Below are positions 1-64,000 of a stretch of 64,000 bases of DNA, piece after piece. A program made the translations under genes and the position numbers. The stretch comes from Myxococcota bacterium (GTDB taxonomy: Bacteria; Myxococcota_A; SURF-8): NCBI GenBank assembly GCA_963674735.2, contig CAXXQS010000002.1, positions 1,920,001-1,984,000 on the forward strand. Reading direction: 5' to 3'. How positions within the stretch are numbered: position 1 is the stretch's first letter; every line of letters begins with the position of its first letter. The notes beneath the pieces were generated by a model that worked only from the letters and a program-made list of their open reading frames with translations, did no database searches and was not told the origin of the DNA.

Positions 1-180
1 GTCGTTGGCCCAGTGCGAGGCGGTGGCGGCGGAACCGCCGTTGCCGATGATGTAAACGGTTTTTCCTTTTTTGAGCACGGCGTCGAACAAATCGACGATG
101 CGGCCCAAGGTTGCCTGGTCGGTGACATCGAGCAGGCGTTTCATTTCGCTGAAATTCTTGCCGGAGTAATCTGAAAACAT
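1..180 (-). CDS. gmhA: SIS-domain phosphoheptose isomerase (GmhA-like), N-terminal part; runs off window start
   Basis: Not in ORF track. Manual translation from ATG at 180: MFSDYSGKNFSEMKRLLDVTDQATLGRIVDLFDAVLKKGKTVYIIGNGGSAATASHWAND, containing the GmhA GNGGSAA..H motif; near an hddA-like kinase. Confidence 0.8.
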   Translation of the reverse strand, partial: MFSDYSGKNFSEMKRLLDVTDQATLGRIVDLFDAVLKKGKTVYIIGNGGSAATASHWAND

Positions 181-202
181 GATGCGATCCTGTTCTCTGC
201 GG

Positions 203-1366
203 CTAACCCGCCGCCTTTTCCCAGCGTCCGTTCGGGCGCGTCAACAGAAGGTTTACCAGCCCAAGCGATAGGGCGAGATTGATGATAACGAAATAGTGCA
301 TCCAGCGCAACGGCCGCCAACGCTTGCGCCAGGCGGGAAACCAGTGGCCGACGAGCACCAAGCCGTACATGAAGGATTGGAGAGCGAAAAGGCCGAGATA
401 TATTCCGGAATCCGTTAGCGCCAGACAGCCCCACCAGGCCGTCAGCATAAAGAGAAAGCCCAGCCAGCGCAAGACCTTGTGGCTGAAGTAGACGTAGAAA
501 AGGCGAAGGTTGCGCGGCCACAACAGGTGACGAAAACGCCATAATATCTGATAGTTGCCCGATCCAATGCGTGTTCGGCGAGCGAATTCTTCCCGGGCGT
601 CGAGGCCCATTTCCTCCACCATCGTCGCCTCGTCGTCCACCACCACGTCCTTACCGGTGGCCGCGATGGAAAGCGGCAGATGAAAATCGTCGCAGAGGGT
701 GTCGGGCGGCAGGGGGGTGAAGTCGCTCCGGCGCAGGCAATACCCCGCCCCGGATGGCTGGATGGCCTGCCCAAGACGGCTTTCCTCGCGGCGTAGAAAC
801 GATTCCAAGCGCCAATACAGCCCCTCGCCGGTATCCTCGCTGCCGTCGGCGCGCCGGTAGATGAGGCGCGCCCCGGCGACGCCGATGGCGGGATCCTGCA
901 GACGCCGCACCAGCCGTTTCAGCATGGCGGGGTCGTGCTGGCTGGTGGCGTCGGACATCAAAAGCAGCTCGGCGTCGCAGTCCTCCACCAGGCGGTTGAC
1001 GACCCCCGCTTTGCCGGTACGCTCGTGAAAGGGCCGGATATGGATACGCGGGTCGTCTTGCGCTTCCCGCCGGGCGATTTCCACGGTTGCATCGGCCGAG
1101 CAGTCGTCGCCCAGCCGCAAGGTCAGCCGCTCGGGTGGATAGTCGAGCGCGCGGAAATTGGCGATTTTGTCCGCGATGCCCGCCGCTTCGTTGTAGGCCG
1201 AGACGATCAGCGCCACCGAGGGCCATTCGGCGGGTGGGTCCGGAAGCGGGCGTTCCTTGATCCGCTTTCGCAGCAGCCACAACGACAGCGGGTAGCCGAG
1301 ATAGGGATAAACCAGGGCCGCGATGGAAATCCAGACGGCCGCAGTGGCGAGGGCGGTGAGCAGCAT
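203..1366 (-). CDS. Glycosyltransferase family 2 (CESA-like, membrane-anchored)
   Basis: SAYNE, DDCSAD, GKA..N, SDA, DDF and RRTRI (QxxRW-like) motifs; N- and C-terminal TM segments. Confidence 0.85.
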   Translation of the reverse strand: MLLTALATAAVWISIAALVYPYLGYPLSLWLLRKRIKERPLPDPPAEWPSVALIVSAYNEAAGIADKIANFRALDYPPERLTLRLGDDCSADATVEIARREAQDDPRIHIRPFHERTGKAGVVNRLVEDCDAELLLMSDATSQHDPAMLKRLVRRLQDPAIGVAGARLIYRRADGSEDTGEGLYWRLESFLRREESRLGQAIQPSGAGYCLRRSDFTPLPPDTLCDDFHLPLSIAATGKDVVVDDEATMVEEMGLDAREEFARRTRIGSGNYQILWRFRHLLWPRNLRLFYVYFSHKVLRWLGFLFMLTAWWGCLALTDSGIYLGLFALQSFMYGLVLVGHWFPAWRKRWRPLRWMHYFVIINLALSLGLVNLLLTRPNGRWEKAAG

Positions 1367-1369
1367 CGT

Positions 1370-2347
1370 TTAGCGATCGGTTCCGACGTAAAGGATTTTG
1401 GAGCCTTGCGGTTCCAGGCGGAAGGGGATTTCGCGCAGGCCCGCCGCCTCGGCTACGCGCCGACGGTTTTGTTTTTCGACGAACAGGAAGAGAAAGCCGC
1501 CGCCGCCCGCCCCGGCGATCTTGCCGCCCAGCGCCCCGGCGCTGCGGGCCGCCCGGTAGACCTGATCGATGGCGTTATTGGAAACGCCGTCGGCCACGCC
1601 GCGTTTGAGTTCCCAGCCTGCGTGCATGATATCTCCCACGCGTGAGAGATGGGTGCCTTCGGTAAGGACTTGCGCCACCTCGCCCGACAAATCGCGCATG
1701 GCCGTCAGGCGCTGCTGATTGTCTTTCGCCCGTTCGGCGTGCTGCTTGAGGATATCGGAGGCGCGGCGCGTATCGCCGGTGTAGAACATGGCCAGGTGCT
1801 CGTTCAGCGCGTCTTTGGTGTCGCGCGTGCAGATGACGGGGTTGACAAAGACGGTTTCGTCGGCGTTGAAGCGGATGACGTTGATGCCACCGTAGGCCGC
1901 GATGTACTGGTCTTGCTTGCCGATGGGTTCTTTCAGAATGTCGATTTCGATTTCGCAGGCCTCCGCCGCCAAGCGTTCCGGGGAAACGAAAACGCCCTGG
2001 TAGGCATACAGCGCGTTGAGAAGTCCGACGGTGAACGACGATGACGAGCCCAGGCCGGTTCCGGACGGAATGTCGGCCATGCTGATGATTTCCAGCCCGT
2101 GTTCGAGCCCCAGCCGTTCCAGGGCGGCGCGCACGATGGGGTGGCGCACTTCGGAGGCGTGGGCGACGATTTCCGTCTTGTTGTAGCTGATGCGGATGCT
2201 GTCGTCGAAGCTGCGATTGACGGTGATGTACATGTATTTGTCGATGGTGGTGGACAACACCTGCCCGTAACCGGAGCGGTAATAGGACTGCAGATCGGTG
2301 CCGCCGCCGGCGAAGCTCAGGCGAAACGGGGTGCGGGAAATAATCAT
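1370..2347 (-). CDS. hddA: GHMP kinase, D-glycero-alpha-D-manno-heptose-7-phosphate kinase (HddA-like)
   Basis: RTPFRLSFAGGGTD, PSGTGLGSSS, GKQDQY and GGKIAGAGGGG motifs; near gmhA. Confidence 0.85.
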   Translation of the reverse strand: MIISRTPFRLSFAGGGTDLQSYYRSGYGQVLSTTIDKYMYITVNRSFDDSIRISYNKTEIVAHASEVRHPIVRAALERLGLEHGLEIISMADIPSGTGLGSSSSFTVGLLNALYAYQGVFVSPERLAAEACEIEIDILKEPIGKQDQYIAAYGGINVIRFNADETVFVNPVICTRDTKDALNEHLAMFYTGDTRRASDILKQHAERAKDNQQRLTAMRDLSGEVAQVLTEGTHLSRVGDIMHAGWELKRGVADGVSNNAIDQVYRAARSAGALGGKIAGAGGGGFLFLFVEKQNRRRVAEAAGLREIPFRLEPQGSKILYVGTDR

Positions 2348-2381
2348 GCGCGTCTCCTCGTTGCGAAACGGAAAGCGGGTA

Positions 2382-3329
2382 TCAGGCCAATTGCTGGGTC
2401 AGCATGCGGGCGGCTTCGTCCACCGCTTCATCGGAATCGAAGCGGGGCGTCCAGCCCAAGGCCGCCAGTTTGCGGTTATCGAGCCGGACCTGCGGGACAT
2501 CGCCCGTCCAGCCGCGTACACCGCCGCTGTGAACGAGCTCTACGTCCGTAAGCCCCATCGCCTGGATGACGGCCTGGGCGAGGCGGTCGACGCTGCTGGC
2601 GCCGTCGCAGGTCAGGTTGAAGACATTGACGGCCTCGCTGGCGTGGGTAAAACCGTACCACATGCCGTCGACGAGTTCACGGACATACACGTAGGGCTTG
2701 GCCTGCTTGCCATCCCCCAGAATCGGAAGTTTCGTGGGGTCGGCTTTGAGTTTATTGATGAAATCCACCAGCGCGCCGTGGGTGCCGTTGCGCCCGACGA
2801 CATTGCCGAAGCGGAACATCCAGGTTTGGAAATCGAAATTGTGCGCAAAGGCGGTGATGAGTCCTTCGCAGGCCAGCTTGGATGCGCCGTAAAGCGAGAT
2901 GGGCAAAAGCGGACCGTAGTTTTCGGGGGTCGGCATGACGGTCGCCTCGCCGTAGATCGCCGAAGTGGACGCGAAGACCAGCTTCTTGACCTCCGTTCGG
3001 CGCATGGCTTCCAGTGTGTTGTAGGTGGCCAGGGTGCCGTGCTTGAGATCCCAGTCGGTGTAGCTGCGCCCATAGGAGATGTCGGAGTTGGCGGCCAGGT
3101 GGAACACGGCGTCCGCGCCGCGCATGGCTTCCACCAGCGGATCGAGGTCGAGCAGGTCGGCCTTGACGAAGGTCAGCCCGCGCGGCTTGAGCGGGTCGAG
3201 GAAGGCCTCCTGTCCCAGCATCAGGTTGTCGTAGGCGATGACGCGCCAACCCTCGTCGAGCAGGCGCTCGCAGAGGTTGCTGCCGATAAATCCGGCTCCG
3301 CCGGTGACGAATGCCAGTGGTTTCACCAC
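2382..3329 (-). CDS. NAD-dependent nucleotide-sugar epimerase/dehydratase (extended SDR)
   Basis: TGGAGFIG, ASTSAIYG, YGASK. Start moved to GTG at 3329 (AAGGAA upstream) instead of 3449, which overlaps the upstream gene. Confidence 0.85.
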   Translation of the reverse strand: MVKPLAFVTGGAGFIGSNLCERLLDEGWRVIAYDNLMLGQEAFLDPLKPRGLTFVKADLLDLDPLVEAMRGADAVFHLAANSDISYGRSYTDWDLKHGTLATYNTLEAMRRTEVKKLVFASTSAIYGEATVMPTPENYGPLLPISLYGASKLACEGLITAFAHNFDFQTWMFRFGNVVGRNGTHGALVDFINKLKADPTKLPILGDGKQAKPYVYVRELVDGMWYGFTHASEAVNVFNLTCDGASSVDRLAQAVIQAMGLTDVELVHSGGVRGWTGDVPQVRLDNRKLAALGWTPRFDSDEAVDEAARMLTQQLA

Positions 3330-3348
3330 GTTCGTTTCCTTTCGTTCG

Positions 3349-4488
3349 TCAAACGCCCTGAGACAGCAGGCGTTCGTAAATTCGTTCCGTGCGCGCGACC
3401 ATCGTGCCGACCGAAAAATGCTCGTGCATGCGAGCGCGACCGACTGCACCCATTTGCCGCAACGTGCTGGATTCGATATCGTTCAAGTTTAGCATGATCG
3501 AGGCGATGCTCGCAACCTCCGTCGGATCGAAGAGCCAGCCGCTGCGCTTTTCGTCCACCAGGCGAGACATGTCGGAGATCCGCGAAGCCAGAATCGGCCG
3601 CCCGGCGGCCTGGGCTTCGAGCACCACGTTGGGACAGCCCTCCCACAGCGAAGCCAGCACCACGGCGTCGGCGGCGGCATAGAAGCGTTCGATATCGGGC
3701 GCGGGCTCGTGAAAGAGCACCCGGTCGGACACCCCGGCCTCCTCGATGAAGTGTTTGAGCGCGGTTGCATAGTCTCCGCGCGGCGCGCTTCCGACGATCA
3801 GAAGCTTCCAGGCATGCTGTGTGAGCGTCCTGGCCTGCACGAGTGCCTGCACGAGCGCCAGATGATTCTTTTCGGGGGATGGACGGCCGACCATCAGCAA
3901 CAGCCGCTCTTCGTTGGCGATGCGCAGGGCGGCGCGGGTGGTGTTGCGCGTGGCGTCGGCGGCCGTGAAACGCTCGACATCCACCCCGTTGTGAATGACG
4001 TAGATCTTTTGCGCGGGCAGGCGGTAGTCGTCGATCAGCCGCTGCTTGGCCGTGTGGGTATTGGCGATGACGGCTTGCGCCAGGCGATAGGCGGTCCCTT
4101 CCGCCATCCGCACCCGGCGCGGGCGGTCGGGCTGGTTGGAGCGCTCGGAGGCGATGGCCATGCAGCCGGGAAGCAGTTGCGCGGCGGTGGCGGCGTACAA
4201 GTTTGGACCGGCCAACGAACCCTGAAGCAGACGGAATTTGTGGCGTAGGGCACCGGCGGCGAGTTGGAGCGCCAGTTGCGGCGACAACCCGAGGCGTTTA
4301 TGCAGGCGGTGGACCGGTATTCCGGCGTCCTGCAAAACGGGCAGGTGGAAGGTCGGATCGGCGTAGTAGTAGATATATGGTGCGAAAGCCCGTGGATTCA
4401 GACGTAGCACGAGTTCGACGAGCTGACGTTGTGCGCCGCCGGGCCCGAGATCGTCGATGATAAAACCGATTCCGACCGGCTGTTTCAT
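3349..4488 (-). CDS. Glycosyltransferase family 4
   Basis: C-terminal part of the 802-aa ORF. Likely start MKQPVGIGFIIDDLGPGGAQRQ, in ATGA overlap with the asnB stop, GAGGAGG RBS. Motifs IHNGVD, K, EGCPNVVLEA. Confidence 0.85.
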   Translation of the reverse strand: MKQPVGIGFIIDDLGPGGAQRQLVELVLRLNPRAFAPYIYYYADPTFHLPVLQDAGIPVHRLHKRLGLSPQLALQLAAGALRHKFRLLQGSLAGPNLYAATAAQLLPGCMAIASERSNQPDRPRRVRMAEGTAYRLAQAVIANTHTAKQRLIDDYRLPAQKIYVIHNGVDVERFTAADATRNTTRAALRIANEERLLLMVGRPSPEKNHLALVQALVQARTLTQHAWKLLIVGSAPRGDYATALKHFIEEAGVSDRVLFHEPAPDIERFYAAADAVVLASLWEGCPNVVLEAQAAGRPILASRISDMSRLVDEKRSGWLFDPTEVASIASIMLNLNDIESSTLRQMGAVGRARMHEHFSVGTMVARTERIYERLLSQGV

Positions 4489-6359
4489 CGCGCCTCCTCG
4501 TTGTCGCGGCGTTGCGGCAGGCGCTTGAGCCAGGTCTCGAAAAAGAGCAGGGACCACAAAACCTCGTGCCAGTTGGCCTCGCCGCGTTCCTGACGCTCGA
4601 TCACGGTGCGCACGCCCGCCGGGTCGAGGTAGGCGCGGTAAGCGGCGTTGGGGTTGAGCAGCGTGTCGTGCAGTTGCTCGCGCAAATCGTTTTTCAGCCA
4701 GCTCGCCAGGGGGATCGCGAACCCCTGTTTGGGGCGGTAGACCGCCTGAGGCGGCACCAGCCGCGCGGTGAGTTTTTTGAGCAGGTACTTGGTGGTCAGA
4801 CCGCGAATCTTGAGCTTCACCGGCAGGGAGGCCGCGAATTCGGCCAAGCGATGATCGAGCAGCGGGACGCGCGTCTCCAGGGCGTGGGCCATGCTCATGC
4901 GGTCGACCTTGGTGAGGAAATCGTCGGGCAACAACGACCCGGCATCGAACAGCCAGGCGTCGCGCAGCCCGCCGCGATGGCGGAAGGTCAATCCGGCGAA
5001 GGCGTCGTCGGCCGCCCGCGACTCCAGCAGTTCGGGCTTCAGGATCAAGCGGCGCACCTCCTCGGGCCAGCCGATCGCCCGCCAATAGCGTTCGGGGAAG
5101 GGCAGCAGGCTGCGGGTGAGCAGCCGTCCCAGACTGGCGCGGCGACTGGCCGGAGGGGCCGAGTGCAAGGCCGACGCCAGTAGGCGGCGCGGTGCGGCGG
5201 GAAGTCGACCGGCCGCTTGCACGCCCATATATTTCAAATAATGTGTATAGCCACCGAACAGCTCGTCGCCCCCGTCGCCGGTGAGGATCACCGTGACGTG
5301 TTCGCGGGCCAGTTTGGAGACGAGGTAGGTGGGAATCGCGGAGCTGTCGAAAAAGGGTTCGTCGAAATGGTCGGCCAAGGTCTCGACCAGACCCGCGGCT
5401 TTGGCTTCGACTGTCAATTCGTGGTGCTCGGTTCCGAGGTGCTCGGCCACCTGCCGCGCATAGGGGGCTTCGTTGAAACGCGCGTGGCCGAACGCGATGG
5501 AAAAGGTTTTCACTCGTCTCCCGGCGTGGCGCGCCATCATGGCCACCACCGCGCTTGAGTCGACACCCCCCGACAGAAAAGCCCCGAGCGGGACATCGGA
5601 AACCAGGTGCGCCTTGACCGCATCGGACAGTTCGGCATCCAGCCGCGCCAGGGCGTCGGCTTCCGAGATCGGCCGGATTTCGGTGGCGGCGGGATCCCAG
5701 TAGCGCCAGCGGCGCAGATGCCCATCCGCCCAGATCATGGCGTGGCCCGGCGGGCATTTGCGGATATGCTTGAAAGCCGAGCGCGGCGCGGGAATGTAGG
5801 GAAAGGTAAACGCCAGGGCCAGCGCGTCGGGGTCCAGCTCGTCGGCCAGACTGCGGTCATAGGCGATGAGCGCCTTGGGTTCGCTGGCGAAACTGAAACG
5901 CCCTTTGTGTTCGGCCACGAACAGCGGCTTGATCCCGAAGCGGTCACGCGCCAGAAAAACGCGCCGCCGTTTTTGGTCGTAGATGGCGAAGGCGAACATG
6001 CCGCGCAGGCGGGCGACGAGTTCAGCGCCCCATTCCTCGTAGCCGTGCACCAGCACTTCGCTGTCGGTGTGGGTGGTGAACACATGCCCGCGGTGCAGCA
6101 GGTCGTCGCGCAGTTCCATGAAGTTGTAGATTTCACCGTTGTAGGTGACCCAGACATCGCCGGTTTCGTTGCCGATGGGTTGGCGGCCGCTCGCGAGATC
6201 GATGATGGATAAGCGCCGCTGACCCAACCCCACCGGACCGTCGGTGTAGCGGCCTTCGTCGTCCGGGCCGCGATGGGCCAGACTGTCGCACATGGCTTTC
6301 AGTCCGTGGATGTCGACCAGCCGTTCCGGCGCTTCAACGACGCCGCAGATGCCGCACAT
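4485..6359 (-). CDS. asnB: Asparagine synthase-like glutamine amidotransferase (polysaccharide amidation), copy 1
   Basis: N-terminal MCGI, HRGPD, NGEIYN, RDRFGIKPL, LSGGVDSS, GDGGDELFGGY, KVDRMSM. Confidence 0.92.
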   Translation of the reverse strand: MCGICGVVEAPERLVDIHGLKAMCDSLAHRGPDDEGRYTDGPVGLGQRRLSIIDLASGRQPIGNETGDVWVTYNGEIYNFMELRDDLLHRGHVFTTHTDSEVLVHGYEEWGAELVARLRGMFAFAIYDQKRRRVFLARDRFGIKPLFVAEHKGRFSFASEPKALIAYDRSLADELDPDALALAFTFPYIPAPRSAFKHIRKCPPGHAMIWADGHLRRWRYWDPAATEIRPISEADALARLDAELSDAVKAHLVSDVPLGAFLSGGVDSSAVVAMMARHAGRRVKTFSIAFGHARFNEAPYARQVAEHLGTEHHELTVEAKAAGLVETLADHFDEPFFDSSAIPTYLVSKLAREHVTVILTGDGGDELFGGYTHYLKYMGVQAAGRLPAAPRRLLASALHSAPPASRRASLGRLLTRSLLPFPERYWRAIGWPEEVRRLILKPELLESRAADDAFAGLTFRHRGGLRDAWLFDAGSLLPDDFLTKVDRMSMAHALETRVPLLDHRLAEFAASLPVKLKIRGLTTKYLLKKLTARLVPPQAVYRPKQGFAIPLASWLKNDLREQLHDTLLNPNAAYRAYLDPAGVRTVIERQERGEANWHEVLWSLLFFETWLKRLPQRRDNEEAR

Positions 6360-7485
6360 GCGAACCTCCTTGTGTCGCTTCGGTGAGGAGATCGGCCACG
6401 TGCGCCACCATCCCTTCCAGCGAAAACCGCGCCGCCACGTTTGCGCGCGCCTGCGCGCCGAGTCGAGCGGCCAGGTGCGGGTTTTCCAGCAGTCGTGAAA
6501 TCGCGAAAGCCATCGACTGCGCGTCCTGCATCGGAACCAGCAGGCCGGAAAGTCCGTCGTCCACCGCTTCGGGAATACCGCCCACCGCCGAGGCGATCAC
6601 CGGCAGACCCGCCTGCATGGCTTCGAGCAGCGCATTGGGAAAGCTTTCGGTGAGGCTGGGCAGGACGAAGAGATCGGCTGCACCGAGAAGCGGGCGCACA
6701 TCGGACAGCGTTCCCGCGAAAACGACCTGCCGGGCGACATTCAAGCGTTTGGCTTCGGCTTTGAGCGCCGCCGCTTCGGGACCCTCCCCGGCCAGCACGA
6801 GCACGGGAGACGGGGTGGAGGGTGGAAGCAGCGACAGCGCGGTCAACAGGCTGCGGTGGTCTTTTTCGGGCGACAGGCGCGCCACGCAGGCGATCAGGGG
6901 TGCGTTCGGCGAAACACCCAAGTCTTGCCGTGTGGCGGCCCGGACGGCGCGATAGGGGGCGAAGTCTTCGGCGGGCAGGCCGTTATGCACCACGGTGACG
7001 CGCGTTTCGGGCAGGTAGCCGTCGCGCTTGAGCTCGTTGACCATGGCGTGGGAGTTGGCCACGACACGCACGGCGGCCAGGTTCGCGGCCATGTTGGCCA
7101 GCCGGTCCCGTCGTCGATAGGGAATGATGCGCCCGCGCTGCCCCGTGACATGGGGGACGCGCGCCGCGTGCGCCGCCATCGACCCCAGTACATTGGTGTA
7201 ATAATGATTGGTGAAAAGCAGATCGACCTCTTGTTTGCGTAAGATGTGTGTCCAGCGCGCCACCTGCAGAAGTCCGGCGGGTTTGAGGTAGCCGCCGCGC
7301 ATCGGAAAGAGCCGCAACGGGACGTCGTCCGGGAGCTGGGAGCGCAGGGGACCGGCCTCCGAGAACGCACCCAGCGAAAGGGCGAAACGCTCGCGCGGCA
7401 GATGTCGGGCCAGACGCAGCACGAAACGTTCGCTGCCGCCGATTTCGAAGGTGTCGGTAAAGAGCATCAGCCGGATTGGTTCCAT
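6334..7485 (-). CDS. Glycosyltransferase family 4
   Basis: Start MEPIRLMLF at 7485 with GAGGAGG RBS; GGSE, VHNG, ARLSPEKD, ESFPNALLEA. Confidence 0.88.
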   Translation of the reverse strand: MEPIRLMLFTDTFEIGGSERFVLRLARHLPRERFALSLGAFSEAGPLRSQLPDDVPLRLFPMRGGYLKPAGLLQVARWTHILRKQEVDLLFTNHYYTNVLGSMAAHAARVPHVTGQRGRIIPYRRRDRLANMAANLAAVRVVANSHAMVNELKRDGYLPETRVTVVHNGLPAEDFAPYRAVRAATRQDLGVSPNAPLIACVARLSPEKDHRSLLTALSLLPPSTPSPVLVLAGEGPEAAALKAEAKRLNVARQVVFAGTLSDVRPLLGAADLFVLPSLTESFPNALLEAMQAGLPVIASAVGGIPEAVDDGLSGLLVPMQDAQSMAFAISRLLENPHLAARLGAQARANVAARFSLEGMVAHVADLLTEATQGGSHVRHLRRR

Positions 7486-7498
7486 TGCCGTCGCCTCC

Positions 7499-9352
7499 TC
7501 ACCACACCGGGCGGGCGTGCCGCCACCAGCGTTGCAAGACCAGAATCTGCCACAAGCGCCAATGGTGTTCACGTCGTCCGGCCAGGTGCTCGTCGAGCAG
7601 ACGACCCACGGCGCGCGGCTGCCACAAACCGGTGTCGGCCAGGGCGGCGGGCGACAGCTCTTCTTGCAGCAGCGGCCGCAATTCGCCCCGGAACCAACGC
7701 GCCAGGGGAACGGCGAACCCGCGTTTGGGCCGGTGTACGAACTCGGTCGGTAGATGGCGTTCCAGGACGCGTTTCAAGATCGCCTTGCGCAGACCGTTTT
7801 GCACTTTGTAATGGACCGGCAGGGAAAAGGCGAAGTCCACGACGTCCTTGTCGAGCAGTGGCACGCGCGTTTCGAGGGAAACGGCCATGGACATGCGGTC
7901 CACCTTGGTGAGGATGTCGCCGGGCAGGTAGCTGTGCATGTCGGCCAGTTGCAGGCGCGTCTGCATGTCGCTTCCGGCTGGCCAGGCGGCGAGGCCGCGC
8001 AGAAAATCGTAGGTGTCGGATTCCACGTTCGCCAGAACGCCCGGATCAAGCAGCGTGCGGGCGCGGTATTCGCCGATTTCAAGCAGGGCGTAACGTTCGG
8101 GTTCGAGGGCCAGACCGCGCAGCAGATTCTTTCCCGGCGCGCGTTGCGGCAGCAGTTCGGCCGCCAGGGGGAACAGCCGCCGCCGTACCCAGGTCGGAAC
8201 CGGCTTGAGCCAGCGTTCCCGTAGCGGGGCGTCGTATTTGTCGTAACCGGCGAACAGTTCGTCGCCGCCGTCCCCCGAGAGGGCCACGGTGACGTGTTCG
8301 CGGGTGGCTTTCGAAACCAGATAGGTGGGCAGGGCCGACGAGTCGGCGAAAGGCTCGCCGAAGCGCGGCAGGAGATCGTCGAGCAATTCCATGGTGCGGA
8401 CCGTGGCCAGGCTTTCGTGGTGGTCGGTGCCGAGATGGGCGGCCACGGCGCGGGCGGCGGTGCGTTCGTCGTGCGCCGGGTCGTCGAAACCCACCGTGAA
8501 GGTGCGCACCTGCTCGGCAGCGCGCGCCATTTGCGCCACCACGGCGGAGGAATCGACGCCCCCCGATAAAAAGGCGCCCAGCGGCACGTCGCTGATGAGT
8601 TGCCGTTTGACGGCGGTGAAGAGACGGGCGTCGAGTTCTTCCACGGCTTCGTCGAAACTGGGCAACGGCTCGGCCGGAACGGTGGCGGGCCGCCAGTAGC
8701 GTTCGATGGTCAGGCGTTTATCCTGCAAAACGGCGCGTGAACCGGGGGCCAGCTTGCCGATCTGCTTGTAAATCGAGAGCGGATCGGGCACGTAAAACAA
8801 GGCCATGTAATGCGCCAGCGCTTCCGGGCGGACGGTCAGTGCGGCGCGGAATTCCGGGACGGCGGTCAGGGCGTTCAATTCCGACGCGAAGGCGAAGGTC
8901 TGGCCGAAGAAACCGATATAGAGCGGTTTGATGCCCACGTGGTCGCGGGCCAGCAGCAGGCGTTTTTTCGGTTTGTCGTAGAGCGCGAAGGCGAACATGC
9001 CGTTGAGTGCGTCCACCATATCATCGCCGCGCGTGGCGTACAGATGCAGCAGCACTTCGGTGTCGCTGTCGCTGCGAAAGACGCAGCCTGCCCGCTCCAG
9101 TTCTTGGCGCAATTCGGGGAAATTGTAGATTTCGCCGTTATAGACGACCGTCAGCGTTCCATCGGCGCTGTGCATCGGCTGGTGGCCGCCGGCCAGATCG
9201 ATGATCGACAGGCGTCGCTGGCCCAGGGCCACGTTTTCATCAATGAAAAAGCCCTCGTCGTCGGGCCCGCGATGGGCCATGGCGTCGCACATGCGTTGCA
9301 ACGCCCCGCGTGTGTCGCCCCGGAAATCGACGAGTCCCGCGATACCGCACAT
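7499..9352 (-). CDS. asnB: Asparagine synthase-like glutamine amidotransferase, copy 2
   Basis: Start MCGIAG at 9352 (GGAGG RBS, 1-bp overlap with upstream stop); same AsnB motifs as copy 1. Confidence 0.92.
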   Translation of the reverse strand: MCGIAGLVDFRGDTRGALQRMCDAMAHRGPDDEGFFIDENVALGQRRLSIIDLAGGHQPMHSADGTLTVVYNGEIYNFPELRQELERAGCVFRSDSDTEVLLHLYATRGDDMVDALNGMFAFALYDKPKKRLLLARDHVGIKPLYIGFFGQTFAFASELNALTAVPEFRAALTVRPEALAHYMALFYVPDPLSIYKQIGKLAPGSRAVLQDKRLTIERYWRPATVPAEPLPSFDEAVEELDARLFTAVKRQLISDVPLGAFLSGGVDSSAVVAQMARAAEQVRTFTVGFDDPAHDERTAARAVAAHLGTDHHESLATVRTMELLDDLLPRFGEPFADSSALPTYLVSKATREHVTVALSGDGGDELFAGYDKYDAPLRERWLKPVPTWVRRRLFPLAAELLPQRAPGKNLLRGLALEPERYALLEIGEYRARTLLDPGVLANVESDTYDFLRGLAAWPAGSDMQTRLQLADMHSYLPGDILTKVDRMSMAVSLETRVPLLDKDVVDFAFSLPVHYKVQNGLRKAILKRVLERHLPTEFVHRPKRGFAVPLARWFRGELRPLLQEELSPAALADTGLWQPRAVGRLLDEHLAGRREHHWRLWQILVLQRWWRHARPVW

Positions 9353-10605
9353 CAGTGTTGCCCTCCGGTGAAGGTGTGGGGTGCGAGGTGTCGATAACTT
9401 TCCTCGAAAACCGCCATGCAGCGTTCCCAGGACAACTCTTTTTCGGCAAACGCGCGGCAACGGGCGCGGCGGGCCGGAGCGCCGTCGGGCCAGTCGGCAA
9501 AGAGGGTTCGAGCGGCGTCGGTATAACAGGCGGTGTCCAGGCTTTCCACCCGTACGCCGAGATCCCCTTCGGCCACCATATCGGAGAGATCCCCGATACC
9601 GGCGGAGATGGCGCAGGGCAGTCCACAGGCCAGGTATTCGGCTATTTTGACCGGCGAGGCCACCGCGTTGACCAGTGAGGGCTCGCGCAATAAAAGGCCC
9701 GCGTCGGCGGCGCTCAACCAGCGCGGAACGTCGGCGTGCGGCACGGAGCGGATGGCCAGGTTGGCGGTCAGTCCGGCGTTTTGCAAGGCCGACTCGGTGG
9801 TGGCGGCGTCGGGGCTCAGGCATAGGAAAAAGGTGTCGGGACGCACCTCCCGCGCAGCTTGTACGAAAGCGGCCACTTGCTCAACGATCTGATAGGCCTG
9901 GATGGAGCCGACGAACATGAGCAGCGGTTGGTCGCCCACGCCCAGTTCGCGCCGCAGCGCGCTGCGGGCGGCGGGATCGAAGCGGAACTGCCGGATGTCC
10001 ACCGACGAGCGCGTGATGCGGGTTCGCTCTTCCTGAATTCCGTAGGTGTCGCTCAGATAGCGCTGGAAAGGCGAGGAAACGACAAACAGCAGATCGGCCT
10101 GCAACGTGGCCTGTCGTTCGGCGCGCGCCATGCGGCGATAGGCCGGATCGCTTTTTTGCATGGCCCCGGCGTAAAGGGCCTCCGCCAGCGGGACGCCGTG
10201 CATGTCCACCACCACCGGCTTGTGTAGCAGGCGTCCCACCCGGCAGGCCAGGGCGGCGGCATGGATTTCGTGTACATGCAGGATGTCGGCGCGCAGGCTC
10301 TGCGCCAAGGCGGCCATCACGCCGCCGTCGAGCCAAGCGCGCAAAACGGCCATGCGCGGGCGGTGTTCCATAAAAACGGGGATGGTGACGAGACGCGCCC
10401 CGGCGTCCTGCACTTGCTCGGCCAAGGAGCGTCGGCCCTCGCGGTGAACGCGGAACTCGGCATGGTTTTCGTAGGCCAGGGCGGTCATGGGGTAACCGCG
10501 TTTGGCCAGCTCGGATATTTCAGCGCGGCATTGCTGGCTGAAACCGGTTTGCCGGAACATGCTGCCATTGGTGATGTAGAGAATATGGGGCCGCTTTTTC
10601 TTCAC
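9352..10605 (-). CDS. Glycosyltransferase family 4
   Basis: DILHVH, VVVDMHG, FVGSI, SPVKIAEYLACGLP. Probable GTG start at 10605 with GGAAGGA upstream (ORF track start 10632). Confidence 0.82.
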   Translation of the reverse strand: MKKKRPHILYITNGSMFRQTGFSQQCRAEISELAKRGYPMTALAYENHAEFRVHREGRRSLAEQVQDAGARLVTIPVFMEHRPRMAVLRAWLDGGVMAALAQSLRADILHVHEIHAAALACRVGRLLHKPVVVDMHGVPLAEALYAGAMQKSDPAYRRMARAERQATLQADLLFVVSSPFQRYLSDTYGIQEERTRITRSSVDIRQFRFDPAARSALRRELGVGDQPLLMFVGSIQAYQIVEQVAAFVQAAREVRPDTFFLCLSPDAATTESALQNAGLTANLAIRSVPHADVPRWLSAADAGLLLREPSLVNAVASPVKIAEYLACGLPCAISAGIGDLSDMVAEGDLGVRVESLDTACYTDAARTLFADWPDGAPARRARCRAFAEKELSWERCMAVFEESYRHLAPHTFTGGQH

Positions 10606-10628
10606 GGGCGTTTGTATCCTTCCGTGTG

Positions 10629-12860
10629 TCAAGTGAGATGGCGCCAGGTCATCGAAGCTTCGTTGACGGTGATATCCAAGGATCCCACCTGCAATTCAAA
10701 ACCGTTCGGACGGGGCCTGAAGGCGTGGGTGGTTGTTGAATCGGATTGATCGAGGCAGATCAGCGTCGCCAGATTGAGCTCACCGTAGGCGGAGACATTC
10801 CAGGACAGCCGTTGTGCCGGGCTGCGTTGTCCGTAACGGGGCGCAAGCGAAACCGCGTCACCGTTCATATGACGGAAGGGGGCTTTGTGCGGATACAGCG
10901 CGATCAGACCGGCGATCGGCTGATTTTGAGCGGGATCGACGATGTACCAGTTTTGTCCTTTTCCCGTGAGGTCAAGCCCGGTTATCAGGCCCGCCGACAG
11001 GCGATGGTCGCGGGCGTCGCCGGGGTGGTAGCGGTCGATGATGGCCACGAAACGGTCGGGCCGCACGAGGATGTCGCGTCGTAGCAGGCCACCCGCTGGG
11101 GGCTCGTATTGGGCGGCCATATGGGAGAGAAAACCGTCGAACCAGGCGGTTACCAGCGTGACCGGGGGAATGGGACCGACGCCGAAACGCTGCTTGTCGA
11201 TCTCGAATGCGTCGTGACCGTCCACCTGCGGTGCGCCGTGAATGGCGGTCGCGCGATCGGCCGAACGATCGGTCATGGACGGATTGTAGTGAAAGACGCC
11301 CGGATCGTCGAAAAGCGTGAAACCTTTGTAGGCCAGCTGAATATTCAGCAGATCGGCGTGCTGATGATTGGGGGCGACATGGCGATTGGGCTCTTTGGCT
11401 CCCGCACGGAACAGCAACTGGGTGTCGCCGTGGCTCAATTCCACCAATCCGGCGAAATGATACACGCGGAAGCGCGCCGCCGGACGGACACGGCTTTTCG
11501 GTGCGGCGGGTTTGGCCATTTCAGTCGAAGCGGCCAGCCAAAGCGGCCAGACTTCCGGTGTTTCGTTGCCGTCGGGTTCCAGATCCGGCCGGTTGAAAAG
11601 CGCCGCCGCGAGGGCCAAGGGACCGCGCCGGTCGTTCGATATGGCACCCGGCAGACGCAGGGCGCGGGCATCGTCGATGTCGCCGATACGCCACAGACTG
11701 CCGTCGTTTTTGAGCAGCGACCGGCTGGCCGCGGCCATGGCGATCAGCCGTTTCTCGAATTCGGGCGTCAGCGGGGTGTGGTTGGCGCGCCAGAAAGCGG
11801 CCAACTGCAAAAAGGATTCGAGGACGAAAAGGTGGTAACCGGGGGCCAACTCGGCATGGATTCCCTCGCGGTCCACCTGGCGTACGAGTTCACGTTGAAC
11901 GAGTTCACGCCCGGTGCGCCGCCAATAACCGGCCCCACGGAATTCGGGGAAGGCCTCGGCGAGGAGCGTGAGGGCGCAGGCTTCGGTAACCAGATGATTG
12001 TGGGTGACCGGCCCGTCGCTCAGGGTTCGCGCGACGAAGCGTGCATGCAGGTGAATGGCTTCCAGCAAGCGCAAACGGAAAACATCGTCGAGGCTTCGGC
12101 TTTGAGCGAAGAAAACCCAACCCCAGGTAAAGCTGATGGCGCGCAGCGCCGCCTCCTGGGCATGTAACCAGTGCGGACCGCGCCCGTAGGGGTTTTGATC
12201 GAGCCAGCTTTCCACGTGGCGACGGAACGTGACCGCATAGCGCTCATCTTTTTTGGCCCAATAGGCTCCACCGAGAATGGCGGTGTGTTGGAACCGATTG
12301 AGTTCCCACAGTGGCCGGGGATCTTCGTCCAGGTTGGGATTGCTGTCGAAATCGGGGTAATCGACCGCCGCTTTCAACGGCCATTCACCGGGTTTGTGGA
12401 AAAACCCGCGCCAGGGGATTTCATCGCCGAAAACCGGGCAATCGGGCACCAGCGCCCGGAAATCGCCTTCGCAGAAACGGTCGGCCGCCAGGCGGCAGGC
12501 GCGGGCCTGTTCGGGATAGCCGCTGAGCCACCGGTCGGTGAGGGATTCGCGTTCGTGGGTGGACACCATCAAGTGCGGTTGATGACGCGAAGAAAAATGG
12601 GACAACAGGTTGTAGCCGCGCGGTCCGAGGCGTTGACGCCAGAATCGTCGCTCCTGGTCGGGCCGCATGTCGGGGTGCAGGGGTTCGGCGAAGGTATGGT
12701 CGTTGCGGATCGATTCCAGGTAAGCGTGCGCGGCGGCTCGGTGCAGGTCGGCCTTGCGCCCTTCCGCCGCATCGGAGAGCGCCCGGATGGGGCCGTCGCG
12801 GCGCACGCGATCCATCAACTTGCGAATCCGTTGAATCGACAATCGGGAGGTATCGCTCAT
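10629..12860 (-). CDS. Heparinase II/III-family (alginate lyase-like) protein
   Basis: WELNRFQH, W..QNP, HNHL, E..PGYH, HQHAD, DPG.F.Y motifs typical of polysaccharide-cluster heparinase II/III proteins; start MSDT overlaps the DegT stop. Confidence 0.8.
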   Translation of the reverse strand: MSDTSRLSIQRIRKLMDRVRRDGPIRALSDAAEGRKADLHRAAAHAYLESIRNDHTFAEPLHPDMRPDQERRFWRQRLGPRGYNLLSHFSSRHQPHLMVSTHERESLTDRWLSGYPEQARACRLAADRFCEGDFRALVPDCPVFGDEIPWRGFFHKPGEWPLKAAVDYPDFDSNPNLDEDPRPLWELNRFQHTAILGGAYWAKKDERYAVTFRRHVESWLDQNPYGRGPHWLHAQEAALRAISFTWGWVFFAQSRSLDDVFRLRLLEAIHLHARFVARTLSDGPVTHNHLVTEACALTLLAEAFPEFRGAGYWRRTGRELVQRELVRQVDREGIHAELAPGYHLFVLESFLQLAAFWRANHTPLTPEFEKRLIAMAAASRSLLKNDGSLWRIGDIDDARALRLPGAISNDRRGPLALAAALFNRPDLEPDGNETPEVWPLWLAASTEMAKPAAPKSRVRPAARFRVYHFAGLVELSHGDTQLLFRAGAKEPNRHVAPNHQHADLLNIQLAYKGFTLFDDPGVFHYNPSMTDRSADRATAIHGAPQVDGHDAFEIDKQRFGVGPIPPVTLVTAWFDGFLSHMAAQYEPPAGGLLRRDILVRPDRFVAIIDRYHPGDARDHRLSAGLITGLDLTGKGQNWYIVDPAQNQPIAGLIALYPHKAPFRHMNGDAVSLAPRYGQRSPAQRLSWNVSAYGELNLATLICLDQSDSTTTHAFRPRPNGFELQVGSLDITVNEASMTWRHLT

Positions 12861-13999
12861 CCGGCCAGTTCCTCCATGGTGGTGCGAACCGTTTCGATGA
12901 CGCGATCGCATTCGTCGTGGGTGAGATTCGGGTAAAGCGGAAGCGTAAGGGTTTCATCGCCGATGCATTCGGCCTGGGGAAAATCCCCGCGACTGCAGTT
13001 GTAGGTGCGTTTGAAATGGGTAAACAGGTGCAGGGGGCGAAAATGAACCGAGACGCCGATCCCGGCATCTTCGAGCCGTCGCATCAGGGGCTGGCGCAGC
13101 GGCTGGGGGACGCGCAGGGTGAATAGATGGCGCGCATGGACGATGTCGTCCGGCTCCACCGGCAGACGAAGCGCCGGGCAACCGGCGAGTCCTTCCCGAT
13201 AGCGCCTCCAAAGAGCATCGCGTTTTTGCCACAAGGTTTCGATCCGGTCGAGCTGCGTCAGCAGCAGGGCCGCCTGCAGGTCGGTCAGGTTACCCTTGAT
13301 ACCCGGGGTGACCACGTCGAGTTCGTGAAAGCCGTCGCTGCGGTCGGCGGCGGAGGACGTCAGTCCGTAGTTGCGCAGAACGCGCAAACCGGCCGCCAGA
13401 TCGTCGCGCGCAGTGACGAAACTGCCGCCTTCTCCGCAGGTGATATTTTTGGTGGCATAGAATGAAAAAGCCGCTCCGTCGCTGAGTTGGCCGGGAGCGA
13501 TGCCGTTGCGGCGTCCTTCCAGGCAATGGGCGGCGTCTTCGATCACGGCGAGATCAAGCGGTTTGGCCCAGCCGACGATGGCTGGAACGTCGGCCATCAC
13601 GCCGTAAAGATGAATCGGAATCACCGCTTTGGTGCGGGCGCTGTGCGCCGCTTTACAGGAATCCACCGTGAGCAGGCCGGTGTCGGGATCGACGTCGGCG
13701 AAGACCGGCCGGGCTCCGACTTCTTCAATGGCCAGCGCGGTGGCTACAAACGTCAGCGGTGCGGTGATGACTTCGTCGCCCGGTCCGATGCCCAGCGCGC
13801 GTAAGACCAGCATCAGGGCGGTGGAGCAGGAGGCCGTACCGACGGCGTGAGGAATGTCGAGGTAATGCGCCAGCGCGGATTCCCACTCGGCCACGCGCGG
13901 ACCGGTGGTGAGAAACAGGCTGTCCAAGGCCGCGGACAGGGCCGTTTTTTCGGCCTCCCCCAGGGCGTGTTTGAAAAACTCGATCCGTTTGCCGCTCAT
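12857..13999 (-). CDS. DegT/DnrJ/EryC1/StrS PLP-dependent nucleotide-sugar aminotransferase
   Basis: TFVAT, PIHLYG, IEDAAH, FSFYATKNITCGEGG (PLP Lys); start MSGKR at 13999. Confidence 0.9.
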   Translation of the reverse strand: MSGKRIEFFKHALGEAEKTALSAALDSLFLTTGPRVAEWESALAHYLDIPHAVGTASCSTALMLVLRALGIGPGDEVITAPLTFVATALAIEEVGARPVFADVDPDTGLLTVDSCKAAHSARTKAVIPIHLYGVMADVPAIVGWAKPLDLAVIEDAAHCLEGRRNGIAPGQLSDGAAFSFYATKNITCGEGGSFVTARDDLAAGLRVLRNYGLTSSAADRSDGFHELDVVTPGIKGNLTDLQAALLLTQLDRIETLWQKRDALWRRYREGLAGCPALRLPVEPDDIVHARHLFTLRVPQPLRQPLMRRLEDAGIGVSVHFRPLHLFTHFKRTYNCSRGDFPQAECIGDETLTLPLYPNLTHDECDRVIETVRTTMEELAG

Positions 14000-14251
14000 G
14001 ACCTGTCTTCCCCTTATACGAAAAAGCGGCCCATGTTCGGGTACAAACACTACCGCTATCGAACCCCCGGAACTGGATATGAGTTCTCGATCAGGCGAAT
14101 TCGGCGGCCTTTTTTTGCCGCTGAAGCGCTTTTCGAAGTTTAACAGAGATAGGGCCGTTTTCGCAAGCGGCGAACGGGTTTCCGCAAAAGAAACGGCGAC
14201 TTTGCCGCATTGAGCGCAGAGCGAACGCGTTTACCGATTCCCAAAGAAATT

Positions 14252-15223
14252 TTAACGCGGGGCGAGCGCCTGGCGGTACCAGTCGATGGTCAACTCCAAA
14301 CCTTCGAAAATGTCGATGGCCGGATGATAACCGAGCAGCTCCGTGGCTTTGTCTACCGACGCCAGCGAATGCTTGACGTCCCCCGCCCGTGAGTCGGTGT
14401 AGCTGGGCTCGATATCGGAACCCAACAACTCCGCTACTTTGCGATAAAGTTCGTTCAAGCTGATACGCTGCCCGTAAGCGATGTTGACCGTCTGGCCGAA
14501 GGCGTTTTCACCGGCCATGACCGCCAGGCGGTTGGCTTCGATGACGTTGTCGATGTAGGTGAAATCGCGCGTCTGCTCGCCGTCGCCGTGGATTTCCGGT
14601 GCGTTACCGGCCAGCAGGTGGCGGATGAAAAGCGGAAGCACCGCCGCGTAGGCGCTGTTGGGATCCTGGCGGCGTCCGAAGACGTTGAAGTAACGCAAAC
14701 AGACGGTCGGCAGGCCGTAGGTACGCCAGAAAACGCCCGCGTAGAACTCGCCCACCAGCTTGCTGACCGCGTAAGGCGACAGCGGCATGGGGGGCATGCT
14801 TTCGACTTTGGGTAGCTGGGGCGTATTGCCGTAAGCCGAGGACGAGGAGGCCATCACGACGCGACCGACCTTGGCTTCCTTGGCGGCGGTCAAGACGTTG
14901 AGGGTGGCGGTGACATTGTGGGCGTTGGTGGTGACGGGGTCTTCCACCGAGCGCGGGACGCTGCCCAATGCGGCTTGGTGCAGCACCCAATCGACGTCCA
15001 CCATGCATTTACGGCAGAATTCCAAATCGCGCAGGTCGCCTTCGTACAATTCGATCCCGTCGATGTCGGTCAGGTTTTCGCGTCGTCCGGTGATGAAGCT
15101 GTCGGCGACTCGAACCGGCCGGTCGCTGCGGCGAATGCTTTCCGCCAGGTTGCTGCCGATGAAACCGGCTCCACCGGTAACCAGGTAACGGCCCTCGGGC
15201 CACGTGTTAATGTGATCGGTCAT
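14252..15223 (-). CDS. UDP-HexNAc(A) 4-epimerase, WbpP/TviC-like SDR
   Basis: TGGAGFIG, HQAALGSVPRS, SSSAYG, SPYAVSK, RYFNVFGRRQDP. Confidence 0.85.
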   Translation of the reverse strand: MTDHINTWPEGRYLVTGGAGFIGSNLAESIRRSDRPVRVADSFITGRRENLTDIDGIELYEGDLRDLEFCRKCMVDVDWVLHQAALGSVPRSVEDPVTTNAHNVTATLNVLTAAKEAKVGRVVMASSSSAYGNTPQLPKVESMPPMPLSPYAVSKLVGEFYAGVFWRTYGLPTVCLRYFNVFGRRQDPNSAYAAVLPLFIRHLLAGNAPEIHGDGEQTRDFTYIDNVIEANRLAVMAGENAFGQTVNIAYGQRISLNELYRKVAELLGSDIEPSYTDSRAGDVKHSLASVDKATELLGYHPAIDIFEGLELTIDWYRQALAPR

Positions 15224-15283
15224 GATGTCGCGCTAACTCCTGTTAGGCCAAATAGGTTTCATAGTTGCGGCGTCGTTTTAACC

Positions 15284-16306
15284 TTACGCCGGTTCCAGGT
15301 AGACGGGCGCGCCGTCCTCTTTGAGCGATTGGCGAGCGGCGTCGAGCACCTTGAGCACGGCCAGTCCGTTGCGGCCGTCGGTCAGTGGGCGCGTGCCGTT
15401 TTCCACGCAATCGAGAAAATGCTGAACTTCCAGTTTGAGCGGTTCGGCCATGGCGATCTTGGGAATCAGGATATCTCCCGTGCGCAGGGTGATGGCGTCG
15501 CCGTAGGAGTCGTATTCCCCGGCTTGAAACGGACCGCTGACGCCTTTGTCGTAGATTTTCAATTTCTCCGTGGCTTCCATGTCGTCGAAGACGATCATTT
15601 TGCGGCTGCCCACCAGCGTAAGGCGGCGAATCTTGTGCGGATCGAGCCAGGAGAGGTGGACGTTGGCCATGCGGCCGTCGTCGAAATACAGATTGAGAAA
15701 AACCACGTCTTCGATGTTGAGATCGCCTTGGATGTAGCAGGAGCCCACCGCCGATACCCGAACCGGCGATTTCTCGAACAAGTCGAGCACCACCGAGATA
15801 TCGTGCGGTCCAAGCGACCACATGGCGTTTTCGTCGCGGCGCACCTGTCCCAGGTTGACCCGCTGGCCGTAAATGTAAAGCAGATCGCCCAGTTCACCGC
15901 TTTTGACCAGTTCCTTCATCCGTTTCACGCCCGGATGGTACAGCATCAAATGGCCGACCATCAGCACGCGCTGGCGTTCTTCGGCCAAGGCTACCAACTC
16001 TTCGCCTTCCGCCAGATCGAGCGTAAGCGGCTTCTCGACGAAGACATGCAGATCCTGTTCGAGGGCCTTTTTGACCACGCCGTAGTGACTGGCGGCCGGG
16101 GTGGCGATGACGACGCCGTCGATCTTGCCCAACTCCAGAACTTCGCTCAGGTCGGCCATGATCGGCACACCCGGGTTCTGGGCGGTCAGGTTGCGACGGG
16201 TTTTAGGGTCGGGGTCGGCCACCGCCGCCAACGCGCCCAGTTGGTTCACGACGCGCACCAGGTTCTTGCCCCAGGTTCCCGCACCGATTACCGCTATATG
16301 TGCCAT
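15284..16306 (-). CDS. Gfo/Idh/MocA-family oxidoreductase (nucleotide-sugar dehydrogenase-like)
   Basis: GAGTWG, IATP..H, EKP, MVGH, HD motifs; first gene of the cluster. Confidence 0.85.
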   Translation of the reverse strand: MAHIAVIGAGTWGKNLVRVVNQLGALAAVADPDPKTRRNLTAQNPGVPIMADLSEVLELGKIDGVVIATPAASHYGVVKKALEQDLHVFVEKPLTLDLAEGEELVALAEERQRVLMVGHLMLYHPGVKRMKELVKSGELGDLLYIYGQRVNLGQVRRDENAMWSLGPHDISVVLDLFEKSPVRVSAVGSCYIQGDLNIEDVVFLNLYFDDGRMANVHLSWLDPHKIRRLTLVGSRKMIVFDDMEATEKLKIYDKGVSGPFQAGEYDSYGDAITLRTGDILIPKIAMAEPLKLEVQHFLDCVENGTRPLTDGRNGLAVLKVLDAARQSLKEDGAPVYLEPA

Positions 16307-16466
16307 ACGCTACCCCTTTTCATGAAAAAAAGGCGATTCGACTCCGTTTTTCATCCATCAACTCGCATTCGAGCGAAGGTCGGGCTTGTCCGCCGGTCGG
16401 AAACCCGATTTTATCGTTCGCAGTGGTAAACCCGTGGCGAGGGTTGGAGGCCGCTTTAGCGAAAGC

Positions 16467-18104
16467 TCAGGACAATTCCATCAATGTGCTGACCTTGGCG
16501 AAAGGAATGGTGCCATGCGCCAGGAGTTCATCGTGGAACGTTTTCAACGAGAATTCTTTGTTCCGTTTCTTTCGATAGGCCTCCAGTAATTTATTGATTT
16601 CGATTTTACCGATGTAATAGCTCATCGGTTGGGTCGGTGTTTGACAGTAACGCCGGACTTCGGCCTCGGCGTTGGGGGTTTCAAGGCCCGCCTTCTCGAC
16701 CAGGGTTTGCACCGCCTGCTCGACCGTCATTTTCTTTGTGTGCAGTTCCACGTCGATGACCACCCGCCAGGCGCGCCAGAGTGCGTCTTTGAGTTGCAGC
16801 AGACGTTCTTTCGGATCGCTGTAGAATCCTTGTTCCCACATCATGTCTTCACAATAAAAAGCCCAGCCTTCGGCAAAGACCGGGGTCGTGAACAGTTGTC
16901 GCACCAGCGAAGTCGATTGATTGGCCACGATATGCTGCAGGTGGTGGCCGGGATAGGCTTCGTGCAGGGCCGTGACCGCGATTCCCCACTTGCTGTGTCC
17001 CTTGAGCCGTTCCGCCAGCTCTTTTTTGGTCGGAGCTTCGGGCACCGTCACCCAGAAAATGCCTTCCTGGACGGATTCCAGCGGACCGGGGGACAGATAG
17101 GCGGCATACGGGATCAGTCCGGTTGCGAAAGGCGGGGTCGGAACCACTTTGATTTCTTCCGAGTCGGGCATGGTGACGAGATCATGATCTTTGACATAAT
17201 TTCGCGCCCGCAGCATCTCTTTTTGGTAGCTGGCGACGAGCCGGGAGGCGATGGGATGCTCTTTCTTGAGTGATTCCACCACTTGTTGCCGGTCTTTGCC
17301 TTTCGCGATTTTGCCCGCAAGTTTATCCATCTCTTGTGTGATCTGACGGATTTCTTTTTTGGCGATCTTGAGTAACTGGTCTGAATTATAGGGAATCTCG
17401 TGCTTAAGCTTCAAAATCTGGTTGTACAGAATCTTTCCCGTGGGAAAGTTCGCTTTCGCGGTCGGAAGATAGACCGTTTCCAGATCTTGTCCGAAACTGG
17501 TCAATTCCGTCACGGCTTCGCTGTTGGCTTCGAGCAGGGCGTCTTTCAGACTTCCGTGAATGTTTACCGTGAATTCGGGAATCGCCGTGGTCAGGAAGTT
17601 GATGGCTCCCGCACAGGTATGAATCGCCGACTCGACGAAAATGGCCGCCGGTTTGTCTAATGTGTTTCGCGCCTGGCGCAGCAGAGTCGGGATTCCGGCC
17701 AGCCGCCGGGTAATGGACAAGGCCCGCTCGCGATCCGGTGCAAACTCCCTTGATAACAGGACATAAATCCCGAAAAGGACTTCGCGCAGATAGTGGTCCG
17801 GGTTGATTTTGCGCGCCGGGTATTTCTTTTCAAGAATATCTTCCAATTCCAGGTGGGTCAGGATGAGTTCCAGGTCGACCCGGTTGTCCGTGTTGAGTGC
17901 ACGCTTGTTGATAGCCTTGAATTCTTTATAGAATTTACTGCGGCGGGCCCGCTGGTTTTTTAAAACGGCCGGGGCGTAGTCGCTGAACAGTTCATCGTGA
18001 TCATGCACACCAAGAAAAGAAGCGGAAACAGGATTGCTGCGCAAAACGAATTGGGTGAATTGATCCACGAGTTTGGCAAATTCATTGTCATGTGAAATGC
18101 CCAT
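16467..18104 (-). CDS. DUF885-family protein (zincin-like)
   Basis: HEAYPGHHLQ, EGWAFYCE, WRAWRVVID, RY...PTQ..SY..G motifs. Confidence 0.85.
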   Translation of the reverse strand: MGISHDNEFAKLVDQFTQFVLRSNPVSASFLGVHDHDELFSDYAPAVLKNQRARRSKFYKEFKAINKRALNTDNRVDLELILTHLELEDILEKKYPARKINPDHYLREVLFGIYVLLSREFAPDRERALSITRRLAGIPTLLRQARNTLDKPAAIFVESAIHTCAGAINFLTTAIPEFTVNIHGSLKDALLEANSEAVTELTSFGQDLETVYLPTAKANFPTGKILYNQILKLKHEIPYNSDQLLKIAKKEIRQITQEMDKLAGKIAKGKDRQQVVESLKKEHPIASRLVASYQKEMLRARNYVKDHDLVTMPDSEEIKVVPTPPFATGLIPYAAYLSPGPLESVQEGIFWVTVPEAPTKKELAERLKGHSKWGIAVTALHEAYPGHHLQHIVANQSTSLVRQLFTTPVFAEGWAFYCEDMMWEQGFYSDPKERLLQLKDALWRAWRVVIDVELHTKKMTVEQAVQTLVEKAGLETPNAEAEVRRYCQTPTQPMSYYIGKIEINKLLEAYRKKRNKEFSLKTFHDELLAHGTIPFAKVSTLMELS

Positions 18105-18257
18105 TATTATTACCCTTTCTCACCCTCCAGAACAATTGGAATAGAAAAATTCCGCCTCATGCTATCAAAGGCGGGGAATGAAGTCAAAGGAAAGTTGCCG
18201 GATGCGATTCGATCTGGTAAAAGAGCGGGGAGAGTCTGGCTGTGAAGGAGAAACAAC

Positions 18258-19307
18258 ATGCGGACCAGTATTGTGGGCTTCCGTGGCTGCGGAAAAACGA
18301 CGGTGTTCAATGCGCTTACCGGCTTGCATGCCGAAGTGGGCGGCTACCACGCCGGCGATGTGAAAAACCTGGGTAATATCAAAGTTCCAGACAAACGACT
18401 GGCAACGATTGCCGAAAAGATAAGTCCCAAGAAGCTGACCTACGCCGAAATCAGCTTCGCCGATTTGGCTGCGACTTCCCCCGCCGACGGGAAAGGCTTT
18501 GCCGCCGCGATGTTGTCGGAGATGCGCGCCGCCGATGCGCTGGTGCATGTGGTGCGCGGCTTTGACAATCCGGATTTGTCGGATTCGCCGGATCTGATGC
18601 GCGATATCACCGTTTTTGAGGGGGAAATGGTGCTGGCTGACCTGCTGATTGTGGAAAATCGGCTGAGTAAGCTCCGCAAGACGGGAGCCAAGACCAAAGA
18701 ACGGGAGTATCTGGAGATCATCGCGGCTCACTTGGAAGCGGACCAGCCGTTACGGACCCTGGAAATCGATGGAGGAGCCTGGACGCTGCTCGCCGGATTT
18801 TCCTTCTTGTCGAAGAAATCCTGCCTGCTGCTGCTCAATGTCGAAGAAGAGCAGGCCGCCGACCCGGCTTCGGCTGAAATCATTGAATTTGCAACGAAAA
18901 ACAGCCTGCGCGTCATGGTTGTCTCGGGTAATGTGGAGATGGAACTCAACGATCTCGACGAAACCGACGGGCAGGAGTATCTGGCCAGCCTGGGGTTGAA
19001 AGAACCCGCCAAGGACCGTTTCATCCGCGAAGTGTACGATATGCTGGACCTGATTTCCTTTTTCACCGCCGGTCCCGACGAGGTGCGTGCCTGGACGATC
19101 CGTAAGGGCACCTTCGCCCAACAGGCGGCCGGGAAGATCCACTCGGACATCGAACGCGGTTTCATCCGCGCCGAAGTGATGCAGTGGGCGGATATGGCGG
19201 AATTGGGCAGCGACGCCAAATGCCGGGAGGCCGGAAAAATGCGCCTGGAAGGCAAAGAGTACATCCCGCAGGACGGCGAGGTGATTCACTTCCGGTTCAA
19301 TGTCTGA
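18258..19307 (+). CDS. ychF: YchF/Ola1-family Obg-like ATPase (divergent)
   Basis: GxxxxGKTT, VPDKRL, FFTAGPDEVRAWTI, AAGKIHSDIERGFIRAEV, RLEGKEY, FRFNV. Confidence 0.85.
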   Translation: MRTSIVGFRGCGKTTVFNALTGLHAEVGGYHAGDVKNLGNIKVPDKRLATIAEKISPKKLTYAEISFADLAATSPADGKGFAAAMLSEMRAADALVHVVRGFDNPDLSDSPDLMRDITVFEGEMVLADLLIVENRLSKLRKTGAKTKEREYLEIIAAHLEADQPLRTLEIDGGAWTLLAGFSFLSKKSCLLLLNVEEEQAADPASAEIIEFATKNSLRVMVVSGNVEMELNDLDETDGQEYLASLGLKEPAKDRFIREVYDMLDLISFFTAGPDEVRAWTIRKGTFAQQAAGKIHSDIERGFIRAEVMQWADMAELGSDAKCREAGKMRLEGKEYIPQDGEVIHFRFNV

Positions 19308-19334
19308 CCCGATGCGTCGAGAGGGGTGTTGACC

Positions 19335-20288
19335 ATGCAAGATAATAGAATTACGAAGCTATTCGGAATTCAATATCCGATCGTGCAGGGCGGCATGATC
19401 TGGGTGTCGGGCGCTCGTCTGGCCGCCGCCGTTTCGAATGCGGGCGGTTTGGGGCTGATCGGCGCCGGTTCGATGAGCCCGGAGCTGTTGCGCGAGCACA
19501 TCCGCAAGCTACGCGGTCTGACGGATCGCCCCTTCGGCGTCAATCTCCCGATTTTCAGCGATCGCTCGTCCGAAAAGGCGCAGGTGATCATCGAAGAAGG
19601 GGTGAACATCGTTTTCAGCAGCGGTGGTTCCCCCAAGGCCCTGACTCCGCTCTTCAAGGAGAAGGGTTGCACCGTGATTCATGTCACGTCGACCCCGGCA
19701 CTGGCGCGAAAATGCGAAGCGGCCGGTGTGGACGGCGTGGTGTGCGAGGGTTTCGAGGCGGGCGGTCATAACGGACGCGCGGAGTTGACGACCCTGGTGC
19801 TTGTTCCCCAGGTGGTGGATGTGGTATCCATCCCGGTCCTGGCGGCCGGGGGGATCGGCGACGGACGGGGTATGGCCGCCGCCATGGCCCTGGGCGCCGA
19901 CGGGGTGCAGATCGGCAGTCGTTTCGTGGCGTCCGAGGAAGCGGGGTGTCATGAGGCTTTCAAACGGGCGGTGGTGGCGGCGGATGCCGAGGCCACGGTG
20001 CTGGCGCTCAAGAAACTGATTCCGGTGCGCTTGCTCCGAAATTCTTTCGCGGAACGGATTTTGGCGGCGGAAGCGCAGGGCGACGGCAGCGAAACCCTGA
20101 TGGCTCTGTTGGGTCAGGGTCGCTCGAAGCTTGGTATGTTCGATGGTGATGTGGACGAAGGCGAGCTCGAAATCGGACAAATCGCCGGATTGCTGCGGGA
20201 CGTTCAACCCGTTTCGGCTATTATAGGTGAATTGATGGCGGAGTACCGTCGGGCGGTCGCCGTTTTGATGAAATCCGTCGGAGAGTAG
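19335..20288 (+). CDS. Nitronate monooxygenase / FabK-like FMN enoyl reductase
   Basis: YPIVQGGM, AVSNAGGLG, EGFEAGGH, AAGGIGDGRG, GQIAG. Confidence 0.85.
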   Translation: MQDNRITKLFGIQYPIVQGGMIWVSGARLAAAVSNAGGLGLIGAGSMSPELLREHIRKLRGLTDRPFGVNLPIFSDRSSEKAQVIIEEGVNIVFSSGGSPKALTPLFKEKGCTVIHVTSTPALARKCEAAGVDGVVCEGFEAGGHNGRAELTTLVLVPQVVDVVSIPVLAAGGIGDGRGMAAAMALGADGVQIGSRFVASEEAGCHEAFKRAVVAADAEATVLALKKLIPVRLLRNSFAERILAAEAQGDGSETLMALLGQGRSKLGMFDGDVDEGELEIGQIAGLLRDVQPVSAIIGELMAEYRRAVAVLMKSVGE

Positions 20289-20784
20289 GGGCTATTTTGG
20301 CGGACTGTCTGTTTTCATGCCACAGTTGATGTTTTCGGTTGAAGAGCAACAGGTCCGGCAAGAGTTTTCGAGCATCCGAGCATTCCATCCTTCGCGGGAA
20401 AAACCGGGTGGAAACGGAAAAATTGCTTGCATATTAATAGCTTCTATGTTAACGGATACTGTCCCTGGTTCCGGAAGGATATCGCTAAGTTGGCGCAAAA
20501 TTGCAGTTCGTGGGAAGCTTGGTGCCGCGTTTTTTGCGTAAAAAAAGAAGCTGCCGATATCGAGAATCCACGATCTGCGGGCCTTTTGTCTGAAGATGTA
20601 CTTAACCCATCGTCCTTATCGACGTCGGGGGCTCTGCGGGGCTGGTTTTTCGGATACCGGACTCAAGTTTTGATTTGACCTCTAGATAGTGACTGAATCG
20701 AACAGGAACGCGTTTCTTATGTGTTTCTGTTATGTTACGTTCTAGCCACATTGACGTGTAACGAGTAGAGGGTAGAGAAGGACT

Positions 20785-21654
20785 ATGAAGAAGCAAACAT
20801 TAGGGCGTGTATGGATGTTGTTGCTGGCCGGCCTGATCCTGGCTATGCCCGCGGTTGCGTTTGGTCAAGGTGCGAGTTCACCGTCTCCCTTCGAAGACGA
20901 TGGTGCGTTCCCGGACAGCGACGCGACGGCCGCGGATGAAGATCAACAAGTTATGCAGGATGCGGCGGCCGATTCGGCCAACAATCGCCGTGCCGTCGAC
21001 TTGCCGCTCAAGCGCAAGGCGAAGGTGGTTGAGAAAAAGCTGTACCCGAAGGATTTGAAGCACGAGCTGAATCTTTATTTCGGCATCAATCCTTCCGACA
21101 GCTTCGTTTTCAGCCTGGTCGAGGGTGCGCGTTACAATTTCCACATCAATGAGATGTTCGGCGTGCAGGCGGTGTTCGGCTATATGCAGAGCTTCGACCG
21201 CAACGCCACGTCGCTGTTGACCGACTCGGTGGACAAGGGTGGACTGGAAATCGATAAGGATTTCATCAAGAACTCCGAGGTTCAGTGGTTTGCCAATGCC
21301 GATTTCGTGTTTTATCCGGTTTACGGAAAATTCGCGCTGCTTTCTTCCGTGATCGCCCATTACGATGTCGGCGTGTATGTCGGCGGCGGTGTGATGGCGA
21401 CGGCCAGCGGCGACTACGCTCCGGCCCCCGATCTGGGCTTGGTGGGTAACATCTACATCAACAAATGGTTGTCCCTGCGGGCCGACTTCATGTACTACGC
21501 GATGATCTCGAAGGACAAGCGCTCCCAGCCTTCTTCGGATGTGGGCGGTACCTTGGGCGGGACCGACCAGGACAGCGAAGAACGTGGCGGTTATCTGCTG
21601 CGTAACAACTATTTTGTCACGCTGGGTGTCAGCTTCCATCTCCCCGTGGATTAA
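20785..21654 (+). CDS. Outer-membrane beta-barrel protein, GltA/GltB (NfsA/B)-like
   Basis: Signal peptide, F.PVYGKF motif, amphipathic strands, C-terminal GVSFHLP; first gene before gltC. Confidence 0.7.
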   Translation: MKKQTLGRVWMLLLAGLILAMPAVAFGQGASSPSPFEDDGAFPDSDATAADEDQQVMQDAAADSANNRRAVDLPLKRKAKVVEKKLYPKDLKHELNLYFGINPSDSFVFSLVEGARYNFHINEMFGVQAVFGYMQSFDRNATSLLTDSVDKGGLEIDKDFIKNSEVQWFANADFVFYPVYGKFALLSSVIAHYDVGVYVGGGVMATASGDYAPAPDLGLVGNIYINKWLSLRADFMYYAMISKDKRSQPSSDVGGTLGGTDQDSEERGGYLLRNNYFVTLGVSFHLPVD

Positions 21655-21678
21655 CGGCAGGAAAAGGAGTAGAGTCTG

Positions 21679-23313
21679 ATGAAACGAGTACTCCTGGCAA
21701 TTTTTGCCCTACTCGCCATCGCCGTCATCGTGGCTTCCTGCGCCGAACCTTCCGCGCGCGACAAAATGATGCGGCGCTACGATACGATCGAGCCCTCGCA
21801 GGCTATCCTGAGCATGCCCCAGGAAGTGCAGGACACGATCAAAGCTTACAACAACGAAGAATATTATTTCGCCGCCATCGGCTTCCACAAAATCCTTCAG
21901 AATCCGGATTGGCGCGCGCTTCATGAATCGGCACAGTATTACTTCACCGAGTGCCTGTACCGCCTCAATCTCTACCAAGCCTGCCAATACGAACTCACCA
22001 AGATCCTCTTCAAGGGTCCGGAAGGCAGCACCTACTTTACCTCGGCTCTGATCAAGCTTCTGGCCATCACTTACGAGACCAAAGACGAGACGGTCATTTT
22101 CGCCGTCCTCTCGAACATTGCGCTCGAAAAATTCCCGAAGCGTTTCCGTAACGAACTGATTTACCTGGTGGGCAAGATGTATTTCTACCAGGGACAGGTC
22201 GACGAAGCCTACGTGAAATTCTCGCAGGTCGATCCGCGCTCCGCCTTCTATGCCAAAGCCAACTACTTCAAGGGCATCATCGAGGTGAAGCGCAAGGAAT
22301 ACGAAAAGGCCAAGGAAACCTTCGATCTCATCCAGAACCTGCCCGTCGTGGCGGTTGAATTCGGTGAATCGACCAAGGTCAAGGAAATGAGCAAGCTGGC
22401 CGTCGGTCAGTTGTTCTATGCCGCCGCCCACGATGCGCCCAAAGCGCAGCAGGAAGAAATCTTCAAAGCGGCCATCACCTTCTACGATCAGGTCGACCGC
22501 GACAACCCGCAGTGGTTCGAGTCGCAGTTCGAAAAGACTTGGGCCGCCACCATGATCGGGCGCTACGGGATTTCGCTGGGCTCCAGTCTGACGTTGTCGA
22601 GCCCGTACTTCGAAGATCGCTTCGTGCCTGAAGTCAATCTGATCGAAGCCATTACCTGGTATACCTTATGTAAATACGAAGAAGCGCGCGAAACCCTCGA
22701 CCGCTTCTTCGCGCTCTACGGCGATATGCACTCGCGTCTCAAAAGCTACATGGGCACACGTGCGCCGGGCATGACTCCGCAGCAGGTTTACGAAGATCTG
22801 CTGGATCAGTATGAAGCTTCCTACAACGGTGAAGAAACGGATCTGCCGATTCAGGTGTTGACGCATGTGCTCAACGATCAGAAATTCCTGAACAACTTCC
22901 AGCATGTGCAGGAACTCGACCGCGAGTTCAATTCGCTTTGGCTGGCTCCGCCTTACTTCCGCAATACCACGTTCTTCACCTCGACGGTCAAGAAAATGGA
23001 ACGGCAGCGCAGCAACATCAAGAAGAAAGCCGGTCGCTGGGCGTTGAACGAGCTCAAAGATGTTGAAAACATGCTGGCTCAGCTTCTGGGCAATGCGCAC
23101 AACATCGATTTCGAGTTGACCGATTCCGAGCGCCGCCGCTTGGAAGAGCAGGCTCGATTTGGTGTCGATTTCGAAATGCAGGTTTACGACGAGGAGGAGC
23201 TCCTCCTGTCTCCGGCCGTGCCGGACTCCTATCAATACTGGGCCTTCGATGGCGAGTATTGGAAGGATGAGTTGGGCTATTATCTGATGGCTGTCACTCA
23301 AGAGTGCCAGTAG
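21679..23313 (+). CDS. gltC: GltC/NfsC-like TPR protein, predicted lipoprotein
   Basis: TPR helices, SPYF..RFVPE, C-terminal YWAFDGEYWKDELGYY..C signature; lipobox VASC. Confidence 0.8.
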   Translation: MKRVLLAIFALLAIAVIVASCAEPSARDKMMRRYDTIEPSQAILSMPQEVQDTIKAYNNEEYYFAAIGFHKILQNPDWRALHESAQYYFTECLYRLNLYQACQYELTKILFKGPEGSTYFTSALIKLLAITYETKDETVIFAVLSNIALEKFPKRFRNELIYLVGKMYFYQGQVDEAYVKFSQVDPRSAFYAKANYFKGIIEVKRKEYEKAKETFDLIQNLPVVAVEFGESTKVKEMSKLAVGQLFYAAAHDAPKAQQEEIFKAAITFYDQVDRDNPQWFESQFEKTWAATMIGRYGISLGSSLTLSSPYFEDRFVPEVNLIEAITWYTLCKYEEARETLDRFFALYGDMHSRLKSYMGTRAPGMTPQQVYEDLLDQYEASYNGEETDLPIQVLTHVLNDQKFLNNFQHVQELDREFNSLWLAPPYFRNTTFFTSTVKKMERQRSNIKKKAGRWALNELKDVENMLAQLLGNAHNIDFELTDSERRRLEEQARFGVDFEMQVYDEEELLLSPAVPDSYQYWAFDGEYWKDELGYYLMAVTQECQ

Positions 23314-23336
23314 TTCATCGAACCGAGGTACGCACG

Positions 23337-26300
23337 ATGGTTAGACGTGTCGAGAAGAGCTTCGTGGTGATTTTTATCGCTCTCCTTATGGCCTTTACAT
23401 TTACGGCCGGAGAAGTGCTGATTTCGCCCGATTTCCATAGCGCCGACGCCGCCCGTAAACGGCGGGGTCGCACCCAGAAAGAAAAAAAGGACGCCACCCA
23501 GGACGAGCAGAAAGGCGACGAACTGCAGCAGATCCTGGAAGGCCAGCAGGATGACGGCAAAATCGACGTCAACACTCTGCGGGTCGAGGACGATTTCGCC
23601 TTGACCTCGACCGTCGGTATCAAAATCGATGAGTCGATCGAAAAGCTGATGCGCATCCTCGAAAACTTCCAGGAGCCCGGTACGCTGCGGCGCTTGGCCG
23701 AGTTTTACTGGAAAAAGTCCCATCAGCTGAATCTCGACCTGATGAAAGCCCACCAGGGGCGTATGGATGGTTGGTTCGAGGCCGGTCAGAAAGGCGATCC
23801 TCCCAAGGAGCCCGATAGCGAAATCTGGTTCAAGTACAACCGCAAAGCGGTGGAAATCTGCCAGCTTATCATCGATCGCTATCCCGATTTCCAGGGCATG
23901 GATGAAGTCTATTTCTTCATGGGATACAATCTCAACGAAGTCGGCCGCGACGCGGATGCGGTGATTTACTACAAGAAACTGGTCCGCCAGTTCCCCAACA
24001 GCGGGTATGTCCCGGATAGTTGGATGGCCATCGGCGACTACTACTTCTCTCATAATAATGTTTACGATGCGCTACCTGCGTACGAGGAAGTGTTGCGCCA
24101 CGAAGCCAGCAAGGTTTTCGGTTTCGCCAAGTACAAAATCGCCTGGTGCTATTTCAACCTCGGTAAATACGACGACGCCATCGAGACCTTTAAAGAGGTG
24201 GTGGCCTGGTCGCAGGATCAATCCAAACGCGGCAAATCGCAGATTACCCTGATGGAAGAATCTTTGAAGGACCTGGTCATGGGCTTTGCCGAAAAGGGAA
24301 GCGTTGACGAGGCCGAGAAGTATTTCCTGAGTGTGGGCGGGAAAAAGTATTTCCGCATGATGCTCGTGCGTCTGGCCGACATCTACACCAATCAGGGCAA
24401 ATTCGTCGATTCGATCGCCATCTATCGGCGTTTGATCAAAGATTACCCGCTGCACAAAGACGATCCCGATTTCCAGATGAAGATCGTGGAGGCTTATTCC
24501 AACCTCAACGACAAGGAAAATACCACCAAAGAAATCGTCAACATGGTTTACTACGCCAAACCGGCCGAAGAGTCGGAGTGGGTGAAGGAAAACCAGAAGA
24601 CGGAAGAAGAGCGGGTGCAGGAGGCGTGGGAGAACGCCGAACGCATGTTGATCAAGACGGTTGTCGAGTATCACAAAGAAGCCATCAAGATCAAGAACGA
24701 AAAAACCTGGGACATGGCTCAGCAGCTCTATGAGCTGTATCTGCAGTACTTCAAGCAATCCAAAACGTACTACGACGTGTCGTTCAACTACGCCGAACTG
24801 CTTTACAGCCGAAACAACTTCGTCAAGGCCGGTGAGTGGTACACCATCGTGGCCGAGATGGACTCGAAAGGAAAACACTTCGAGGACGCTTCCTACAACG
24901 CCATTCTTTCTTACGAAAAACTGGTGCATAAAGAGATTCAGGCCTGGATCGGCGACACCAAAAAGCGTTCGAAGCGCAAAGACAAAAACTACAAATTGCA
25001 GTCGAAGAAGGAAATGGACGCCAAAGAGGCCGAGCAGGCCGAGGCGTATGCCGAGCGCGAATTCTCCGATAACACCAAGGGCTTCGTGAAGGCCTGCAAT
25101 ATCTACATCGACAATATCCCGCAGTCGTCGAAAAAAGTGGACATCATTTACAAGGTGGCCATCATTCACTATGCGCACAATCACTTCGACAACGCCGTCA
25201 AACGCTTTGAATTGATTGTCACCGATTATCCGCGCCACCGTTTGGCCGTTTACTCCGCCAACCTGATTCTCGATTCCTTGAACATCAGCAAGAACTGGCG
25301 GAAGTTGAACGAAACCGTGCGCGCCTATCTCAAGAACAAGCGTCTCGTACCGGCTAAGGGCCGTGCGGCCTTCCGTCGCGACTTGGTCGATTTGAATGAG
25401 AAATCCTCCTTCAAGAAGGTCGAAGTGACGGAGCAGGAAAAACGCTGGGTTGCGGCGGCGGAAGAATATCTGACTTTCTGCAAGGAATTCCCGAAATCCA
25501 AAATGCGCGACACGGCGATGTACAATGCGGCCGTGCATTACGTGACTGCAGGTGAGATCGAGCAGTCGATTGCCGTGCAGCGCCGTTTCCTGAAAGAGTA
25601 TCCCAAGTCCGCCTATGCCGGGGATGTGCTCTTCAAGCTGGGTAAAAACCTTGAAGCGTTGGCCTATTTCGATGAGGCGGCCAATCGTTACGAGGAATAC
25701 GACAAGAAATATCCGAAGGGTGAACATCGCAGCACCGCGCTGTTCAATGCCGCTATTTTCCATGAGAGCTTGGGCCATACCGAGAAGGGTGTTGCGCTCA
25801 AGAAAAAATACATGGGAATCAGCAAGGACGAAGGCGAAAAAGATCAGCTTCTTTTTGGTGTTGGATACACCTACCTGGATGTGAAGGACGACGCCAAGGC
25901 GGAAAAGGCCTTCAAAGATTACCTGAAGAAGCGTGAAAAAGACGTTACGTGGCCGCGCTACGACAAAAAATCCGGCGAAAGACTGGCCAAAGGCAAGATC
26001 AAAGGCGATGCCAACCGCATTTATGCCGCCCACATCGAATTGATGAGGATTGCCGAACGTCAAAGCAACCAAAAGGTGATCGAGAGCGAACGAGCTCTGA
26101 TCTTGAAACTGGCCGACTGTGACACGGATGTTTCGCTGGGCGAGCCCGCGCGCGAGGCGATCGCCGAGGCGTCTTTCCACCGTCTCGAATCGCAGTATAC
26201 GTCCTACGTCGCCTACAAACTTGAGGTGGGTCGGCGTGTGAAGCAGGAGACGTGGAACAAGAAAATGATGGAACGGCTCAAGGATAAATCCAATAAAGCC

Positions 26301-26771
26301 GTCGCCATGGCGGAGGCCTATGGCAAGATCGTCGAGCTTCAGTCGCCGAAATGGTCCGTGGCCGCGCTTTTCCGCATCGGTCAGGTGTACAAGTACTATT
26401 CGCTGGCCATGTTCAACTCGGAGATTCCGTATTGGTTGACCCCCGATCAGGAAGTGATCTATGTCGAACGCATCCAGATGCGCGCGGAACCCATCGAGCG
26501 GAAAGCGTTGGAAGGCTTCGAGAAATGCCTGCTGACGGCTTACCGGACGGGTGTTTATAACGATTATACGATCAAGGCGCGTGAGGAATTGCAGGGGTAT
26601 GTCCCCAGCGTGTATATTCCGATCAACGAAATCAAAATGGAGCCGGGCTTTGAGAGCGAAGCTTTGTACGTGGCCAAGTTCGAGACGCCGGATGTTCCGG
26701 ATATTCCCGAACGTCGCCCGACAATTCCGGTGGCTCCCGTCAACCAGACGTCGCAGGCGGCTGGCGAATAA
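23337..26771 (+). CDS. gltD: GltD/AgmU (NfsD)-like large TPR protein
   Basis: About 1145 aa with many TPRs (YKIAWCYFN); N-terminal hydrophobic segment; lies between gltC and gltE; ATG at 23337 with GAGG. Confidence 0.75.
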   Translation: MVRRVEKSFVVIFIALLMAFTFTAGEVLISPDFHSADAARKRRGRTQKEKKDATQDEQKGDELQQILEGQQDDGKIDVNTLRVEDDFALTSTVGIKIDESIEKLMRILENFQEPGTLRRLAEFYWKKSHQLNLDLMKAHQGRMDGWFEAGQKGDPPKEPDSEIWFKYNRKAVEICQLIIDRYPDFQGMDEVYFFMGYNLNEVGRDADAVIYYKKLVRQFPNSGYVPDSWMAIGDYYFSHNNVYDALPAYEEVLRHEASKVFGFAKYKIAWCYFNLGKYDDAIETFKEVVAWSQDQSKRGKSQITLMEESLKDLVMGFAEKGSVDEAEKYFLSVGGKKYFRMMLVRLADIYTNQGKFVDSIAIYRRLIKDYPLHKDDPDFQMKIVEAYSNLNDKENTTKEIVNMVYYAKPAEESEWVKENQKTEEERVQEAWENAERMLIKTVVEYHKEAIKIKNEKTWDMAQQLYELYLQYFKQSKTYYDVSFNYAELLYSRNNFVKAGEWYTIVAEMDSKGKHFEDASYNAILSYEKLVHKEIQAWIGDTKKRSKRKDKNYKLQSKKEMDAKEAEQAEAYAEREFSDNTKGFVKACNIYIDNIPQSSKKVDIIYKVAIIHYAHNHFDNAVKRFELIVTDYPRHRLAVYSANLILDSLNISKNWRKLNETVRAYLKNKRLVPAKGRAAFRRDLVDLNEKSSFKKVEVTEQEKRWVAAAEEYLTFCKEFPKSKMRDTAMYNAAVHYVTAGEIEQSIAVQRRFLKEYPKSAYAGDVLFKLGKNLEALAYFDEAANRYEEYDKKYPKGEHRSTALFNAAIFHESLGHTEKGVALKKKYMGISKDEGEKDQLLFGVGYTYLDVKDDAKAEKAFKDYLKKREKDVTWPRYDKKSGERLAKGKIKGDANRIYAAHIELMRIAERQSNQKVIESERALILKLADCDTDVSLGEPAREAIAEASFHRLESQYTSYVAYKLEVGRRVKQETWNKKMMERLKDKSNKAVAMAEAYGKIVELQSPKWSVAALFRIGQVYKYYSLAMFNSEIPYWLTPDQEVIYVERIQMRAEPIERKALEGFEKCLLTAYRTGVYNDYTIKAREELQGYVPSVYIPINEIKMEPGFESEALYVAKFETPDVPDIPERRPTIPVAPVNQTSQAAGE

Positions 26772-26833
26772 TAGCGGTTGTCCATGAACTAGAATGACAA
26801 GCCGAGCTTGTTTTGAAGAATGAGGGAGAGGTT

Positions 26834-28363
26834 ATGAGGCGTCTGAGCTTTGTTGTGTTGAGTGTGGTGCTGATTGCGGCGCTAGCGATGCTCGCCGGAT
26901 GCGAACCCAAGACGCAGGGGCCGCCCCCCGAATGCCAGGTCGATGCGGATTGCGGTATGCATCAGTATTGCAGCGCCGGTAAGTGCCTGAAAATGGCCAC
27001 GACTCCGAAGATGCGCGCTGAAGGGCATCTGCAAAAAGCGAATGAACTGCTGAAGAATCCGGCGGTCGATTACGATGCCGTCGTGGCTGAGTACAAAGCG
27101 GCTTTGCGTGAAGTTCCCGACGTCCCGGGCATCGTGTTCAACCTGGGCATCGTCTATATGAAGAAAGGCGATTACGCCAGCGCGGAGTCGATCTTCAAAC
27201 AGGCTCGTGCCGACCGGCCGGACGACACCAATCCGGTCCTGGCTCTCGGTCGTTTGTACATCTTGAAAAAACAACCCGATCTGGCTATGGACGTCTATCA
27301 GAATTACCTGAAAGATCATTCCAACGATTTGGAAATCCGTACCAATATCGCAGCTTTGTATCGTGATCAGAAAAAATACGACGAAGCCATGGCGCAGATT
27401 CGTGCGATTTTCGTCAAAGATCCCGCCCATGCTGGAGCGTTCAGCAACCTGGGCCTTTTGTACATGGCGCAGGGTAAACTGCTGCTGGCCCGAATGGTCA
27501 CCATCAACGGTATTCAGGCTCAGAAAAACGTCAAAAAGACCGAAGACGCCGGTTTGTACAACAATCTCGGTTTGATCTATCTCAAAATGGGGGATAACGA
27601 CCGGGCGGTCGCCAATTTCCGCAAAGCCCACAAAGTCAATCCGCGTCTGATCTCTGCCGATCTCAACCTCGGCCATATTGCTCTGAAATATTCGGATTTC
27701 AAAGTGGCCAAGGTGCATTACGACTATGTTTTGTCTGAGGATCCGAACCATTATGAAGCTCGCCACGGTCTGGCGCAATGTCTGACCGGTCTGGGCAAGG
27801 GCGAGCAGGCGCTCCCGATTTATAAGAGCCTTCTACGTGAAAAACCCGACGATGCGGCGGTGCTTTTCAACCTGGGCGTCTTGTATTTCGATCATCTGAA
27901 GATGCAGGATGAAGCGCACGCGGCCTTCCGCCGGTTCCAGAAAATGAATTATCCCGATAAGGGAAAAAATCAGTGGGCGACCAACTATCTGATGATGGAA
28001 GTCGAACAACCGATGCCGGAACCGGAACCCGAGCCCGCTCCGGAAGAGACTCCGAGTGATGCTCAGGCGATGGGTGCGGCGATTGCTCCGGTGCAATCGA
28101 CTGAAGCCGCCCCGGCTGAAGAAGCCGCCCCGGCTGAAGAAGCCGCCCCGGCTGAAGAAGCCGCCCCGGCTGAAGAAGCCGCCCCGGCTGAAGAAGCCGC
28201 CCCGGCTGAAGAAGCCGCCCCGGCCGAAGAAGCCGCCCCGGCCGAAGAAGCCGCCCCGGCTGAAGAAGCCGCCCCGGCCGAAGAAGCCGCCCCGGCTGAA
28301 GAAGCCGCCCCGGCCGAAGAAGCCGCTCCGGCTGAAGAAGCCGCCCCGGCTGAGAGTGAGTAA
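26834..28363 (+). CDS. gltE: GltE/AglT (NfsE)-like TPR lipoprotein with Cys-rich module and EAAPAE tail
   Basis: Lipobox LAGC, CQVDADCGMHQYCSAGKC module, TPRs (NNLGLIY); synteny. Confidence 0.7.
   Translation: MRRLSFVVLSVVLIAALAMLAGCEPKTQGPPPECQVDADCGMHQYCSAGKCLKMATTPKMRAEGHLQKANELLKNPAVDYDAVVAEYKAALREVPDVPGIVFNLGIVYMKKGDYASAESIFKQARADRPDDTNPVLALGRLYILKKQPDLAMDVYQNYLKDHSNDLEIRTNIAALYRDQKKYDEAMAQIRAIFVKDPAHAGAFSNLGLLYMAQGKLLLARMVTINGIQAQKNVKKTEDAGLYNNLGLIYLKMGDNDRAVANFRKAHKVNPRLISADLNLGHIALKYSDFKVAKVHYDYVLSEDPNHYEARHGLAQCLTGLGKGEQALPIYKSLLREKPDDAAVLFNLGVLYFDHLKMQDEAHAAFRRFQKMNYPDKGKNQWATNYLMMEVEQPMPEPEPEPAPEETPSDAQAMGAAIAPVQSTEAAPAEEAAPAEEAAPAEEAAPAEEAAPAEEAAPAEEAAPAEEAAPAEEAAPAEEAAPAEEAAPAEEAAPAEEAAPAEEAAPAESE
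28103..28354 (+). repeat. Coding tandem repeat, 14 x 18 bp (GAAGCCGCCCCGGCYGAA; EAAPAE)
   Basis: Units counted directly; only third-position variants. Confidence 0.95.
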
Positions 28364-28455
28364 GTTTCGCGCCTCATGCTATTGAGGACTTGGTTCTTTG
28401 GTGAGAAGCACAGAAACTCTTGGGCACCCATGTTGGTGTTTTGTTTCTGCAAATC

Positions 28456-28485
28456 TTGACAATAAGTGAAAATCGGGTGTACAGT
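28456..28485 (+). promoter_or_regulatory. Candidate sigma70-type promoter for gltF-G-H
   Basis: TTGACA-N18-TACAGT in the gap before gltF. Confidence 0.5.
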
Positions 28486-28529
28486 CTCGACGGTATACCG
28501 ACAAGCTCCAATCTCCGGAGGAAGACGTG

Positions 28530-28787
28530 ATGTTTAAGAAAGTAGGATGCGGCCTGTTGCTTCTGGTCTGCCTGCAACTGCTTGGAGCGACTCTGCTTTT
28601 CGCAGAGGATGTGCGCTACAGAAAGAAAACGGTTATTGATTTCGAAGATGTTTTGCTGGAAGGTGAGTTGAAGAAGCCTGCCGGTGCATACATTACTGAG
28701 CGGCGCGAACTGCAGTTCAACAACCTGATCAAGGTGCGCACCAACTTCGAAAAAGAAATGTTTAAATCGGTTGACGTTTTGAAATAA
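28530..28787 (+). CDS. gltF: GltF/CglF (NfsF)-like small secreted protein
   Basis: Signal peptide plus YRKKTVIDFEDVLLEGELKKP.G.Y...R...F..LIKVR.NF..E signature; GGAGG RBS. Confidence 0.85.
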   Translation: MFKKVGCGLLLLVCLQLLGATLLFAEDVRYRKKTVIDFEDVLLEGELKKPAGAYITERRELQFNNLIKVRTNFEKEMFKSVDVLK

Positions 28788-28821
28788 TCTGGACGGGTCG
28801 CGAAAAAGCGAGGGTTAGTCA

Positions 28822-30882
28822 ATGACGGAGAAGAAGTTTAGCCTTGTTCTCGGCATCCAAGAGGCCGGCAAGGATACGCGTCAGGAGACGTTTTCGCAGG
28901 AAAGCGTAACGATCGGAGCTGGCGATACCGCCGACTTGAAGATCGAAGGTGCCAAAGTCTCTGACGTGCACGCCATGTTCGACGCTTCACGCGGGACGGA
29001 ATTGTTCATCATGGACCTCGGCTCCTCGTCGGGGACTTTCGTGAACGACAAAAAAGTGAACAAGCAGAAGTTGAAGGCTGGGGATTCCATCACCATCGGG
29101 GATGTCGGCATTCAGGTCGAAGCCTTTGGTGACGTGCAGCCTGAAGTTGAGGCTGTTGCTGCCGTCGAGCCGGAAGCTGAAGCAGTTGAAGCGACCCCGG
29201 TTGAAGAGCCCGCTCCTGTCGAAGAAGCGCTGGTGGAAGAAACCGTCGAGGAAGAGGTGCAAGCGGCTCCGGTCGAGGACGCGCCCGCTGAAGCGGAAGA
29301 AGCCGAGGAAGTCGAAGCGGCTCCTGCTGAGGATGCCAAAGCGGCGGAAGAAGCGCTGAAAGCCGAAGAAGAAGCCAAAGCGGCGGAAGCGGCGGCCGAA
29401 GAGGCCAAGGCGGCTGAAATTGCAGCGGAAGAAGCCAAGGCGCTCGAAGCCAAGCAGGCCGCTTTCGAGGCGAAAAAGGCTCGCGCGAAGAAGAAGAATA
29501 TCACCTACGATCTCGACGTTATCCCCAAAGAACACAAAGCGCCGAGTTCCCGTGAGAAAATCCTCGAAACCCGCGAGGTGTTGTGGGGAGATACTCTGCT
29601 CAACATTCTGCACACGCCGCGTCCCATCAACATCAATATGGGTGAGAAGAAGTCCTGCACGTTCTTCGTTTCCAATGAATGGTTCGATGGCGAAACGTTT
29701 ACCGTCGCCCAACCGTCGGGGAGTGGTGGTTTCGCTCTCAATTTCAACGACAAAATGGAGGGTCTGGTCGAGGAGAACGGATCTTCCTGGTCGTTCAAGG
29801 AAATGGCCAAGAAGAACAAGGCTGCCGACAAGGGTGGCTATCGCCAGTTCGACCTGACTCCGGGTATGGCTGTTACGTATAACCTGGGCGAGCTGAAGTA
29901 TTACTTCCGCTTTGTCGAACCCGAGAAGCTGGCTCCGGTTCCCTTTACCAAGCGCATCGATTATCCGATCACGTCTTTGTTCGTGATCCTGTTCCTGATC
30001 TATACGCTGACGACGGTTTATCTGAAATCCTTGCCCGCGCCTGAAGTGGCCGACATCCTGGATGCGCCCGATCGTTTTGCCAAGCTGATTCTGGAGCCGG
30101 TGGAGATGGAAGAACCGCCTCCCCCCGAAGAAGAAAAGCTGGCCATCGAAAGCGCTGAAAAATCCATCGGCGAAGAAGGCAAAATCGGTGAGGAAGAAAG
30201 TGTCATCGACAAATCCGAGGGTGACGCCAGAAAGCGTCTCGAAGATGAGAAGGTGGCGAATTCGTCCGGTATTCTCGGCGCTCTCGATCAGGGTATGGAG
30301 AGCATGGATCGCCTGTTCGGCGGCGGCGGCCTGGGCGCCGGTCTGGACAAAACGCTGGGTATGCTCGAAGGCATCAGCGGCCTCGATATGCGCGGCGCAG
30401 GCGGCTTGGGTTCTCGCGGCTCGGGCCTTGGCGGCGGTGGAACGGCGATCGGCATCGGCGGTCTCGGGACCAAAGGTCGCGGTGGACGCGGTGGCCGGTC
30501 CCAGTATGGTATCGGTGCGGCCGGTAACCTGAACAAGAAAAAATCGAACATCAACATCAAAACCGGTAACCCGACCATCACCGGTGCGTTGGACAAATCC
30601 ATCATCGCCCGTATCATCAAGAAGCATTACTCGCAGATTCGTTACTGCTACCAGAAAGAACTGAACAAGAACCCGAAACTCTACGGTAAAATTACCATTA
30701 AATTCACCATCAGCGGACGTGGAACCGTTTCATCATCCGCCGTTGCCGTGACGACGATGAAGAACATGCAGGTAGAGAGCTGCGTGGCCAAGACGATCAA
30801 ACGTATCATCTTCCCGCAACCGAAGGGCGGCGGCATCGTTGTCGTTACCTATCCGTTTATCTTCAAGGCAGAGGGGAGCTGA
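28822..30882 (+). CDS. gltG: GltG/PglI (NfsG)-like protein: FHA domain, Ala/Glu linker, TM, Gly-rich region, TonB-C-like (AgmX/PglI) C-terminus
   Basis: FHA (HA..., DLGSSSGTFVN), PDRFAKLI, Gly-rich stretch, IRYCYQKEL...FPQPKGGGIVVVTYPFIF. Confidence 0.85.
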   Translation: MTEKKFSLVLGIQEAGKDTRQETFSQESVTIGAGDTADLKIEGAKVSDVHAMFDASRGTELFIMDLGSSSGTFVNDKKVNKQKLKAGDSITIGDVGIQVEAFGDVQPEVEAVAAVEPEAEAVEATPVEEPAPVEEALVEETVEEEVQAAPVEDAPAEAEEAEEVEAAPAEDAKAAEEALKAEEEAKAAEAAAEEAKAAEIAAEEAKALEAKQAAFEAKKARAKKKNITYDLDVIPKEHKAPSSREKILETREVLWGDTLLNILHTPRPININMGEKKSCTFFVSNEWFDGETFTVAQPSGSGGFALNFNDKMEGLVEENGSSWSFKEMAKKNKAADKGGYRQFDLTPGMAVTYNLGELKYYFRFVEPEKLAPVPFTKRIDYPITSLFVILFLIYTLTTVYLKSLPAPEVADILDAPDRFAKLILEPVEMEEPPPPEEEKLAIESAEKSIGEEGKIGEEESVIDKSEGDARKRLEDEKVANSSGILGALDQGMESMDRLFGGGGLGAGLDKTLGMLEGISGLDMRGAGGLGSRGSGLGGGGTAIGIGGLGTKGRGGRGGRSQYGIGAAGNLNKKKSNINIKTGNPTITGALDKSIIARIIKKHYSQIRYCYQKELNKNPKLYGKITIKFTISGRGTVSSSAVAVTTMKNMQVESCVAKTIKRIIFPQPKGGGIVVVTYPFIFKAEGS

Positions 30883-30886
30883 TAAA

Positions 30887-31639
30887 ATGGGTACGAAACG
30901 CTTGATTATGCTATGTGTCGCGCTTGCGCTTGTGGCGTTGCCACTCAGCCTTTTCGCTCAGGAATATGACGACGAAGAGCTCGGCATCGGCGAGAGCGGT
31001 GTTACCGAGGATGAGTTAGCCGAGGCGGAAGCGGCGGAAGAAGTCGACGCGCCGACCAAAGACGCTCGCGGTGTTGAAACGTACTGGGGAACCGAGGATC
31101 TCAACGAAGTTGAGAAGGGGTTCTTCATGAACACCCGCATCGGTTTTTTGATGTACCTTTCCGGTCTATCCGACAATGCCGACGCCGGTATGATGTTCGG
31201 TGGCGGTTTGGGATATGATGTGGTGGATAAGCTGCTCTCCATCGAATTGGATGCATTGGCTTCCTTCCATGCTGCGGATGTGGTGGATGGTGCGACCGGG
31301 TTCCCGGATCCGGAAGCCCAGGTTAGCGGTGACTTCGCGGCTTTGCGTGTGCCGTTGGTTTTGAATTTCAAATATTTCACGACCAAACGGCTGGAACTGT
31401 ACGCCTCGGTTTTGGGTGGTCTGTTCTACAATGACAAGTCGATCGATGGTTACGATGCCGTGACCGGCGAAGAAAAAAGCGGAACCACCATGGATTACTA
31501 TGCCGGTGGGCGTGTGGGGCTGGAGTACTACACAGGTTTGCGGCACTTCTCCATCGGTTTCGATGTCGAAGTGGACTACATCATTCAGGCGGGTTCGTTG
31601 GCTTTGACGGCGTCTCCCATGCTGAAGTACACCTTCTAA
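30887..31639 (+). CDS. gltH: GltH/CglE (NfsH)-like outer-membrane beta-barrel
   Basis: Signal peptide, EKGFF, GLEYYT.LRHFSIG motif, C-terminal KYTF. Confidence 0.75.
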   Translation: MGTKRLIMLCVALALVALPLSLFAQEYDDEELGIGESGVTEDELAEAEAAEEVDAPTKDARGVETYWGTEDLNEVEKGFFMNTRIGFLMYLSGLSDNADAGMMFGGGLGYDVVDKLLSIELDALASFHAADVVDGATGFPDPEAQVSGDFAALRVPLVLNFKYFTTKRLELYASVLGGLFYNDKSIDGYDAVTGEEKSGTTMDYYAGGRVGLEYYTGLRHFSIGFDVEVDYIIQAGSLALTASPMLKYTF

Positions 31640-31662
31640 GCCTGAAGCGAGTTTCGATTTTC

Positions 31663-31690
31663 GCGCGGCGTTTGACGCCGCGTTTTTTTT
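31663..31690 (+). terminator. Rho-independent terminator after the glt locus
   Basis: GCGCGGCGT-TTG-ACGCCGCGT hairpin followed by a T-tract. Confidence 0.8.
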
Positions 31691-31860
31691 GTGGAAATAC
31701 CGAAACGGTGTGGAAACCGTATTCGTTCGTTCGCGATTTGGTCGAAAGGTGAAGTGGCTTTATCGATTTCATGCACTTGAAATTCACCGAATCGGTCTTA
31801 GCTTATCCCGGTATCCTAGTGAAACGCGGCGGAATCGATTCTTTGACGGGAGAGAAAATG

Positions 31861-32061
31861 ATGCCCCTGTATGAATACAAATGCGAGGCCTGCCAACATG
31901 TTTTTGAGGAACTGATCCGGCGTGCCGAGGAAGAGGAGCAACTCGCCTGTCCGAAATGTGGCGACAAGCGGGTGATGCGATTGATGTCGGCTTTTGCCAC
32001 TGGTGGGGGTGCAGGTTCCGCCGGAAATTTATCGTCGCATAGTTGCAATCCCGGCGGTTGA
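31861..32061 (+). CDS. FmdB-family zinc-ribbon protein (possible Sec readthrough to 32076)
   Basis: MPLYEYKCEAC...CPKCG...RLMSAF; GGAG RBS. Confidence 0.85.
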   Translation: MPLYEYKCEACQHVFEELIRRAEEEEQLACPKCGDKRVMRLMSAFATGGGAGSAGNLSSHSCNPGG

Positions 32062-32300
32062 GGCGTCAAGCATTAAGCGGCGGTCGTCGCGAAAAGTTGG
32101 TTTAAGACAGAGAAAGCGCTCGATCCCTCAGGCTTTCGATGGGTTTCGAGTGCTGTCCGTTGTTTCAAGAAGTAGCGTACGTATGGGTGTCTTGCTGGAA
32201 GGGTGTTTGCTTTTAGCGTCGGTATCGTGAAGTCGGGGTGATCGGGTTATCTTCACACCGAAAACAGCGCGATATCGCGGGCGATTCCTTAAAGAAATGG

Positions 32301-32329
32301 TTGACCGAATCTGTGTTTTCTGGTAGAAG
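32301..32329 (+). promoter_or_regulatory. Candidate promoter for yajC-secD-secF
   Basis: TTGACC-N17 then TGn-TAGAAG; imperfect -10. Confidence 0.35.
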
Positions 32330-32398
32330 TAAGCACCCTGCGTCCGGACACGTGTGAATACCGGATAATCGGAGAGTTTTTAAAGGGTTAGGAGGGTT

Positions 32399-32740
32399 TT
32401 GGTGCCTACTGTCCAGCTCCTTAATTTGTTGATTGCGCAAGAAGCGCAGGCCACCGGGCCTGGCATGATGGACCTCGTCTTTCAAATCGGTCTGATCCTG
32501 CTTATTTTCTATTTTCTGCTCATTCGTCCGCAGCAAAAACGGACCAAGCAACATCAGCGTTTGTTGAATGAGCTGAAACGCGACGATGAGGTTTTGACTT
32601 CCGGCGGCATCTACGGGAAAATCACGGGATTGACCGAACAGGTGGTGACCTTGGAAGTGGCCCCCAACGTGCGCATTAAAGTGCAGCGAGCACAAATCAG
32701 CGGTTTGAAAGCGACTGAGCAGTCCACCGAGAAAAAGTAG
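32399..32740 (+). CDS. yajC: Preprotein translocase subunit YajC
   Basis: FYFLLIRPQQKR, DEVLTSGGIYG; upstream of secDF. Confidence 0.93.
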   Translation: MVPTVQLLNLLIAQEAQATGPGMMDLVFQIGLILLIFYFLLIRPQQKRTKQHQRLLNELKRDDEVLTSGGIYGKITGLTEQVVTLEVAPNVRIKVQRAQISGLKATEQSTEKK

Positions 32741-32816
32741 CACCGTCGCACCGAGCGTCGGATTGTGACCGTATGAGCGCGGCGGCTCTCGTCGCGGATT
32801 CAAGGGAGTTTCATAT

Positions 32817-34574
32817 ATGGAACGGAAATGGTGGTGGAAAGTCGCCGTCGTCGCGACTTTTGTCGTGCTGGCCGTTATCTACCTGATTCCCACGTTGCTG
32901 GGTGACGACCTCCCCGAATGGTATGAAGATATCATCAACAAAAGACTGAACCTGGGCCTCGATCTGCGTGGTGGCATCCACCTCGTTTTGGGAGTCGAAG
33001 TCGATAAGGCGGTTGTTGATTATGTCGATCGCCTCACCGAGGAAGTCGACCAGTACTGCGAAGAGGAAGATCTCGGCTGCGACCGGGTTACATCCGCCGA
33101 GGGTGAGCCGGTTTTGTATGTGCACTTCGATCAGGCCGAAGATCTGGAAGAAGCGAAAGAGCCTTTGAAGAGCTATTTGGGTAATATGACGCCCGAAACG
33201 GCTCCGGCGGACATGCCGCTGGTTCTGGCTTATCGCATCGAGGATGAATTCGCGCAGTCTCGCAAACGCTATGCCGTGTTGCAGGCAATCGAGACCCTGA
33301 GAAACCGGATCGATGAGATGGCGGTTCGCGAAGCGCTGGTGGCCAAGCAGGGTGAGAACTCCATTCTGATTCAAATTCCGGGTGTGAAAGATATCGAACG
33401 CGCCCGCAAAATGATCGGTCAAACCGCGCAACTCGAATTCAAAATCGTCGATGACAGCTATACCAAGCTCAATGAATTCAAAGACCAGCTGCCCGAGGGC
33501 TGGGAAATGCAGTACGAAAGCCGCAAGGATAAGAACGGAAACCTGGTGCGCACGCCTTACCTTGAAGCGATCAAGGATGAGGATGGTATCAATGTTGCGG
33601 CGATCCGTGCTTTCCTGGCCGACAAGATCGACGACGAGCACCAGATTCTGTTTGAAGAATTCGAAGACCCGAAGAAACTGGAAACGCGTCTGCGTAGCCA
33701 CAGTCTCTTCCGCAAGACCATGCTGACCGGCGATACGATCACCGACGCTCGGGTGAGTATCGATCAGCGTCAGAATCGTCCCTATGTTTCGCTCAATTTC
33801 GATCGGGCCGGTGCGAAGCAGTTCGGTAAAGTAACCGGCGATCACGTCCAACAGCGCATGGCTATCGTGCTCGACAACAAGGTCAAGTCGGCCCCGGTCA
33901 TTCAGACGGCGATTACCGGCGGACGCGCGATGATTACGCTCAATGCCCTGGAAAGTTACAACAAGCTGTTCCAGGAAGCCCAGGATTTGGCGGTTGTGCT
34001 GCGCGCCGGTGCCTTGCCTGCCCCGGTCAAGTTTGAAGAAACACGCACCGTCGGCCCGACGTTGGGACACGATTCGATCGAAAGCGGCAAGACCTCCATC
34101 TTGGTGGGCTTTGTCTTCGTCGTGATCTTCATGGTTATTTATTACCGGGCCGCCGGTTTGATCGCCGACCTGGCCTTGTTCCTCAATCTGCTGTTCATCA
34201 TGGCGGTTATGGCCGGTCTGGAAGCCACACTGACCTTGCCGGGCCTGGCGGGAATTGTGCTCACGATCGGTATGGCGGTGGATGCGAACGTCATTATATA
34301 TGAGCGCATTCGGGAGGAGCTACGTATCGGAAAGACACCCAAGGCGGCGGTCGAGAGCGGTTACGGCAAAGCTTTCTGGACGATTTTCGATGCGAATATC
34401 ACCACGGCTCTCGCCAGCTTCGTTTTGTGGAGTTACGGAACGGGGCCGGTAAAAGGTTTCGCCGTTACCCTGTTGGTTGGTATTGCCTGTTCGATGTTCA
34501 CTGCGATTGTTGTGACGCGACTGGTTTTCGATGTGATGACGCAAAAACGCGAATCGCAGACCCTTAGCATTTAG
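32817..34574 (+). CDS. secD: Protein translocase subunit SecD
   Basis: LGLDLRGG, LRAGALP, VGPTLG, LTLPGLAG, GMAVDANVIIYERIREE, DANITT. Confidence 0.96.
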   Translation: MERKWWWKVAVVATFVVLAVIYLIPTLLGDDLPEWYEDIINKRLNLGLDLRGGIHLVLGVEVDKAVVDYVDRLTEEVDQYCEEEDLGCDRVTSAEGEPVLYVHFDQAEDLEEAKEPLKSYLGNMTPETAPADMPLVLAYRIEDEFAQSRKRYAVLQAIETLRNRIDEMAVREALVAKQGENSILIQIPGVKDIERARKMIGQTAQLEFKIVDDSYTKLNEFKDQLPEGWEMQYESRKDKNGNLVRTPYLEAIKDEDGINVAAIRAFLADKIDDEHQILFEEFEDPKKLETRLRSHSLFRKTMLTGDTITDARVSIDQRQNRPYVSLNFDRAGAKQFGKVTGDHVQQRMAIVLDNKVKSAPVIQTAITGGRAMITLNALESYNKLFQEAQDLAVVLRAGALPAPVKFEETRTVGPTLGHDSIESGKTSILVGFVFVVIFMVIYYRAAGLIADLALFLNLLFIMAVMAGLEATLTLPGLAGIVLTIGMAVDANVIIYERIREELRIGKTPKAAVESGYGKAFWTIFDANITTALASFVLWSYGTGPVKGFAVTLLVGIACSMFTAIVVTRLVFDVMTQKRESQTLSI

Positions 34575-34593
34575 TGCGGAGGAGTATATAACG

Positions 34594-35733
34594 ATGGAAT
34601 TCATCCGCCCCGACATAAATCTGCCTTTTATCCCAAACGCCAAGAAATTTCTTGTCGGTTCCGGCTTGGTTGTTCTTATTAGCTGGGCTTTGCTTTTGGC
34701 CCTCGGGCTCAACTACGGTATCGACTTCTCGGGTGGGACCGAGGTGCAGGTGTTGTTCAAGCAGGAAACGACGACCGGCGATATCCGCGATGCCATGACC
34801 GGCTTGAAGGGTATTTCGTCTGAGGTGCAGCGCTTCGGGCTCACCGAAGAAAACGAGTATCTGATCAAGTTGTCGGAGATTTCGTATATCGATGCAAATC
34901 GTGAGAAGGCTATTCAAGATGGTCTGTCTTCTGCCTACAGCGAGAAAGGATTTCGACGTTTCCACCATTCCACGGCCGGTGGCGACAAGATCGAATTCAC
35001 TTTGAACGAGAAAGTGGATGAAGCGAAGGTAAAAACGATTTTTGCCAATGCCGATTCGCCCTTGAATGAGTTGACCGTGACCGGATCCGAAGGTCGTTTC
35101 GTGTACCGTTGCGTCTTGGAAGGATTGGCCCCGCATATCTCTCAGGAGCTGGAAAAGCACTTTGGTAAAGACTCGTTTGAGATTCTGCGTCTCGACTCCG
35201 TTGGCCCGAAGGTGGGCGACCAGTTGAAGAAAAAAGGCATCCTGGCCATCGTGTATGCCCTGTTGGGAATCTTGATCTACATCGCCTTCCGCTTCGATGT
35301 GCGTTTTGCGCCGGGCGCGGTGGTTGCGTTGATCCACGATGTTTCCATCACCGCCGGTATCTTTGCAGTCTTGCGCATCGAATTCACCATTCCGACGATC
35401 GCGGCGCTTTTGACGATTGTCGGTTATTCGCTCAATGATACGATCGTGGTCTACGACCGCATACGCGAAAATATGTCGAAGGTGAAGGTGAAATCGATCG
35501 AGGATGTTGTCAATGAAAGCCTCAACCAGACGCTCAGCCGCACGATCCTGACATCGCTTACGACGCTTCTCGTGGTAACGTCCCTGATTGTCTTTGGCGG
35601 CGGAATCATTTTCGATTTTGCCCTGGCGCTTCTTATCGGTGTTGCGGTCGGAACCTACTCCTCGGTTTTCATCGCCTCGCCGATCATGATCTACATTTAC
35701 CGCTACCTCGAAAAACGCGCGGCTCACGCCTAG
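34594..35733 (+). CDS. secF: Protein translocase subunit SecF
   Basis: GIDFSGG, VGPKVG, HD, GYSLNDTIVVYDRIREN, GTYSS. Confidence 0.96.
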   Translation: MEFIRPDINLPFIPNAKKFLVGSGLVVLISWALLLALGLNYGIDFSGGTEVQVLFKQETTTGDIRDAMTGLKGISSEVQRFGLTEENEYLIKLSEISYIDANREKAIQDGLSSAYSEKGFRRFHHSTAGGDKIEFTLNEKVDEAKVKTIFANADSPLNELTVTGSEGRFVYRCVLEGLAPHISQELEKHFGKDSFEILRLDSVGPKVGDQLKKKGILAIVYALLGILIYIAFRFDVRFAPGAVVALIHDVSITAGIFAVLRIEFTIPTIAALLTIVGYSLNDTIVVYDRIRENMSKVKVKSIEDVVNESLNQTLSRTILTSLTTLLVVTSLIVFGGGIIFDFALALLIGVAVGTYSSVFIASPIMIYIYRYLEKRAAHA

Positions 35734-35755
35734 CCACCATGTGATGATCCAAATT

Positions 35756-35789
35756 AAAGCGCCTCCCCGGAAAAGGGAGGCGCTTTTTT
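35756..35789. terminator. Intrinsic terminator between convergent secF and ftsZ, probably bidirectional
   Basis: AAAGCGCCTCCC-CGGAAAA-GGGAGGCGCTTTTTT, perfect 12-bp stem. Confidence 0.85.
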
Positions 35790-35816
35790 ATTGCGCAAGA
35801 TGCGAAGAACTTAGTT

Positions 35817-37124
35817 TCAACCTCGACTGCGGCGCAGGCTTTCGCGGCGGCGATAGGTGGGAATCGAGATCTGATCTTCAAAGAAATCCAGATCCAGAGC
35901 GCCGGGCAGTGTGGGCGCCGTCGCTTCCGCTTTCTGAACGCGGCTCAGTTCGGCCGGAATGGGCGGGGGCTGTTCGGCGTTTTGTTGACGGACGTCGGTT
36001 CGTTCGCGGCCTTTATGCCGTACCCAGGCCGGAATGTCGAGATTCTCCTGGAAGCTACGACGACGGCGAGCCCGTTCTACGCGTTCATTATCGGCCGGGG
36101 CTTGAAATCCGGTGGCTACCACGGTGACTTTCACCGAATCGCCCAGACTTTCGTCGATGACATAACCGAAGATGAAGTCGGCTTCCGGATCGGCGCTTTC
36201 CTGGATGAATCCGACCGCTTCGTCGACTTCCTGCAACGACAGGTTGCTGGAACCGGACACATTGACCAGCACTCCCTTCGCGCCCTTGATGTCCAGGTTG
36301 TCCAGAAGCGGCGAACTGATGGCTTGACGGGCGGCTTCGAGCGAACGTTCCGGTCCGCTGGCGCTGGCCGAACCCATGATGGCCATCCCCATATTCGCCA
36401 TGATCGCGCGCACGTCGGCGAAATCGACGTTGACGTAACCAGCCGTCGTAATCAAATCGCTGATTCCGCGTACGGCATTGACCAGCACGTCATCGGCACG
36501 TTTGAAGGCATCGACGATCCCGAGGTTGCTTTCTTCGAGTTCGAGCAATTTCTGATTCGGAATCACGATCAGCGTGTTGACGGATTCTTTCAGCGCTTCG
36601 ATACCCTGGTTGGCCATCTTTTCACGATTGCGTCCTTCGAAACGGAACGGCCGCGTGACGACACCGACTGTCAGGATGCCCATCTCAGTCGCTTTTCGGG
36701 CGATAATCGGAGCCGCCCCGGTGCCGGTTCCACCGCCCATGCCCGCCGTGATGAACAGCATGTCCACGTCGCGGATGTTTTCTTCGATAACGGCGACGGA
36801 TTCTTCGGCCGCTTTCATCCCTACGTTGGGGTTGCCGCCCGCGCCGAGCCCGCGTGTCAACTGTTCGCCGATCTGAACCTGAATGGGGACTTTCGACCGT
36901 TCCAGGGCCTGGATGTCGGTGTTGGCAATCATCAGGTTGACGTTTTCAACGTTTCGCTCAACCATCGTTCCGACGGCGTTGCCACCCGCGCCTCCGACAC
37001 CGACTACCGCCAATCGCGCAGCCTTATAGGTGTCGGCGTCGAAGTCGAACTTTAAAGGTTCTTGTCCGCTCATGTTTTGTTCCTCCTCGTTCCCGTTCCC
37101 GTTAAAATCGAAAAATTCTTTCAT
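35817..37124 (-). CDS. ftsZ: Cell division protein FtsZ
   Basis: GVGGAGGNA, GLGAGG, GMGGGTGTG, NVDFAD. Confidence 0.97.
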   Translation of the reverse strand: MKEFFDFNGNGNEEEQNMSGQEPLKFDFDADTYKAARLAVVGVGGAGGNAVGTMVERNVENVNLMIANTDIQALERSKVPIQVQIGEQLTRGLGAGGNPNVGMKAAEESVAVIEENIRDVDMLFITAGMGGGTGTGAAPIIARKATEMGILTVGVVTRPFRFEGRNREKMANQGIEALKESVNTLIVIPNQKLLELEESNLGIVDAFKRADDVLVNAVRGISDLITTAGYVNVDFADVRAIMANMGMAIMGSASASGPERSLEAARQAISSPLLDNLDIKGAKGVLVNVSGSSNLSLQEVDEAVGFIQESADPEADFIFGYVIDESLGDSVKVTVVATGFQAPADNERVERARRRRSFQENLDIPAWVRHKGRERTDVRQQNAEQPPPIPAELSRVQKAEATAPTLPGALDLDFFEDQISIPTYRRRESLRRSRG

Positions 37125-37167
37125 TTCCCTTTTTCCGTTTATTTCCCGTATGAGTTTACGTATTCAA

Positions 37168-38390
37168 TCAAACAAAATCTTGAAACCAGGTTCGCACCCG
37201 ATCCATCATGCGTCGCATAAGGGGTTGACCGTTATGCAGATAAGCCGGAGCGTGTTTCGAGCCGTATAACAGCAGGCCAACCGCAGTGGCGTAGTTCGGA
37301 TTTTTGATCAAATCAACGAGACCCGCGAAACCCTGGGGCGCGGCACAGCGTACCGGGGCATCCATCAGCTCCTCGGCTAATTGTTCGATGCCATCGAGGT
37401 TGGTGACGCCTCCCGTGAGCACCACCCCCGCACCGAGGAGTTCTTCCAAACCGGTTTTGCGGATTTCCTTGTTGATCAAGGTCATGATTTCTTCGACACG
37501 CGCCTCCACGATGTCACACAACACCTGGCGCGACATCTGCTTGGTGTTGCCGGAACCGACCCGCGGGACATCGATGGAGTCGGCTTTATCGACGAGACAA
37601 CTCATGGCACAACCGTGTTCGCACTTGATCTTCTCGGCCGCGGCCATGGGCGTTCCCAAACCCACCGCGATGTCATGAGTGATGAATTCGCCACCCAGTG
37701 GCAAAACCGAGGTGTGGACCACGGAGCCCTTCAAATAAATGATGAGGTCGGCGGTGCCGCCTCCGATGTCAACCAGAGCCACTCCCAATTCTCGCTCGTC
37801 ATCGGTGAGGACCGCCTTGGCGGAGGACAGCGGCTCAAGTACGATGTCGGCGACGTTAAGGCGGCTTTATTGCAACTACGTACAATGTTTTGCGCGGAGG
37901 AAATGGCGCCGGTGACGATGTGGACTTTAGCTTCCAGGCGAATGCCGCTCATCCCGACCGGGATGTTGATCCCTTTTTGGCTGTCCACGATATATTCCTG
38001 GACAATGGTGTGCAACACCTTGCGGTCCATGGGAATCGCTACCGCTTTTGCCTGGTCCACTACCCGGTCAACATCCACGCGGGTGATTTCCTTACCTTTC
38101 ACCGCTACGATGCCATGGCTGTTGAAACCGCGAATGTGCTGACCGGCAATGCCGGTATAGACGCTGCTGATTTGGACGCCAGCCATCAGTTCGGCTTCTT
38201 GCACAGCACGTCGGATCGACTCGACGGTCGATTCGATGTCAGTGATGACACCATTCTGAAGGCCCTTCGAAGGATGGGTTCCCAGGCCGATCACTTCGAT
38301 AGTACCGTCTTCTTTCACTTCGCCGACAAGCGTTGCGATCTTGGTGGTCCCGATGTCGAGACCGACGATGATTTCCCCTTTGCGTGCCAT
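37168..38390 (-). CDS. ftsA: Cell division protein FtsA, split by a 1-bp frameshift at about 37862
   Basis: N-half GLDIGTTK (37731..38390) and C-half VDIGGGT/VLTGG (37168..37788); one added base restores KAGLNVADIVLEPLSS. Confidence 0.9.
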
Positions 38391-38404
38391 GCATTCCTCC
38401 GCCG

Positions 38405-39280
38405 TTAGTATGGCTTGTTCTGTTCCGCGTTCCCGATTTCTTCTTCAATAGAGTCCGGCTTATCCAATCGAACGGAAATCCGTTCGGGTTGTTTACGGTT
38501 GTCGAGATGAATGACCTCGGCATTTTTCCCTTTGGCGCGAAGATATTTCAATAGTTTATTCGCGCGGTCGAGGGCTTCCTTCGTTCCGTTTTTTCCCATC
38601 ACCAGCGTGGTGGAAGGTTCGCCGACCGTTAGTTCCAAACCATTATGGTGAAAACGGGCGCTTTTTAGCGGGGCCAACATTGCCAGTGGATGGTTCCGAT
38701 AGACGGCCATCAATTCCAGAGAGCTTCGAACTTTGCTGCGTCCCAAATCCAACGGCTTGAAATCGTCTGCCGTCAGACCGTGAATAATGACGTAGTCGTT
38801 CGTGGCTTCGGGCGGTGCCACTTTAAACGGTGTGCCGTCTTGGTCGACGTAATACAGGCGGTCGAGCTGGACCAGTCCGACGGCTTGATATTCCTGCACT
38901 TCGATCAGAAGAGCATCGGGTAGGCGACGCGAAACGAGCGCCGATTTGATCCACGGATGCGACTCCACCTCAGCCGCGACTTTTTTAACATCGATATCAA
39001 AGATCGAAATACCCAGCTTGACCCGGCTGTAGTCGATGATTTCAGTCGTGCTGACCGTTTCAGCCTGGATGACATCGATCGTGCGTAGATCGAACCAGCG
39101 GCGTTCGTCCACCCAGACAGCCACTTCCTGCCAGATCATGAAAATGCCCACGAAAACGAGATAGATTCCAAATAACCGGACGATGCGCGCAAGGGGATGA
39201 TTGCGCCAGTCGTGGCTCTGAAAGCCTTCGTTGCGGCGTGTGTTGACACGCCTTTGATTTCCGGAGCGGCGAATGGCCAT
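38405..39280 (-). CDS. ftsQ: Cell division protein FtsQ (POTRA)
   Basis: Single TM, HPWIKSALVSRRLPD; position between ddl and ftsA. Confidence 0.88.
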   Translation of the reverse strand: MAIRRSGNQRRVNTRRNEGFQSHDWRNHPLARIVRLFGIYLVFVGIFMIWQEVAVWVDERRWFDLRTIDVIQAETVSTTEIIDYSRVKLGISIFDIDVKKVAAEVESHPWIKSALVSRRLPDALLIEVQEYQAVGLVQLDRLYYVDQDGTPFKVAPPEATNDYVIIHGLTADDFKPLDLGRSKVRSSLELMAVYRNHPLAMLAPLKSARFHHNGLELTVGEPSTTLVMGKNGTKEALDRANKLLKYLRAKGKNAEVIHLDNRKQPERISVRLDKPDSIEEEIGNAEQNKPY

Positions 39281-40242
39281 CAGTCGTCGTTCCTTTCAAT
39301 GGGCGGATGCAAATCCAATGACGCGGCCAGCAAAATGCGTTCCATCATGTCATCAAACGGGATGCCTTTCGCGGCCGCTGTCTTCGGAACCAGCGAATGC
39401 GAGGTCATCCCGGGTAGTGTGTTGAGTTCCAGAATCACCAAGCTCCCGTCGTCGCGTACGATCAGATCAACGCGTACCGCTCCTTGTCCGCGTACAACGG
39501 CGTTGGCACGTTCAGCCACTTGCAGGCACTCTGCATATTGGGAGGCGGGTAACGGAGCCGGATAAATATATTCAGTCGTATCCTCTAAATATTTAGCTGC
39601 GTAATCATAAAATTCGCCGGCTGGTTTGACCCAGATCGCTCCCAGGGCCTGCCCGTTGAGCAACGAAACCTGAATTTCACGGCCGGCGATGTAGGCCTCC
39701 ACCATCAAACGATCTTCGAGAGCCAAAGCTTTTTCGATCGCCGGGAGCAATTCTTCGGGTTGCTTGACGATGGAAATGCCGACAGAGGAACCGTCGGCGT
39801 TGGGTTTCACGACACACGGTAAGCCGAAGGGCAAATCACTTGCTTTCAAGGAGCGCGCTTCCTCGGCGTTGGCGAGGAAAATTGCCGGAGCCACCGGTAT
39901 CCCGGCGTCTTTGAAAATGATCTTGGCTTGGTATTTTTCCATGGCCAGTGCAGAACCGAAAACTTTAGCGCCGGTGTAGGGAATGCCCATAACTTCACAG
40001 AGGCCTTGGAGGCAGCCGTCCTCGCCCCATTTTCCATGTAAGGCGATGAAGGCGACGTCGATTTTCTCGGCGATCAGACGTGCGGGCAAGTCTCGGTCCT
40101 GGTCGATCAAAACGGCGTCGTAGCCGCGTTGAACGAGACCCCGGTGCACCGCTTGGCCGGTTTCGAGCGAGACGTCCCGCTCACTGGAGAGCCCTCCGTA
40201 AATAACCCCGATGCGTTTCTTTAAAAGGTCTTCTCGTTTCAT
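39280..40242 (-). CDS. ddl: D-alanine--D-alanine ligase
   Basis: GGLSSERDVSL, LHGKWGEDG, GSSVG, YDYAAKY, ELNTLPG. Confidence 0.96.
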   Translation of the reverse strand: MKREDLLKKRIGVIYGGLSSERDVSLETGQAVHRGLVQRGYDAVLIDQDRDLPARLIAEKIDVAFIALHGKWGEDGCLQGLCEVMGIPYTGAKVFGSALAMEKYQAKIIFKDAGIPVAPAIFLANAEEARSLKASDLPFGLPCVVKPNADGSSVGISIVKQPEELLPAIEKALALEDRLMVEAYIAGREIQVSLLNGQALGAIWVKPAGEFYDYAAKYLEDTTEYIYPAPLPASQYAECLQVAERANAVVRGQGAVRVDLIVRDDGSLVILELNTLPGMTSHSLVPKTAAAKGIPFDDMMERILLAASLDLHPPIERNDD

Positions 40243-41657
40243 TGCCCGCTCTCTTTCCCGGTGATCGGAGCCAATAGCTCCAACACGCGGATCCCGACTT
40301 TTTTAACATCGCCCGCTCCGAGCGTGATAAACAAGTCGTTAGATCGCCGGTTGTCGAAAATCCACTGAGCGCAGTCCTCAAGCTCTGATACGTAATGCAC
40401 TTCCGGATGCCGAGCATGCCGTTTGATCGCTTTGAACATCGCCTCGGCCGTGATGCCGGGAATGGGCGCTTCGCTGGCCGGATAAATGTCGGTCACCAGA
40501 AGCACATCGGTTTCTTCGAAAGCGCTGACAAATTCGCCGAAAAGATCGCGTGTGCGGGTGTAGCGATGCGGCTGGAAGACGGCCACAACCCGATCGGCGT
40601 GACAGAGACGAGCGGCTGAAAGTGTGGCGCGGATCTCCGCCGGATGATGACCGTAGTCGTCCACCACAGTGACTCCGGCCGCCTGACCTTTTACCTGGAA
40701 GCGTCTGTCAATACCCCGGAAGCCTGCCAAGGCATCGGCGATGATGTTGAACGGCAGATCGAGTTCGGTGGCGCAGGCGATGGCCGCCAAGGCATTCAAC
40801 ACGTTATGGTGTCCCGGCAAGGTGACGCAGGCTGTCCCCAATTCGATTCCGCTACGCCAGACCTTGAAACGACTCTGCAAACCGTCGAATCGGATATCGG
40901 TTGCGCGGAAATCCGCATCGGCCGACTCACCATAGGTGACCGCTCGCCGGGTAACGCGCGGCAAAATCGCGCGTACCGTCGGGTGATCGCAGCACATGAC
41001 ATTGAGTCCGTAAAAAGGAACCCGATTGGCGAACGCGACGAACGCATCGATCAACGCTTCTTCGGTTTTATAATAATCGAGATGTTCCGGATCGATATTG
41101 GTGATAACCGTCATGATCGGTGTCAACTTGAGAAACGATCCGTCCGACTCATCTGCTTCGGCCACCATCAAACGTCCGGCCCCGGGGCGCGCGTTGGAGT
41201 CGAACGATTCGAGTCGTCCACCGACTACGCAGGTGGGATCTAATCCGGCTTCGGAACAAATCCAGGCCAATAGACTGGTCGTGGTGGTTTTGCCGTGTGA
41301 ACCGGCGATGGCGACGCCGTCTTTCATGCGCATCAGTTCGGCCAGCATCTCGGCGCGGGGAATAATGGGAATGCCGCGTTCTTGAGCGGCCTGCACTTCC
41401 GGGTTTTCGGTGGGGATGGCGGACGAATATACCAGCACATCCGCATCGCCGAGGTTCTCGGCAGCATGTCCGATAGCGGTCAATGCACCTTTTGCGCGCA
41501 GGCGTCGTAAAACGGCCGAATCGCGCATGTCCGATCCGGAAACGGCGAAACCCTGGGTTAGCAGGACTTCGGCGATTCCCGACATGCCGATGCCGCCCAG
41601 ACCCACAAAATGGACCCGTTTGATTTTGATTTTCAATACGCCGCTTTCATGCACCAT
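40239..41657 (-). CDS. murC: UDP-N-acetylmuramate--L-alanine ligase
   Basis: GLGGIGMS, GSHGKTTTT, EADESD, DDYGHHP, FQPHRY. Confidence 0.96.
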   Translation of the reverse strand: MVHESGVLKIKIKRVHFVGLGGIGMSGIAEVLLTQGFAVSGSDMRDSAVLRRLRAKGALTAIGHAAENLGDADVLVYSSAIPTENPEVQAAQERGIPIIPRAEMLAELMRMKDGVAIAGSHGKTTTTSLLAWICSEAGLDPTCVVGGRLESFDSNARPGAGRLMVAEADESDGSFLKLTPIMTVITNIDPEHLDYYKTEEALIDAFVAFANRVPFYGLNVMCCDHPTVRAILPRVTRRAVTYGESADADFRATDIRFDGLQSRFKVWRSGIELGTACVTLPGHHNVLNALAAIACATELDLPFNIIADALAGFRGIDRRFQVKGQAAGVTVVDDYGHHPAEIRATLSAARLCHADRVVAVFQPHRYTRTRDLFGEFVSAFEETDVLLVTDIYPASEAPIPGITAEAMFKAIKRHARHPEVHYVSELEDCAQWIFDNRRSNDLFITLGAGDVKKVGIRVLELLAPITGKESGQ

Positions 41658-42790
41658 TATTGCCTCACAGGATGCTGTGGAATTTTGTCTGTTGAAGTCG
41701 GCCTGGTTTGTTCGCCGACCATGTCCAGTAGCATGTCCGCCACTTGATAGGCCGCATCGGGATGACCGACCTTCCGGGCGGCTTCGGCTTGTTGCGGTAA
41801 TAGCCGACGTTGTTCCAGGCGCTCACGGATAAACGCCACCAGTGTGTCCGCCGTCAGGTTGGCCTGCGAAATCATCCAGGCTGCACCCGCATAAACCAAT
41901 TCGGATGCATTGTGGGTCTGGTGGTCATCGGCAGCGGTCGGAAGTGGAATAAACAGAGCGGGGCGTCCCACCACCGCGAGCTCTGCACAGGTGGAGGCCC
42001 CGGCACGACAGACCACAAGATCGGCTTTAGCATAAGCCGACACGATGTTATCGATGAACGGCTCGACTTCACACTCAATCGAACTATTTTGGTAGGCGCT
42101 TCCCACCATTTTCCAATCGGGGATGCCGGTTTGATGATGAATGATCAATTGTTCGGCGATGTCGCTTAACTTGGGCAGCGCTTCGATCATGGCGATATTC
42201 AGGGCATGCGCCCCTTGGCTGCCGCCGGTGATCAGCAATCGCAATTTTCCATCGGAGGGTGGTGTGACTGCTTCAGCCGCTTTGCGCACGATCGTCGGTC
42301 GAACCGGGTTGCCGAGCCTTACCAGCTTGTGTTGGGGGAAATGGGTGGCGGCGCGGTTGAAATGGATGACCACGCGACGCACCAGGCGGCCGAGAACACG
42401 GTTGGTCACGCCCGGTAGCGAGTTCTGTTCGATGATAACGGTCGGAATGCGCAACATCCAGGCGGCCAGCACCACCGGACCCGAGGCGTAACCACCCACG
42501 CCCAAAACCAACTGAGGGCGTCGGTGTCTGATGATTCGAAGCGACTGCAAAAGACTCAACGGCAGTTTTGCGAGATTGACGAGCCGTTGCCACAGACCCA
42601 TGCGCTTCAATCCGCCTACCTGTATCAGGTCGAGCGGCAAGCCGAGTCGCGGTAAGACACGCGCTTCAAGACCGCGCTCCGTTCCGACGAAATGGATGGT
42701 ATGATCTCCGTGTTCCCGCAGGACATCCGCCACCGCAACACCGGAGAAGAGATGCCCGCCCGTTCCGCCACCGGCAATCAGGAGACGCAT
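41657..42790 (-). CDS. murG: Lipid I N-acetylglucosaminyltransferase MurG
   Basis: Start MRLLIAGGGTGGH at 42790; GGY, EQN, GNPVR, GGSQGA, RAGAST. Confidence 0.96.
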   Translation of the reverse strand: MRLLIAGGGTGGHLFSGVAVADVLREHGDHTIHFVGTERGLEARVLPRLGLPLDLIQVGGLKRMGLWQRLVNLAKLPLSLLQSLRIIRHRRPQLVLGVGGYASGPVVLAAWMLRIPTVIIEQNSLPGVTNRVLGRLVRRVVIHFNRAATHFPQHKLVRLGNPVRPTIVRKAAEAVTPPSDGKLRLLITGGSQGAHALNIAMIEALPKLSDIAEQLIIHHQTGIPDWKMVGSAYQNSSIECEVEPFIDNIVSAYAKADLVVCRAGASTCAELAVVGRPALFIPLPTAADDHQTHNASELVYAGAAWMISQANLTADTLVAFIRERLEQRRLLPQQAEAARKVGHPDAAYQVADMLLDMVGEQTRPTSTDKIPQHPVRQ

Positions 42791-43953
42791 CAGATGCCTC
42801 CCTTCAGGTTGCTGCCGCGAACCGTATAGCGGCTGATGTTCAACAAAATGCCGATAGCCAGCAGATTCGCGACCAAGGCCGATCCTCCATATGAAATGAA
42901 AGGCAAGGCGATCCCTTTGGGTGGTAGAAGGCCCAACACCACGCCTGCATTCATGGAAAACTGGATGGCGATGAGTGTGGTGAGACCGAAGGCCAGAAAA
43001 CAACCGAAGGTGTCGGGGACGCGCAGAGCAATCAGATAACCGCGTATGATCAGAATGCCGAGTAAAGCGAAAAGACCGATTGTTCCGGCGAAACCGAGTT
43101 CTTGGCCATAGGTAGCTAGAATGAAATCGCTGTGCGCCTGTGGCAGAAAGAACATTTTCATGGTTCCTTCGCCTAAACCCAGGCCCCACAAACCGCCCGA
43201 TCCGAAACTGATGATCGATTCACGGACCTGGTAACAAAGCAGACGGTAGTCCTGCTGCGAGCCGAGAAAGGCCAGTTGATTGAGAAAGGCTTTGAGGCGA
43301 TAGAGACTGTGGGGAAAAATAACCACCATCAAGGCCAAGAGGGGAGTCAGGGCCAGCATGGTACCGATAAGGTAACGCAGAGGAGATCCGCCGACAAACA
43401 GCATGAGTAGCGTAACCGCGAGCAAAAGGAACATGGTCCCGAAATCCGGTGCGACCAGAATCAGGCAGAGGACAATCATCGGTACGATCAAGTGATTAAA
43501 GAACCCGGTCATAAATCCTTCGGCAATCTCGCGCCGTTTTGAAAGAGAGTAGGAAAGGTAAATAATAAGTGTGAGCTTGGCCAGCTCGGACGGTTGCACG
43601 GTTACGGGACCGATCATCAACCAGCGGCGTGCTCCCAGAACCTCCTTGCCGACTCCTGGAATTAGAACCAAAGTGAGCAGGGCCAAGGTGAAAAAGAGCA
43701 GCGGGTAAACCAGGCGGCGGTAGTTTTGATAGTTGAAGCGTGAAGCGACAACCAGCCCCACCAGCCCGATACCGGCGAATAGGAGCTGGCGCAGGAAGAA
43801 GAAAAATTGGTTATCGATATGCTTGCGGGCAAAAAAGGCGGACGAAGACAGCACCATCACTAAACCGAGCCCCAAGAGCATCAGAGCCGTGGCCAGGAGG
43901 ATGTTATCGGCGGGGCGTACCCCGCTCGGATTGGCTGTTGTTCGCGCGTTCAT
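42790..43953 (-). CDS. ftsW: SEDS protein FtsW
   Basis: GARRW, QPSELAK, PDFGT, FLPQAHSDFI, LPFISYGGS. Confidence 0.95.
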   Translation of the reverse strand: MNARTTANPSGVRPADNILLATALMLLGLGLVMVLSSSAFFARKHIDNQFFFFLRQLLFAGIGLVGLVVASRFNYQNYRRLVYPLLFFTLALLTLVLIPGVGKEVLGARRWLMIGPVTVQPSELAKLTLIIYLSYSLSKRREIAEGFMTGFFNHLIVPMIVLCLILVAPDFGTMFLLLAVTLLMLFVGGSPLRYLIGTMLALTPLLALMVVIFPHSLYRLKAFLNQLAFLGSQQDYRLLCYQVRESIISFGSGGLWGLGLGEGTMKMFFLPQAHSDFILATYGQELGFAGTIGLFALLGILIIRGYLIALRVPDTFGCFLAFGLTTLIAIQFSMNAGVVLGLLPPKGIALPFISYGGSALVANLLAIGILLNISRYTVRGSNLKGGI

Positions 43954-43960
43954 TGTCCTC

Positions 43961-45046
43961 TTAGATGTTGAATTTCAGTTTCAGACTACTCAATCCCACC
44001 AATGCTAAAATGATGGAGATGATCCATAATCGGACGACCATCTTTTGTTCGGCCCATCGTAATTCGAGTGAATGATGAAACGGGGCGATCCGAAAAACCC
44101 GTTTTCCCGTCAACTTGAAAGATCCGACCTGGATGATCACCGATAAAGCTTCCAAGACGAAGACGCCGCCCACGATAACCATGAGCAGTTCGTTTTTCGT
44201 TGCGACTGCCACGGCTCCGAGGCTGGCCCCGAGTCCCAAGGAGCCGACATCACCCATAAAGACGCTGGCGGGGTGGGCGTTGTACCACAGGAAGGCCAGG
44301 CAGCATCCGAAGATGGCTCCGCAGAAGACGGTCAGCTCGCCCGCTTCGGCTACATAGGGGACGTTCAAGTATCCCGCGAAAATGACGTTGCCGGAGAGAT
44401 ACGCCAGGATGGCGTAAACGAGCGAGGAGGTCATCACCGGACCGACGGCGAGCCCATCCGCTCCGTCGGTCAGGTTTACCGCATTAGCCGTACCCACCAC
44501 CACCACGGAGGCGAAGGGCAGATAGAACCAAGCCGGGAGGGATGCAATCGGTTTCCAGATAAATGGAATGGCCAGGTCGGTGGTCAGGTTCGTCTGGGTG
44601 AACAAAATAAAGACCATCAGGAAGGTTAAGGCAAACTCGGCCACGATCTTGATGCTGCCTGCCAGGCCTTTCGTGTTTCGCTGCGAAACCTTCATGTAGT
44701 CGTCAACCAGACCGATCAGGCCGAAACCGGCCGCGAAGGCCAACATGGCCCAGGTAAACGGAGTATCCAGTCGCGCCCACAAAAACGTGGACAGTAGAAG
44801 TGACAGCAGAATCAGGCCGCCACCCATGGTGGGTGTCCCTTCTTTGGCCAAGTGGGACTCGAGCCCGTCTTTACGGATTGTCTGGCCATACTGGTGACGC
44901 TTCAAGGTCCGGATGAACCAGGGTGACAGACTGAACGTAATAATCAGCGCCGACAGCGTCGCCATAGCGGTACGGAACGAAATATATTTGAATACCCGGA
45001 AGGGCACGTCGCCGCCGAACCATTCGTAAAAGATATGGTAAAACAT
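43961..45046 (-). CDS. mraY: Phospho-MurNAc-pentapeptide transferase
   Basis: KEGTPTMGG, DD, NAVNLTDGADG, FMGDVGS, APFHH. Confidence 0.97.
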   Translation of the reverse strand: MFYHIFYEWFGGDVPFRVFKYISFRTAMATLSALIITFSLSPWFIRTLKRHQYGQTIRKDGLESHLAKEGTPTMGGGLILLSLLLSTFLWARLDTPFTWAMLAFAAGFGLIGLVDDYMKVSQRNTKGLAGSIKIVAEFALTFLMVFILFTQTNLTTDLAIPFIWKPIASLPAWFYLPFASVVVVGTANAVNLTDGADGLAVGPVMTSSLVYAILAYLSGNVIFAGYLNVPYVAEAGELTVFCGAIFGCCLAFLWYNAHPASVFMGDVGSLGLGASLGAVAVATKNELLMVIVGGVFVLEALSVIIQVGSFKLTGKRVFRIAPFHHSLELRWAEQKMVVRLWIISIILALVGLSSLKLKFNI

Positions 45047-46462
45047 CTAATCGTTCTCCTTGGTCCGCCGCGCAAGAACATCCACGGCCCGCTCCATGTG
45101 CATGCTTCGCGAACCTTTTACCAACACGGCATCCCCGGGTCGAATACCTTCTAGCAGTCGGTTTTCATACTCGTTCCAGTCCTGGGTCGCGGAGACGTGC
45201 TGAATGTCGAGTCCACCCGCGAGCGCGCCATCCGCCATCCGACCGGACAGCGGTCCGAAGGCCAGAAGCAACTTGACTCCGCTTTGCGCCGCCTTTTTGC
45301 CCACTTCGAAGTGGTAATCGGCGCTGGCTTCGCCCAATTCCAACATGTCGCCGAGGCAGGCCACCCGCCGTTTGTCGGGGGCCAGATCGGCCAGCACCGA
45401 AAAGGCGGCGGTCATCGAGGCCGGATTTGCATTATAGGCATCGTCGATCAATAGCAGCTCGGGAATATCCCGTCGCAGTTTAAGGCGTGCGCCCGGAACC
45501 TGAACCTGGGACAAGCCTTCGACCATTGCTTCGGGCGGGAGACTATAGGCCTGAGCGATGGCGATGGCGGCCAAGGCGTTCATCAAATTGTGTTGTCCCG
45601 GAAGAGGCAGGTGGAAATGAATATCCGTATCCACGACGTGCACCGTTGCTTCGCTGCCATTGGAGTCCAAACGACTGGCCACGGGATAAATGTCCGCGTG
45701 GGTATCCTGCAGCGAAAAGCTCAGACGACGTGCGACGGTCTTTTTTCCCAACTCCTTGGTGAATGGATTGTCCAGGTTGACGATCGCCCAGTCGTCGACG
45801 CTCAACTGCTCGAACAATTCCCCTTTGGCTTCGGCAACGGCCGCTTCGCTGCCTAGTGTTTCCAGATGGGCGGCATGGACATTGGTGATAAGGCCGATAT
45901 GGGGTTGGGCGATGGCGGCCAGACGCCGGATTTCACCACGCTCGCTCATGCCCATTTCAATGATGGCCGCACGCTCGTCACGCAGACGGAGTAACGTTAG
46001 GGGCAGACCGATGAGATTGTTGAAATTTCCGTCGGTTTTCAGGGTGGGAATCTGGGTTGCAAAAATGCCGGCGGCCATTTCTTTCGTGGTAGTCTTGCCG
46101 TTCGAACCGGTGATACCCACGACATCCGGGGCCACCGTTGCACGCCAAAAAGCCGCAAGGTCGCCAAGTGCCTTTAGCGTATCATGTACCAGAAAGACGG
46201 TACATTTGGGTGAAGCGGTTAGCCAGGCATTGACCTCGCCGCTGTGCGAGACCACCGCTCCCGCCGCTCCCGCTTCGAGGGCGCGTGCGACGAAAGCATG
46301 TCCATCGAAACTCTCCCCTTTCAGCGCGATAAACAAAGCGTTCGGCTGCAACGTTCGTGTGTCGGTGGAAACCGATGTCGCATGCATATTGGGATTACCG
46401 AAGCAGCGGATCGGCGTGATGGCTTGAACGATTTGGGGATATTGCAACAGGAAGTCGCTCAT
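45047..46462 (-). CDS. murF: UDP-MurNAc-tripeptide--D-Ala-D-Ala ligase
   Basis: DTR, TGSNGKTTTK, NFNNLIG, DAYNANP, KGSR. Confidence 0.96.
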   Translation of the reverse strand: MSDFLLQYPQIVQAITPIRCFGNPNMHATSVSTDTRTLQPNALFIALKGESFDGHAFVARALEAGAAGAVVSHSGEVNAWLTASPKCTVFLVHDTLKALGDLAAFWRATVAPDVVGITGSNGKTTTKEMAAGIFATQIPTLKTDGNFNNLIGLPLTLLRLRDERAAIIEMGMSERGEIRRLAAIAQPHIGLITNVHAAHLETLGSEAAVAEAKGELFEQLSVDDWAIVNLDNPFTKELGKKTVARRLSFSLQDTHADIYPVASRLDSNGSEATVHVVDTDIHFHLPLPGQHNLMNALAAIAIAQAYSLPPEAMVEGLSQVQVPGARLKLRRDIPELLLIDDAYNANPASMTAAFSVLADLAPDKRRVACLGDMLELGEASADYHFEVGKKAAQSGVKLLLAFGPLSGRMADGALAGGLDIQHVSATQDWNEYENRLLEGIRPGDAVLVKGSRSMHMERAVDVLARRTKEND

Positions 46463-47988
46463 GTGTCGCCTTCCTTTCGCTTGTCGGCGATGGCGGCTGC
46501 CGCCTCTTCGCGGTCGTCGAAATGATGTTTGGTGCTTCCCAGGATCTGATAGTCTTCGTGACCTTTGCCTGAAATCAGAATGACATCGCCCGGCTGGGCC
46601 AACCGCACCGCGTGCCGAATCGCCTCGCGCCGGTTTTCGATCACCAGGTAGCTATTTGTGTCGATAGCGCACGTCTCCGCATCGATGGCGCGGCGGCCCG
46701 TCGAATCGATGCCGGAGCGAATCTCATCGATGATGGCGAAGGGATCTTCCGTGCGCGGATTATCGGAGGTGACGATCGGAATATCGGCCAGTTCGGAAGC
46801 AATACGGCCCATAATGGGACGTTTGCCGCGATCGCGATCGCCTCCACAGCCGAAAACCACAAACAGGCGGCCGGTTTTTAGCGGGTTCAGAACACTGATA
46901 GCGTTTTCCAATGCATCCGGTGTGTGGCTGTAATCGACGAAAACAGACAAATTGTCGTCGTTCGCAACGCGCTCCAGTCTGCCGGGAATATTCGGGCAGG
47001 CACCCAAACCCCGTGCGGCTTGTTCGGGATCAAGTCCCAATGCCAACCCGATACCCAGCGCTTGCAACATGTTGGCCGCGTTGTAACGCCCGATGAGCGA
47101 ACTTTCGAGAATGAGACGTTTTCCGAGGGCGTCGACGACGACCCGGGTTCCGCCGAGCGAAACATCCAGTTCGCAGGAGCGGATTTCCGCGTTTGATTCC
47201 GGGGTCAACGAGAAGCGGAATATCGATCCCGAGAATTCTCGGATCATGTCGTTGCCTGCCGGATCATCCGCGTTGATCACGGCGGATGGTGACGCTTTCC
47301 GGCTGTTCTTCAGCAGAGGGACAAACAACCTTCGCTTGGCATTGGCATAGTCTGCCATCGTGGCATGATAATCGAGATGGTCGCGCGTCAAATTGGTGAA
47401 CAATGCGCAGTCGAGTTCCGTGCCGTCGAGACGATGTTGTTCCAGAGCGTGCGATGAGGCTTCCATCAAAACGTCTGTGACGCCGGCTCGATGCATGTCG
47501 GCGAGCAGCTGCTGTAATTCCAACGGACCGGGAGTGGTGGTCGGTGCCGGGATCAGGCGTCCGGCATAGCGATAATTGATGGTACCGATCACACCCACCG
47601 CTCGACCGGCATGCGACAGCATGGCTTCGGCCAGATACGTTGTGGATGTTTTCCCGTTCGTGCCGGTAATGGCGGTGACGGTCATTTTTTGTGAAGGGTG
47701 TCCGTGGAAGGCGGCGGCGAGGGAGCCGGCGATGGTTCGGGTATTGGGGACCACGGCCAGCGCGACCGATTCGGGCACCTGGCTGCCATCTTCGGCGATG
47801 ATAGCCGACACTCCGGCTGAAAGCGCGTTGGAAATGAAACTGTGACCATCGGCGGCCGTACCGCGAATGGCGATAAAGGCGACGCCGGGCCCCGCCTGCC
47901 GCGAGTCGGTGCATAGACGGGTAATGCCTGGGTCTCCCCCGTGCCGTTTCGCGACTTCCACATGCTGAATCAGGTTTGAAAACTTCAT
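46459..47988 (-). CDS. murE: UDP-MurNAc-dipeptide--meso-DAP ligase
   Basis: DSR, TGTNGKT, FTNLTRDHLDYH, DYSHTPD, DNPR (DAP-specific), GKGHE. Confidence 0.96.
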   Translation of the reverse strand: MKFSNLIQHVEVAKRHGGDPGITRLCTDSRQAGPGVAFIAIRGTAADGHSFISNALSAGVSAIIAEDGSQVPESVALAVVPNTRTIAGSLAAAFHGHPSQKMTVTAITGTNGKTSTTYLAEAMLSHAGRAVGVIGTINYRYAGRLIPAPTTTPGPLELQQLLADMHRAGVTDVLMEASSHALEQHRLDGTELDCALFTNLTRDHLDYHATMADYANAKRRLFVPLLKNSRKASPSAVINADDPAGNDMIREFSGSIFRFSLTPESNAEIRSCELDVSLGGTRVVVDALGKRLILESSLIGRYNAANMLQALGIGLALGLDPEQAARGLGACPNIPGRLERVANDDNLSVFVDYSHTPDALENAISVLNPLKTGRLFVVFGCGGDRDRGKRPIMGRIASELADIPIVTSDNPRTEDPFAIIDEIRSGIDSTGRRAIDAETCAIDTNSYLVIENRREAIRHAVRLAQPGDVILISGKGHEDYQILGSTKHHFDDREEAAAAIADKRKEGDT

Positions 47989-49733
47989 GGCTCCTCCAAT
48001 AGGTTCGCCTGCTGTACGCAGACACCCAAAATGGGAGCGATTTCTTTTGCTATGTTATGAAATGCCGGGGCGGCGATGTCGCCGCCGTAATATTCATCGC
48101 CACGGGGTTCATCCACCATCACCAACAGGACGACACGCGGGTCTTGAGCGGGGAACAAACCGAGAAAACTACCGGTCCAGTAGATCCGCTCACCCGCTCT
48201 GGCATTCATGGCCAGCTTTTCCGATGTTCCCGTTTTCCCCGCGACTTGGCAGCCTTCGATCAGAGCCTTGCGCCCCGTTCCTTCGGTGGAAGCGGCCATG
48301 GCCAGCATGTCGATAAGTTGCCGGGACGTGCGTTCCGAGATGACTTGGCGGACGACACTGGGCTCGAACACTTTCTTTTCGACGCCATCCGCCGTCGTCA
48401 CTCGATCAACCACACGCGGGCGCATCAGTTTTCCACCATTGGCGATGGCCGACATGGCGGTGACCAATTGAATGGCGGTCACGTTGAGTCCCTGGCCGAA
48501 GGAAATCGTTGCCAGCTCGATTGGTTCCCAGTCCTCGGGTTTGGCTAGAAGTCCGGCCGATTCCGCCGGGAGGCGGATGCCACTTTTCTCGCCGAAACCG
48601 AAATCGCGCAAAATGGCATAGACCGAGTCTGCTCCCAGATCCGTACCGATTTTGGCGGCACCGATGTTGCTGGATTTGGCGATGACCTCGTTGACGCTCA
48701 GCCACCCATGACGTTTGGTGTCGTGAATGGTGTTGGGTCCGATCGTGAATTCGCCGAAACCGCAGTAAATTTTATCGTCGGGGACCAGCTGGGCCGTTTC
48801 CAGCGCTTGGGCGACAATGAAGGGCTTCAGGGTCGATCCCGGTTCATAGACCCATTCCACAGCTGCATTGTGCAGGCGAGATGGCTTGACCCCATTGAGG
48901 TTGTTCGGGTCGAAAGTCGGATACTGCGCCATGGCAAGAATGCCGCCGCTACGGGGATCCATCGCGATGGCGATCCCGACCCGAGCTTTGCTCGATTTTA
49001 CCGCTTTTTCAATCTCGCGTTCCGCCACGTATTGAATATTTTTATCCAATGTCAGGTAGAGGTGATCTCCGGTCGGAACGTCCAGCGTCAGGTCGAGATG
49101 CTCCCAGGTTACTTTTCCCGATGGGTCGCGCAGGCCTTGCAAGGTTCGTTCGCTGCCACGAAGGTCGTCGTTGAAACGCATTTCCAGGCCCATGCGGCCC
49201 TTCATGTCCATGTTTGTGAAGCCGAGAATTGGAGAGGCCAATTGACCGAAAGCGTATAGGCGTTTGTCTTCTTTCACGAAGGACAGGCCGCTTGGACGCT
49301 TCTCCTCCGGTAGTTCGGCCAATGCTTCGTTCACGCGGGTTTCGTCCGAGGCATCAAGGCGTCGGGCCAACCAAACAAAATAGCGCTTGCTGTCCAGCCG
49401 CGCCAGAACGCTGTCCGGTAGATCGAGGACGCGCTTGAGCAACTGTTTGGCGGTGCTGATTTCTTCGGGGGACATATTGCGCGGTTGCGCCATCAACGAC
49501 GGCACCTGCTGGTTGCTGGCCAGGATGCGCTGCCGTCTGTCGAATATTTTACCGCGTCGCGGCTGAATGACGACCGATCCGGCGGTTTGGCGCTGGGCCA
49601 TGCCTGCGTGACGTTCTCCTTGGAGAACCTGCAAGGAAAACGCCTGGCCACCGATGGCCGTGAGCCCGAGAAACAGCAGGCCGACGACAATCAGGATGCG
49701 GCGATGTACTTTGCGATAGTCACGATCCAACAT
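47985..49733 (-). CDS. ftsI: Class B penicillin-binding protein FtsI/PBP3
   Basis: RGKIFDR, EPGSTLK (SxxK), SSN, KTG. Confidence 0.93.
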   Translation of the reverse strand: MLDRDYRKVHRRILIVVGLLFLGLTAIGGQAFSLQVLQGERHAGMAQRQTAGSVVIQPRRGKIFDRRQRILASNQQVPSLMAQPRNMSPEEISTAKQLLKRVLDLPDSVLARLDSKRYFVWLARRLDASDETRVNEALAELPEEKRPSGLSFVKEDKRLYAFGQLASPILGFTNMDMKGRMGLEMRFNDDLRGSERTLQGLRDPSGKVTWEHLDLTLDVPTGDHLYLTLDKNIQYVAEREIEKAVKSSKARVGIAIAMDPRSGGILAMAQYPTFDPNNLNGVKPSRLHNAAVEWVYEPGSTLKPFIVAQALETAQLVPDDKIYCGFGEFTIGPNTIHDTKRHGWLSVNEVIAKSSNIGAAKIGTDLGADSVYAILRDFGFGEKSGIRLPAESAGLLAKPEDWEPIELATISFGQGLNVTAIQLVTAMSAIANGGKLMRPRVVDRVTTADGVEKKVFEPSVVRQVISERTSRQLIDMLAMAASTEGTGRKALIEGCQVAGKTGTSEKLAMNARAGERIYWTGSFLGLFPAQDPRVVLLVMVDEPRGDEYYGGDIAAPAFHNIAKEIAPILGVCVQQANLLEEP

Positions 49734-49745
49734 GAGCCGAGTCCG

Positions 49746-50216
49746 TTAAGGTAACCGTACCACTTGCGTGTGGGACGGGGGTTGCATTCCGCGCTGCTTG
49801 GCACGCTTGATAATCAGGTCCGGTTGCTTGTAAGCGCCGATGCGTTCAAGCAGCTTTTCCCGGTCTTTCATCAGTTGCAGTTCTTCATGCTTCATTTCCG
49901 TCATTTCGAAACGCGTGGCCCGGGTTTGTACCCGCAGATAGACGAAAGTGCTGGCCGAAAGGATAATCAGCACCAGGGTTATGAAAAAGACCAGGCGTTC
50001 CCAGGTCTTTGCTCCGCCTTCGAGTGTGGTGATCGCGGGCGAAAGGGATTTCCGCTTGGGCGAAGGTGACGCCATGGGCGGAAGGGCTGCCTCATTGGCA
50101 GACCGACGGCTTCGACGCACCGGACGGGACGCGGTTTTCTTGTTTCTGGGTTGCCGATTGCGGCGCGGCAAACTGATGCTGGCTGTGTTGCGTTTGGTCT
50201 GGGTCAGGTGAGTCAT
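49746..50216 (-). CDS. ftsL: Probable FtsL-like cell division protein
   Basis: Basic N-terminus, one TM, coiled coil, A...GM..P tail; between rsmH and ftsI. Confidence 0.65.
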   Translation of the reverse strand: MTHLTQTKRNTASISLPRRNRQPRNKKTASRPVRRSRRSANEAALPPMASPSPKRKSLSPAITTLEGGAKTWERLVFFITLVLIILSASTFVYLRVQTRATRFEMTEMKHEELQLMKDREKLLERIGAYKQPDLIIKRAKQRGMQPPSHTQVVRLP

Positions 50217-51151
50217 GGACGTCTCCTTTCCGCTACACGCAATTTCGCGCTTCGGGCGCGCGGGTTGGCGCTGATTTCATCTTCGCCCGGGATAGTCGGT
50301 TTCCGGGTGATGAGGCTCACTTCCTGGACTTTTCCACAGGTGCAGACGGGAAGTCCCGGAGGACAGACGCAGGCGCGAGCCCAATCGCGGAATGTGTGAC
50401 GCACGTGACGATCTTCCAGGCTGTGATAGGCGATGATTGCCATTCGGCCGCCTGGGTTCAGGGCGTCGAGTGCCTGGGGAAGCAGCCGTTCAAGATTCTC
50501 CATTTCACCGTTTGCGGCGATACGCAGTGCCTGGAAGCTGCGGGTGGCTGGATGGATGCGACGCGAGTGACGCTTTCTCGGGATTGCCGCTGCGACCGTA
50601 TCGGCCAGATCGGCGGTGCTGTTCAGGGTTCCATCGCTCAAGCGGTTTTTAATGGCGCGCGCAATACGACGGGCCATGGGTTCCTCTCCGTAACGGGCCA
50701 GGATCAGTTCGAGTTCACGTTCCGATACCCGTTCGATCAGTTCCCGGGCCGATTCTCCTCGGCTGGTGTCGAAGCGCATATCGATGGGCCCCTCGAAGCG
50801 GAAGCTGAAGCCGCGCGTCGGATCGTCGAGCTGTACGGAACTGAGACCCAAATCCGCCAGCAGACCGTCGATGCGGCTGATTCCCGCGCGGTCGAGAGCT
50901 TGGCGTAGATCGGCGAAGTTGCTTTGTACCAGCTTCAGCCGTTCTCCCACCCCCTCGTAACGTTTGCGGGTTCGTTCGATCATACCGCCATCCAAATCCA
51001 ATCCGATCACGATTCCATCCGGTGCCGAGGCGTCAAGCATGGCTCCGGCATGCCCGCCGCCGTTTACGGTGCAGTCCACATACACACCGCCGGGACGAAC
51101 ATCGAGAAGCTTGATGATCTCAGGTGCCAGAACTGGGAGATGCGCGCCCAT
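50213..51151 (-). CDS. rsmH: 16S rRNA m4C1402 methyltransferase
   Basis: H.PVL, DCT..GGH, DLGLSS.QLD, HPATRSFQALRI, HSLEDR, NPRARSAKLR; start 51151. Confidence 0.96.
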   Translation of the reverse strand: MGAHLPVLAPEIIKLLDVRPGGVYVDCTVNGGGHAGAMLDASAPDGIVIGLDLDGGMIERTRKRYEGVGERLKLVQSNFADLRQALDRAGISRIDGLLADLGLSSVQLDDPTRGFSFRFEGPIDMRFDTSRGESARELIERVSERELELILARYGEEPMARRIARAIKNRLSDGTLNSTADLADTVAAAIPRKRHSRRIHPATRSFQALRIAANGEMENLERLLPQALDALNPGGRMAIIAYHSLEDRHVRHTFRDWARACVCPPGLPVCTCGKVQEVSLITRKPTIPGEDEISANPRARSAKLRVAERRRP

Positions 51152-51155
51152 CCTG

Positions 51156-51494
51156 TTAGCAGCTGACCGTGTCGATGGCTTCGGACAAGCTTTCCGACAG
51201 TCCGAAACGCGGATCACCGCACATGAAGGCCAGGATATCGCGCACGTAGCGGTTTGCTCCCGCCAGCACCAAGTGCCCCTGCGAGCCGTGAAGACGGTGC
51301 TCGGTTTGAGTAAACAGGTCGGCGGCCCGATAGTGCAGGTGTTCGGTTTCGGACAGATCCACCACCACTTGCCGCAACCCGTGGTCGAGGCAGGTGTCGA
51401 GAGTAAGCCGTAGTTGGCGCAAATGTTCGCGCTCGATGGTTATTCCCGGATGAATGACGGCGGTTCCGTTCCGTTGTTCGGTGACGGAAAACAT
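51156..51494 (-). CDS. STAS-domain (anti-sigma antagonist-like) protein
   Basis: VVVDLSETEHL...G.LVLAG.N..VRDIL pattern; start MFSVTE at 51494 with AAGGGAG RBS. Confidence 0.7.
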   Translation of the reverse strand: MFSVTEQRNGTAVIHPGITIEREHLRQLRLTLDTCLDHGLRQVVVDLSETEHLHYRAADLFTQTEHRLHGSQGHLVLAGANRYVRDILAFMCGDPRFGLSESLSEAIDTVSC

Positions 51495-51534
51495 CGTTCC
51501 CAGCTCCCTTATTCCCGTTGAGTATCCCGATGCG

Positions 51535-52017
51535 TTACCCGGTGAAGTGGTCGTCGTTCTCCATGAGCACCTGGTACGCTTCGTTTCGAAGGTCGTCATC
51601 GCGGGCCTCAAAACGATCTTTGGCCCACAATTCCATCATATTCCCGCTTCCAATCCACAAAATATCTCCGGCCAGGCCGGCAAATTCTCGATAATACGGA
51701 GGGATGACAATGCGTCCCTGAGCGTCCAGTTTGCAGGCAATGGCCTGCGAAACATAGCCGCGTAAAAGCTTGCGTCGGCGCTGCGCGCCCGGCATGCGAT
51801 TGGCTTCTTCACAGAATCGATCCCAAGCGTGAGACGGCCAGATTTCCAGGTAACGGTCCTGGGGGTCGAGTCCCTTCACGAGCCAGACCGCTTCCTCACC
51901 GTTGTCCGGAATCAACAGCCGGAACGGCTTGGGAATGCCCACGCGATTCTTCGAATCGATCTGTTTGGCGTGGGTGCCGCGAAAGAGTGCGGCGGCTGTC
52001 TCTTGAAGAGTGTCCAT
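51535..52017 (-). CDS. mraZ: dcw transcriptional regulator MraZ
   Basis: FRG....IDSKNRV.IP..FR and LDAQGRIVIP repeats, ELW. Confidence 0.92.
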   Translation of the reverse strand: MDTLQETAAALFRGTHAKQIDSKNRVGIPKPFRLLIPDNGEEAVWLVKGLDPQDRYLEIWPSHAWDRFCEEANRMPGAQRRRKLLRGYVSQAIACKLDAQGRIVIPPYYREFAGLAGDILWIGSGNMMELWAKDRFEARDDDLRNEAYQVLMENDDHFTG

Positions 52018-52120
52018 CTCACCTATTGCGCCGGTTGGTACCCTATGCTAGAATAAATACTTAATACCGGTCGTCGGACGACCGGGTTTTGGATTCCAAA
52101 GGTGCCCGGTTTTTTTCCCA

Positions 52121-52155
52121 TAGGGAAATCTTGGGATTAATAGGGCCACATAGGG
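52121..52155. promoter_or_regulatory. Four 10-bp-phased T(A/T)GGG repeats, candidate MraZ operator
   Basis: TAGGG at 52121, TTGGG at 52131, TAGGG at 52141, TAGGG at 52151, just downstream of the mraZ promoter candidate. Confidence 0.6.
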
Positions 52156-52156
52156 A

Positions 52157-52185
52157 ATGATAGCAAAGTACCTATTATACGGCAA
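52157..52185 (-). promoter_or_regulatory. Candidate sigma70 promoter of the mraZ/dcw operon
   Basis: Minus strand TTGCCG-N17-TATCAT with extended -10 TGn. Confidence 0.55.
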
Positions 52186-52221
52186 CACCTTTTTAGGCGT
52201 GGTGGCCGCTTTTTTTGTCGA

Positions 52222-52269
52222 TATCAATATGTTGTGTTGGCTATCAATTGACTACACAACATCTAGTGG
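52222..52269. promoter_or_regulatory. Tandem NrdR-box-like palindromes
   Basis: TATCAATATGTTGTGT (52222-52237) and ACACAACATCTAGTGG (52254-52269), 32 bp apart; consensus acaCwAtATaTwGtgt. Confidence 0.6.
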
Positions 52270-52425
52270 GTGTTGACGAGAGAATGAGGTTGCAGATCGT
52301 GAAAAATTGAGAGAAGGCCGCTCTCAAATCATTAATAATATTAATATTTTGCCTAATGTCGGGCAGGTGGGGAAGCGGTTACGGTTCAGTCGCTGATGGC
52401 TTGATGGAGACAGGCAGTTGGATAT

Positions 52426-54576
52426 ATGGGACGCACACTAGCCGAATACAAGGCTGAAATTGCCGAGCGACGTGCGGAAATCCTGACTATTTTTCGCACC
52501 CATTACGGCAATCAGGATACCTCGCGCATCGAGAAGGCGATGGATTATGCGGAGCTTTTACACCGTGGGCAACTGCGGCGTTCGGGTGTTCCCTATATTT
52601 TCCATCCTTTGGCGGTTACCCGGCTGGTAGCTGAGGCGCAACTGGATGAGAATTGTCTGATTGCCGCGCTTTTACACGATACGATCGAAGATACCGTGGC
52701 TTCCAAGCAGGTGATTGCCGACAAATTCGGTCCCTACATCAGCGACATCGTCCATGCGCTGACCAAAATCCGCAGCTATTCCAGCGAGCGTGCCGAAGAA
52801 GACAAACGGCAAACCTATCAACGCATTCTCAAGGCGGCCAGCAAAGATGTGCGTCCGCTGCTGATTAAAATTTTCGACCGGCTCAACAACATGCGTGACA
52901 TGACGCACATGCCGGAAGGTCATCGTCAGCGTATTTCCCGTGAAACGCTCGATGTCTATGTTCCGCTTACCCGGCGACTTGGGATGCGCCGTGTCGAACG
53001 GGATCTTACCAGCTTGAGTTTGCGTTTTCTTTTCGCCGAGGCGTACGAGCGGATCGAACAGCGTATCGAGAAGGAAGTCAAGGAACGAGAAGACGAATTG
53101 TACGAGAGTGTCGATACGATCACGCGTTTGTGCCAGGAGCAGGGAATCGACGTGGAGATCGTGACCGCCTGGCCCACGGTCGCCGACTTCTACGATACCG
53201 AACTCGGCATGCAACCCCACGCCGATGTCGTCATTCACTACAACCTCATTATTAACAATATTCTTAATATTTACACTGCGTTGGGTGTTCTGCACTCCGC
53301 CTTTACCCCCGTGCCGAAGCAGGTGCGGGACATGATCGCCAGTCCGATGGCCAACGGTTATCGTGCACTCGAAACGAGGGCGGTTAATGGTGGTCGTATG
53401 TATCGATTATCAGTTATGACGGCGGAAATGTATGATGTCAACGATCATGGAATCATCCACAATTGGCGGGTCAATCAAAATCGGCTTAGTGGATACTATA
53501 CGGGATATATGAATTTATTGGGTGAGATACTAGAGGACGAAAACGTCCGCGTCGACGAGGTTCTACAGCAGTCGGATGTCGAGGGCGTCGCCGTGTTTTC
53601 CCCTCAAAAAGATTTATACATGCTGCCAAAAGGAGCCATTGCGCTCGACTTCGCTTATGCCGTTCATCGCGAAGTCGGTGCACACGCGAAAGCGGCCATC
53701 GTCAATGGCGTAGAACGATCGATCCTTCAACGTTTGCGCTCCGGCGACGTGATTCGGGTTGTCACGGATGAACAGGTGGTTCCCGACGAGAGCTGGTTGG
53801 AACACGTGGCCAGTTCCAAGGCGCGTTCGTCGATTAAAAACTGGCTTCGACGCCAGCTCGATCAGCGTGCGATGGAACTGGGTCGCGATATGTTTTCGGA
53901 AGAACTGGTCAAGTATGGCTTCGACCCGAAAATTGTTGTGGAGGGACATGATTTTTCACGGGTATTGAAAAACAGCGGACTCAAGCTGAATGAGTTGTAC
54001 CGCCGTGTCGGCTATCGGCAGATTCTGGCGGCGGACTTCATTGCCGAACACGATATCGTACCTAAAAAACGGATTGCGAGCCAGACCAACGCCGAACGTG
54101 CGTCGATCAAGGAAAAAATCTTTTCCAGCCTGCGAAGTGTCAAAGGACCGACTCTGAAGTTTTCCAAAAACGATGTTTTCATCAAATACGCTCACTGTTG
54201 TACGCCTATCTTCGGCGATAAAGTCGTCGGCGTGGTCAGTGCCGGCAAAGGAGTGACGGTCCACCGCTATAGTTGTCCCAATCTGAAAAACCTGGATAAA
54301 GGCCGCTTGGTGGAAGTGGAATGGGATAGTGCCGAGGAAAATCTTACTTCCGCATTGCTGAACCTGCATATCAAGGATAAACGCGGGGTCATGGCCAAAA
54401 TCCTGCTTGCAGTCAACAAATATGGGATCAATTTATCTGAATTCAATGCGTATACCGTTGGGCACGAGGCATTTATGAAGTTACGACTCGATGTTTCAAA
54501 CCAGCGTGAGCTTCTGCGCGTTGTCAACGAGATCCGAAAAATTGAGGCCGTGGATGCGATCACCCGTGAGGAGTGA
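52426..54576 (+). CDS. spoT: Long RelA/SpoT homologue: HD, pseudo-synthetase, TGS, ZFD, ACT
   Basis: HRGQLRRSGVPYIFHP, LLHDTIED; TGS DFAYAVH; CC.P..GD...H...C; C-terminal ACT. Synthetase motifs degenerate. Confidence 0.85.
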   Translation: MGRTLAEYKAEIAERRAEILTIFRTHYGNQDTSRIEKAMDYAELLHRGQLRRSGVPYIFHPLAVTRLVAEAQLDENCLIAALLHDTIEDTVASKQVIADKFGPYISDIVHALTKIRSYSSERAEEDKRQTYQRILKAASKDVRPLLIKIFDRLNNMRDMTHMPEGHRQRISRETLDVYVPLTRRLGMRRVERDLTSLSLRFLFAEAYERIEQRIEKEVKEREDELYESVDTITRLCQEQGIDVEIVTAWPTVADFYDTELGMQPHADVVIHYNLIINNILNIYTALGVLHSAFTPVPKQVRDMIASPMANGYRALETRAVNGGRMYRLSVMTAEMYDVNDHGIIHNWRVNQNRLSGYYTGYMNLLGEILEDENVRVDEVLQQSDVEGVAVFSPQKDLYMLPKGAIALDFAYAVHREVGAHAKAAIVNGVERSILQRLRSGDVIRVVTDEQVVPDESWLEHVASSKARSSIKNWLRRQLDQRAMELGRDMFSEELVKYGFDPKIVVEGHDFSRVLKNSGLKLNELYRRVGYRQILAADFIAEHDIVPKKRIASQTNAERASIKEKIFSSLRSVKGPTLKFSKNDVFIKYAHCCTPIFGDKVVGVVSAGKGVTVHRYSCPNLKNLDKGRLVEVEWDSAEENLTSALLNLHIKDKRGVMAKILLAVNKYGINLSEFNAYTVGHEAFMKLRLDVSNQRELLRVVNEIRKIEAVDAITREE

Positions 54577-54698
54577 ACGTCTCTAAGCGATAGAGTGCCG
54601 TTATCGGGGAATGCAAGACCTTGTATTGTTGTGCCGGGTCTGGTAGAAATGGCCAAACACTCGGATTCTATGGGCTCGACGTGTCGGGAGGAATCAAT

Positions 54699-55856
54699 AT
54701 GCGGGAAGTGGTTATTGTTTCGGCTGTGCGTTCCGCCATCTGTCGTGCCGATAAAGGCTCTTTGGCGCGGTTGCGACCGGATGAATTGATGGCGGCTGTC
54801 ATCAAAGAGGCGTTAGCGAAAACGGGCCATGTGAACCGGCATGAGATTGGCGACGTTTTAGTCGGCTGCGCGACGCAAGAAGGCGAGCAGGGACTGAATC
54901 TGGCTCGCAATGCCGCAATCATGGCGGAGATTCCGGTCACCGTACCGGCCGCGACCATCAGCCGCTACTGTTCTTCTTCGCTCACCGCTCTTGTAACGGG
55001 TGCTTCCCTGATTCAATCAGGTCATACGGACCTGATGGTGGTGGGTGGGGTGGAATCCATGAGCCGTGTTCCCTTGGGGGGGTACAATCCCAGTCCCCCG
55101 CCACGTCTGATGGAATCCCATCCGGAGGCGTTTACTCCAGCCGGAGTTGCGGCCGAGAATCTGGCCGTAAAATTCAATATTTCGCGTGAAGAACAAGATG
55201 CTTACGCCACAGAGTCGCATCGTCGGGCAATTGAAGCCTGGACAAATGGTCATTTTGCCAACGAAGTCATCTCGGTAAAATGCCTGGATGAAAAACGGCA
55301 AGAAACGGCCGTGACGCGTGACGACATTCCATGTGAAATTGATCCGGAAGCCTTGGCGAAGCTTTCTCCCGTCTTCCTGGCCGGAGGGTCCGTGACGGCC
55401 GGTAACAGCGCTCCGCGTAGTGATGGAGCGGCGGCGCTTGTTTTGATGTCGGCTTCCAAGGCTGCGGATCTGGGGCTGAAACCCCTTGCAACCTTGCGCA
55501 CTTGGGCCCGAGTGGGGTGCCCGGCCGAGATTATGTCTTATGGGGCCGTTACGGCAGCCAATCAGGTGCTGGAAAACGCGAAACTGGATGCTGCCCAGTT
55601 GGAGCATATTGAGTTGTCCGAACAATTCGCCGTGTCGGCCATTGCCGGGCTGCGCGAATTGAAACTGCCCTACGCCGAGCGGGTGAATCCTTATGGCGGG
55701 GCGATTGCTCTCGGTCACCCGATCGGTGCCGCCGGTGCCCGCATGGCCTGCACGTTGGTGAATGGTTTATTCCATCGTGGCGGTGGGTACGGACTGCTGA
55801 CCATCGGGGTCCTGGGCGGTCAGGGTGAAGCGCTGATTGTCGAATCAAGACCCTGA
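54699..55856 (+). CDS. Thiolase-family protein lacking the C-terminal catalytic Cys
   Basis: SRYCSS, GGVESMS, TAGNS..SDGAAA, GGAIALGHPIGA; start MREVV at 54699 with GGAGG. Confidence 0.88.
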   Translation: MREVVIVSAVRSAICRADKGSLARLRPDELMAAVIKEALAKTGHVNRHEIGDVLVGCATQEGEQGLNLARNAAIMAEIPVTVPAATISRYCSSSLTALVTGASLIQSGHTDLMVVGGVESMSRVPLGGYNPSPPPRLMESHPEAFTPAGVAAENLAVKFNISREEQDAYATESHRRAIEAWTNGHFANEVISVKCLDEKRQETAVTRDDIPCEIDPEALAKLSPVFLAGGSVTAGNSAPRSDGAAALVLMSASKAADLGLKPLATLRTWARVGCPAEIMSYGAVTAANQVLENAKLDAAQLEHIELSEQFAVSAIAGLRELKLPYAERVNPYGGAIALGHPIGAAGARMACTLVNGLFHRGGGYGLLTIGVLGGQGEALIVESRP

Positions 55857-55875
55857 AGGGTTTTCGGAGGCGAAC

Positions 55876-58278
55876 ATGGGTGAGGAATTCCAGCGGTGCG
55901 TGGTGATCGGAGCGGGCTGGATGGGCGCGAGTATCGCGGCCCTGGTAGCCAGTGCCGGAGTTCCGACGGATTTGCTCGACCGATTGCCGCCGGTGGAACC
56001 CGGCGATGACGAAGTGCAAAACGGCTTCAGCCGGTTTTCCGATGCCTGGCGCAACAGCCTCGCTATCGGAGCCTCGGAGAGAGCTCGTTCACGCGGAGCT
56101 TTTCTTGCTCCCGAAGCGGTGACGCGGGTGCGTACCGGGAACATCGCCGACCACCTGGAGTGGATACGGCAGGCCGATTGGGTGATCGAAGCCGTCCCCG
56201 AGGTGCTGGATGTCAAACGGGCCACCTACGAACGGATACTCCCGCACCTCCGGCCGGAAACGGTTGTCAGTTCAAATACTTCCGGTATTTTGGCTTCGCG
56301 TTTAGCCGAGGGACTTCCCGATGATTTCGCCAAGCGTTTCATGGTGGGACACTTCTTCAATCCGGTGCGCTATATGCGCCTACTTGAAATTGTTGCAAAT
56401 CCGCGCACCGAACGCCAGGCGGTGGAACGACTCAAAGATTTTGCCAGTAAACGGCTTGGAAAAGGGGTGATCGAATCCCGCGACAAGCCGAATTTCGTAG
56501 CCAATCGCATCGGACTTTTTTCGTTGTTGACGGCCATGCACCACGCCCATGAGATGGGGATCGGTGTGCGTGAAGCCGACCGCCTGACCGGTCATGCCTT
56601 GGGACGCGCCAGCTCGGCGACCTTTCGCACGGCCGATCTGATTGGCCTGGATGCGCTGTTGCTGGTTCTAGACAACTTACACGGTATGTTGGCGGGCGAT
56701 CCCTGGCGCGAGCGTTTTAACGCCCCGGCTTTTTTCCGTATTTTGGTTGAACGGGGAAACTGGGGCCAAAAAAGCGGTTCGGGTTTTTATCACTATTTCG
56801 AAGAGAGTCAACGCCCCGGAGATGAGACCTTCAACCTCGATAGTCTGACCTACAAACGCAACGAGACGCGCCGTTTCGCCACGCTGGATCGAGCGTTCGA
56901 ACAACCCAATCCAGGCGAGCGTATCCGAGCCTTGATTTCCGGTGACGACGAGGGCGCCCGATTTGCTTGGGCCGTGTTGCGCGATACTTTGGTGTATGCG
57001 GCGGCGTGTTTGGGGGAGATTACCGATCATCCCATCGCCATCGACCGCGCCATGCGTTGGGGCTACAATTGGGATCTCGGTCCCTTCGAGATCTGGAACT
57101 ATTTGGGATTGCAGGACGTTGCCGAACGTATCGAACGCGATGGGGTGGCCTTGCCTGAAACGGCCAAGCGTCTTCTGGATAGCGAGCAGTCCGGCTGGTA
57201 TTTCGAAGAGCGCGGCCGTCGTTTCGAATGGGATCCGAAAAGCGCCGAGCTCAAACTCATTCCACGCCCTTGTTCCGTGAGTTTGAATACCATGCGGCGC
57301 GAGCATGATGTCCTGCTGACGCAGGGCAATGCGGTTTTAGCCGATTTGGGTGACGGCGTCGCCTGTCTGAGTTTGGCTTCGCGTTATGATGAAGCGCCGA
57401 TCATCGATACACAATTGGTGGGGTTGATTCGTCGAATCCAGGATGAGTGCAACACCCGCAAATTCAAAGGGCTGGTCATTCTATGCGAGGCGGCCGATTT
57501 TCTGCTCGATCTGGATTTCGAAACCCTGCTGGTCCGCATGGCCGATCATGATTGGGATGCGATCGAACAGGAAGTGATCGATCGCCAGCAAGCAAGCCTG
57601 ATGTTGAAACGCATCGGGTTTCCCGTTGTGGGCGCCATCAGCGGCCGCGCCATCGGGGCCGGATGTGAAATCGCCTGCCATATCGGACGTCTGCAAGTTC
57701 ACGCGGAGGCCCAATTCGCCATCGGTAATCTGGCGATGGGACTCATTCCGTCTGGCGGCGGCACCAAGGAACTGTTGTATCGGCTGATGGACCGGGTACG
57801 TATGGACGGTCCCCACCCGCTTGCACGCGCTGCCTTCCAAACCGTTTTTCCCGGCAAGGTGATCAAAGGCGCTTTCGAAGCCCGCAGTAGCGGATTTCTG
57901 CGTCGCGGCGACCGTCTGACGATGGGAATCGACCGCTTGTTGCCGGATGCAAAAGCCATGGTGCTCGACTTGATCGAGAACGGGAACAGTCTGCCCTTGT
58001 CCGCTCCCTTCCACCTGCCCGGTCCCGGTGGAGTGGCGGCTTTACGACTGGAGTTGCAGCATATGCAGCGACAGGGGTTGTTGAGTCCGCACGATGTGAC
58101 GGTCGGGGAGAAGCTGGCGGAAGTGTTATGTGGGGGGGAAACCTCGCCGTTTGAAGAGGTCAGCGAGGCGCAGCTGCTCGACCTGGAGCGCAAGGCCTTT
58201 GTCGATCTGTGCAAAATGGAAAAGACCCAGCAGCGGATCGAGCATTGGGTGAAAACTCGCCGCGTTCTACGCAACTAA
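55876..58278 (+). CDS. FadN-like 3-hydroxyacyl-CoA dehydrogenase / enoyl-CoA hydratase fusion
   Basis: GAGWMG, EAVPE, SSNTSG, HFFNPVRYMRLLE, GQKSGSGFY; C-terminal crotonase-like domain (GAGCE, GLIPSGGG). Confidence 0.88.
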   Translation: MGEEFQRCVVIGAGWMGASIAALVASAGVPTDLLDRLPPVEPGDDEVQNGFSRFSDAWRNSLAIGASERARSRGAFLAPEAVTRVRTGNIADHLEWIRQADWVIEAVPEVLDVKRATYERILPHLRPETVVSSNTSGILASRLAEGLPDDFAKRFMVGHFFNPVRYMRLLEIVANPRTERQAVERLKDFASKRLGKGVIESRDKPNFVANRIGLFSLLTAMHHAHEMGIGVREADRLTGHALGRASSATFRTADLIGLDALLLVLDNLHGMLAGDPWRERFNAPAFFRILVERGNWGQKSGSGFYHYFEESQRPGDETFNLDSLTYKRNETRRFATLDRAFEQPNPGERIRALISGDDEGARFAWAVLRDTLVYAAACLGEITDHPIAIDRAMRWGYNWDLGPFEIWNYLGLQDVAERIERDGVALPETAKRLLDSEQSGWYFEERGRRFEWDPKSAELKLIPRPCSVSLNTMRREHDVLLTQGNAVLADLGDGVACLSLASRYDEAPIIDTQLVGLIRRIQDECNTRKFKGLVILCEAADFLLDLDFETLLVRMADHDWDAIEQEVIDRQQASLMLKRIGFPVVGAISGRAIGAGCEIACHIGRLQVHAEAQFAIGNLAMGLIPSGGGTKELLYRLMDRVRMDGPHPLARAAFQTVFPGKVIKGAFEARSSGFLRRGDRLTMGIDRLLPDAKAMVLDLIENGNSLPLSAPFHLPGPGGVAALRLELQHMQRQGLLSPHDVTVGEKLAEVLCGGETSPFEEVSEAQLLDLERKAFVDLCKMEKTQQRIEHWVKTRRVLRN

Positions 58279-58322
58279 GGGTTGTGGCGTTGCCGGGCAT
58301 GTACCGGGAAGTGCAGTCCTGT

Positions 58323-58877
58323 TCATGTCTCTCGAACCTTGGTTTTCTTGAACTTCATGCCCGTACATTTGGCTTTTCGGATCGCTTTGACAATGGGCTC
58401 GGCCAAAAACGTCGTACCGCAGCCGCGCGGTCGAATCACTCGACGATCACCCAGTTTCGACCGTTGCAACACTGGAGCGACAACGGATGATTTGCTGATC
58501 TTTCCATCCATGCCATAGCCGTAATCCGTCCATTCCTCGTCCAGCACGTCCGGTCGGTCGGGGATGTGCAGGGCGTAGTAGGTGTGAAGGATGCCGTCTT
58601 GGTCTACAACGATGTTTTCCAGCCATTCGTAGGCATCGCTCGGCGAGGCATTCTGATCGATGATGGATCTAAGAAGTGGCGAACATAATTCCCAGCCTAA
58701 ATCATTGACAAGATAGTCGGTAAGGATTCCATCACGTAGCTCGAAGATTACCGGTTTCCATTTGTCGTAATGCTTCCCTTCCTGTCTCAGTGTCGGATAA
58801 AGGCCCTGAGGTGTATATCCAACACCGAAGGACATGTCGGAACTGCGAAAAAGATTGTAGAATATTTTCTGAGCCAT
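58323..58877 (-). CDS. Imm11 (DUF1629)-like immunity protein, cassette 7
   Basis: DYLVNDLGWELCS, YYALH...DVLD, KAIRKAKCTGMKF; start MAQ with AGGAG RBS. Confidence 0.75.
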   Translation of the reverse strand: MAQKIFYNLFRSSDMSFGVGYTPQGLYPTLRQEGKHYDKWKPVIFELRDGILTDYLVNDLGWELCSPLLRSIIDQNASPSDAYEWLENIVVDQDGILHTYYALHIPDRPDVLDEEWTDYGYGMDGKISKSSVVAPVLQRSKLGDRRVIRPRGCGTTFLAEPIVKAIRKAKCTGMKFKKTKVRET

Positions 58878-58954
58878 GTTATCTCCTAAGCTTTGCAACG
58901 ATTTATTCATACCACTCGGATCGTATCATGCCCGGTTCAGCTGTAATATGGGAG

Positions 58955-59521
58955 TTACACTACACGCTCTATTTTGAATTTCATGCCCGTGCATTTGGCT
59001 TTCTTGATGGCTTTCACAATTGGTTCTGCAAGAAAAATTCCCGGAGAATGCCGAGCACGAACAACTCGGTAACCATCGATTTTATTTCGACTGAATATAG
59101 GCCAGATAACTCTTCGCTTATCAAATGTGCCATCTTGATTATGGCCATAACTGCCAGCAGCTCCCATTGCATCCTCATCCAACACGTCCGGTCGGTCGGG
59201 GATGTGTAGGGCGTAGTAGGTGTGACGGACGCCGTGTGGATCAATAACGATGTTTTCCAGCCATTCGTAGTTGTCTTTGGGCGAGGCGTGCTGATCGATG
59301 ATGGATTTCAGTCGCTCCGAACACAAGACCCAGCCTAAGTCGTTGACAAGGTAATCGGTAAGGATTCCATCACGTAGCTCGAAGGTTACTGGAACCCAAT
59401 TATCGAAAGACGTTTCTTCCCAACGTAGAGTCGGATAGAGACCATTTGGTGTATAACCGACTCCGAAGGCAAAATTGCCGGAGCGAAACAATGAGTAATA
59501 TTTCATCGGCGATTTATTCAT
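58955..59521 (-). CDS. Imm11-like immunity protein, cassette 6 (divergent C-terminal half)
   Basis: Paralogue of the others; start MNKSP with GGGAG RBS. Confidence 0.75.
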   Translation of the reverse strand: MNKSPMKYYSLFRSGNFAFGVGYTPNGLYPTLRWEETSFDNWVPVTFELRDGILTDYLVNDLGWVLCSERLKSIIDQHASPKDNYEWLENIVIDPHGVRHTYYALHIPDRPDVLDEDAMGAAGSYGHNQDGTFDKRRVIWPIFSRNKIDGYRVVRARHSPGIFLAEPIVKAIKKAKCTGMKFKIERVV

Positions 59522-59576
59522 AGCAAGATCTCCCGTCAATACCATTCACTGCGAACCATACCCGGTTCAGTGCTGT

Positions 59577-60131
59577 TCATGTCTCTCGAACCTTGGTTTT
59601 TTTGAACTTCATGCCCGTACACTTGGCCTTTCGGATAGCTTTGACCACTGACTCGTTTAAAAACACGATGCTGGAATCACGTGGCCGAAAAATCCCATGA
59701 TCGTTGAGCTTCGACCGTTGGAGAATCGGAGCGATAATGCAGGACTTGTCGATGGTTCCATCCGCATTGCGACCGTAATCCGTCCATTCCTCGTCTAGCA
59801 CATCCGGTGGATCGGGGATGTACAAGGCGTAGTAAGAGTGGTGAATACCGTCTTGGTCCACGACGATATTTTCCAGCCATTCGTAGGCATCGTTCGGCGA
59901 GGCATGTTGATCGATAATGGATCTAAGAAGCTGGGAGCACAATTCCCAGCCTAAGTCATTTGCAAGATAGTCGGTAAGAATTCCGCCGCGTAGCTCGAAG
60001 GTTACCGGTTTCCATTTATCGTAATGCTTCCCTTCTTGTTCCAGTGTCGGATAAAGGCCTTGAGGTGTATAACCAACGCCGAAGGACATGTCGGAACTGC
60101 GAAACAGTTTATAGAAAAGTTGTTGAGCCAT
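59577..60131 (-). CDS. Imm11-like immunity protein, cassette 5
   Basis: Paralogue; start MAQQ with AGGAG RBS. Confidence 0.75.
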   Translation of the reverse strand: MAQQLFYKLFRSSDMSFGVGYTPQGLYPTLEQEGKHYDKWKPVTFELRGGILTDYLANDLGWELCSQLLRSIIDQHASPNDAYEWLENIVVDQDGIHHSYYALYIPDPPDVLDEEWTDYGRNADGTIDKSCIIAPILQRSKLNDHGIFRPRDSSIVFLNESVVKAIRKAKCTGMKFKKTKVRET

Positions 60132-60200
60132 GTCATCTCCTAAGCTTTGCAACGATTTATTCATACCACTCGGATCGTACCATACCCGGTTCGATGCTGT

Positions 60201-60755
60201 TCATGTCTCCCGCACCGTGGTTTTCTTGAACTTCATGCCCGTACATTTGGCTTTTCGGATAGCTTTCACGATGGGTTCAGCAAAAGAGGTCGTATTGCAG
60301 CCCCGCGGTCGAATCAGCCGACGATCACCCAGTTTCGATCGTTGAAGCATCGGAGCGACAATGCAGGATTTGTCGATGGTTCCATCCGCATTGCGACCGT
60401 AATCCGTCCATTCCTCGTCCAGCACATCCGGTGGATCGGGGATGTGCAGGGCGTAGTAGGTGTGACGGATGCCATTTTGGTCCACGATAATGTTTTCCAG
60501 CCATTCGTAGTCGTCCTGGGGTGAAGTATGCTGATCGATAATGGATTTCAAAAGATTCGAACAAAGCTCCCAACCTAAGTCGTTGACAAGGTAGTCGGAA
60601 AGAATGCCATCTCGTAACTCGAAAGTTACCGGAATCCATTTATCGTAATGCTTTCCTTCCCAAACTAGTGTGGCGTCGATGTCCCTAGGTGTATAGCCGA
60701 CGCCGAAGGACATGTCGGAACTGCGAAAAACATCGTAGAATAGTAATTGTTTCAT
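60201..60755 (-). CDS. Imm11-like immunity protein, cassette 4
   Basis: Protein identical to cassette 3. Confidence 0.75.
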   Translation of the reverse strand: MKQLLFYDVFRSSDMSFGVGYTPRDIDATLVWEGKHYDKWIPVTFELRDGILSDYLVNDLGWELCSNLLKSIIDQHTSPQDDYEWLENIIVDQNGIRHTYYALHIPDPPDVLDEEWTDYGRNADGTIDKSCIVAPMLQRSKLGDRRLIRPRGCNTTSFAEPIVKAIRKAKCTGMKFKKTTVRET

Positions 60756-60805
60756 CCTTCCCCCTTAATACCACTCGGATCGTACCATACCCGGTTCGAT
60801 GCTGT

Positions 60806-61360
60806 TCATGTCTCCCGCACCGTGGTTTTCTTGAACTTCATGCCCGTACATTTGGCTTTTCGGATAGCTTTCACGATGGGTTCAGCAAAAGAGGTCGTAT
60901 TGCAGCCCCGCGGTCGAATCAGCCGACGATCACCCAGTTTCGATCGTTGAAGCATCGGAGCGACAATGCAGGATTTGTCGATGGTTCCATCCGCATTGCG
61001 ACCGTAATCCGTCCATTCCTCGTCCAGCACATCCGGTGGATCGGGGATGTGCAGGGCGTAGTAGGTGTGACGGATGCCATTTTGGTCCACGATAATGTTT
61101 TCCAGCCATTCGTAGTCGTCCTGGGGTGAAGTATGCTGATCGATAATGGATTTCAAAAGATTCGAACAAAGCTCCCAACCTAAGTCGTTGACAAGGTAGT
61201 CGGAAAGAATGCCATCTCGTAACTCGAAAGTTACCGGAATCCATTTATCGTAATGCTTTCCTTCCCAAACTAGTGTGGCGTCGATGTCCCTAGGTGTATA
61301 GCCGACGCCGAAGGACATGTCGGAACTGCGAAAAACATCGTAGAATAGTAATTGTTTCAT
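60806..61360 (-). CDS. Imm11-like immunity protein, cassette 3
   Basis: Paralogue; GGGGGAAGG RBS. Confidence 0.75.
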   Translation of the reverse strand: MKQLLFYDVFRSSDMSFGVGYTPRDIDATLVWEGKHYDKWIPVTFELRDGILSDYLVNDLGWELCSNLLKSIIDQHTSPQDDYEWLENIIVDQNGIRHTYYALHIPDPPDVLDEEWTDYGRNADGTIDKSCIVAPMLQRSKLGDRRLIRPRGCNTTSFAEPIVKAIRKAKCTGMKFKKTTVRET

Positions 61361-61410
61361 CCTTCCCCCTTAATACCATTCGGAGCGAACCATGCCCGGT
61401 TCGATGTTGT

Positions 61411-61971
61411 TCATGTCTCCCGCACCGTGGTTTTCTTGAACTTCATGCCCGTACACTTGGCCTTTCGAATGGCTTTGACAATGGGGTCGGCCAAAAACGT
61501 CGTGCCGCAGCCGCGCGGTCGGATCACCCGACGATCACCCAGTTTCGATCGTTGAAGCATCGGAGCGACAATGCAGGATTTGTCGATGGTTCCATCTGCA
61601 TTGCGACCGTAATCCGTCCATTCCTCGTCCAGCACGTCCGGCCGGTCGGGGATGTGCAGGGCGTAGTATGTGTGACGGACACCGTGTGGATCAATAACGA
61701 TGTTTTCCAGCCATTCGTAGGCGTCGCTCGGTGAGGCGTTCTGATCGATGGTATTTTTTAGTCGTTCCGAGCATAGGTCCCATCCATACACGATGGCCTG
61801 ATAATCCGTGATTACTCCCACTCGTAAAATGAATTCCACGGGTTCCCACATGTTGTTCTGTTGTCTATCCAACAACATCCATTGCGGTGTTTTATTGATT
61901 ACCTCTGCCACTGGATGATTCAAGTCATCATCCATGAATAGCTTGTAGAAGCTAATAAAAGTATTTTTCAT
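61411..61971 (-). CDS. Imm11-like immunity protein, cassette 2 (divergent N-terminal third)
   Basis: Paralogue; AGGAGG RBS. Confidence 0.75.
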   Translation of the reverse strand: MKNTFISFYKLFMDDDLNHPVAEVINKTPQWMLLDRQQNNMWEPVEFILRVGVITDYQAIVYGWDLCSERLKNTIDQNASPSDAYEWLENIVIDPHGVRHTYYALHIPDRPDVLDEEWTDYGRNADGTIDKSCIVAPMLQRSKLGDRRVIRPRGCGTTFLADPIVKAIRKAKCTGMKFKKTTVRET

Positions 61972-62025
61972 ATTACCCCTCCTATGGATACCACTCGGAT
62001 CGTACCATGCCCGGTTCGACGCCGT

Positions 62026-62580
62026 TCATGTCTCTCGAACCTTGGTTTTCTTGAGCTTCATGCCCATGCATTTAGCTTTTCGAATGGCTTTGACAATGGG
62101 CTCGGCCAAAAACGTCGTACCGCAGCCGCGCGGTCGGATCAGCCGACGATCGCCCAGTTTCGATCGTTGCAACACTGGAGCGACAACGGATGATTTGCTG
62201 ATCTTTCCATCCATGCCATAGCCGTAATCCGTCCATTCCTCGTCCAGCACATCCGGTCTGTCGGGGATATGCAGGGCGTAGTAGGTGTGACGGATGCCGT
62301 CTTGGTCCACGACGACGTTTTCCAGCCATTCGTAGGCATCGCTCGGTGAGGCGTTCTGATCGATGATGGATCTAAGAAGTGGCGAACATAATTCCCAGCC
62401 TAAATCATTGACAAGATAGTCGGAAAGAATGCCATCACGTAGCTTGAAGGTTACCGGTTTCCATTCATCGTAATGCTTCCCTTCTTGTCTCAGTGTTGGA
62501 TAAAGGCCCTGAGGTGTATAACCAACGCCGAAGGACATATCAGAACTGCGAAACAGTTTATAGAAAAGTTGCTGAGCCAT
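62026..62580 (-). CDS. Imm11-like immunity protein, cassette 1 (presumed cognate)
   Basis: Starts 25 bp after the toxin stop; AGGAG RBS. Confidence 0.78.
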   Translation of the reverse strand: MAQQLFYKLFRSSDMSFGVGYTPQGLYPTLRQEGKHYDEWKPVTFKLRDGILSDYLVNDLGWELCSPLLRSIIDQNASPSDAYEWLENVVVDQDGIRHTYYALHIPDRPDVLDEEWTDYGYGMDGKISKSSVVAPVLQRSKLGDRRLIRPRGCGTTFLAEPIVKAIRKAKCMGMKLKKTKVRET

Positions 62581-62605
62581 GTCATCTCCTAAGCTTTGCA
62601 ACGAT

Positions 62606-63592
62606 TTATTCATACCATTCGGAGCGTATCATGCCCGGTTCATCCAGCACTTTTTCACGAACAAAACGGCCAAACAGATCCAGGAATTTATCAGCATCGG
62701 CACCGGCTTCACGTTGTGCTTCTTCCATTTTCTCCAATACAAATTTATGATAATCCTCCGCGTGCCGCCCGGTATGCGGGATTTCAACCTTGTTCCACGC
62801 ACCGTCGAGGTCGAGATCGTAAAAATCGGCGATCTTCTTGAACTCGGGTGTGTACTCCGAATGGTGGGTGTTGGATGCCAGGTGGTGCGTGTGGACTGGG
62901 AAAGACTTCAGCATGTCGCGGATGGCCGCGCGGCGTTCGGGCAGATCGTCCATGGCCTGTAGTGTCCGGCGGGCTTCGGCGACGCTCAGGAATTTCTTCC
63001 CGAATATGTAAACGACCGGACCGATCAGCAGGTCGGAAGGATCGGGAACACCCACCGCTTCAACGACTTCGGCGGCGGCGGCCAGGGCATCGGCGGCCTT
63101 TTGACCTGCCCGGTTCACGTCGGCGAGATAGGCTTGGCTGTCCGAGCCTTCGCCCGCCAGTGCTTGTTCGTGAGCCACCTTCCGTCGGATCTTCGCCTCC
63201 GCCTGATCCACGGGATCGCCGGTGAACCAGGATTTGACCCAGCCGCCCAGATTGTCCGCGTTCCAGAAATCCGATGGCGTTTCCGTTTCTTCATCCTCTC
63301 CGGTGAAGTGGAAGTCCATCTCGTCCATCCCTTCGTCGACCGGCGGTCTCGCGGCTACTTCCAATTTGCAGGCGCAATTGGGATGCAGGGGTGGGTGGAC
63401 GTCCCAATCCTGGGCGAGGCGTGTTTCTCCGTCGAGCGCCGCGCAGGCGTCGCAGGTCTTGTCGCCCGAGGTCACCCAGGTCAGGTATACCCGGTCGCCG
63501 TTATACCCGGCGACGGCAGCCAGGTGTCCGAACCGGCCCAGTTTCGCATAGGCCCGGTAGGTTTGGAGTCGTTCCGTTTCTATCTGCGCCAC
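62606..63592 (-). CDS. Polymorphic toxin: N-terminal minimal MuF (phage head morphogenesis-like) motif plus C-terminal AHH-like HNH nuclease
   Basis: WVTSGDKTCDACAALDG...PPLHPNCAC (MuF-like); THHLAS...LDGAWNKVEIP-HTGRH..YH (AHH-like); GTG start with GAGGAG RBS; followed by Imm11-like genes. Confidence 0.75.
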   Translation of the reverse strand: MAQIETERLQTYRAYAKLGRFGHLAAVAGYNGDRVYLTWVTSGDKTCDACAALDGETRLAQDWDVHPPLHPNCACKLEVAARPPVDEGMDEMDFHFTGEDEETETPSDFWNADNLGGWVKSWFTGDPVDQAEAKIRRKVAHEQALAGEGSDSQAYLADVNRAGQKAADALAAAAEVVEAVGVPDPSDLLIGPVVYIFGKKFLSVAEARRTLQAMDDLPERRAAIRDMLKSFPVHTHHLASNTHHSEYTPEFKKIADFYDLDLDGAWNKVEIPHTGRHAEDYHKFVLEKMEEAQREAGADADKFLDLFGRFVREKVLDEPGMIRSEWYE

Positions 63593-63714
63593 GATTGTCT
63601 CTCCTCACATGGATTCAAAGCACCGGTATCAGCATAGCGCATGCGGTGTAGAAATCAAGGAGCGAAAGAGTTCAAATAAGCGCATGAGGGAGCATGAAGG
63701 AGCGTGCAGGAGCG

Positions 63715-63999
63715 TCAGGGTGCATCGGGAGCGTCGGGGTCGTCTTCCAGATTCCACATGAATCGGCAGCGGCCCATCATGCAGGTTTCGATCGGTAAAC
63801 AATCGTCTTGATCCGAACATTGCGGTGGTGAGCACTCCTCGGCGATGCATAAAGCACCGATGGGGCAACTCGTGTCGTATTCACAACTCTGCTTGCGGCA
63901 AAGGGACTCGATGCAGGCGCTTTGGGGTGGGCAGTCGATGTTTGTTTCGCAGGGGAAGCTTTCACAGCCTGCCCGGTAACAAAGATAGCCGACCGGGCA
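63715..63999 (-). CDS. C-terminal end of a Cys-rich repeat protein (runs in from beyond the window)
   Basis: Not in ORF track. Open frame CPVGYLCYRAGCESFPCETNIDCPPQSACIESLCRKQSCEYDTSCPIGALCIAEECSPPQCSDQDDCLPIETCMMGRCRFMWNLEDDPDAPDAP* with a C-x5-C-x5-C-x4-C repeat. Confidence 0.75.
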   Translation of the reverse strand, partial: CPVGYLCYRAGCESFPCETNIDCPPQSACIESLCRKQSCEYDTSCPIGALCIAEECSPPQCSDQDDCLPIETCMMGRCRFMWNLEDDPDAPDAP

Positions 64000-64000
64000 A

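Follow-up and report, generated by a model that had tools for sequence, protein, structure and literature searches.

A predicted AHH nuclease toxin gene followed by seven Imm11-like immunity genes separated by copies of the toxin's 3' end

The window, meaning the whole 64,000-nt stretch of DNA analysed here, contains a toxin ORF that is single-copy genome-wide and, in tandem downstream of it on the same minus strand, seven intact Imm11-like ORFs of 184-196 aa (Table 1). The last 30 nt of the toxin, encoding EPGMIRSEWY, are found at seven places in the window and at no others. A first-pass annotation of this DNA had described a toxin followed by seven Imm11-like genes and a recurrence of the toxin tail before each of the six further immunity genes. 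Both descriptions hold, the former through the gene positions and the AHH and Imm11 profile matches, the latter through seven pattern matches.

Table 1. Coordinates of the toxin, immunity genes, tail copies and flank, counted from the first letter of the window
Feature	Position	Strand	Basis
Toxin gene, 328 aa; predicted order MuF-like N-terminal domain, linker, C-terminal AHH nuclease domain	62606..63592	-	ORF and Pfam AHH
MuF-like N-terminal domain, under Pfam cut-off	63362..63580	-	PF04233, 26.4 bits vs cut-off 29.6
AHH nuclease core, residues 230-303	62684..62905	-	Pfam stretch
T1, toxin's own last 10 codons (EPGMIRSEWY), then GAA TAA	62612..62641	-	pattern match
I1, presumed cognate immunity gene, 195-aa ORF	62026..62613	-	ORF, Imm11 search, predicted complex
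T2, tail copy, then CCA TAG	61988..62017	-	pattern match
I2, 186 aa	61411..61971	-	ORF
T3, tail copy, then TAA	61373..61402	-	pattern match
I3, 184 aa	60806..61360	-	ORF
T4, tail copy, then TAA	60768..60797	-	pattern match
I4, 184 aa, protein identical to I3	60201..60755	-	ORF
T5, tail copy, then GAA TAA	60163..60192	-	pattern match
I5, 195-aa ORF	59577..60164	-	ORF
T6, tail copy, serine codon TCC -> AGT, then TGA	59539..59568	-	pattern match
I6, 196-aa ORF, most divergent cassette	58955..59545	-	ORF
T7, tail copy, then GAA TAA	58909..58938	-	pattern match
I7, 195-aa ORF, 93% identical to I1	58323..58910	-	ORF
Distal flank, presumed original downstream flank	58311..58322	-	alignment and junction listing
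Perfect period-605 stretch, 1216 nt = 2 x 605 + 6	60163..61378	-	sequence comparison

The toxin matches the AHH profile (PF14412) at 39.6 bits (cut-off 22.3, E 5.9e-10). Its N-terminus scores 24.4-26.4 bits against Phage_Mu_F (PF04233), below the 29.6-bit cut-off, and a profile search of the genome found no PF04233 match besides the toxin's own. Among the domain families named in the first-pass annotation, AHH is confirmed and Imm11 is confirmed for four of the six ORFs submitted, while Phage_Mu_F falls short. One relative, P0049, has an N-terminus 52% identical to toxin residues 3-81 but fused to a Tlde1 domain; its own PF04233 score is 29.5 bits. In an alignment of 35 sequences, AHH residues H236, H237, N267 and H277 are invariant and H282 is at least 90% conserved. 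The toxin carries all of them, with a threonine preceding HH, a position that varies among relatives, and is predicted from its sequence to be a DNA-cutting AHH nuclease. GC content drops at about toxin residue 241, from 0.54-0.69 to 0.51, and stands at 0.49 in the array versus 0.56 in the genome.

Pairwise identity among all seven immunity genes ranges from 62 to 100%. A public gene call starts I1 at 62580, giving 184 aa. In I2, the first ~80 residues are very divergent and the remainder is a patchwork of other cassettes, whereas the I6 cassette differs at its C-terminus and has a longer linker. The Imm11 (PF07791) search took six of the seven ORFs, I4 being omitted, as it encodes the same protein as I3. 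Four pass with 24.5-35.7 bits (cut-off 22.1); I1 scores 16.9 bits, below the cut-off, and I3 has no match, and these two are 62-93% identical to ORFs that pass. Values of dS run from 0.25 (I1-I7) up to saturation and dN/dS lies at 0.11-0.33, so that decay would be expected if the cassettes were neutral remnants. The immunity cassettes are old, under purifying selection and strongly mosaic.

Structure prediction supports binding of I1 to the C-terminal domain of the toxin. The predicted complex of toxin residues 205-328 with I1 reaches an ipSAE of 0.88, compared with 0.01 for the best of three controls; in calibration, 58/80 solved complexes and 2/110 mismatched pairs reached the mark. Contact agreement between runs was at least 94% and partner pLDDT at least 90. 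Profile searches returned no solved relatives of the toxin; for the immunity protein they gave one lone structure (6a4c) and weak matches to repeat proteins. By these searches, no comparable complex has a solved structure. Tail residues 318, 321 and 326-328 fall within the predicted interface. Immunity residues that vary between cassettes make up 34 of 41 positions in this predicted interface against 80 of 143 in the rest (permutation P = 2e-4), a comparison in which the interface residues are surface residues, more variable anyway, with exposure uncontrolled.

Each tail copy begins at GAACCGGG, including the copy that follows the divergent cassette 6. Beyond TGGTAT, the sequence falls into four types (GAA-TAA, CCA-TAG, TAA and TGA), each with its own RBS and ATG and each running directly into its own immunity 5' end; the stop lies 0-1 codon past TGGTAT in all four, and three different stop codons are used. 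The identical start and the pairing of each ending with a distinct immunity 5' end had both been noted earlier and are seen here. Variants within the tail are not linked to cassette type. For instance, T3 and T4 differ at four sites, yet the genes after them are identical, and T1 and T5 also differ at four sites, yet the 5' regions that follow are nearly identical. Immediately upstream of GAACCGGG, five junctions carry an 8-nt linker of one family, and the same 8 nt are present in the distal flank. As this flank is homologous to the linkers and then diverges from the tail, it is presumed to be one side of a founding join, and since the junctions all look homologous, one such illegitimate join is likely. 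The tail pattern had no matches in 100 dinucleotide-preserving shuffles.

Judged by their substitutions, stops and RBSs, the tail copies resemble the termini of functional toxin genes. Eight nucleotide sites vary among the seven tails with I/V as the sole amino-acid change, and in simulation eight random sites gave at most one residue change in a proportion of 2e-5 of 200,000 trials. Among T2-T6, seven tail sites vary with zero residue changes, next to a linker in which 5/8 sites vary. An in-frame stop is kept by each tail, and the antisense frame lacks conservation. Within the toxin's AHH subfamily, the tail peptide forms a conserved C-terminal motif: P is found in 43/43 aligned sequences, and 40/43 have W or Y where Y327 aligns. 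The ends of the homologues shown fall 0-8 residues past this column, most of them at most three.

At five of the six junctions, a start codon that overlaps the preceding stop codon as ATGA begins a mini-ORF of 14-15 codons that runs through the tail and terminates at the RBS of the next gene. The linker codons of these mini-ORFs vary in residue (S/G/N, I/V/T). The junction before T7 contains no start codon upstream of the tail, and T7 is intact nonetheless. Through such mini-ORFs the tail could have a separate function within the array, which is a weakness of the reading preferred below.

Traces of recombination are found throughout the array. The immunity cassettes show a homology-block structure, incompatibility affects 2364 of 4371 informative site pairs, and a PHI-like statistic of 0.468 compares with a permuted mean of 0.541 (sd 0.015; 0/2000 permutations as low). 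The period-605 stretch starts and stops within TGGTAT of T3 and T5; this 605-bp perfect repeat is a recent one-cassette duplication with breakpoints in the tail's last 6 nt. After cassette 6, identity leaps from ~50% to >93% exactly at the linker|tail border. Together, the breakpoints and the jump bear out the earlier proposal that the tail acts as a recombination point. Over 30 nt at 80-97% identity, the tails are a poor RecA substrate, a further weakness of the preferred reading.

The array lies among housekeeping genes (the dcw cluster, RelA/SpoT, thiolase and FadB), with no phage genes or prophage head-gene module around it and no secretion system near it. No homologue was found in the five other genomes of the family. 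In the searched collections, the toxin has no close match except itself, its best foreign relatives being 49-53% identical in the AHH domain only, and neither a toxin with this tail nor an immunity protein more than 41% identical was found. In a search of 5.8 billion proteins, foreign immunity proteins reached at most 41% identity, and all seven cassettes are one another's closest relatives. A degenerate tail pattern gave 0 matches in metagenome_contigs and 0 in genome_contigs. As here, Imm11 lies directly downstream of an AHH toxin at 18 of 21 fetched metagenome/viral loci with distant relatives, which represent 20 distinct contigs (L041 is on the same contig as L029). Each of the 21 has a single immunity gene, and toxin-tail repeats occur at 0 of 17 metagenomic AHH-Imm11 loci, many of the contigs in both counts being short.

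The best explanation of these features is a chromosomal polymorphic-toxin locus with a cognate Imm11-type gene and six orphan immunity genes. With a probability of roughly 0.55, it is a 3'-end displacement array, in which homologous crossovers take place in the conserved toxin tail and the older immunity genes accumulate as a downstream archive. The founding illegitimate join would have linked toxin codon 319 to the original downstream flank, and the product would have been an initial unit made of linker, the last 10 codons of the toxin and an immunity gene. Ordinary homologous recombination would then have altered the array, using as crossover substrate the conserved block at the immunity gene's 3' end and the 30-nt tail, which stays similar among toxin alleles because it encodes the conserved C-terminal motif. 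An incoming toxin C-terminus/immunity module whose crossover on the right falls in the tail would displace the resident tail with its immunity gene downstream, where both would be retained. Crossovers between tails would duplicate or delete single cassettes, and gene conversion would produce their mosaicism.

Under this scheme, the array resembles a record in which the antidotes of earlier or foreign versions of the toxin have been kept via ordinary recombination. The orphans would come from other or earlier toxin alleles and differ in specificity. Capture from other strains is a step that we infer, because no related strain, donor or alternative toxin turned up in any database searched. Such an archive of immunity variants probably guards against competitors' related AHH toxins.

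A purely local history is the strongest competitor, albeit a tentative one. One microhomology duplication of tail, immunity gene and 8 nt, followed by unequal crossing-over, prolonged divergence in place and gene conversion, would build the array without foreign alleles. Junctions of a single family, the perfect recent duplication and the widespread conversion-like mosaicism are consistent with this, and as the cassettes are closer to each other than to anything public, local expansion fits too. The coding-like tails would then arise in one of two ways: crossovers and conversions might cycle tails through the working toxin, so that selection on the toxin polices the copies, or the ATGA-opened mini-ORFs might relay translation between successive immunity genes. 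However, the tails form three diverged synonymous haplotypes, one with a serine codon switch, which need long evolution under protein-level selection and which frequent exchange would homogenise; three distinct stop codons immediately past the tail also argue against a local origin. For relayed translation an open frame suffices and peptide conservation is superfluous, while the mini-ORF linker codons do alter residues and T7 is preserved behind a junction that lacks the start codon. The first-pass annotation had held that one microhomology duplication plus drift, together with a lack of full-length toxins bearing the alternative endings, would undo its proposal. The single founding join agrees with the homologous junctions, but drift does not agree with coding-like tails.

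Far less probable is a site-specific cassette system, in which an enzyme encoded elsewhere would recognise the linker|tail border together with a short hairpin. In its favour, the left border is the same in all copies, even after cassette 6, pairing across the border is possible at 6-9 of 9 positions for the junctions before T2-T6, and in T6 a co-change of linker ACT and tail AGT gives 9 of 9 pairs in a shifted register. Yet descent from one founding join yields the same fixed border, and pairing is poor at T1 and T7. At the junctions, fold z-scores lie between -1.92 and +1.44, and a single junction folds so well that fewer than 10 of 200 shuffles equal it; fold and pairing analysis found no convincing attC-like structured site between cassettes. 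The nearest tyrosine recombinase, among 11 PF00589 matches in the genome, is ~175 kb from the array. A distant recombinase, housekeeping neighbours and a weak, inconsistent hairpin mean that no such system is needed, and the integron-like or rAID-like archive suggested at first is not upheld.

Concatenation of strain variants of a single toxin-immunity locus during assembly is scarcely credible: the genome (94% complete, 3 contigs) seems a metagenome-type assembly and short-read contigs fragment inside the array, but independent contigs bridge its junctions (X1 contigs span 3/6 linker|tail junctions with zero differences, X2, from the same and possibly the source sample, gives identical pieces, and one contig of run X3, a second sample of the same study, spans one junction), and the junctions are regular with every ORF intact.

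The displacement array preferred here resembles several known systems in part. The rAID islands are recombinase-linked arrays of diverse immunity families. Like integrons and the rAID islands of Bacteroidales (Ross 2019, as cited in PMC8189183), the locus is a same-strand array of short cassettes divided by a repeated element. Unlike them, it has no adjacent recombinase or convincing structured site, and its cassettes belong to one gene family. MuF polymorphic toxins are located in the prophage head-gene module; Jamet et al. reportedly described them in 2017 from temperate phages, with an N-terminal MuF and exchangeable C-terminal toxin domains. The present toxin shares with them an N-terminus that also occurs with a different C-terminal domain (Tlde1 in P0049), but differs in its sub-cut-off Pfam score, the lack of surrounding phage genes and the lack of another MuF match in the genome.

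At rhs and cdiA loci, C-terminal displacement and orphan modules are said to have been described by Jackson in 2009. There, displaced toxin-end/immunity modules pile up downstream of the working gene and recombination can swap modules (Poole 2011, Koskiniemi 2014, as cited in PMC5361080). Orphans in these accounts retain part of the conserved core that lies ahead of the toxin domain, and in many cases this domain in full, whereas just the last 30 nt of the toxin are left in the present array.

In Vibrio cholerae T6SS clusters, one effector precedes several immunity genes, and an arriving effector-immunity module shifts old immunity genes downstream in sequential displacement (Kirchberger et al. 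2017, PMC5361080; Hussain et al. 2021, PMC8189183). The excerpts of these reports describe truncated effectors beside orphans, no integrase, a mixture of unrelated immunity families and, for each event, an upstream homologous anchor with an illegitimate downstream join. The present locus is similar in that its one toxin is accompanied by seven immunity genes and by six 30-nt remnants of toxin ends, whose variation is coding-like. Unlike the Vibrio arrays as excerpted, it has a single border common to all joins, its downstream crossover can also proceed by homology (through the tail), and its cassettes are all one family.

EsaG (and TipC) arrays of type VII secretion, in which non-identical paralogous immunity genes adjoin a polymorphic nuclease toxin, offer a further parallel (Garrett et al. 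2022, PMC9484751). According to the excerpted text, homology blocks alternate there with variable regions, one block comprises the gene end and downstream intergenic region, and recombination between blocks leads to gain, loss and mosaic genes. The present array is of this type, with blocks and variable regions, a significant PHI-like test and an exact one-cassette duplication; as a single genome is available here, between-strain events could not be seen. It differs from the EsaG arrays so described in its AHH toxin, its Imm11 immunity and the lack of a nearby secretion system, and in an intergenic block that holds the toxin's own last 10 codons and stop, still coding-like.

The toxin's last 30 nt, here called the tail (peptide EPGM[IV]RSEWY), occur seven times in the window and never in 100 shuffles. 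The first-pass annotation had described these copies as standing before the immunity genes, and they are real and lie where it had placed them. Behind the AHH toxin follow seven intact tandem ORFs of Imm11 type on the minus strand (184-196 aa), numbered I1, the presumed cognate, to I7, the most distal. The tails are numbered likewise, T1 being the toxin's own end and T2-T7 preceding I2-I7. Throughout the genome, the toxin is present as a single copy and these seven are the only immunity genes.

Positions in the window of the features discussed
Feature	Position (nt)	Strand	Remark
Toxin ORF, 328 aa	62606-63592	minus	Pfam AHH match
MuF-like N-terminal domain of the toxin	63362-63580		
Upstream neighbour, 274 aa	63715-64000, on to genome C2:1984539		cysteine-rich, lipoprotein-like; DUF7107 match
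Perfect period-605 stretch	60163-61378		
Junction ORF (example)	60798-60842		
ATGAATAAATCG in type-A junctions	62602-62613		overlaps toxin stop
ATGAATAAATCG in the I6 junction	59507-59521		17 nt past the tail
Border hairpin (and equivalents)	59560-59575 with 59545-59552		
Differing letters in short-read run X3	58434-58461		five letters

The domains named in that annotation were partly recovered with Pfam profiles. AHH (PF14412) was found at 39.6 bits against a cut-off of 22.3, while the match to Phage_Mu_F (PF04233) at the toxin's N-terminus stayed sub-threshold (24.4 bits, cut-off 29.6). Imm11 (PF07791) passed its cut-off in four of the six ORFs searched; I1 fell below it, I3 gave no match, and I4, identical to I3, was left out. 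All invariant residues of the AHH subfamily (H236, H237, N267, H277 and P319) are kept in the toxin. Its N-terminal domain is shared with the protein P0049, which carries a Tlde1 toxin domain, as expected for a polymorphic toxin. Another homologue with this N-terminus, P0025 (399 aa), contains no Pfam domain. The MuF-like domain stands alone in the genome: no phage head genes lie near it, the 5.26-Mb genome holds no other PF04233 match, and no phage, secretion or further MuF genes were found near the locus or elsewhere. Upstream of the toxin, the DUF7107 gene is followed by one for a 977-aa PD40 beta-propeller protein.

GC content along the toxin gene is 0.54-0.69 and falls to 0.51 from about residue 241, compared with 0.49 in the array and 0.56 in the genome. 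A fall to GC values like those of the array fits an exchange of the C-terminal module, and suggests that the AHH core and the immunity genes have a history different from that of the toxin's N-terminal two thirds.

The immunity genes are 62-100% identical in pairwise comparisons, with dS from 0.25 (I1-I7) up to saturation and dN/dS of 0.11-0.33; by these measures they are in all probability old and functional. A predicted complex of toxin residues 205-328 with I1 scored 0.88, against 0.01 for the best of three controls. Of 80 solved complexes 58 reach this mark, as do 2 of 110 mismatched pairs. Runs agree in no fewer than 94% of contacts, and partner pLDDT is at least 90. The model supports binding of I1 by the toxin's C-terminal domain, and it places tail residues 318, 321 and 326-328 within the predicted interface. 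By sequence likeness, there is no solved complex like this one: the toxin profile matched none of the solved chains, and the immunity profile hit a single immunity-like chain, 6a4c, besides six weak repeat-protein chains. Variation among cassettes touches 34 of the 41 predicted interface residues and 80 of the 143 others (permutation P = 2e-4, uncorrected for exposure, and surface residues are the more variable in any case). This pattern is consistent with cassettes of differing specificities, and seven diverged immunities with one toxin offer a compact set for the study of AHH-Imm11 specificity.

The tails vary as coding sequence would. Eight nucleotide sites differ among them and the sole residue change is I/V; in T6 the serine codon TCC has become AGT. 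In simulation, eight random changes altered at most one residue in only 2e-5 of 200,000 trials. Across T2-T6, seven tail sites vary with residues unchanged, and the adjoining linker, the short sequence between an immunity stop and the next tail, varies at five of eight sites. Among 43 aligned members, the AHH subfamily ends in NPxLLRKxxW, with P in every one and W or Y in 40 of them, and the homologues shown stop 0-8 residues past this W/Y, mostly within 3. An in-frame stop directly follows the tail in all four post-tail types (GAA-TAA, CCA-TAG, TAA and TGA), which use all three stop codons and each have their own RBS; arithmetically, a stop within two codons has a chance of about 9% per unrelated sequence. 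By a similar estimate, the six remnants offer about 138 non-synonymous site-copies, of which none has changed but I/V, so that any neutral residence is bounded at roughly 0.02 substitutions per site. With immunity genes this old, neutral 30-nt remnants of like age would be unrecognisable. Together, the coding-like variation, the subfamily motif, the in-frame stops and the age of the cassettes argue that the tail variants probably took shape inside functional toxin genes, or that protein-level selection acts on them to this day. Antisense ORFs across the tails (139-146 aa) were rejected as genes, their translation differing between copies at most tail positions.

The junctions are built in a common order: an immunity stop (…ACATGA), an 8-nt linker and the 30-nt tail, which opens GAACCGGG and closes TGGTAT. 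At each, an in-frame stop follows zero or one codon on, then a purine-rich RBS and the ATG of the next gene. Linkers before T2-T6 form one family, and the same 8 nt are present in the flank after the last cassette, which then diverges from the tail; before T7 stands a longer, diverged linker whose final 6 nt still resemble the others. The single family and its distal counterpart point to a border made once and passed on by descent, and we conclude that it probably arose when the original downstream flank was joined illegitimately to codon 319 of the toxin, all copies having inherited it. A decayed eighth tail in the distal flank was considered and rejected, since similarity ends with the linker. 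Elsewhere in the junctions, the recurrence of ATGAATAAATCG past the I6-junction tail implies an indel between junction types, and it suggests that immunity genes at type-A and I6 junctions alike may really begin at MNKS. The first-pass annotation had allowed that one duplication plus drift might explain the whole array; the single origin of the border agrees with that scenario, but coding-like tails and old, selected immunity genes speak against drift.

Traces of recombination converge on the tail. The perfect period-605 stretch (2 x 605 + 6 nt) is bounded by the TGGTAT of T3 and of T5, which points to a recent duplication of one cassette with both breakpoints within the tail's last 6 nt. This explains why I3 equals I4 in spite of four differing sites between T3 and T4. 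T1 and T5 also differ at four sites, yet the following 60 nt are 98% identical. Identity is 45-56% in the 3' part of cassette 6 and rises to 93-97% exactly where T7 starts, and the four-gamete rule is violated within the tail (sites 9 and 18). Across the cassettes, nearest-neighbour relationships change every 30-100 nt, and a PHI-like permutation test was significant (0/2000 permutations; 2364 of 4371 informative site pairs incompatible). Blocks follow the order variable 5' region, conserved middle, second variable region, then conserved gene end, linker and tail. The tail is thus very probably a crossover point: breakpoints, identity jump and four-gamete violation uphold the earlier proposal that the toxin's 3' end acts as a recombination anchor.

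The favoured reading, to which we give a probability of roughly 0.55, is an array built by displacement of the toxin's 3' end and driven by homologous recombination. The founding join would come first, after which the tail would serve incoming modules as their right-hand crossover site. With a toxin-end/immunity module from an array-bearing relative, that crossover would fall in the tail, and the functional tail already in place would move downstream together with its immunity gene, behind the inherited linker. Such a history would explain together why the border is fixed, why the linkers are neutral, why the tails are selected and end in natural stops, and why the cassettes diverged long ago. 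Capture from other strains, as the first-pass annotation had it, is something we infer.

The main rival, tentative and less probable, is purely local expansion, with tails kept intact by exchange with the working tail or by a role of short junction ORFs. In its favour, a 14-15-codon frame (MN-x-x-EPGMVRSEWY) spans five of the six junctions; its ATG shares bases with the stop of the immunity gene before it (ATGA), and the frame ends at the RBS of the following immunity gene, so that such ORFs could relay translation along the array. However, the tail haplotypes are diverged and synonymous, the linker codons of the ORFs change residues, and the junction before T7 lacks the ATG start; the mini-ORF was judged an unlikely cause of tail conservation.

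A site-specific cassette system is disfavoured and very improbable. Tyrosine recombinases (PF00589) have 11 matches in the genome, none closer than about 175 kb, and the neighbours of the locus are a dcw-cluster, RelA/SpoT, thiolase, FadB, the Cys-rich DUF7107 protein and the PD40 propeller, and the integron-like machinery once suggested is therefore not upheld. A hairpin can form across the linker/tail border before T2-T6 (6-9 of 9 pairs), but it is short, is missing from T1 and T7, and has no significant fold z-scores against shuffles; as an attC-like site it was set aside as weak. In T6, linker ACT (others ATC) and serine codon AGT (others TCC) allow all 9 pairs to form once the register is shifted, a double change that may be compensatory or a coincidence. 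It would be a long shot that the border is a small structured site through which an enzyme encoded elsewhere inserts, excises or processes immunity cassettes; if true, the locus would be a cassette system devoted to toxin immunity whose recombinase acts in trans. An assembly artefact is unlikely: short-read contigs (runs X1-X3 of one study) break up inside the array, with no joints reported, but those of X1 bridge three of the six linker/tail borders with no differences, X2 from the same sample gives identical pieces, and a contig of the second sample, X3, spans one border. The differing letters in X3 equal I1 at the matching place and were rejected as a variant, being a mislaid I1 piece.

Possible donors were sought among relatives and in metagenomes. 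None of the five other genomes of the six-genome family has a homologue of the locus, and an immunity alignment run against genome_contigs gave 110 pattern matches with no relative among them. The degenerate tail pattern had no match in metagenome_contigs or genome_contigs, and a word-based search with the toxin returned only itself. Outside this genome, the closest immunity protein shares 41% identity, and the closest toxins 49-53% over the AHH domain. In 18 of 21 fetched loci with distant relatives, an AHH toxin lies directly upstream, and each of the 21 has one immunity gene; none of 17 metagenomic AHH-Imm11 loci checked repeats its toxin tail (up to 7 mismatches in 30 allowed). Empty-site comparison defined no insertion border: of two relatives' genomes, G002 has thiolase/FadB and G001 FadB alone, and neither shares the genes beyond the island.

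The growth of known orphan immunity arrays has mostly been inferred by strain comparison, while here one genome holds internal evidence: each cassette retains the toxin gene's last codons and stop, kept in a form that only selection acting in a functional toxin would account for, and a fresh duplication records a crossover in the tail. Should this be confirmed, the conserved motif at the toxin's C-terminus would also serve as a portable anchor of homology, and ordinary recombination could store immunities with no need for an integrase or for a new illegitimate join each time. Orphan immunity arrays are already known; in a limited literature search with supplements excluded, no description was found of orphan immunity genes each preceded by a copy of the toxin's final codons, and these terminal codons, still coding-like, as a repeated downstream anchor appear to be the new feature. 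As far as the available part of PMC9484751 describes them, esaG/tipC arrays work like the array here, and those of esaG have the same alternation of variable and conserved blocks. The orphan immunity arrays of Vibrio cholerae are also alike in the available parts of their descriptions (PMC5361080; PMC8189183). In the Vibrio model, as set out in the available part of PMC5361080, each event needs an illegitimate downstream join and immunity families are mixed, and in these respects the array here differs; it also differs from rhs/cdiA orphans, which retain upstream core sequence.

Follow-up and report, generated by a model that had tools for sequence, protein, structure and literature searches.

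Imm11 has been described as a family that forms homogeneous polyimmunity loci and is linked to Tox-AHH, and the passages on such loci propose that they yield one polycistronic message protecting against the toxins of non-kin strains (Zhang et al., 2012; PMC3482391). The locus analysed here is like them in its tandem, co-oriented immunity genes of the same family and its short intergenic distances. The same passages describe polyimmunity loci as always free of intervening toxin genes or cassettes and leave toxin-end relics unmentioned, whereas the present array is attached to an intact toxin gene and carries ten toxin codons per junction. In the Vibrio cholerae T6SS arrays, as outlined by Kirchberger et al. 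(2017; PMC5361080), one active effector heads a series of orphan immunity genes, the effector 3′ end may shift back with its immunity gene within the array, and the proposed mechanism combines homologous with homology-facilitated illegitimate recombination. Unlike those arrays, as far as that outline describes them, ours consists of seven genes of one family that are mutually closest and have the same breakpoint throughout, one of them being an exact tandem copy of its neighbour.

Displaced modules of a toxin end and an immunity gene downstream of a full toxin gene are also known as orphan cdiA-CT/cdiI and rhs-CT/rhsI pairs, which the present units resemble and which, in the accounts given of them, share homology allowing recombination with the active gene (PMC3150448; PMC3967940). 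Long co-oriented orphan immunity arrays with repeated intergenic sequence are likewise found as rAID-1 arrays in Bacteroidales, but those are characterized, in the sections that treat their structure, by a XerD-family recombinase and integron-like intergenic motifs, while the present repeat is coding-derived (Ross et al., 10.1101/471110; PMC12247911). MuF phage toxins, as presented by Jamet et al. (2017; PMC5576092), combine an N-terminal MuF-like segment with a C-terminal toxin domain followed by immunity genes, as our toxin gene does; they belong to temperate phages, however, whereas here the MuF match falls below the Pfam cut-off and there is no prophage context, and AHH and Imm11 are absent from the main text of that paper.

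The AHH toxin gene and its Imm11-like array

The window, by which we mean the whole stretch of 64,000 nucleotides analysed, carries on its minus strand a toxin gene and, directly behind it, seven tandem Imm11-like immunity paralogues, all on one strand:

62606–63592, minus strand: toxin gene, 328 aa, ending ...LDEPGMIRSEWYE before its stop; start codon GTG, with GAGGAG just before it
62026–62613, minus strand: Imm1, Imm11-like, 195 aa from an ATG overlapping the toxin stop; Imm11 match 16.9 bits, below the cut-off; the database gene call, 184 aa, uses an alternative SD-preceded start (M12, at 62580)
61411–61971, minus strand: Imm2, 186 aa; Imm11 29.4 bits; N-terminal half most divergent, 3′ part near-identical to Imm3/4 (a conversion tract)
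60806–61360, minus strand: Imm3, 184 aa, identical to Imm4; no Pfam match of its own, 79% identity to Imm1
60201–60755, minus strand: Imm4, 184 aa, identical to Imm3
59577–60164, minus strand: Imm5, 195 aa, or 184 aa from M12; Imm11 35.7 bits; a mosaic of Imm1/7-like and Imm3/4-like segments
58955–59521, minus strand: Imm6, 188 aa (MNKSPMKYY...), the most divergent paralogue; Imm11 31.8 bits
58323–58910, minus strand: Imm7, 195 or 184 aa, last gene of the array; Imm11 24.5 bits; 93% identical to Imm1
58267–58326, minus strand: array end, where the ACATGAACAG stop context after Imm7 opens a tail-less ORF of 19 codons, MNRTALPGTCPATPQPLVA and a stop

Residues ~190–328 of the toxin correspond, judging by sequence, to an AHH-family HNH/EndoVII nuclease domain: the Pfam AHH profile (PF14412) matches residues 230–303 with 39.6 bits (cut-off 22.3), and N-terminal residues 5–77 are weakly MuF-like (Phage_Mu_F, 24.4 bits, under the Pfam cut-off of 29.6). 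The C-terminal domain has 720 homologues at E ≤ 1e-3; in a search of 1.84 billion representatives the closest was at most 53% identical, and no solved structures of relatives were found. In toxin-domain numbering, H47, H48, H84, H88 and H93 are invariant in alignment A3 (9 sequences), and in alignment A2 (47 sequences) H88 is invariant and the other four are at least 90% conserved; the HH dyad and the downstream histidines of the HNH/EndoVII core are conserved, and the toxin is predicted to be a nuclease. The genes upstream encode a Cys-rich protein, a PD40 propeller protein and sugar-modifying enzymes, and with such neighbours a prophage context for the toxin gene was rejected.

Four of the six distinct immunity paralogues score above the Imm11 cut-off (PF07791, 22.1 bits), with Imm1 below it and Imm3 (= Imm4) without a match; all paralogues scanned are 63–93% identical to Imm1, and identities among the paralogues run from 62 to 100%. 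An immunity gene lies directly downstream of an AHH/HNH/SHH-type toxin, the position that Imm11 membership requires, and the same layout, a toxin followed by an ORF of 153–200 aa, was found in 26 of the 38 homologous loci parsed. Homogeneous polyimmunity implies at least four tandem, co-oriented genes of the same family, and the array fits this with seven genes and junctions of ~40–60 nt. The locus is best explained as an AHH-nuclease polymorphic toxin gene with a homogeneous Imm11 polyimmunity array right behind it. There is no excess of promoters or terminators inside the array, and a single transcript across it is therefore plausible.

Toxin tails and mini-ORFs at the junctions

Between the immunity genes there is no toxin domain, yet each junction holds ten toxin codons. 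The repeat unit comprises the last ten codons of the toxin, a short SD-like spacer, an immunity gene and ~12 nt of 3′ flank, and each of the seven units opens with a 30-nt tail encoding EPGM[I/V]RSEWY. One of these seven repeats is the true end of the toxin gene itself (62606–62641, EPGMIRSEWYE and a stop):

62612–62641, minus strand: T0, the toxin's own tail, EPGMIRSEWY, then GAA TAA overlapping ATGAATAAA, the upstream candidate start of Imm1
61982–62029, minus strand: junction 1 mini-ORF, MNGVEPGMVRSEWYP and a stop; its ATG overlaps the Imm1 TGA, and its stop is followed by GAGGGGTAAT and the Imm2 ATG
61370–61414, minus strand: junction 2 mini-ORF, MNNIEPGMVRSEWY and a stop (TAA), then GGGGGAAGG and the Imm3 ATG
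60765–60809, minus strand: junction 3 mini-ORF, MNSIEPGMVRSEWY and a stop; a recombinant tail made by the 605-bp tandem duplication
60157–60204, minus strand: junction 4 mini-ORF, MNSIEPGMVRSEWYE and a stop that overlaps ATGAATAAA, the upstream candidate start of Imm5
59536–59580, minus strand: junction 5 mini-ORF, MNSTEPGMVRSEWY and a stop (TGA), then CGGGAGATCTTGCT and the Imm6 ATG; AGT serine codon
58903–58938, minus strand: junction 6 relic, EPGMIRSEWYE and a stop; no upstream ATG, an in-frame TAG 8 codons upstream

A sequence-only reading of the window had reported five mini-ORFs of 14–15 codons overlapping immunity stops at ACATGA, and its translations and coordinates proved exact on the minus strand. 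In all five, and so at five of the six orphan junctions, the mini-ORF ATG shares bases with the stop codon, TGA, of the immunity gene before it (..GAGACATGA). Junction 6 lacks ACATGA because the 3′ end of Imm6 and its flank have diverged, and its tail differs from the toxin's own by two synonymous and no non-synonymous changes. Across the 5.26-Mb genome, a degenerate pattern of the 30-nt tail matches seven times and nowhere but at this locus, and the reversed-pattern control has no match. Beyond the array, the 19-codon ORF behind Imm7 runs into the 3′ end of a convergent gene ending at 58278 and shows no significant similarity to the toxin tail (shuffle P 0.2–0.7).

Selection on the tails

Eight of the 30 tail columns are variable, among them five third positions, one first position (A/G, giving I/V) and all three of the TCC/AGT serine codon, and the tails contain no indels. 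The claim of the earlier reading that changes across the seven repeats are synonymous apart from I/V, even at the TCC/AGT serine, thus holds, and chance placement does not account for it: when the eight variable columns were placed at random, none of 100,000 trials gave at most one amino-acid-variable codon without a stop. Mean pairwise differences per ten sites are 0.76, 0.29 and 2.48 at codon positions 1, 2 and 3. Of 158 10-codon windows in the Imm proteins, only the best one matches the tails in constraint; because gene conversion links some copies and T3/T4 are one recent duplicate, the copies outnumber the independent mutational events. Tail pS is 0–0.88 on 6 sites, and the Imm genes have pS 0.21–0.73, dS 0.24–2.8 and omega 0.12–0.34, so the tails have diverged at synonymous sites as much as the Imm genes have, and no extra constraint at the nucleotide level is visible. 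The first three codons after the mini-ORF ATG vary (G/N/S, V/I/T), and pairwise difference amounts to 40% in mini-ORF codons 2–4 and the 6 nt before the tail vs 11.7% in the tail. The tails were kept by selection on protein sequence, most likely that of toxins rather than of the present mini-ORFs.

The decapeptide is a conserved C-terminal motif of a large toxin family, and one that is confidently folded in a structural model. The best 150 of the 720 toxin homologues mostly end in NPxx[LM][LIV]R/YKxxW plus 0–5 residues, HMMER alignments reach query residues 132–139 of 139 in most of the homologues listed, and P130 is invariant in alignments A2 and A3. An AF2 model of the toxin domain (pLDDT 87.7; last block 92) predicts the tail as two short helices. 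The only amino-acid change among our tails (I/V) falls where the family has L/I/V/M, and at the serine position the family has K/R/S/T, with T in the homologue P0116, so that an S–T–S codon path would be tolerable in a toxin. For calibration we used 26 intact toxin–Imm loci, in which the tails are identical at 8–10 of ten residues in 18 of 20 locus pairs and at 6 of ten in two (Imm identity at least 50%; loci recur among the pairs, and L025 is identical to L029). At the present locus tail identity is 9–10 of ten with 62–93% Imm identity, which is what toxin genes give. The earlier reading had offered, as one of its alternatives, that the repeats are recent tails of different functional toxins; an origin in functional toxins is the better-supported branch, given the family motif, its predicted fold and the 18 pairs above, but no matching toxin speaks for ‘recent’ or ‘different’, as no other toxin with an EPGM[I/V]RSEWY tail was found in the genome or any collection searched and the degenerate pattern had no matches in the metagenome_contigs and genome_contigs collections. 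A second tail copy was absent from the 32 homologous toxin loci examined (38 fetched), and relic tails are therefore not general in this toxin family.

We lean, if only slightly, towards regarding the tails as recombination scars of a growing polyimmunity array, whose conservation was inherited from toxin genes. A founding junction would have joined the 3′ flank of one immunity gene to the tail of a toxin gene, and since then unequal crossing-over and gene conversion have enlarged and rearranged the array. The amino-acid conservation would then reflect purifying selection on toxin function, to which we assign it because the decapeptide is a conserved, folded motif of the toxin family; such selection may have acted while tail, spacer and immunity gene resided in intact toxin–immunity alleles of related strains, later recombined in, or by exchange of sequence between the array tails and that of the resident toxin, or by both routes. 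The mini-ORFs would be a by-product, their ATG supplied by the ACA-TGA ending of the immunity gene and in frame by chance at the founding junction; this ATG is not tail-specific, as ACATGAACAG also stands behind Imm7, before the unrelated 19-codon ORF. All orphan junctions have one common breakpoint, and a single founding event therefore fits; this same point counts against the scar explanation, for if the units diverged in place (dS up to 2.8), their tails were meanwhile outside any toxin, yet are constrained like the best Imm window. Import is also opposed by the fact that transfer of tail plus spacer requires a crossover within 30 nt, where identity runs reach at most ~12 nt. Orphan cdiA-CT and rhs-CT modules are open to re-activation and retain, besides whole toxin domains, part of the conserved region upstream. 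From the present tails no toxin could be rebuilt, because only ten codons remain.

We consider it unlikely that the mini-ORFs are themselves translated and selected in place, with ribosomes restarting at the overlapping ATG and the decapeptide acting as a nascent regulator or as a free mimic of the toxin tail. The in-frame ATGA overlap at most orphan junctions and the lack of indels would suit such translation, but the ATG belongs to the Imm stop context, which is present also at the tail-less array end, and the tail of junction 6 is perfect even though it has no ATG. A constraint equal to that of the best Imm window over dS up to 2.8 would suit it as well, as would the shared breakpoint and the lack of an external donor in any collection, which favour divergence in place; the three non-toxin codons of the same mini-ORFs nevertheless vary freely, and the conserved residues are those of the toxin-family motif, an integral element of the predicted toxin fold. 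A pure ribosome relay would leave the amino-acid conservation unexplained, since an open frame is all that it needs. The mini-ORFs had also been called translationally coupled, which is an interpretation rather than something observed; their stop–start overlap with the upstream gene (five of six junctions) and the plausible single transcript would suit it, but dependence of the downstream gene on a relay would not be expected: all seven Imm genes have their own SD-like motif (AGGAG, AGGAGG, GGGGGAAGG or GGGAG), 5–8 nt from the start codon in Imm1, 2, 5, 6 and 7 and 0–4 nt in Imm3 and 4, and the anti-SD, CCTCC, is present at the 3′ end of the 16S. Only at 60157–60204 does the mini-ORF stop overlap a possible immunity start, the candidate Imm5 start without an SD of its own, which would favour translation of the mini-ORF; the other four stops lie 9–14 nt upstream of the immunity start with an SD-like motif between, and database gene calls take the SD-preceded starts (184, 186 and 188 aa).

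Still less probable, and largely refuted by the codon-position pattern, is that the tails are conserved for their nucleotide sequence, be it as a recombination handle, as an initiation region for translation of the downstream immunity gene or as an RNA structure, and that their synonymous look is incidental. The tails do contain recombination breakpoints, they form the 30 nt that precede the ribosome-binding region of the immunity genes, and one copy (61386–61403) is able to form a 6-bp hairpin; this hairpin, however, is absent from the other copies, the variation is concentrated at third codon positions, the TCC/AGT switch alters three bases and keeps the serine, the randomisations never matched the tail pattern, and the synonymous divergence of the tails equals that of the Imm genes. 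It is scarcely credible that the tails are neutral remnants of duplications too recent for decay to have set in, a reading that is true of one pair (Imm3/Imm4, with identical downstream tails T3/T4) and might extend to the fairly close Imm1 and Imm7 (dS 0.24), but is refuted for the whole array by dS of 0.6–2.8 among the remaining units, by the 40% difference in the 6 nt beside the tails and by tails that differ at up to 8 of 30 nucleotides, nearly all silently.

Growth of the array

The newest duplication in the array is a direct repeat of one unit:

60163–61378, no strand assigned: exact tandem duplication, 60163–60773 identical to 60768–61378 (611 nt, period 605)

The end of one 611-nt copy and the start of the other coincide in TGGTAT, the closing 6 nt of the tail, which places the unequal crossover inside the tail. 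Identity tracts between U1 and U5 (columns 25–69) and between U5 and U7 (columns 14–58) begin within the tail too, and breakpoints within tails are thus shown for the newest duplication and for two conversion tracts.

The closest immunity homologue outside the contig is 41% identical (12 matches, five of them the contig's own), and among 61 genomes, this one and 60 relatives of other genera, the Imm protein occurs in this one alone. As the donor searches came up empty, the seven paralogues are mutually closer than to anything known, which, by the reasoning outlined for V. cholerae (PMC5361080), points to duplication in place and not to import. A sequential-displacement array of the kind outlined by Kirchberger et al. 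was rejected, the paralogues being 62–100% identical against 41% for the best outside match, with other genera supplying all the further genomes compared. An integron-like or rAID cassette array was rejected as well: no recombinase was found among the nine large upstream ORFs scanned (genes downstream in the window were judged by their ORF translations), and the junction repeat is no conserved palindrome of the attachment type.

In a second sample from the same study we observed pieces that are identical to parts of the locus and continue into unlike sequence, as well as one 148-nt piece with five differences from the locus; these pieces give a weak hint that variant alleles exist nearby.

The immunity array and its toxin gene

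At this locus an AHH toxin gene is followed by an Imm11 polyimmunity array, with scars of the toxin's end between the immunity genes. The unusual detail of the locus is a regular series of in-frame mini-ORFs that overlap the preceding immunity stop at ATGA and carry toxin-grade conservation.

Features of the locus
62606-63592, minus strand: toxin gene, 328 aa, with an AHH-family HNH/EndoVII nuclease domain (Pfam PF14412)
62026-62613, minus strand: immunity gene Imm1 (Imm1-Imm7 have 184-195 codons each and are co-oriented)
61411-61971, minus strand: Imm2
60806-61360, minus strand: Imm3
60201-60755, minus strand: Imm4
59577-60164, minus strand: Imm5
58955-59521, minus strand: Imm6
58323-58910, minus strand: Imm7
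61982-62029, 61370-61414, 60765-60809, 60157-60204 and 59536-59580, minus strand: mini-ORFs of junctions 1-5
58903-58938, minus strand: junction 6

When the six distinct array proteins were scanned with the Imm11 profile, four scored over its cut-off, one under it and one gave no match; the array proteins are 63-93% identical to Imm1, and Imm3 and Imm4 are exactly the same. All seven genome matches to the junction repeat pattern lie at this locus (a reversed control gave none), as do all seven matches of an immunity protein searched against the genome, and the last array gene is 44 nt from the stop of a convergent gene ending at 58278. Zhang et al. (2012; PMC3482391) link Imm11 to Tox-AHH and count it among the families of homogeneous polyimmunity loci, for which they infer polycistronic expression and within which, they state, toxin genes and cassettes do not occur.

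The toxin scores 39.6 bits against PF14412 (cut-off 22.3), and its MuF-like N-terminus is weak (24.4 bits, under the cut-off of 29.6), aligning with positions 32-111 of 112 of the Phage_Mu_F profile only. MuF toxins are overwhelmingly prophage-borne (PMC5576092), whereas the upstream genes scanned here place this AHH toxin gene outside a phage context: no prophage or recombinase genes were found among the nine ORFs scanned upstream. The gene may have been left behind outside a prophage as the remnant of a MuF toxin, or it may belong to another delivery module. The same nine ORFs, lacking a recombinase, set the locus apart from rAID arrays, which have a recombinase and integron-like repeats (bioRxiv 10.1101/471110; PMC12247911). 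Directly upstream of the toxin gene is a Cys-rich ORF with repeated C-x-x-C-like spacing (63715-63999, minus strand, open, running into positions 3-539 of the sequence beyond the window), followed by a gene for a 977-aa PD40/beta-propeller protein. No solved structure matched the toxin or the immunity protein at E<=1, and a co-fold of the toxin domain with Imm1 scored 0.19 against a mark of 0.32.

Conservation of the tail and its place in the toxin family

The sequence-only reading had reported five mini-ORFs at these junctions, and their coordinates and peptides proved exact, the ATG overlapping the preceding TGA within ACATGA in each. The other two of its seven repeats are the toxin's true end (62606-62641) and junction 6, where the tail, EPGMIRSEWYE*, has no ATG upstream and an in-frame TAG lies eight codons 5' of it. 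The 30-nt tail (GAACCGGG...TGGTAT, the last ten toxin codons) has no indels and eight variable columns, among them five at third positions, one A/G difference (I/V) and three in a serine codon that is either TCC or AGT. Mean pairwise differences per ten tail sites are 0.76, 0.29 and 2.48 at codon positions 1, 2 and 3, and when the eight variable columns were randomised, none of 100,000 trials left at most one amino-acid-variable codon and no stop. Only one of 158 gap-free ten-codon windows in the immunity gene alignment (IPDRPDVLDE, also with eight variable nucleotide columns) matches this conservation. The reading's argument from synonymous change without indels was therefore right in placing constraint on the tails at the amino-acid level, and its observation is statistically solid. 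On either side conservation stops, the six bases 5' of the tail differing by 40% between pairs and the sequence 3' of its TAT falling into four mutually unalignable spacer types, and by this contrast the tail is an island of purifying selection at the amino-acid level.

The decapeptide belongs to a C-terminal motif of the toxin family. An exhaustive HMMER search with toxin residues 190-328 returned 720 proteins at E<=1e-3, 432 of them reaching E<=1e-10 (closest non-self toxin-domain match E 3e-26; none above 53% identity). Of the 150 homologues listed from these 720, most have alignments that stop no more than a few residues short of the query end, and those listed typically share a C-terminal motif, NPxx[LM][LIV]-R/Y-K-x-x-W with 0-5 residues after it (for example ...NNPLIIRREWYP and ...ANPLMVRTEWYK), whose proline is invariant in both our 47-sequence and our 9-sequence toxin-domain alignments. 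In an AlphaFold2 model of the toxin domain built on the 47-row alignment (mean pLDDT 87.7), the last ten residues form two short helices at pLDDT 92. Because of this family-wide motif and the confident model of its residues, the tail is predicted to be an integral, conserved element of the toxin fold. The sole replacement among the tails, I/V, falls at a position where the family has L, I, V or M, and a Ser-Thr-Ser codon path would be tolerable in a toxin since the family has K, R, S or T at the serine position.

With a degenerate DNA pattern of the nuclease core, 38 homologous toxin loci were retrieved; the 26 in which a tail could be recognised and an ORF of 153-200 aa lay adjacent formed a calibration set. 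Among 20 locus pairs with at least 50% immunity identity (pairs that are not independent, loci L025 and L029 being identical), the tails agree at 8-10 of ten residues in 18 and at 6 of ten in two, and three loci with 54-58% immunity identity have all ten residues in common. The 9-10 of ten residues that the array tails share at 62-93% immunity identity are nonetheless the level that intact toxin genes yield.

No convincing second tail copy was found downstream of the homologous toxins at the 32 loci examined of the 38 fetched. One candidate, L034, is weak (score 29), and in the other, L027 (2700-2790 of a Suipraeoptans intestinalis contig), the match is to the toxin's own tail, which an in-frame stop 13 codons ahead of it cuts off from the rest of the ORF (..QMK*KIINNPDILYKDYWNKQ*); this toxin ORF may be a pseudogene or reflect a sequencing error. 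Loci L028, L035 and L055 have two adjacent immunity-sized ORFs with no tail relic between them. The toxin-domain profile matched four of 401 genomes of the phylum, the present one included, and the other three match the AHH core, not the tail.

Mini-ORF starts and possible translational coupling

Six of the seven immunity genes, Imm6 being the exception, finish in ..GAGACATGAAC. Past Imm7, at the end of the array, the same ACATGAACAGGACT is present, followed by an unrelated 19-codon ORF instead of a tail, so the ATG and the next nine or so bases are part of the 3' flank that comes with the immunity unit itself. Each mini-ORF is a fusion of this flank with a tail; its codons 2-4 (N, G/N/S, V/I/T) are unconserved, and junction 6 lacks a mini-ORF start because the divergent Imm6 has lost the flank. 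The junction 6 tail differs from the toxin's own by two silent changes and nothing else. That the flank at the array end is itself a decayed tail was unsupported (shuffle P 0.2-0.7), and a frameshift fusion of immunity protein to tail was rejected for want of a slippery heptamer at GAGACATGA.

An SD-like motif precedes a start codon in all seven immunity genes, the 3' end of the 16S rRNA being ...GATCACCTCCTTTCT, and public gene calls of the array proteins (184, 184, 184, 186 and 188 aa) begin at such SD-preceded codons.

SD-like motifs of the immunity genes
Imm1, Imm5 and Imm7: AGGAG + 5 nt, before the second ATG (M12)
Imm2: AGGAGG + 6 nt, before the start
Imm3 and Imm4: GGGGGAAGG, directly before the start
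Imm6: GGGAG + 8 nt, before the start

Further upstream, ATGAATAAATCG (MNKS) is kept in units 1, 5, 6 and 7 (a unit being tail, spacer, immunity gene and 3' flank) and overlaps the tail stop (TATGAATAA) in units 1, 5 and 7, where a coupled upstream start is possible. The sequence-only reading had called the mini-ORFs translationally coupled; this is plausible only as the overlap of tail stop and MNKS, which among the five mini-ORFs occurs at junction 4 alone. The alternative starts of Imm1, Imm5 and Imm7 (62580-62613, 60131-60164 and 58877-58910) comprise ATGAATAAA, overlapping the upstream stop without an SD, and an ATG 11 codons on behind AGGAG. The 31 nt between the two do not differ between units 1 and 5 and are one base off in unit 7, against a pS of 0.43 for the genes; gene conversion could account for this, or conservation of a region that serves initiation. 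A full-text literature search that combined translational coupling with orphan, immunity gene and toxin found no paper; relic tails given solely in supplements of the cited papers lie beyond this search.

Promoter-like sites in the array number six (5.3 +/- 2.3 expected) and terminator-like sites three (5.4 +/- 2.3 expected); as there is no excess of either and nothing recurs in the junctions, a single array transcript seems reasonable. The junction 2 tail contains a 6-bp inverted repeat, CGAACC-N6-GGTTCG (61386-61403), terminator-like on the plus strand and broken in the other copies.

Array history and retention of the tail peptide

Between immunity genes, dS (Nei-Gojobori) is 0.24 for Imm1/Imm7, 0 for Imm3/Imm4 and 0.63-2.8 for the others, with omega of 0.12-0.34. 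Positions 60163-60773 are identical to 60768-61378 (611 nt, period 605), and because the two copies overlap in TGGTAT, the unequal crossover that formed Imm3/Imm4 lay within a tail's final six bases. Identity tracts between units exceed expectation from overall divergence (permutation P<=0.0135, seven pairs tested), and two of them start within a tail and continue through the spacer (U1-U5, columns 25-69; U5-U7, columns 14-58). Since both the duplication crossover and conversion tracts fall within them, the tails are real recombination breakpoints, and the resident toxin's own tail (U1) joins in the exchange. Compared site by site, the variants of the tail do not pass the four-gamete test either, which may reflect recombination or, alternatively, recurrent mutation at near-saturated silent sites. 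The perfect tandem duplicate (60163-61378) and the fact that short-read contigs of public runs break throughout the array region make array copy number in assemblies of the source organism possibly unreliable.

One breakpoint (the flank, then GAACCGGG) is common to all orphan junctions, which makes a single founding event with later duplication the simplest history: an immunity flank would have been joined to a toxin tail once, and duplication would then have expanded the array. For Vibrio cholerae, Kirchberger et al. (2017; PMC5361080) describe immunity arrays that arose by sequential displacement, among them an effector 3' end moved back together with its immunity gene, and they recognise duplication by paralogues that resemble one another more than they do those of other strains. 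The Imm1-Imm7 array bears this mark, its paralogues being each other's closest relatives (best outside immunity match 41%).

Why the peptide was kept is a separate matter, and here the evidence points more to conservation inherited from toxin genes than to a newly gained micro-ORF function. We lean, if only slightly, towards selection at the level of the toxin. The whole unit, including the 12-nt flank, would be homologous over its full length to a single toxin-immunity locus of a related strain, and foreign alleles could replace array units by recombination, or sequence could pass between units and the tail of the resident toxin. This account is favoured by the motif identity and the calibration, by the tail breakpoints, by the intact tail that lacks an ATG and by the freely varying non-toxin codons. 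Weaker support comes from public run X3 (a second sample of the same study), in which a 148-nt piece of Imm7 (58353-58500) has five differences and contigs identical to parts of the locus pass into unlike sequence, one of them within the toxin gene at 63214. Such pieces hint at a related strain whose toxin C-terminus or array layout differs; the contigs of runs X1 and X3 are too broken up across the repeats to show how the array is laid out or which tail variants occur. Against toxin-level selection stand the mutual closeness of the paralogues, the need for a crossover within 30 nt to import a tail, and the lack of a donor in any collection searched. A word search for close toxin relatives returned the query only (one match among 200 candidates), immunity protein relatives were absent from genome_contigs and metagenome_contigs and from 60 related genomes (of 61 searched, only the present genome matches), and a degenerate tail pattern gave 0 matches in both contig collections. 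The lineage is thinly sampled, with no other genome of the genus, and the gene is in none of five family genomes.

A co-option of the stumps, which we regard as unlikely, would fit the one shared breakpoint and the lack of donors: the 14-15-residue ORFs would restart on the preceding immunity stop, and EPGMVRSEWY would have been long selected within the array (dS about 1 or more), as a nascent peptide tuning termination and re-initiation or, in free form, as a peptide that mimics the toxin's C-terminal helix and interacts with Imm11 proteins. However, a relay alone leaves the fixed peptide unexplained, a peptide-specific role must be invented, and junction 6 speaks against dependence on an ATG. 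Retention of the tails as a nucleic-acid element is quite improbable: tail pS (0-0.88, on six synonymous sites only per tail) is in a range comparable to that of the immunity genes (0.21-0.73), so the tails are not young, nor is their nucleotide sequence as such protected. Synonymous differences as large as those of the immunity genes also make gene conversion from the toxin's own tail insufficient as the sole homogeniser. That the tails are young neutral relics is more improbable still, and a recent neutral leftover is rejected for the whole array by this match in pS and by dS values mostly of 0.63-2.8.

For small-ORF discovery, the locus carries a warning, as a textbook purifying-selection signature of paralogous mini-ORFs (nothing but silent changes, a switch between serine codon families and freedom from indels) may come from a larger parent gene. 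Selection on the stumps in place would instead make them a novel type of micro-ORF, acting in coupling or as a decoy within toxin-immunity operons and born from toxin-gene scars; co-opted as nascent peptides, they would see all seven immunity genes made from one message. The locus is in addition a clean natural record of polyimmunity array growth, preserving a founding scar, a perfect new duplicate and conversion tracts. Plus-strand antisense ORFs of 125-146 aa (58790-59209, 60147-60524, 60689-61129 and 61294-61734) cross immunity genes and junctions; they repeat because the units repeat, and we take them as spurious since the silent-site pattern fits the minus-strand frame.

Follow-up and report, generated by a model that had tools for sequence, protein, structure and literature searches.

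MuF polymorphic toxins have been described as exclusive to temperate phages, with 96% of bacterial muf genes located in prophages or their remnants (Jamet 2017; PMC5576092). As outlined there and in the reports on Apk2 (PMC12226406) and Bxa (PMC11699363), these are full-length proteins encoded beside the portal gene, in which a Cys/His motif stands directly before a variable toxic tip, with an immunity gene downstream and loading into the capsid proposed. Zhang et al. (2012; PMC3482391) suggested that MuF toxins are packaged by the terminase, portal and capsid genes of prophage remnants linked to them; capsid-based delivery from such remnants has thus been proposed already, and MuF toxin delivery still has the standing of a hypothesis in the sources cited. 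Two members of the superfamily that carry no toxin, gp7 of SPP1 and gp44 of 80alpha, enter capsids via the portal, gp44 being ejected with the DNA (PMC6316719, PMC12889711); neither half of gp44 complements alone, and its C-terminal part binds DNA (PMC7290940). GTAs, including Dd1 of Desulfovibrio (PMC11841831), are compact, host-kept head-tail clusters without replication genes; they are defined by the packaging of host DNA, and the passages on them in that source mention no toxin cargo. MuF-fused lipocones are mentioned, without detail in the passage concerned, in PMC12419801.

The mini-MuF-AHH polymorphic toxin gene analysed here, from a 64,000-nucleotide stretch of Myxococcota DNA (the window) belonging to a genome that is 94% complete (G000), shares with the MuF phage toxins the Cys/His motif before the tip and the downstream immunity gene, but differs from them in retaining only the last ~80 aa of MuF, in lying 870 kb from the virion genes that we found and in having relatives with cell-wall enzymes as tips. 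Compared with the proposal of Zhang et al. (PMC3482391), the virion cluster is conserved and MuF-less, and the cargo would be unlinked and truncated. Sub-cut-off HMM matches (TIGR01641, PF04233) and predicted fold place the toxin end in the superfamily of gp7 and gp44, which, as described, need nearly the whole protein, whereas the toxin has no long helical N-terminal part. In a literature search that covered few subscription papers, we found no description of knuckle-only, unlinked toxins or of a link between MuF and GTAs, and there is a real chance that the AHH mini-MuF toxin marks a new delivery route.

The toxin gene, its immunity array and its surroundings

The preliminary description, made from the letters of the window, had read the gene as a stand-alone toxin in which ~80 aa of a MuF end, with W, CxxC and HPNCxC motifs, precede an acidic linker without any signal peptide. 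This was borne out: the ORF (328 aa; Table 1) starts with GTG 8 nt downstream of the ribosome-binding sequence GAGGAG, the motif residues are W39, C47-x2-C50 and H70-P-N-C73-x-C75, and the N-terminus has neither a signal peptide nor a hydrophobic stretch. Logan contigs from two runs of one sample, which may be the source sample, covered positions 62588-64000 with zero differences. The Cys/His knuckle was invariant in all 94 of the 94 rows aligned, rows that had been selected by the same motif, and, judging by this motif, it probably binds metal. As for the kinship with Phage_Mu_F (Pfam PF04233), it stood in part, residues 5-77 matching profile positions 32-111 of 112 with 24.4 bits against a cut-off of 29.6; TIGR01641 (NCBIfam) matched the same part with 21.8 bits, below its cut-off of 39.65, and several PHROG minor-head families did so weakly, down to E 8e-6, with no PHROG match to the leader (residues 1-36) alone. 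The structure predicted for residues 1-84 from a 94-row alignment (pLDDT 92, pTM 0.78) consists of two helices, then a small strand-helix unit carrying CxxC and HxxCxC, and the predicted structures most similar to it belong to phage minor capsid proteins (best E 1.6e-3, with no match reaching 1e-3). Among solved structures there was no sequence match, and the widest fold search reached a best Z of 3.6, with none of at least 5; such weak scores are not proof of a new fold.

Behind the knuckle, residues 84-110 are 41% D/E, and hydropathy in the linker and pre-toxin region peaks at 1.29; residues 84-205 possibly serve membrane crossing. Two Asp-Pro motifs lie at 126 and 184, as noted earlier. The AHH domain (PF14412; residues 230-303) scored 39.6 bits, above its cut-off of 22.3, with THH at 235-237, and its His and Asn residues are presumably catalytic, as in the family. 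The gene is the sole PF04233 match and the sole AHH match in G000, and word-index homologue searches with residues 1-95 and 96-328, confined to near lengths, recovered the toxin itself alone.

Table 1. Positions of the toxin gene, its parts and neighbours, and of the candidate virion cluster (window coordinates unless a contig is given).
Feature	Position	Strand	Remarks
Mini-MuF-AHH polymorphic toxin gene	62606..63592	(-)	328 aa ORF, GTG start
Order-specific leader, residues 1-36	63485..63592	(-)	Predicted as two helices; aligns with the final helices of MuF
MuF Cys/His knuckle, residues 37-80	63353..63484	(-)	C47, C50, H70, C73, C75
Acidic linker and helical, mildly hydrophobic pre-toxin region, residues 84-205	62978..63343	(-)	
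AHH (HNH/EndoVII-fold) nuclease domain	62684..62905	(-)	H236, H237, N267, H273, H277, Y281
Imm11-like gene 1	62026..62613	(-)	16.9 bits (weak); overlaps toxin stop
Imm11 gene 2	61411..61971	(-)	29.4 bits; N-terminal half divergent
Imm11-like gene 3	60806..61360	(-)	Same protein as gene 4
Imm11-like gene 4	60201..60755	(-)	Same protein as gene 3
Imm11 gene 5	59577..60164	(-)	35.7 bits
Imm11 gene 6	58955..59545	(-)	31.8 bits; 62% identity to gene 1, most divergent copy
Imm11 gene 7	58323..58910	(-)	24.5 bits; 93% identity to gene 1
Six 30-bp copies of the toxin's last codons (62612-62641)	within 58909..62017: 61988-62017, 61373-61402, 60768-60797, 60163-60192, 59539-59568, 58909-58938	(-)	One ahead of each Imm gene 2-7
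Upstream Cys-rich lipoprotein-like gene, 3' part	63715..64000	(-)	Neighbour; relatives have other neighbours
GTA-like head-tail cluster	G000:C2:1094006-1111337 (L366, L367)	minus	17.3 kb, ~870 kb from toxin

Directly downstream of the toxin lie seven tandem Imm11-family genes (58323-62613), four of which (genes 2, 5, 6 and 7) scored above the Pfam cut-off; genes 2-7 are 62-93% identical to gene 1. The fatty-acid genes that the preliminary description had put immediately downstream (their 'fad' names were read from sequence, without a family scan) end at 58278, beyond the array. Gene 1 is presumed to encode the cognate immunity protein, and its translation more probably begins at the second Met (62580), which follows AGGAG. 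Because contig depth is about twofold across the repeat formed by genes 3 and 4 (two runs, one sample), an assembly error there is unlikely. The 30-bp copies of the toxin's last codons indicate that the junction between toxin end and immunity gene was duplicated in tandem. AHH nuclease/Imm11 pairs (PF14412, PF07791) occur in T6SS, Rhs and myxobacterial SitA toxins. The present locus resembles these in its families and its tandem poly-immunity array with toxin-end remnants, but the toxin has no Rhs, PAAR, VgrG or lipoprotein signal. The AHH gene, predicted to encode an antibacterial DNase, and its Imm11 array very probably constitute a toxin-immunity system.

On the other side of the toxin, the upstream neighbour encodes, as described earlier, a Cys-rich protein (274 aa, its start resembling that of a lipoprotein). 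Outside the window, the next 26 kb hold host-like genes, and the idea of a prophage immediately beyond it was rejected; in the first 20 kb, one of 15 ORFs of at least 100 aa matched a viral-locus ORF, and that one looks like a sugar epimerase. The claim that no phage genes adjoin the toxin therefore holds for those recognisable in the window and in these 26 kb, and with no neighbour recognised as phage-like the gene does not fit the head-module setting, beside portal and terminase, of the known MuF toxins. The related claim that portal and terminase are missing is correct for the window but not for the genome, where portal, terminase and capsid genes lie far off. A promoter and terminator scan at the toxin locus yielded no signal above chance, and comparison of the regions upstream of the toxins in G000 and two related genomes (G005 and G006) gave no convincing common motif. 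The gap upstream of the toxin (63640-63714) contains short imperfect repeats and a weak TTGATT/TATGCT promoter-like pair, below the scan threshold.

Relatives of the toxin within the order

Three of the order's 10 genomes, G000, G005 and G006, carry a short-form toxin, in each case with the same 84-aa N-terminus (37-52% identical). That of G006 (N-terminus 52%, linker 33% over 99 aa) has a different AHH tip and an Imm11 gene; a second copy in this genome is broken, and the G006 copies sit among mobile elements. That of G005 (N-terminus 37%) is fused directly to Tlde1, followed by a membrane-protein gene, and is located between tatC-like and pilB-like genes; the homologue neighbourhoods surveyed are unrelated to one another and non-phage. 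An HMM search of 1.84 billion representatives returned five proteins with E < 1e-10, including P0003 (Tlde1) and P0004 (HExxH), and the tips found among relatives of the AHH toxin comprise a second AHH, Tlde1 (twice) and HExxH. Since the N-terminus is kept and the tips are swapped among the order's relatives, these proteins make up a polymorphic toxin family; together with the immunity array, the tip-swapped relatives strengthen the earlier reading of a stand-alone toxin with a minimal MuF end. They do not favour the suggestion that the Asp-Pro motifs are cleavage points: the G006 relative retains the first motif, its intact copy has Glu-Pro in place of the second, and the idea was also dropped because both Tlde1 members lack the linker altogether.

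In a tree of the knuckle, the five mini-MuF N-termini group on a single branch (SH-aLRT 96), apart from the prophage MuFs of the order and not nested among them, though the tree has few columns (49, with 46 of 70 forks open and one row, L151, mis-picked). Prophages with a full-length, tail-less MuF adjoining a portal-like gene are present in G002, G003, G006 and G008. Closely related prophages (L008-L010, L013-L019) recur across the order in 1-5 copies per genome, with the full-length MuF between the portal-like gene and an adenine-methylase-like or AbiE-like gene.

Such prophages, and the small tail-less MuF genes that occur in phages, would fit a toxin that rides ordinary temperate phages infecting the lineage or induced in it, poisoning their progeny or weaponising them and leaving the fixed virion cluster unused. 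We regard this as distinctly unlikely: G000 has no such prophage, with its one MuF match and none to the portal of the relatives, and the mini-MuF branch falls outside the prophage MuFs, subject to the few columns of the tree. Quite improbable, too, is that the gene is a displaced relic of a phage MuF cassette, retained mainly for its immunity array or for addiction, without ever being delivered. A relic would accord with the broken copy and the mobile surroundings in G006, the presence of the toxin in so few genomes of the order and the multiplication of the immunity genes to seven, but not with an intact ribosome-binding site, a start and a CxxC position (47) that are identical in four diverged members, or a third codon position that diverges more than positions 1-2 (0.31-0.44 vs 0.46-0.65). 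Moreover, periplasm-acting tips with exported immunity would be senseless as cytoplasmic addiction toxins, and the knuckle is retained by roughly half the genomes in two orders with small genomes (see below).

An unlinked, MuF-less virion cluster as candidate vehicle

The preliminary description had suggested that the toxin hitchhikes on particles encoded in trans, and a conserved, MuF-less head-tail cluster in G000 (Table 1) now provides a concrete candidate for such a carrier. A Pfam search of G000 for terminase (Terminase_6N) came back empty; blastp with viral-locus proteins identified a terminase at C2:1109495, heading the cluster. Since Terminase_6N missed it, other negative family searches in G000 may likewise miss divergent genes. 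The cluster contains small and large terminase, portal, scaffold, capsid, head-tail and tail tube genes, as well as two chaperone-like genes, a very short tape-measure-like gene (240 aa), a large hub-like gene and a small membrane gene, those without a family match being named by position. Its 21 ORFs matched head or tail families of PHROGs or nothing: TerL phrog_2 (E 1e-34), major head phrog_212 (E 6e-66), scaffold phrog_194 (E 2e-4), tail phrog_290 (E 1e-11) and, weakly, portal (E 0.036). No MuF, integrase or replication family was recognised in the cluster, nor any tRNA or long flanking repeat, and its GC content (0.606) is the same as that of its flanks. It thus resembles GTAs, which are defined by host-DNA packaging, in being a compact head-tail module of host-like composition without recognised integrase or replication genes.

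The cluster is conserved in six of the 10 genomes of the order, across two families. The capsid gene is single-copy, with 70-82% identity in G002, G003, G004, G006 and G009 (frameshifted in the last) and 29% in G007; beyond the order, only one of 191 genomes of the phylum gave a match. Gene order is kept across the related regions; on the left, only G003 has a flank in common with G000, those of G004 and G006 being different, and on the right no flank is shared. None of the six related cluster regions examined has a MuF motif. G008 has only a portal gene, with a stop, and a terminase gene, G001 has nothing, and G005, which is 79% complete, has no portal or capsid match and a partial terminase at a contig end. 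The full cluster is therefore present in two of the three toxin-bearing genomes, the third being the incomplete G005, and four cluster-bearing genomes (G002, G003, G004 and G009) have no mini-MuF toxin; coupling between toxin and cluster within the order is loose. We also searched G000 for VgrG, TssC/VipB, contractile sheath and VirB4 and found no family match, with PF04717, PF04984 and PF05943 giving none and positive controls being detected. The alternative put forward earlier, that the knuckle is an address for another delivery system, found no VgrG, VipB, sheath or VirB4 match to rest on in this genome, nor did a role as a T6SS or eCIS effector.

The domain order, the immunity array, the tip exchange and the conserved, unlinked, MuF-less cluster are evident from sequence; that the toxin is cargo of a domesticated GTA-like particle made by this 17-kb cluster is, in our judgement, an evenly balanced proposition. 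The MuF-derived N-terminus would be a loading tag for a phage-derived, host-kept particle, its knuckle binding metal and docking, while the particle assembles, either at the portal or in the capsid interior. Lysis of a small number of cells would set loaded particles free, and these would eject the protein into a neighbour's cell envelope; nuclease tips would cross the inner membrane with the help of the helical linker, and cell-wall tips such as Tlde1 would need none. Imm11 would spare kin, with the extra copies widening or strengthening protection. Besides the loose coupling and the differing flanks, further observations count against the cluster as the vehicle. The leader of the G000 toxin matches none of the virion-cluster proteins of its genome, unlike the alphaproteobacterial case described below, and, as neither half of gp44 complements alone, an isolated MuF end might be missing the surface that binds the portal. 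A host-owned minimal MuF is the smallest candidate capsid-loading tag, and the delivery question can be tested with one 80-aa domain.

Knuckle toxins and virion genes in other lineages

The CxxC lies within the first 62 residues in 55 of 157 stored proteins, many with lysozyme, Tlde1 or unknown tails. With one DNA motif pattern, which is biased toward short forms and was run on viral and bacterial collections, a short N-terminus plus a tail of at least 70 aa was found at 29 of 44 bacterial loci (one duplicate dropped, one without a matching ORF) versus none of 19 viral loci. A separate viral scan, in which 78 of 80 loci were parsed, yielded 73 full-length MuF proteins, three cut by contig ends and two short ones. 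Four viral contigs (L116, L117, L122, L127) carry tail-less MuF-end genes of ~96-99 aa.

For the neighbours we relied on Pfam, because comparison with viral loci missed the true prophage controls L154 and L166. Among 101 of the 146 listed neighbours of 24 genome loci that were scanned (presumed wrong-frame ORFs left out), portal was found only beside two Mu-like full-length controls. Neighbours of short forms are barstar (three loci), LprI (one, L138) or unnamed and often exported, amid housekeeping genes; one locus adjoins an integrase and one a phage lysozyme. Tips in this wider class include barnase-like RNase, Ntox44, GH108, phage lysozyme, M23 and SAA. Often below the MuF family cut-off, these toxins amount to an overlooked class, with examples in cultured Pseudodesulfovibrio isolates.

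In Desulfovibrionaceae, an Rhs cleavage motif is followed by the knuckle in L151 (9667-11211), L219 and L237, so that the released C-terminal part of these Rhs proteins starts with it. L218, L220 and L257 have a C-terminal knuckle after scaffold-tail-like motifs, and the latter two also an N-terminal enzyme-like domain. Given its place after Rhs cores and at the C-terminus in L220 and L257, the knuckle is not always a front-end tag. The Rhs proteins, whose tails are like those of the stand-alone forms, favour a real toxin that leaves the cell independently of phage, by lysis, vesicles, cell contact or a pilus or type II machine, the knuckle then being a small folding, uptake or recombination-anchor module before the tip. 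So do the many lysozyme, Tlde1 and M23 peptidase tips with exported immunity (LprI in L138), and the G005 gene, which adjoins type IV pilus genes in a genome where no capsid cluster was detected. Cell-wall-type tips with exported immunity recall colicin-like bacteriocins. We nevertheless consider such an exit rather unlikely, in view of the missing signal peptide, the searches of G000 for VgrG, VipB, sheath and VirB4 that gave no match, and two findings from other lineages: toxins located within virion clusters (the order of G306) and a leader derived from a capsid operon (the order of G303).

The preferred reading, in which the toxins are loaded into host-kept particles, draws on three other lineages with knuckle toxins that commonly also carry virion genes; related genomes in the counts that follow are kin and hence not independent observations. 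The alphaproteobacterial order of G303 (genomes of 0.5-1.1 Mb) has the knuckle in 75 of 151 genomes and a terminase match, mostly a single ORF of ~205 aa, in 125 of 151. Both occur in 66 of the 75, and terminase without knuckle in 59 of 76, a co-occurrence barely above base rate. At the loci read, the terminase belongs to a podophage-like cluster (capsid, portal, tail tubes, split terminase) amid housekeeping genes. In L338-L345 (G557, G564, G601, G625), where the terminase is split, the ATPase and nuclease genes flank a dnaB-like gene. Among 29 knuckle loci read in this order, one was an ordinary prophage MuF, and most others had a lineage leader of 57-164 aa and a cell-wall-enzyme-like tail. 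Five leaders were tested, and three of them align with the final ~35 positions of phrog_3742 (E 1e-5 to 3e-3). The gene directly ahead of the capsid gene, by position a scaffold, belongs to this family; an Atlas search with an alphaproteobacterial leader gave no usable match. The toxin of G557 is encoded 1 kb behind the portal gene.

The order of G306, possibly Gastranaerophilales, has the knuckle in 70 and a terminase in 89 of 151 genomes. In all four genomes picked for having toxin and terminase on one contig, virion clusters enclose the toxin along with immunity-like genes. Each of these toxins is preceded by a conserved gene of ~165 aa without a named PHROG match (L369:10329-10817, L370:13618-14103, L371:10926-11444, L372:11082-11621), possibly an adaptor or a split MuF N-terminus. 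In Desulfovibrionaceae (the family of G302, L404-L415), the knuckle occurs in some form in 65 of 201 genomes and a T7-type portal, mostly single-copy, in 132 of 201; of 17 genomes inspected that have a non-phage knuckle, 16 carry this portal. It may belong to the Dd1 GTA family. The Dd1 GTA particle is podovirus-like in shape.

Tentatively, and somewhat short of even confidence, we suggest that several lineages independently domesticated different virion modules as capsid-based toxin delivery machines, loaded via a portable MuF knuckle. The module may be siphovirus-like here and podophage-like in the alphaproteobacterial order and in Desulfovibrionaceae, and loading might sometimes be helped by a scaffold-tail mimic, the toxins being scattered over the chromosome. 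If this is true, it would amount to an unrecognised secretion route in bacterial warfare and give some GTA-like particles a weapon function, a possible reason for bacteria to keep costly GTA-like clusters even with genomes under 1.1 Mb.

A genome of Oscillospiraceae, G305, has two unknown genes behind those for terminase and portal, with no capsid gene in the stretch read (L416:6216-10831); the same genome carries a knuckle-M23 toxin elsewhere.
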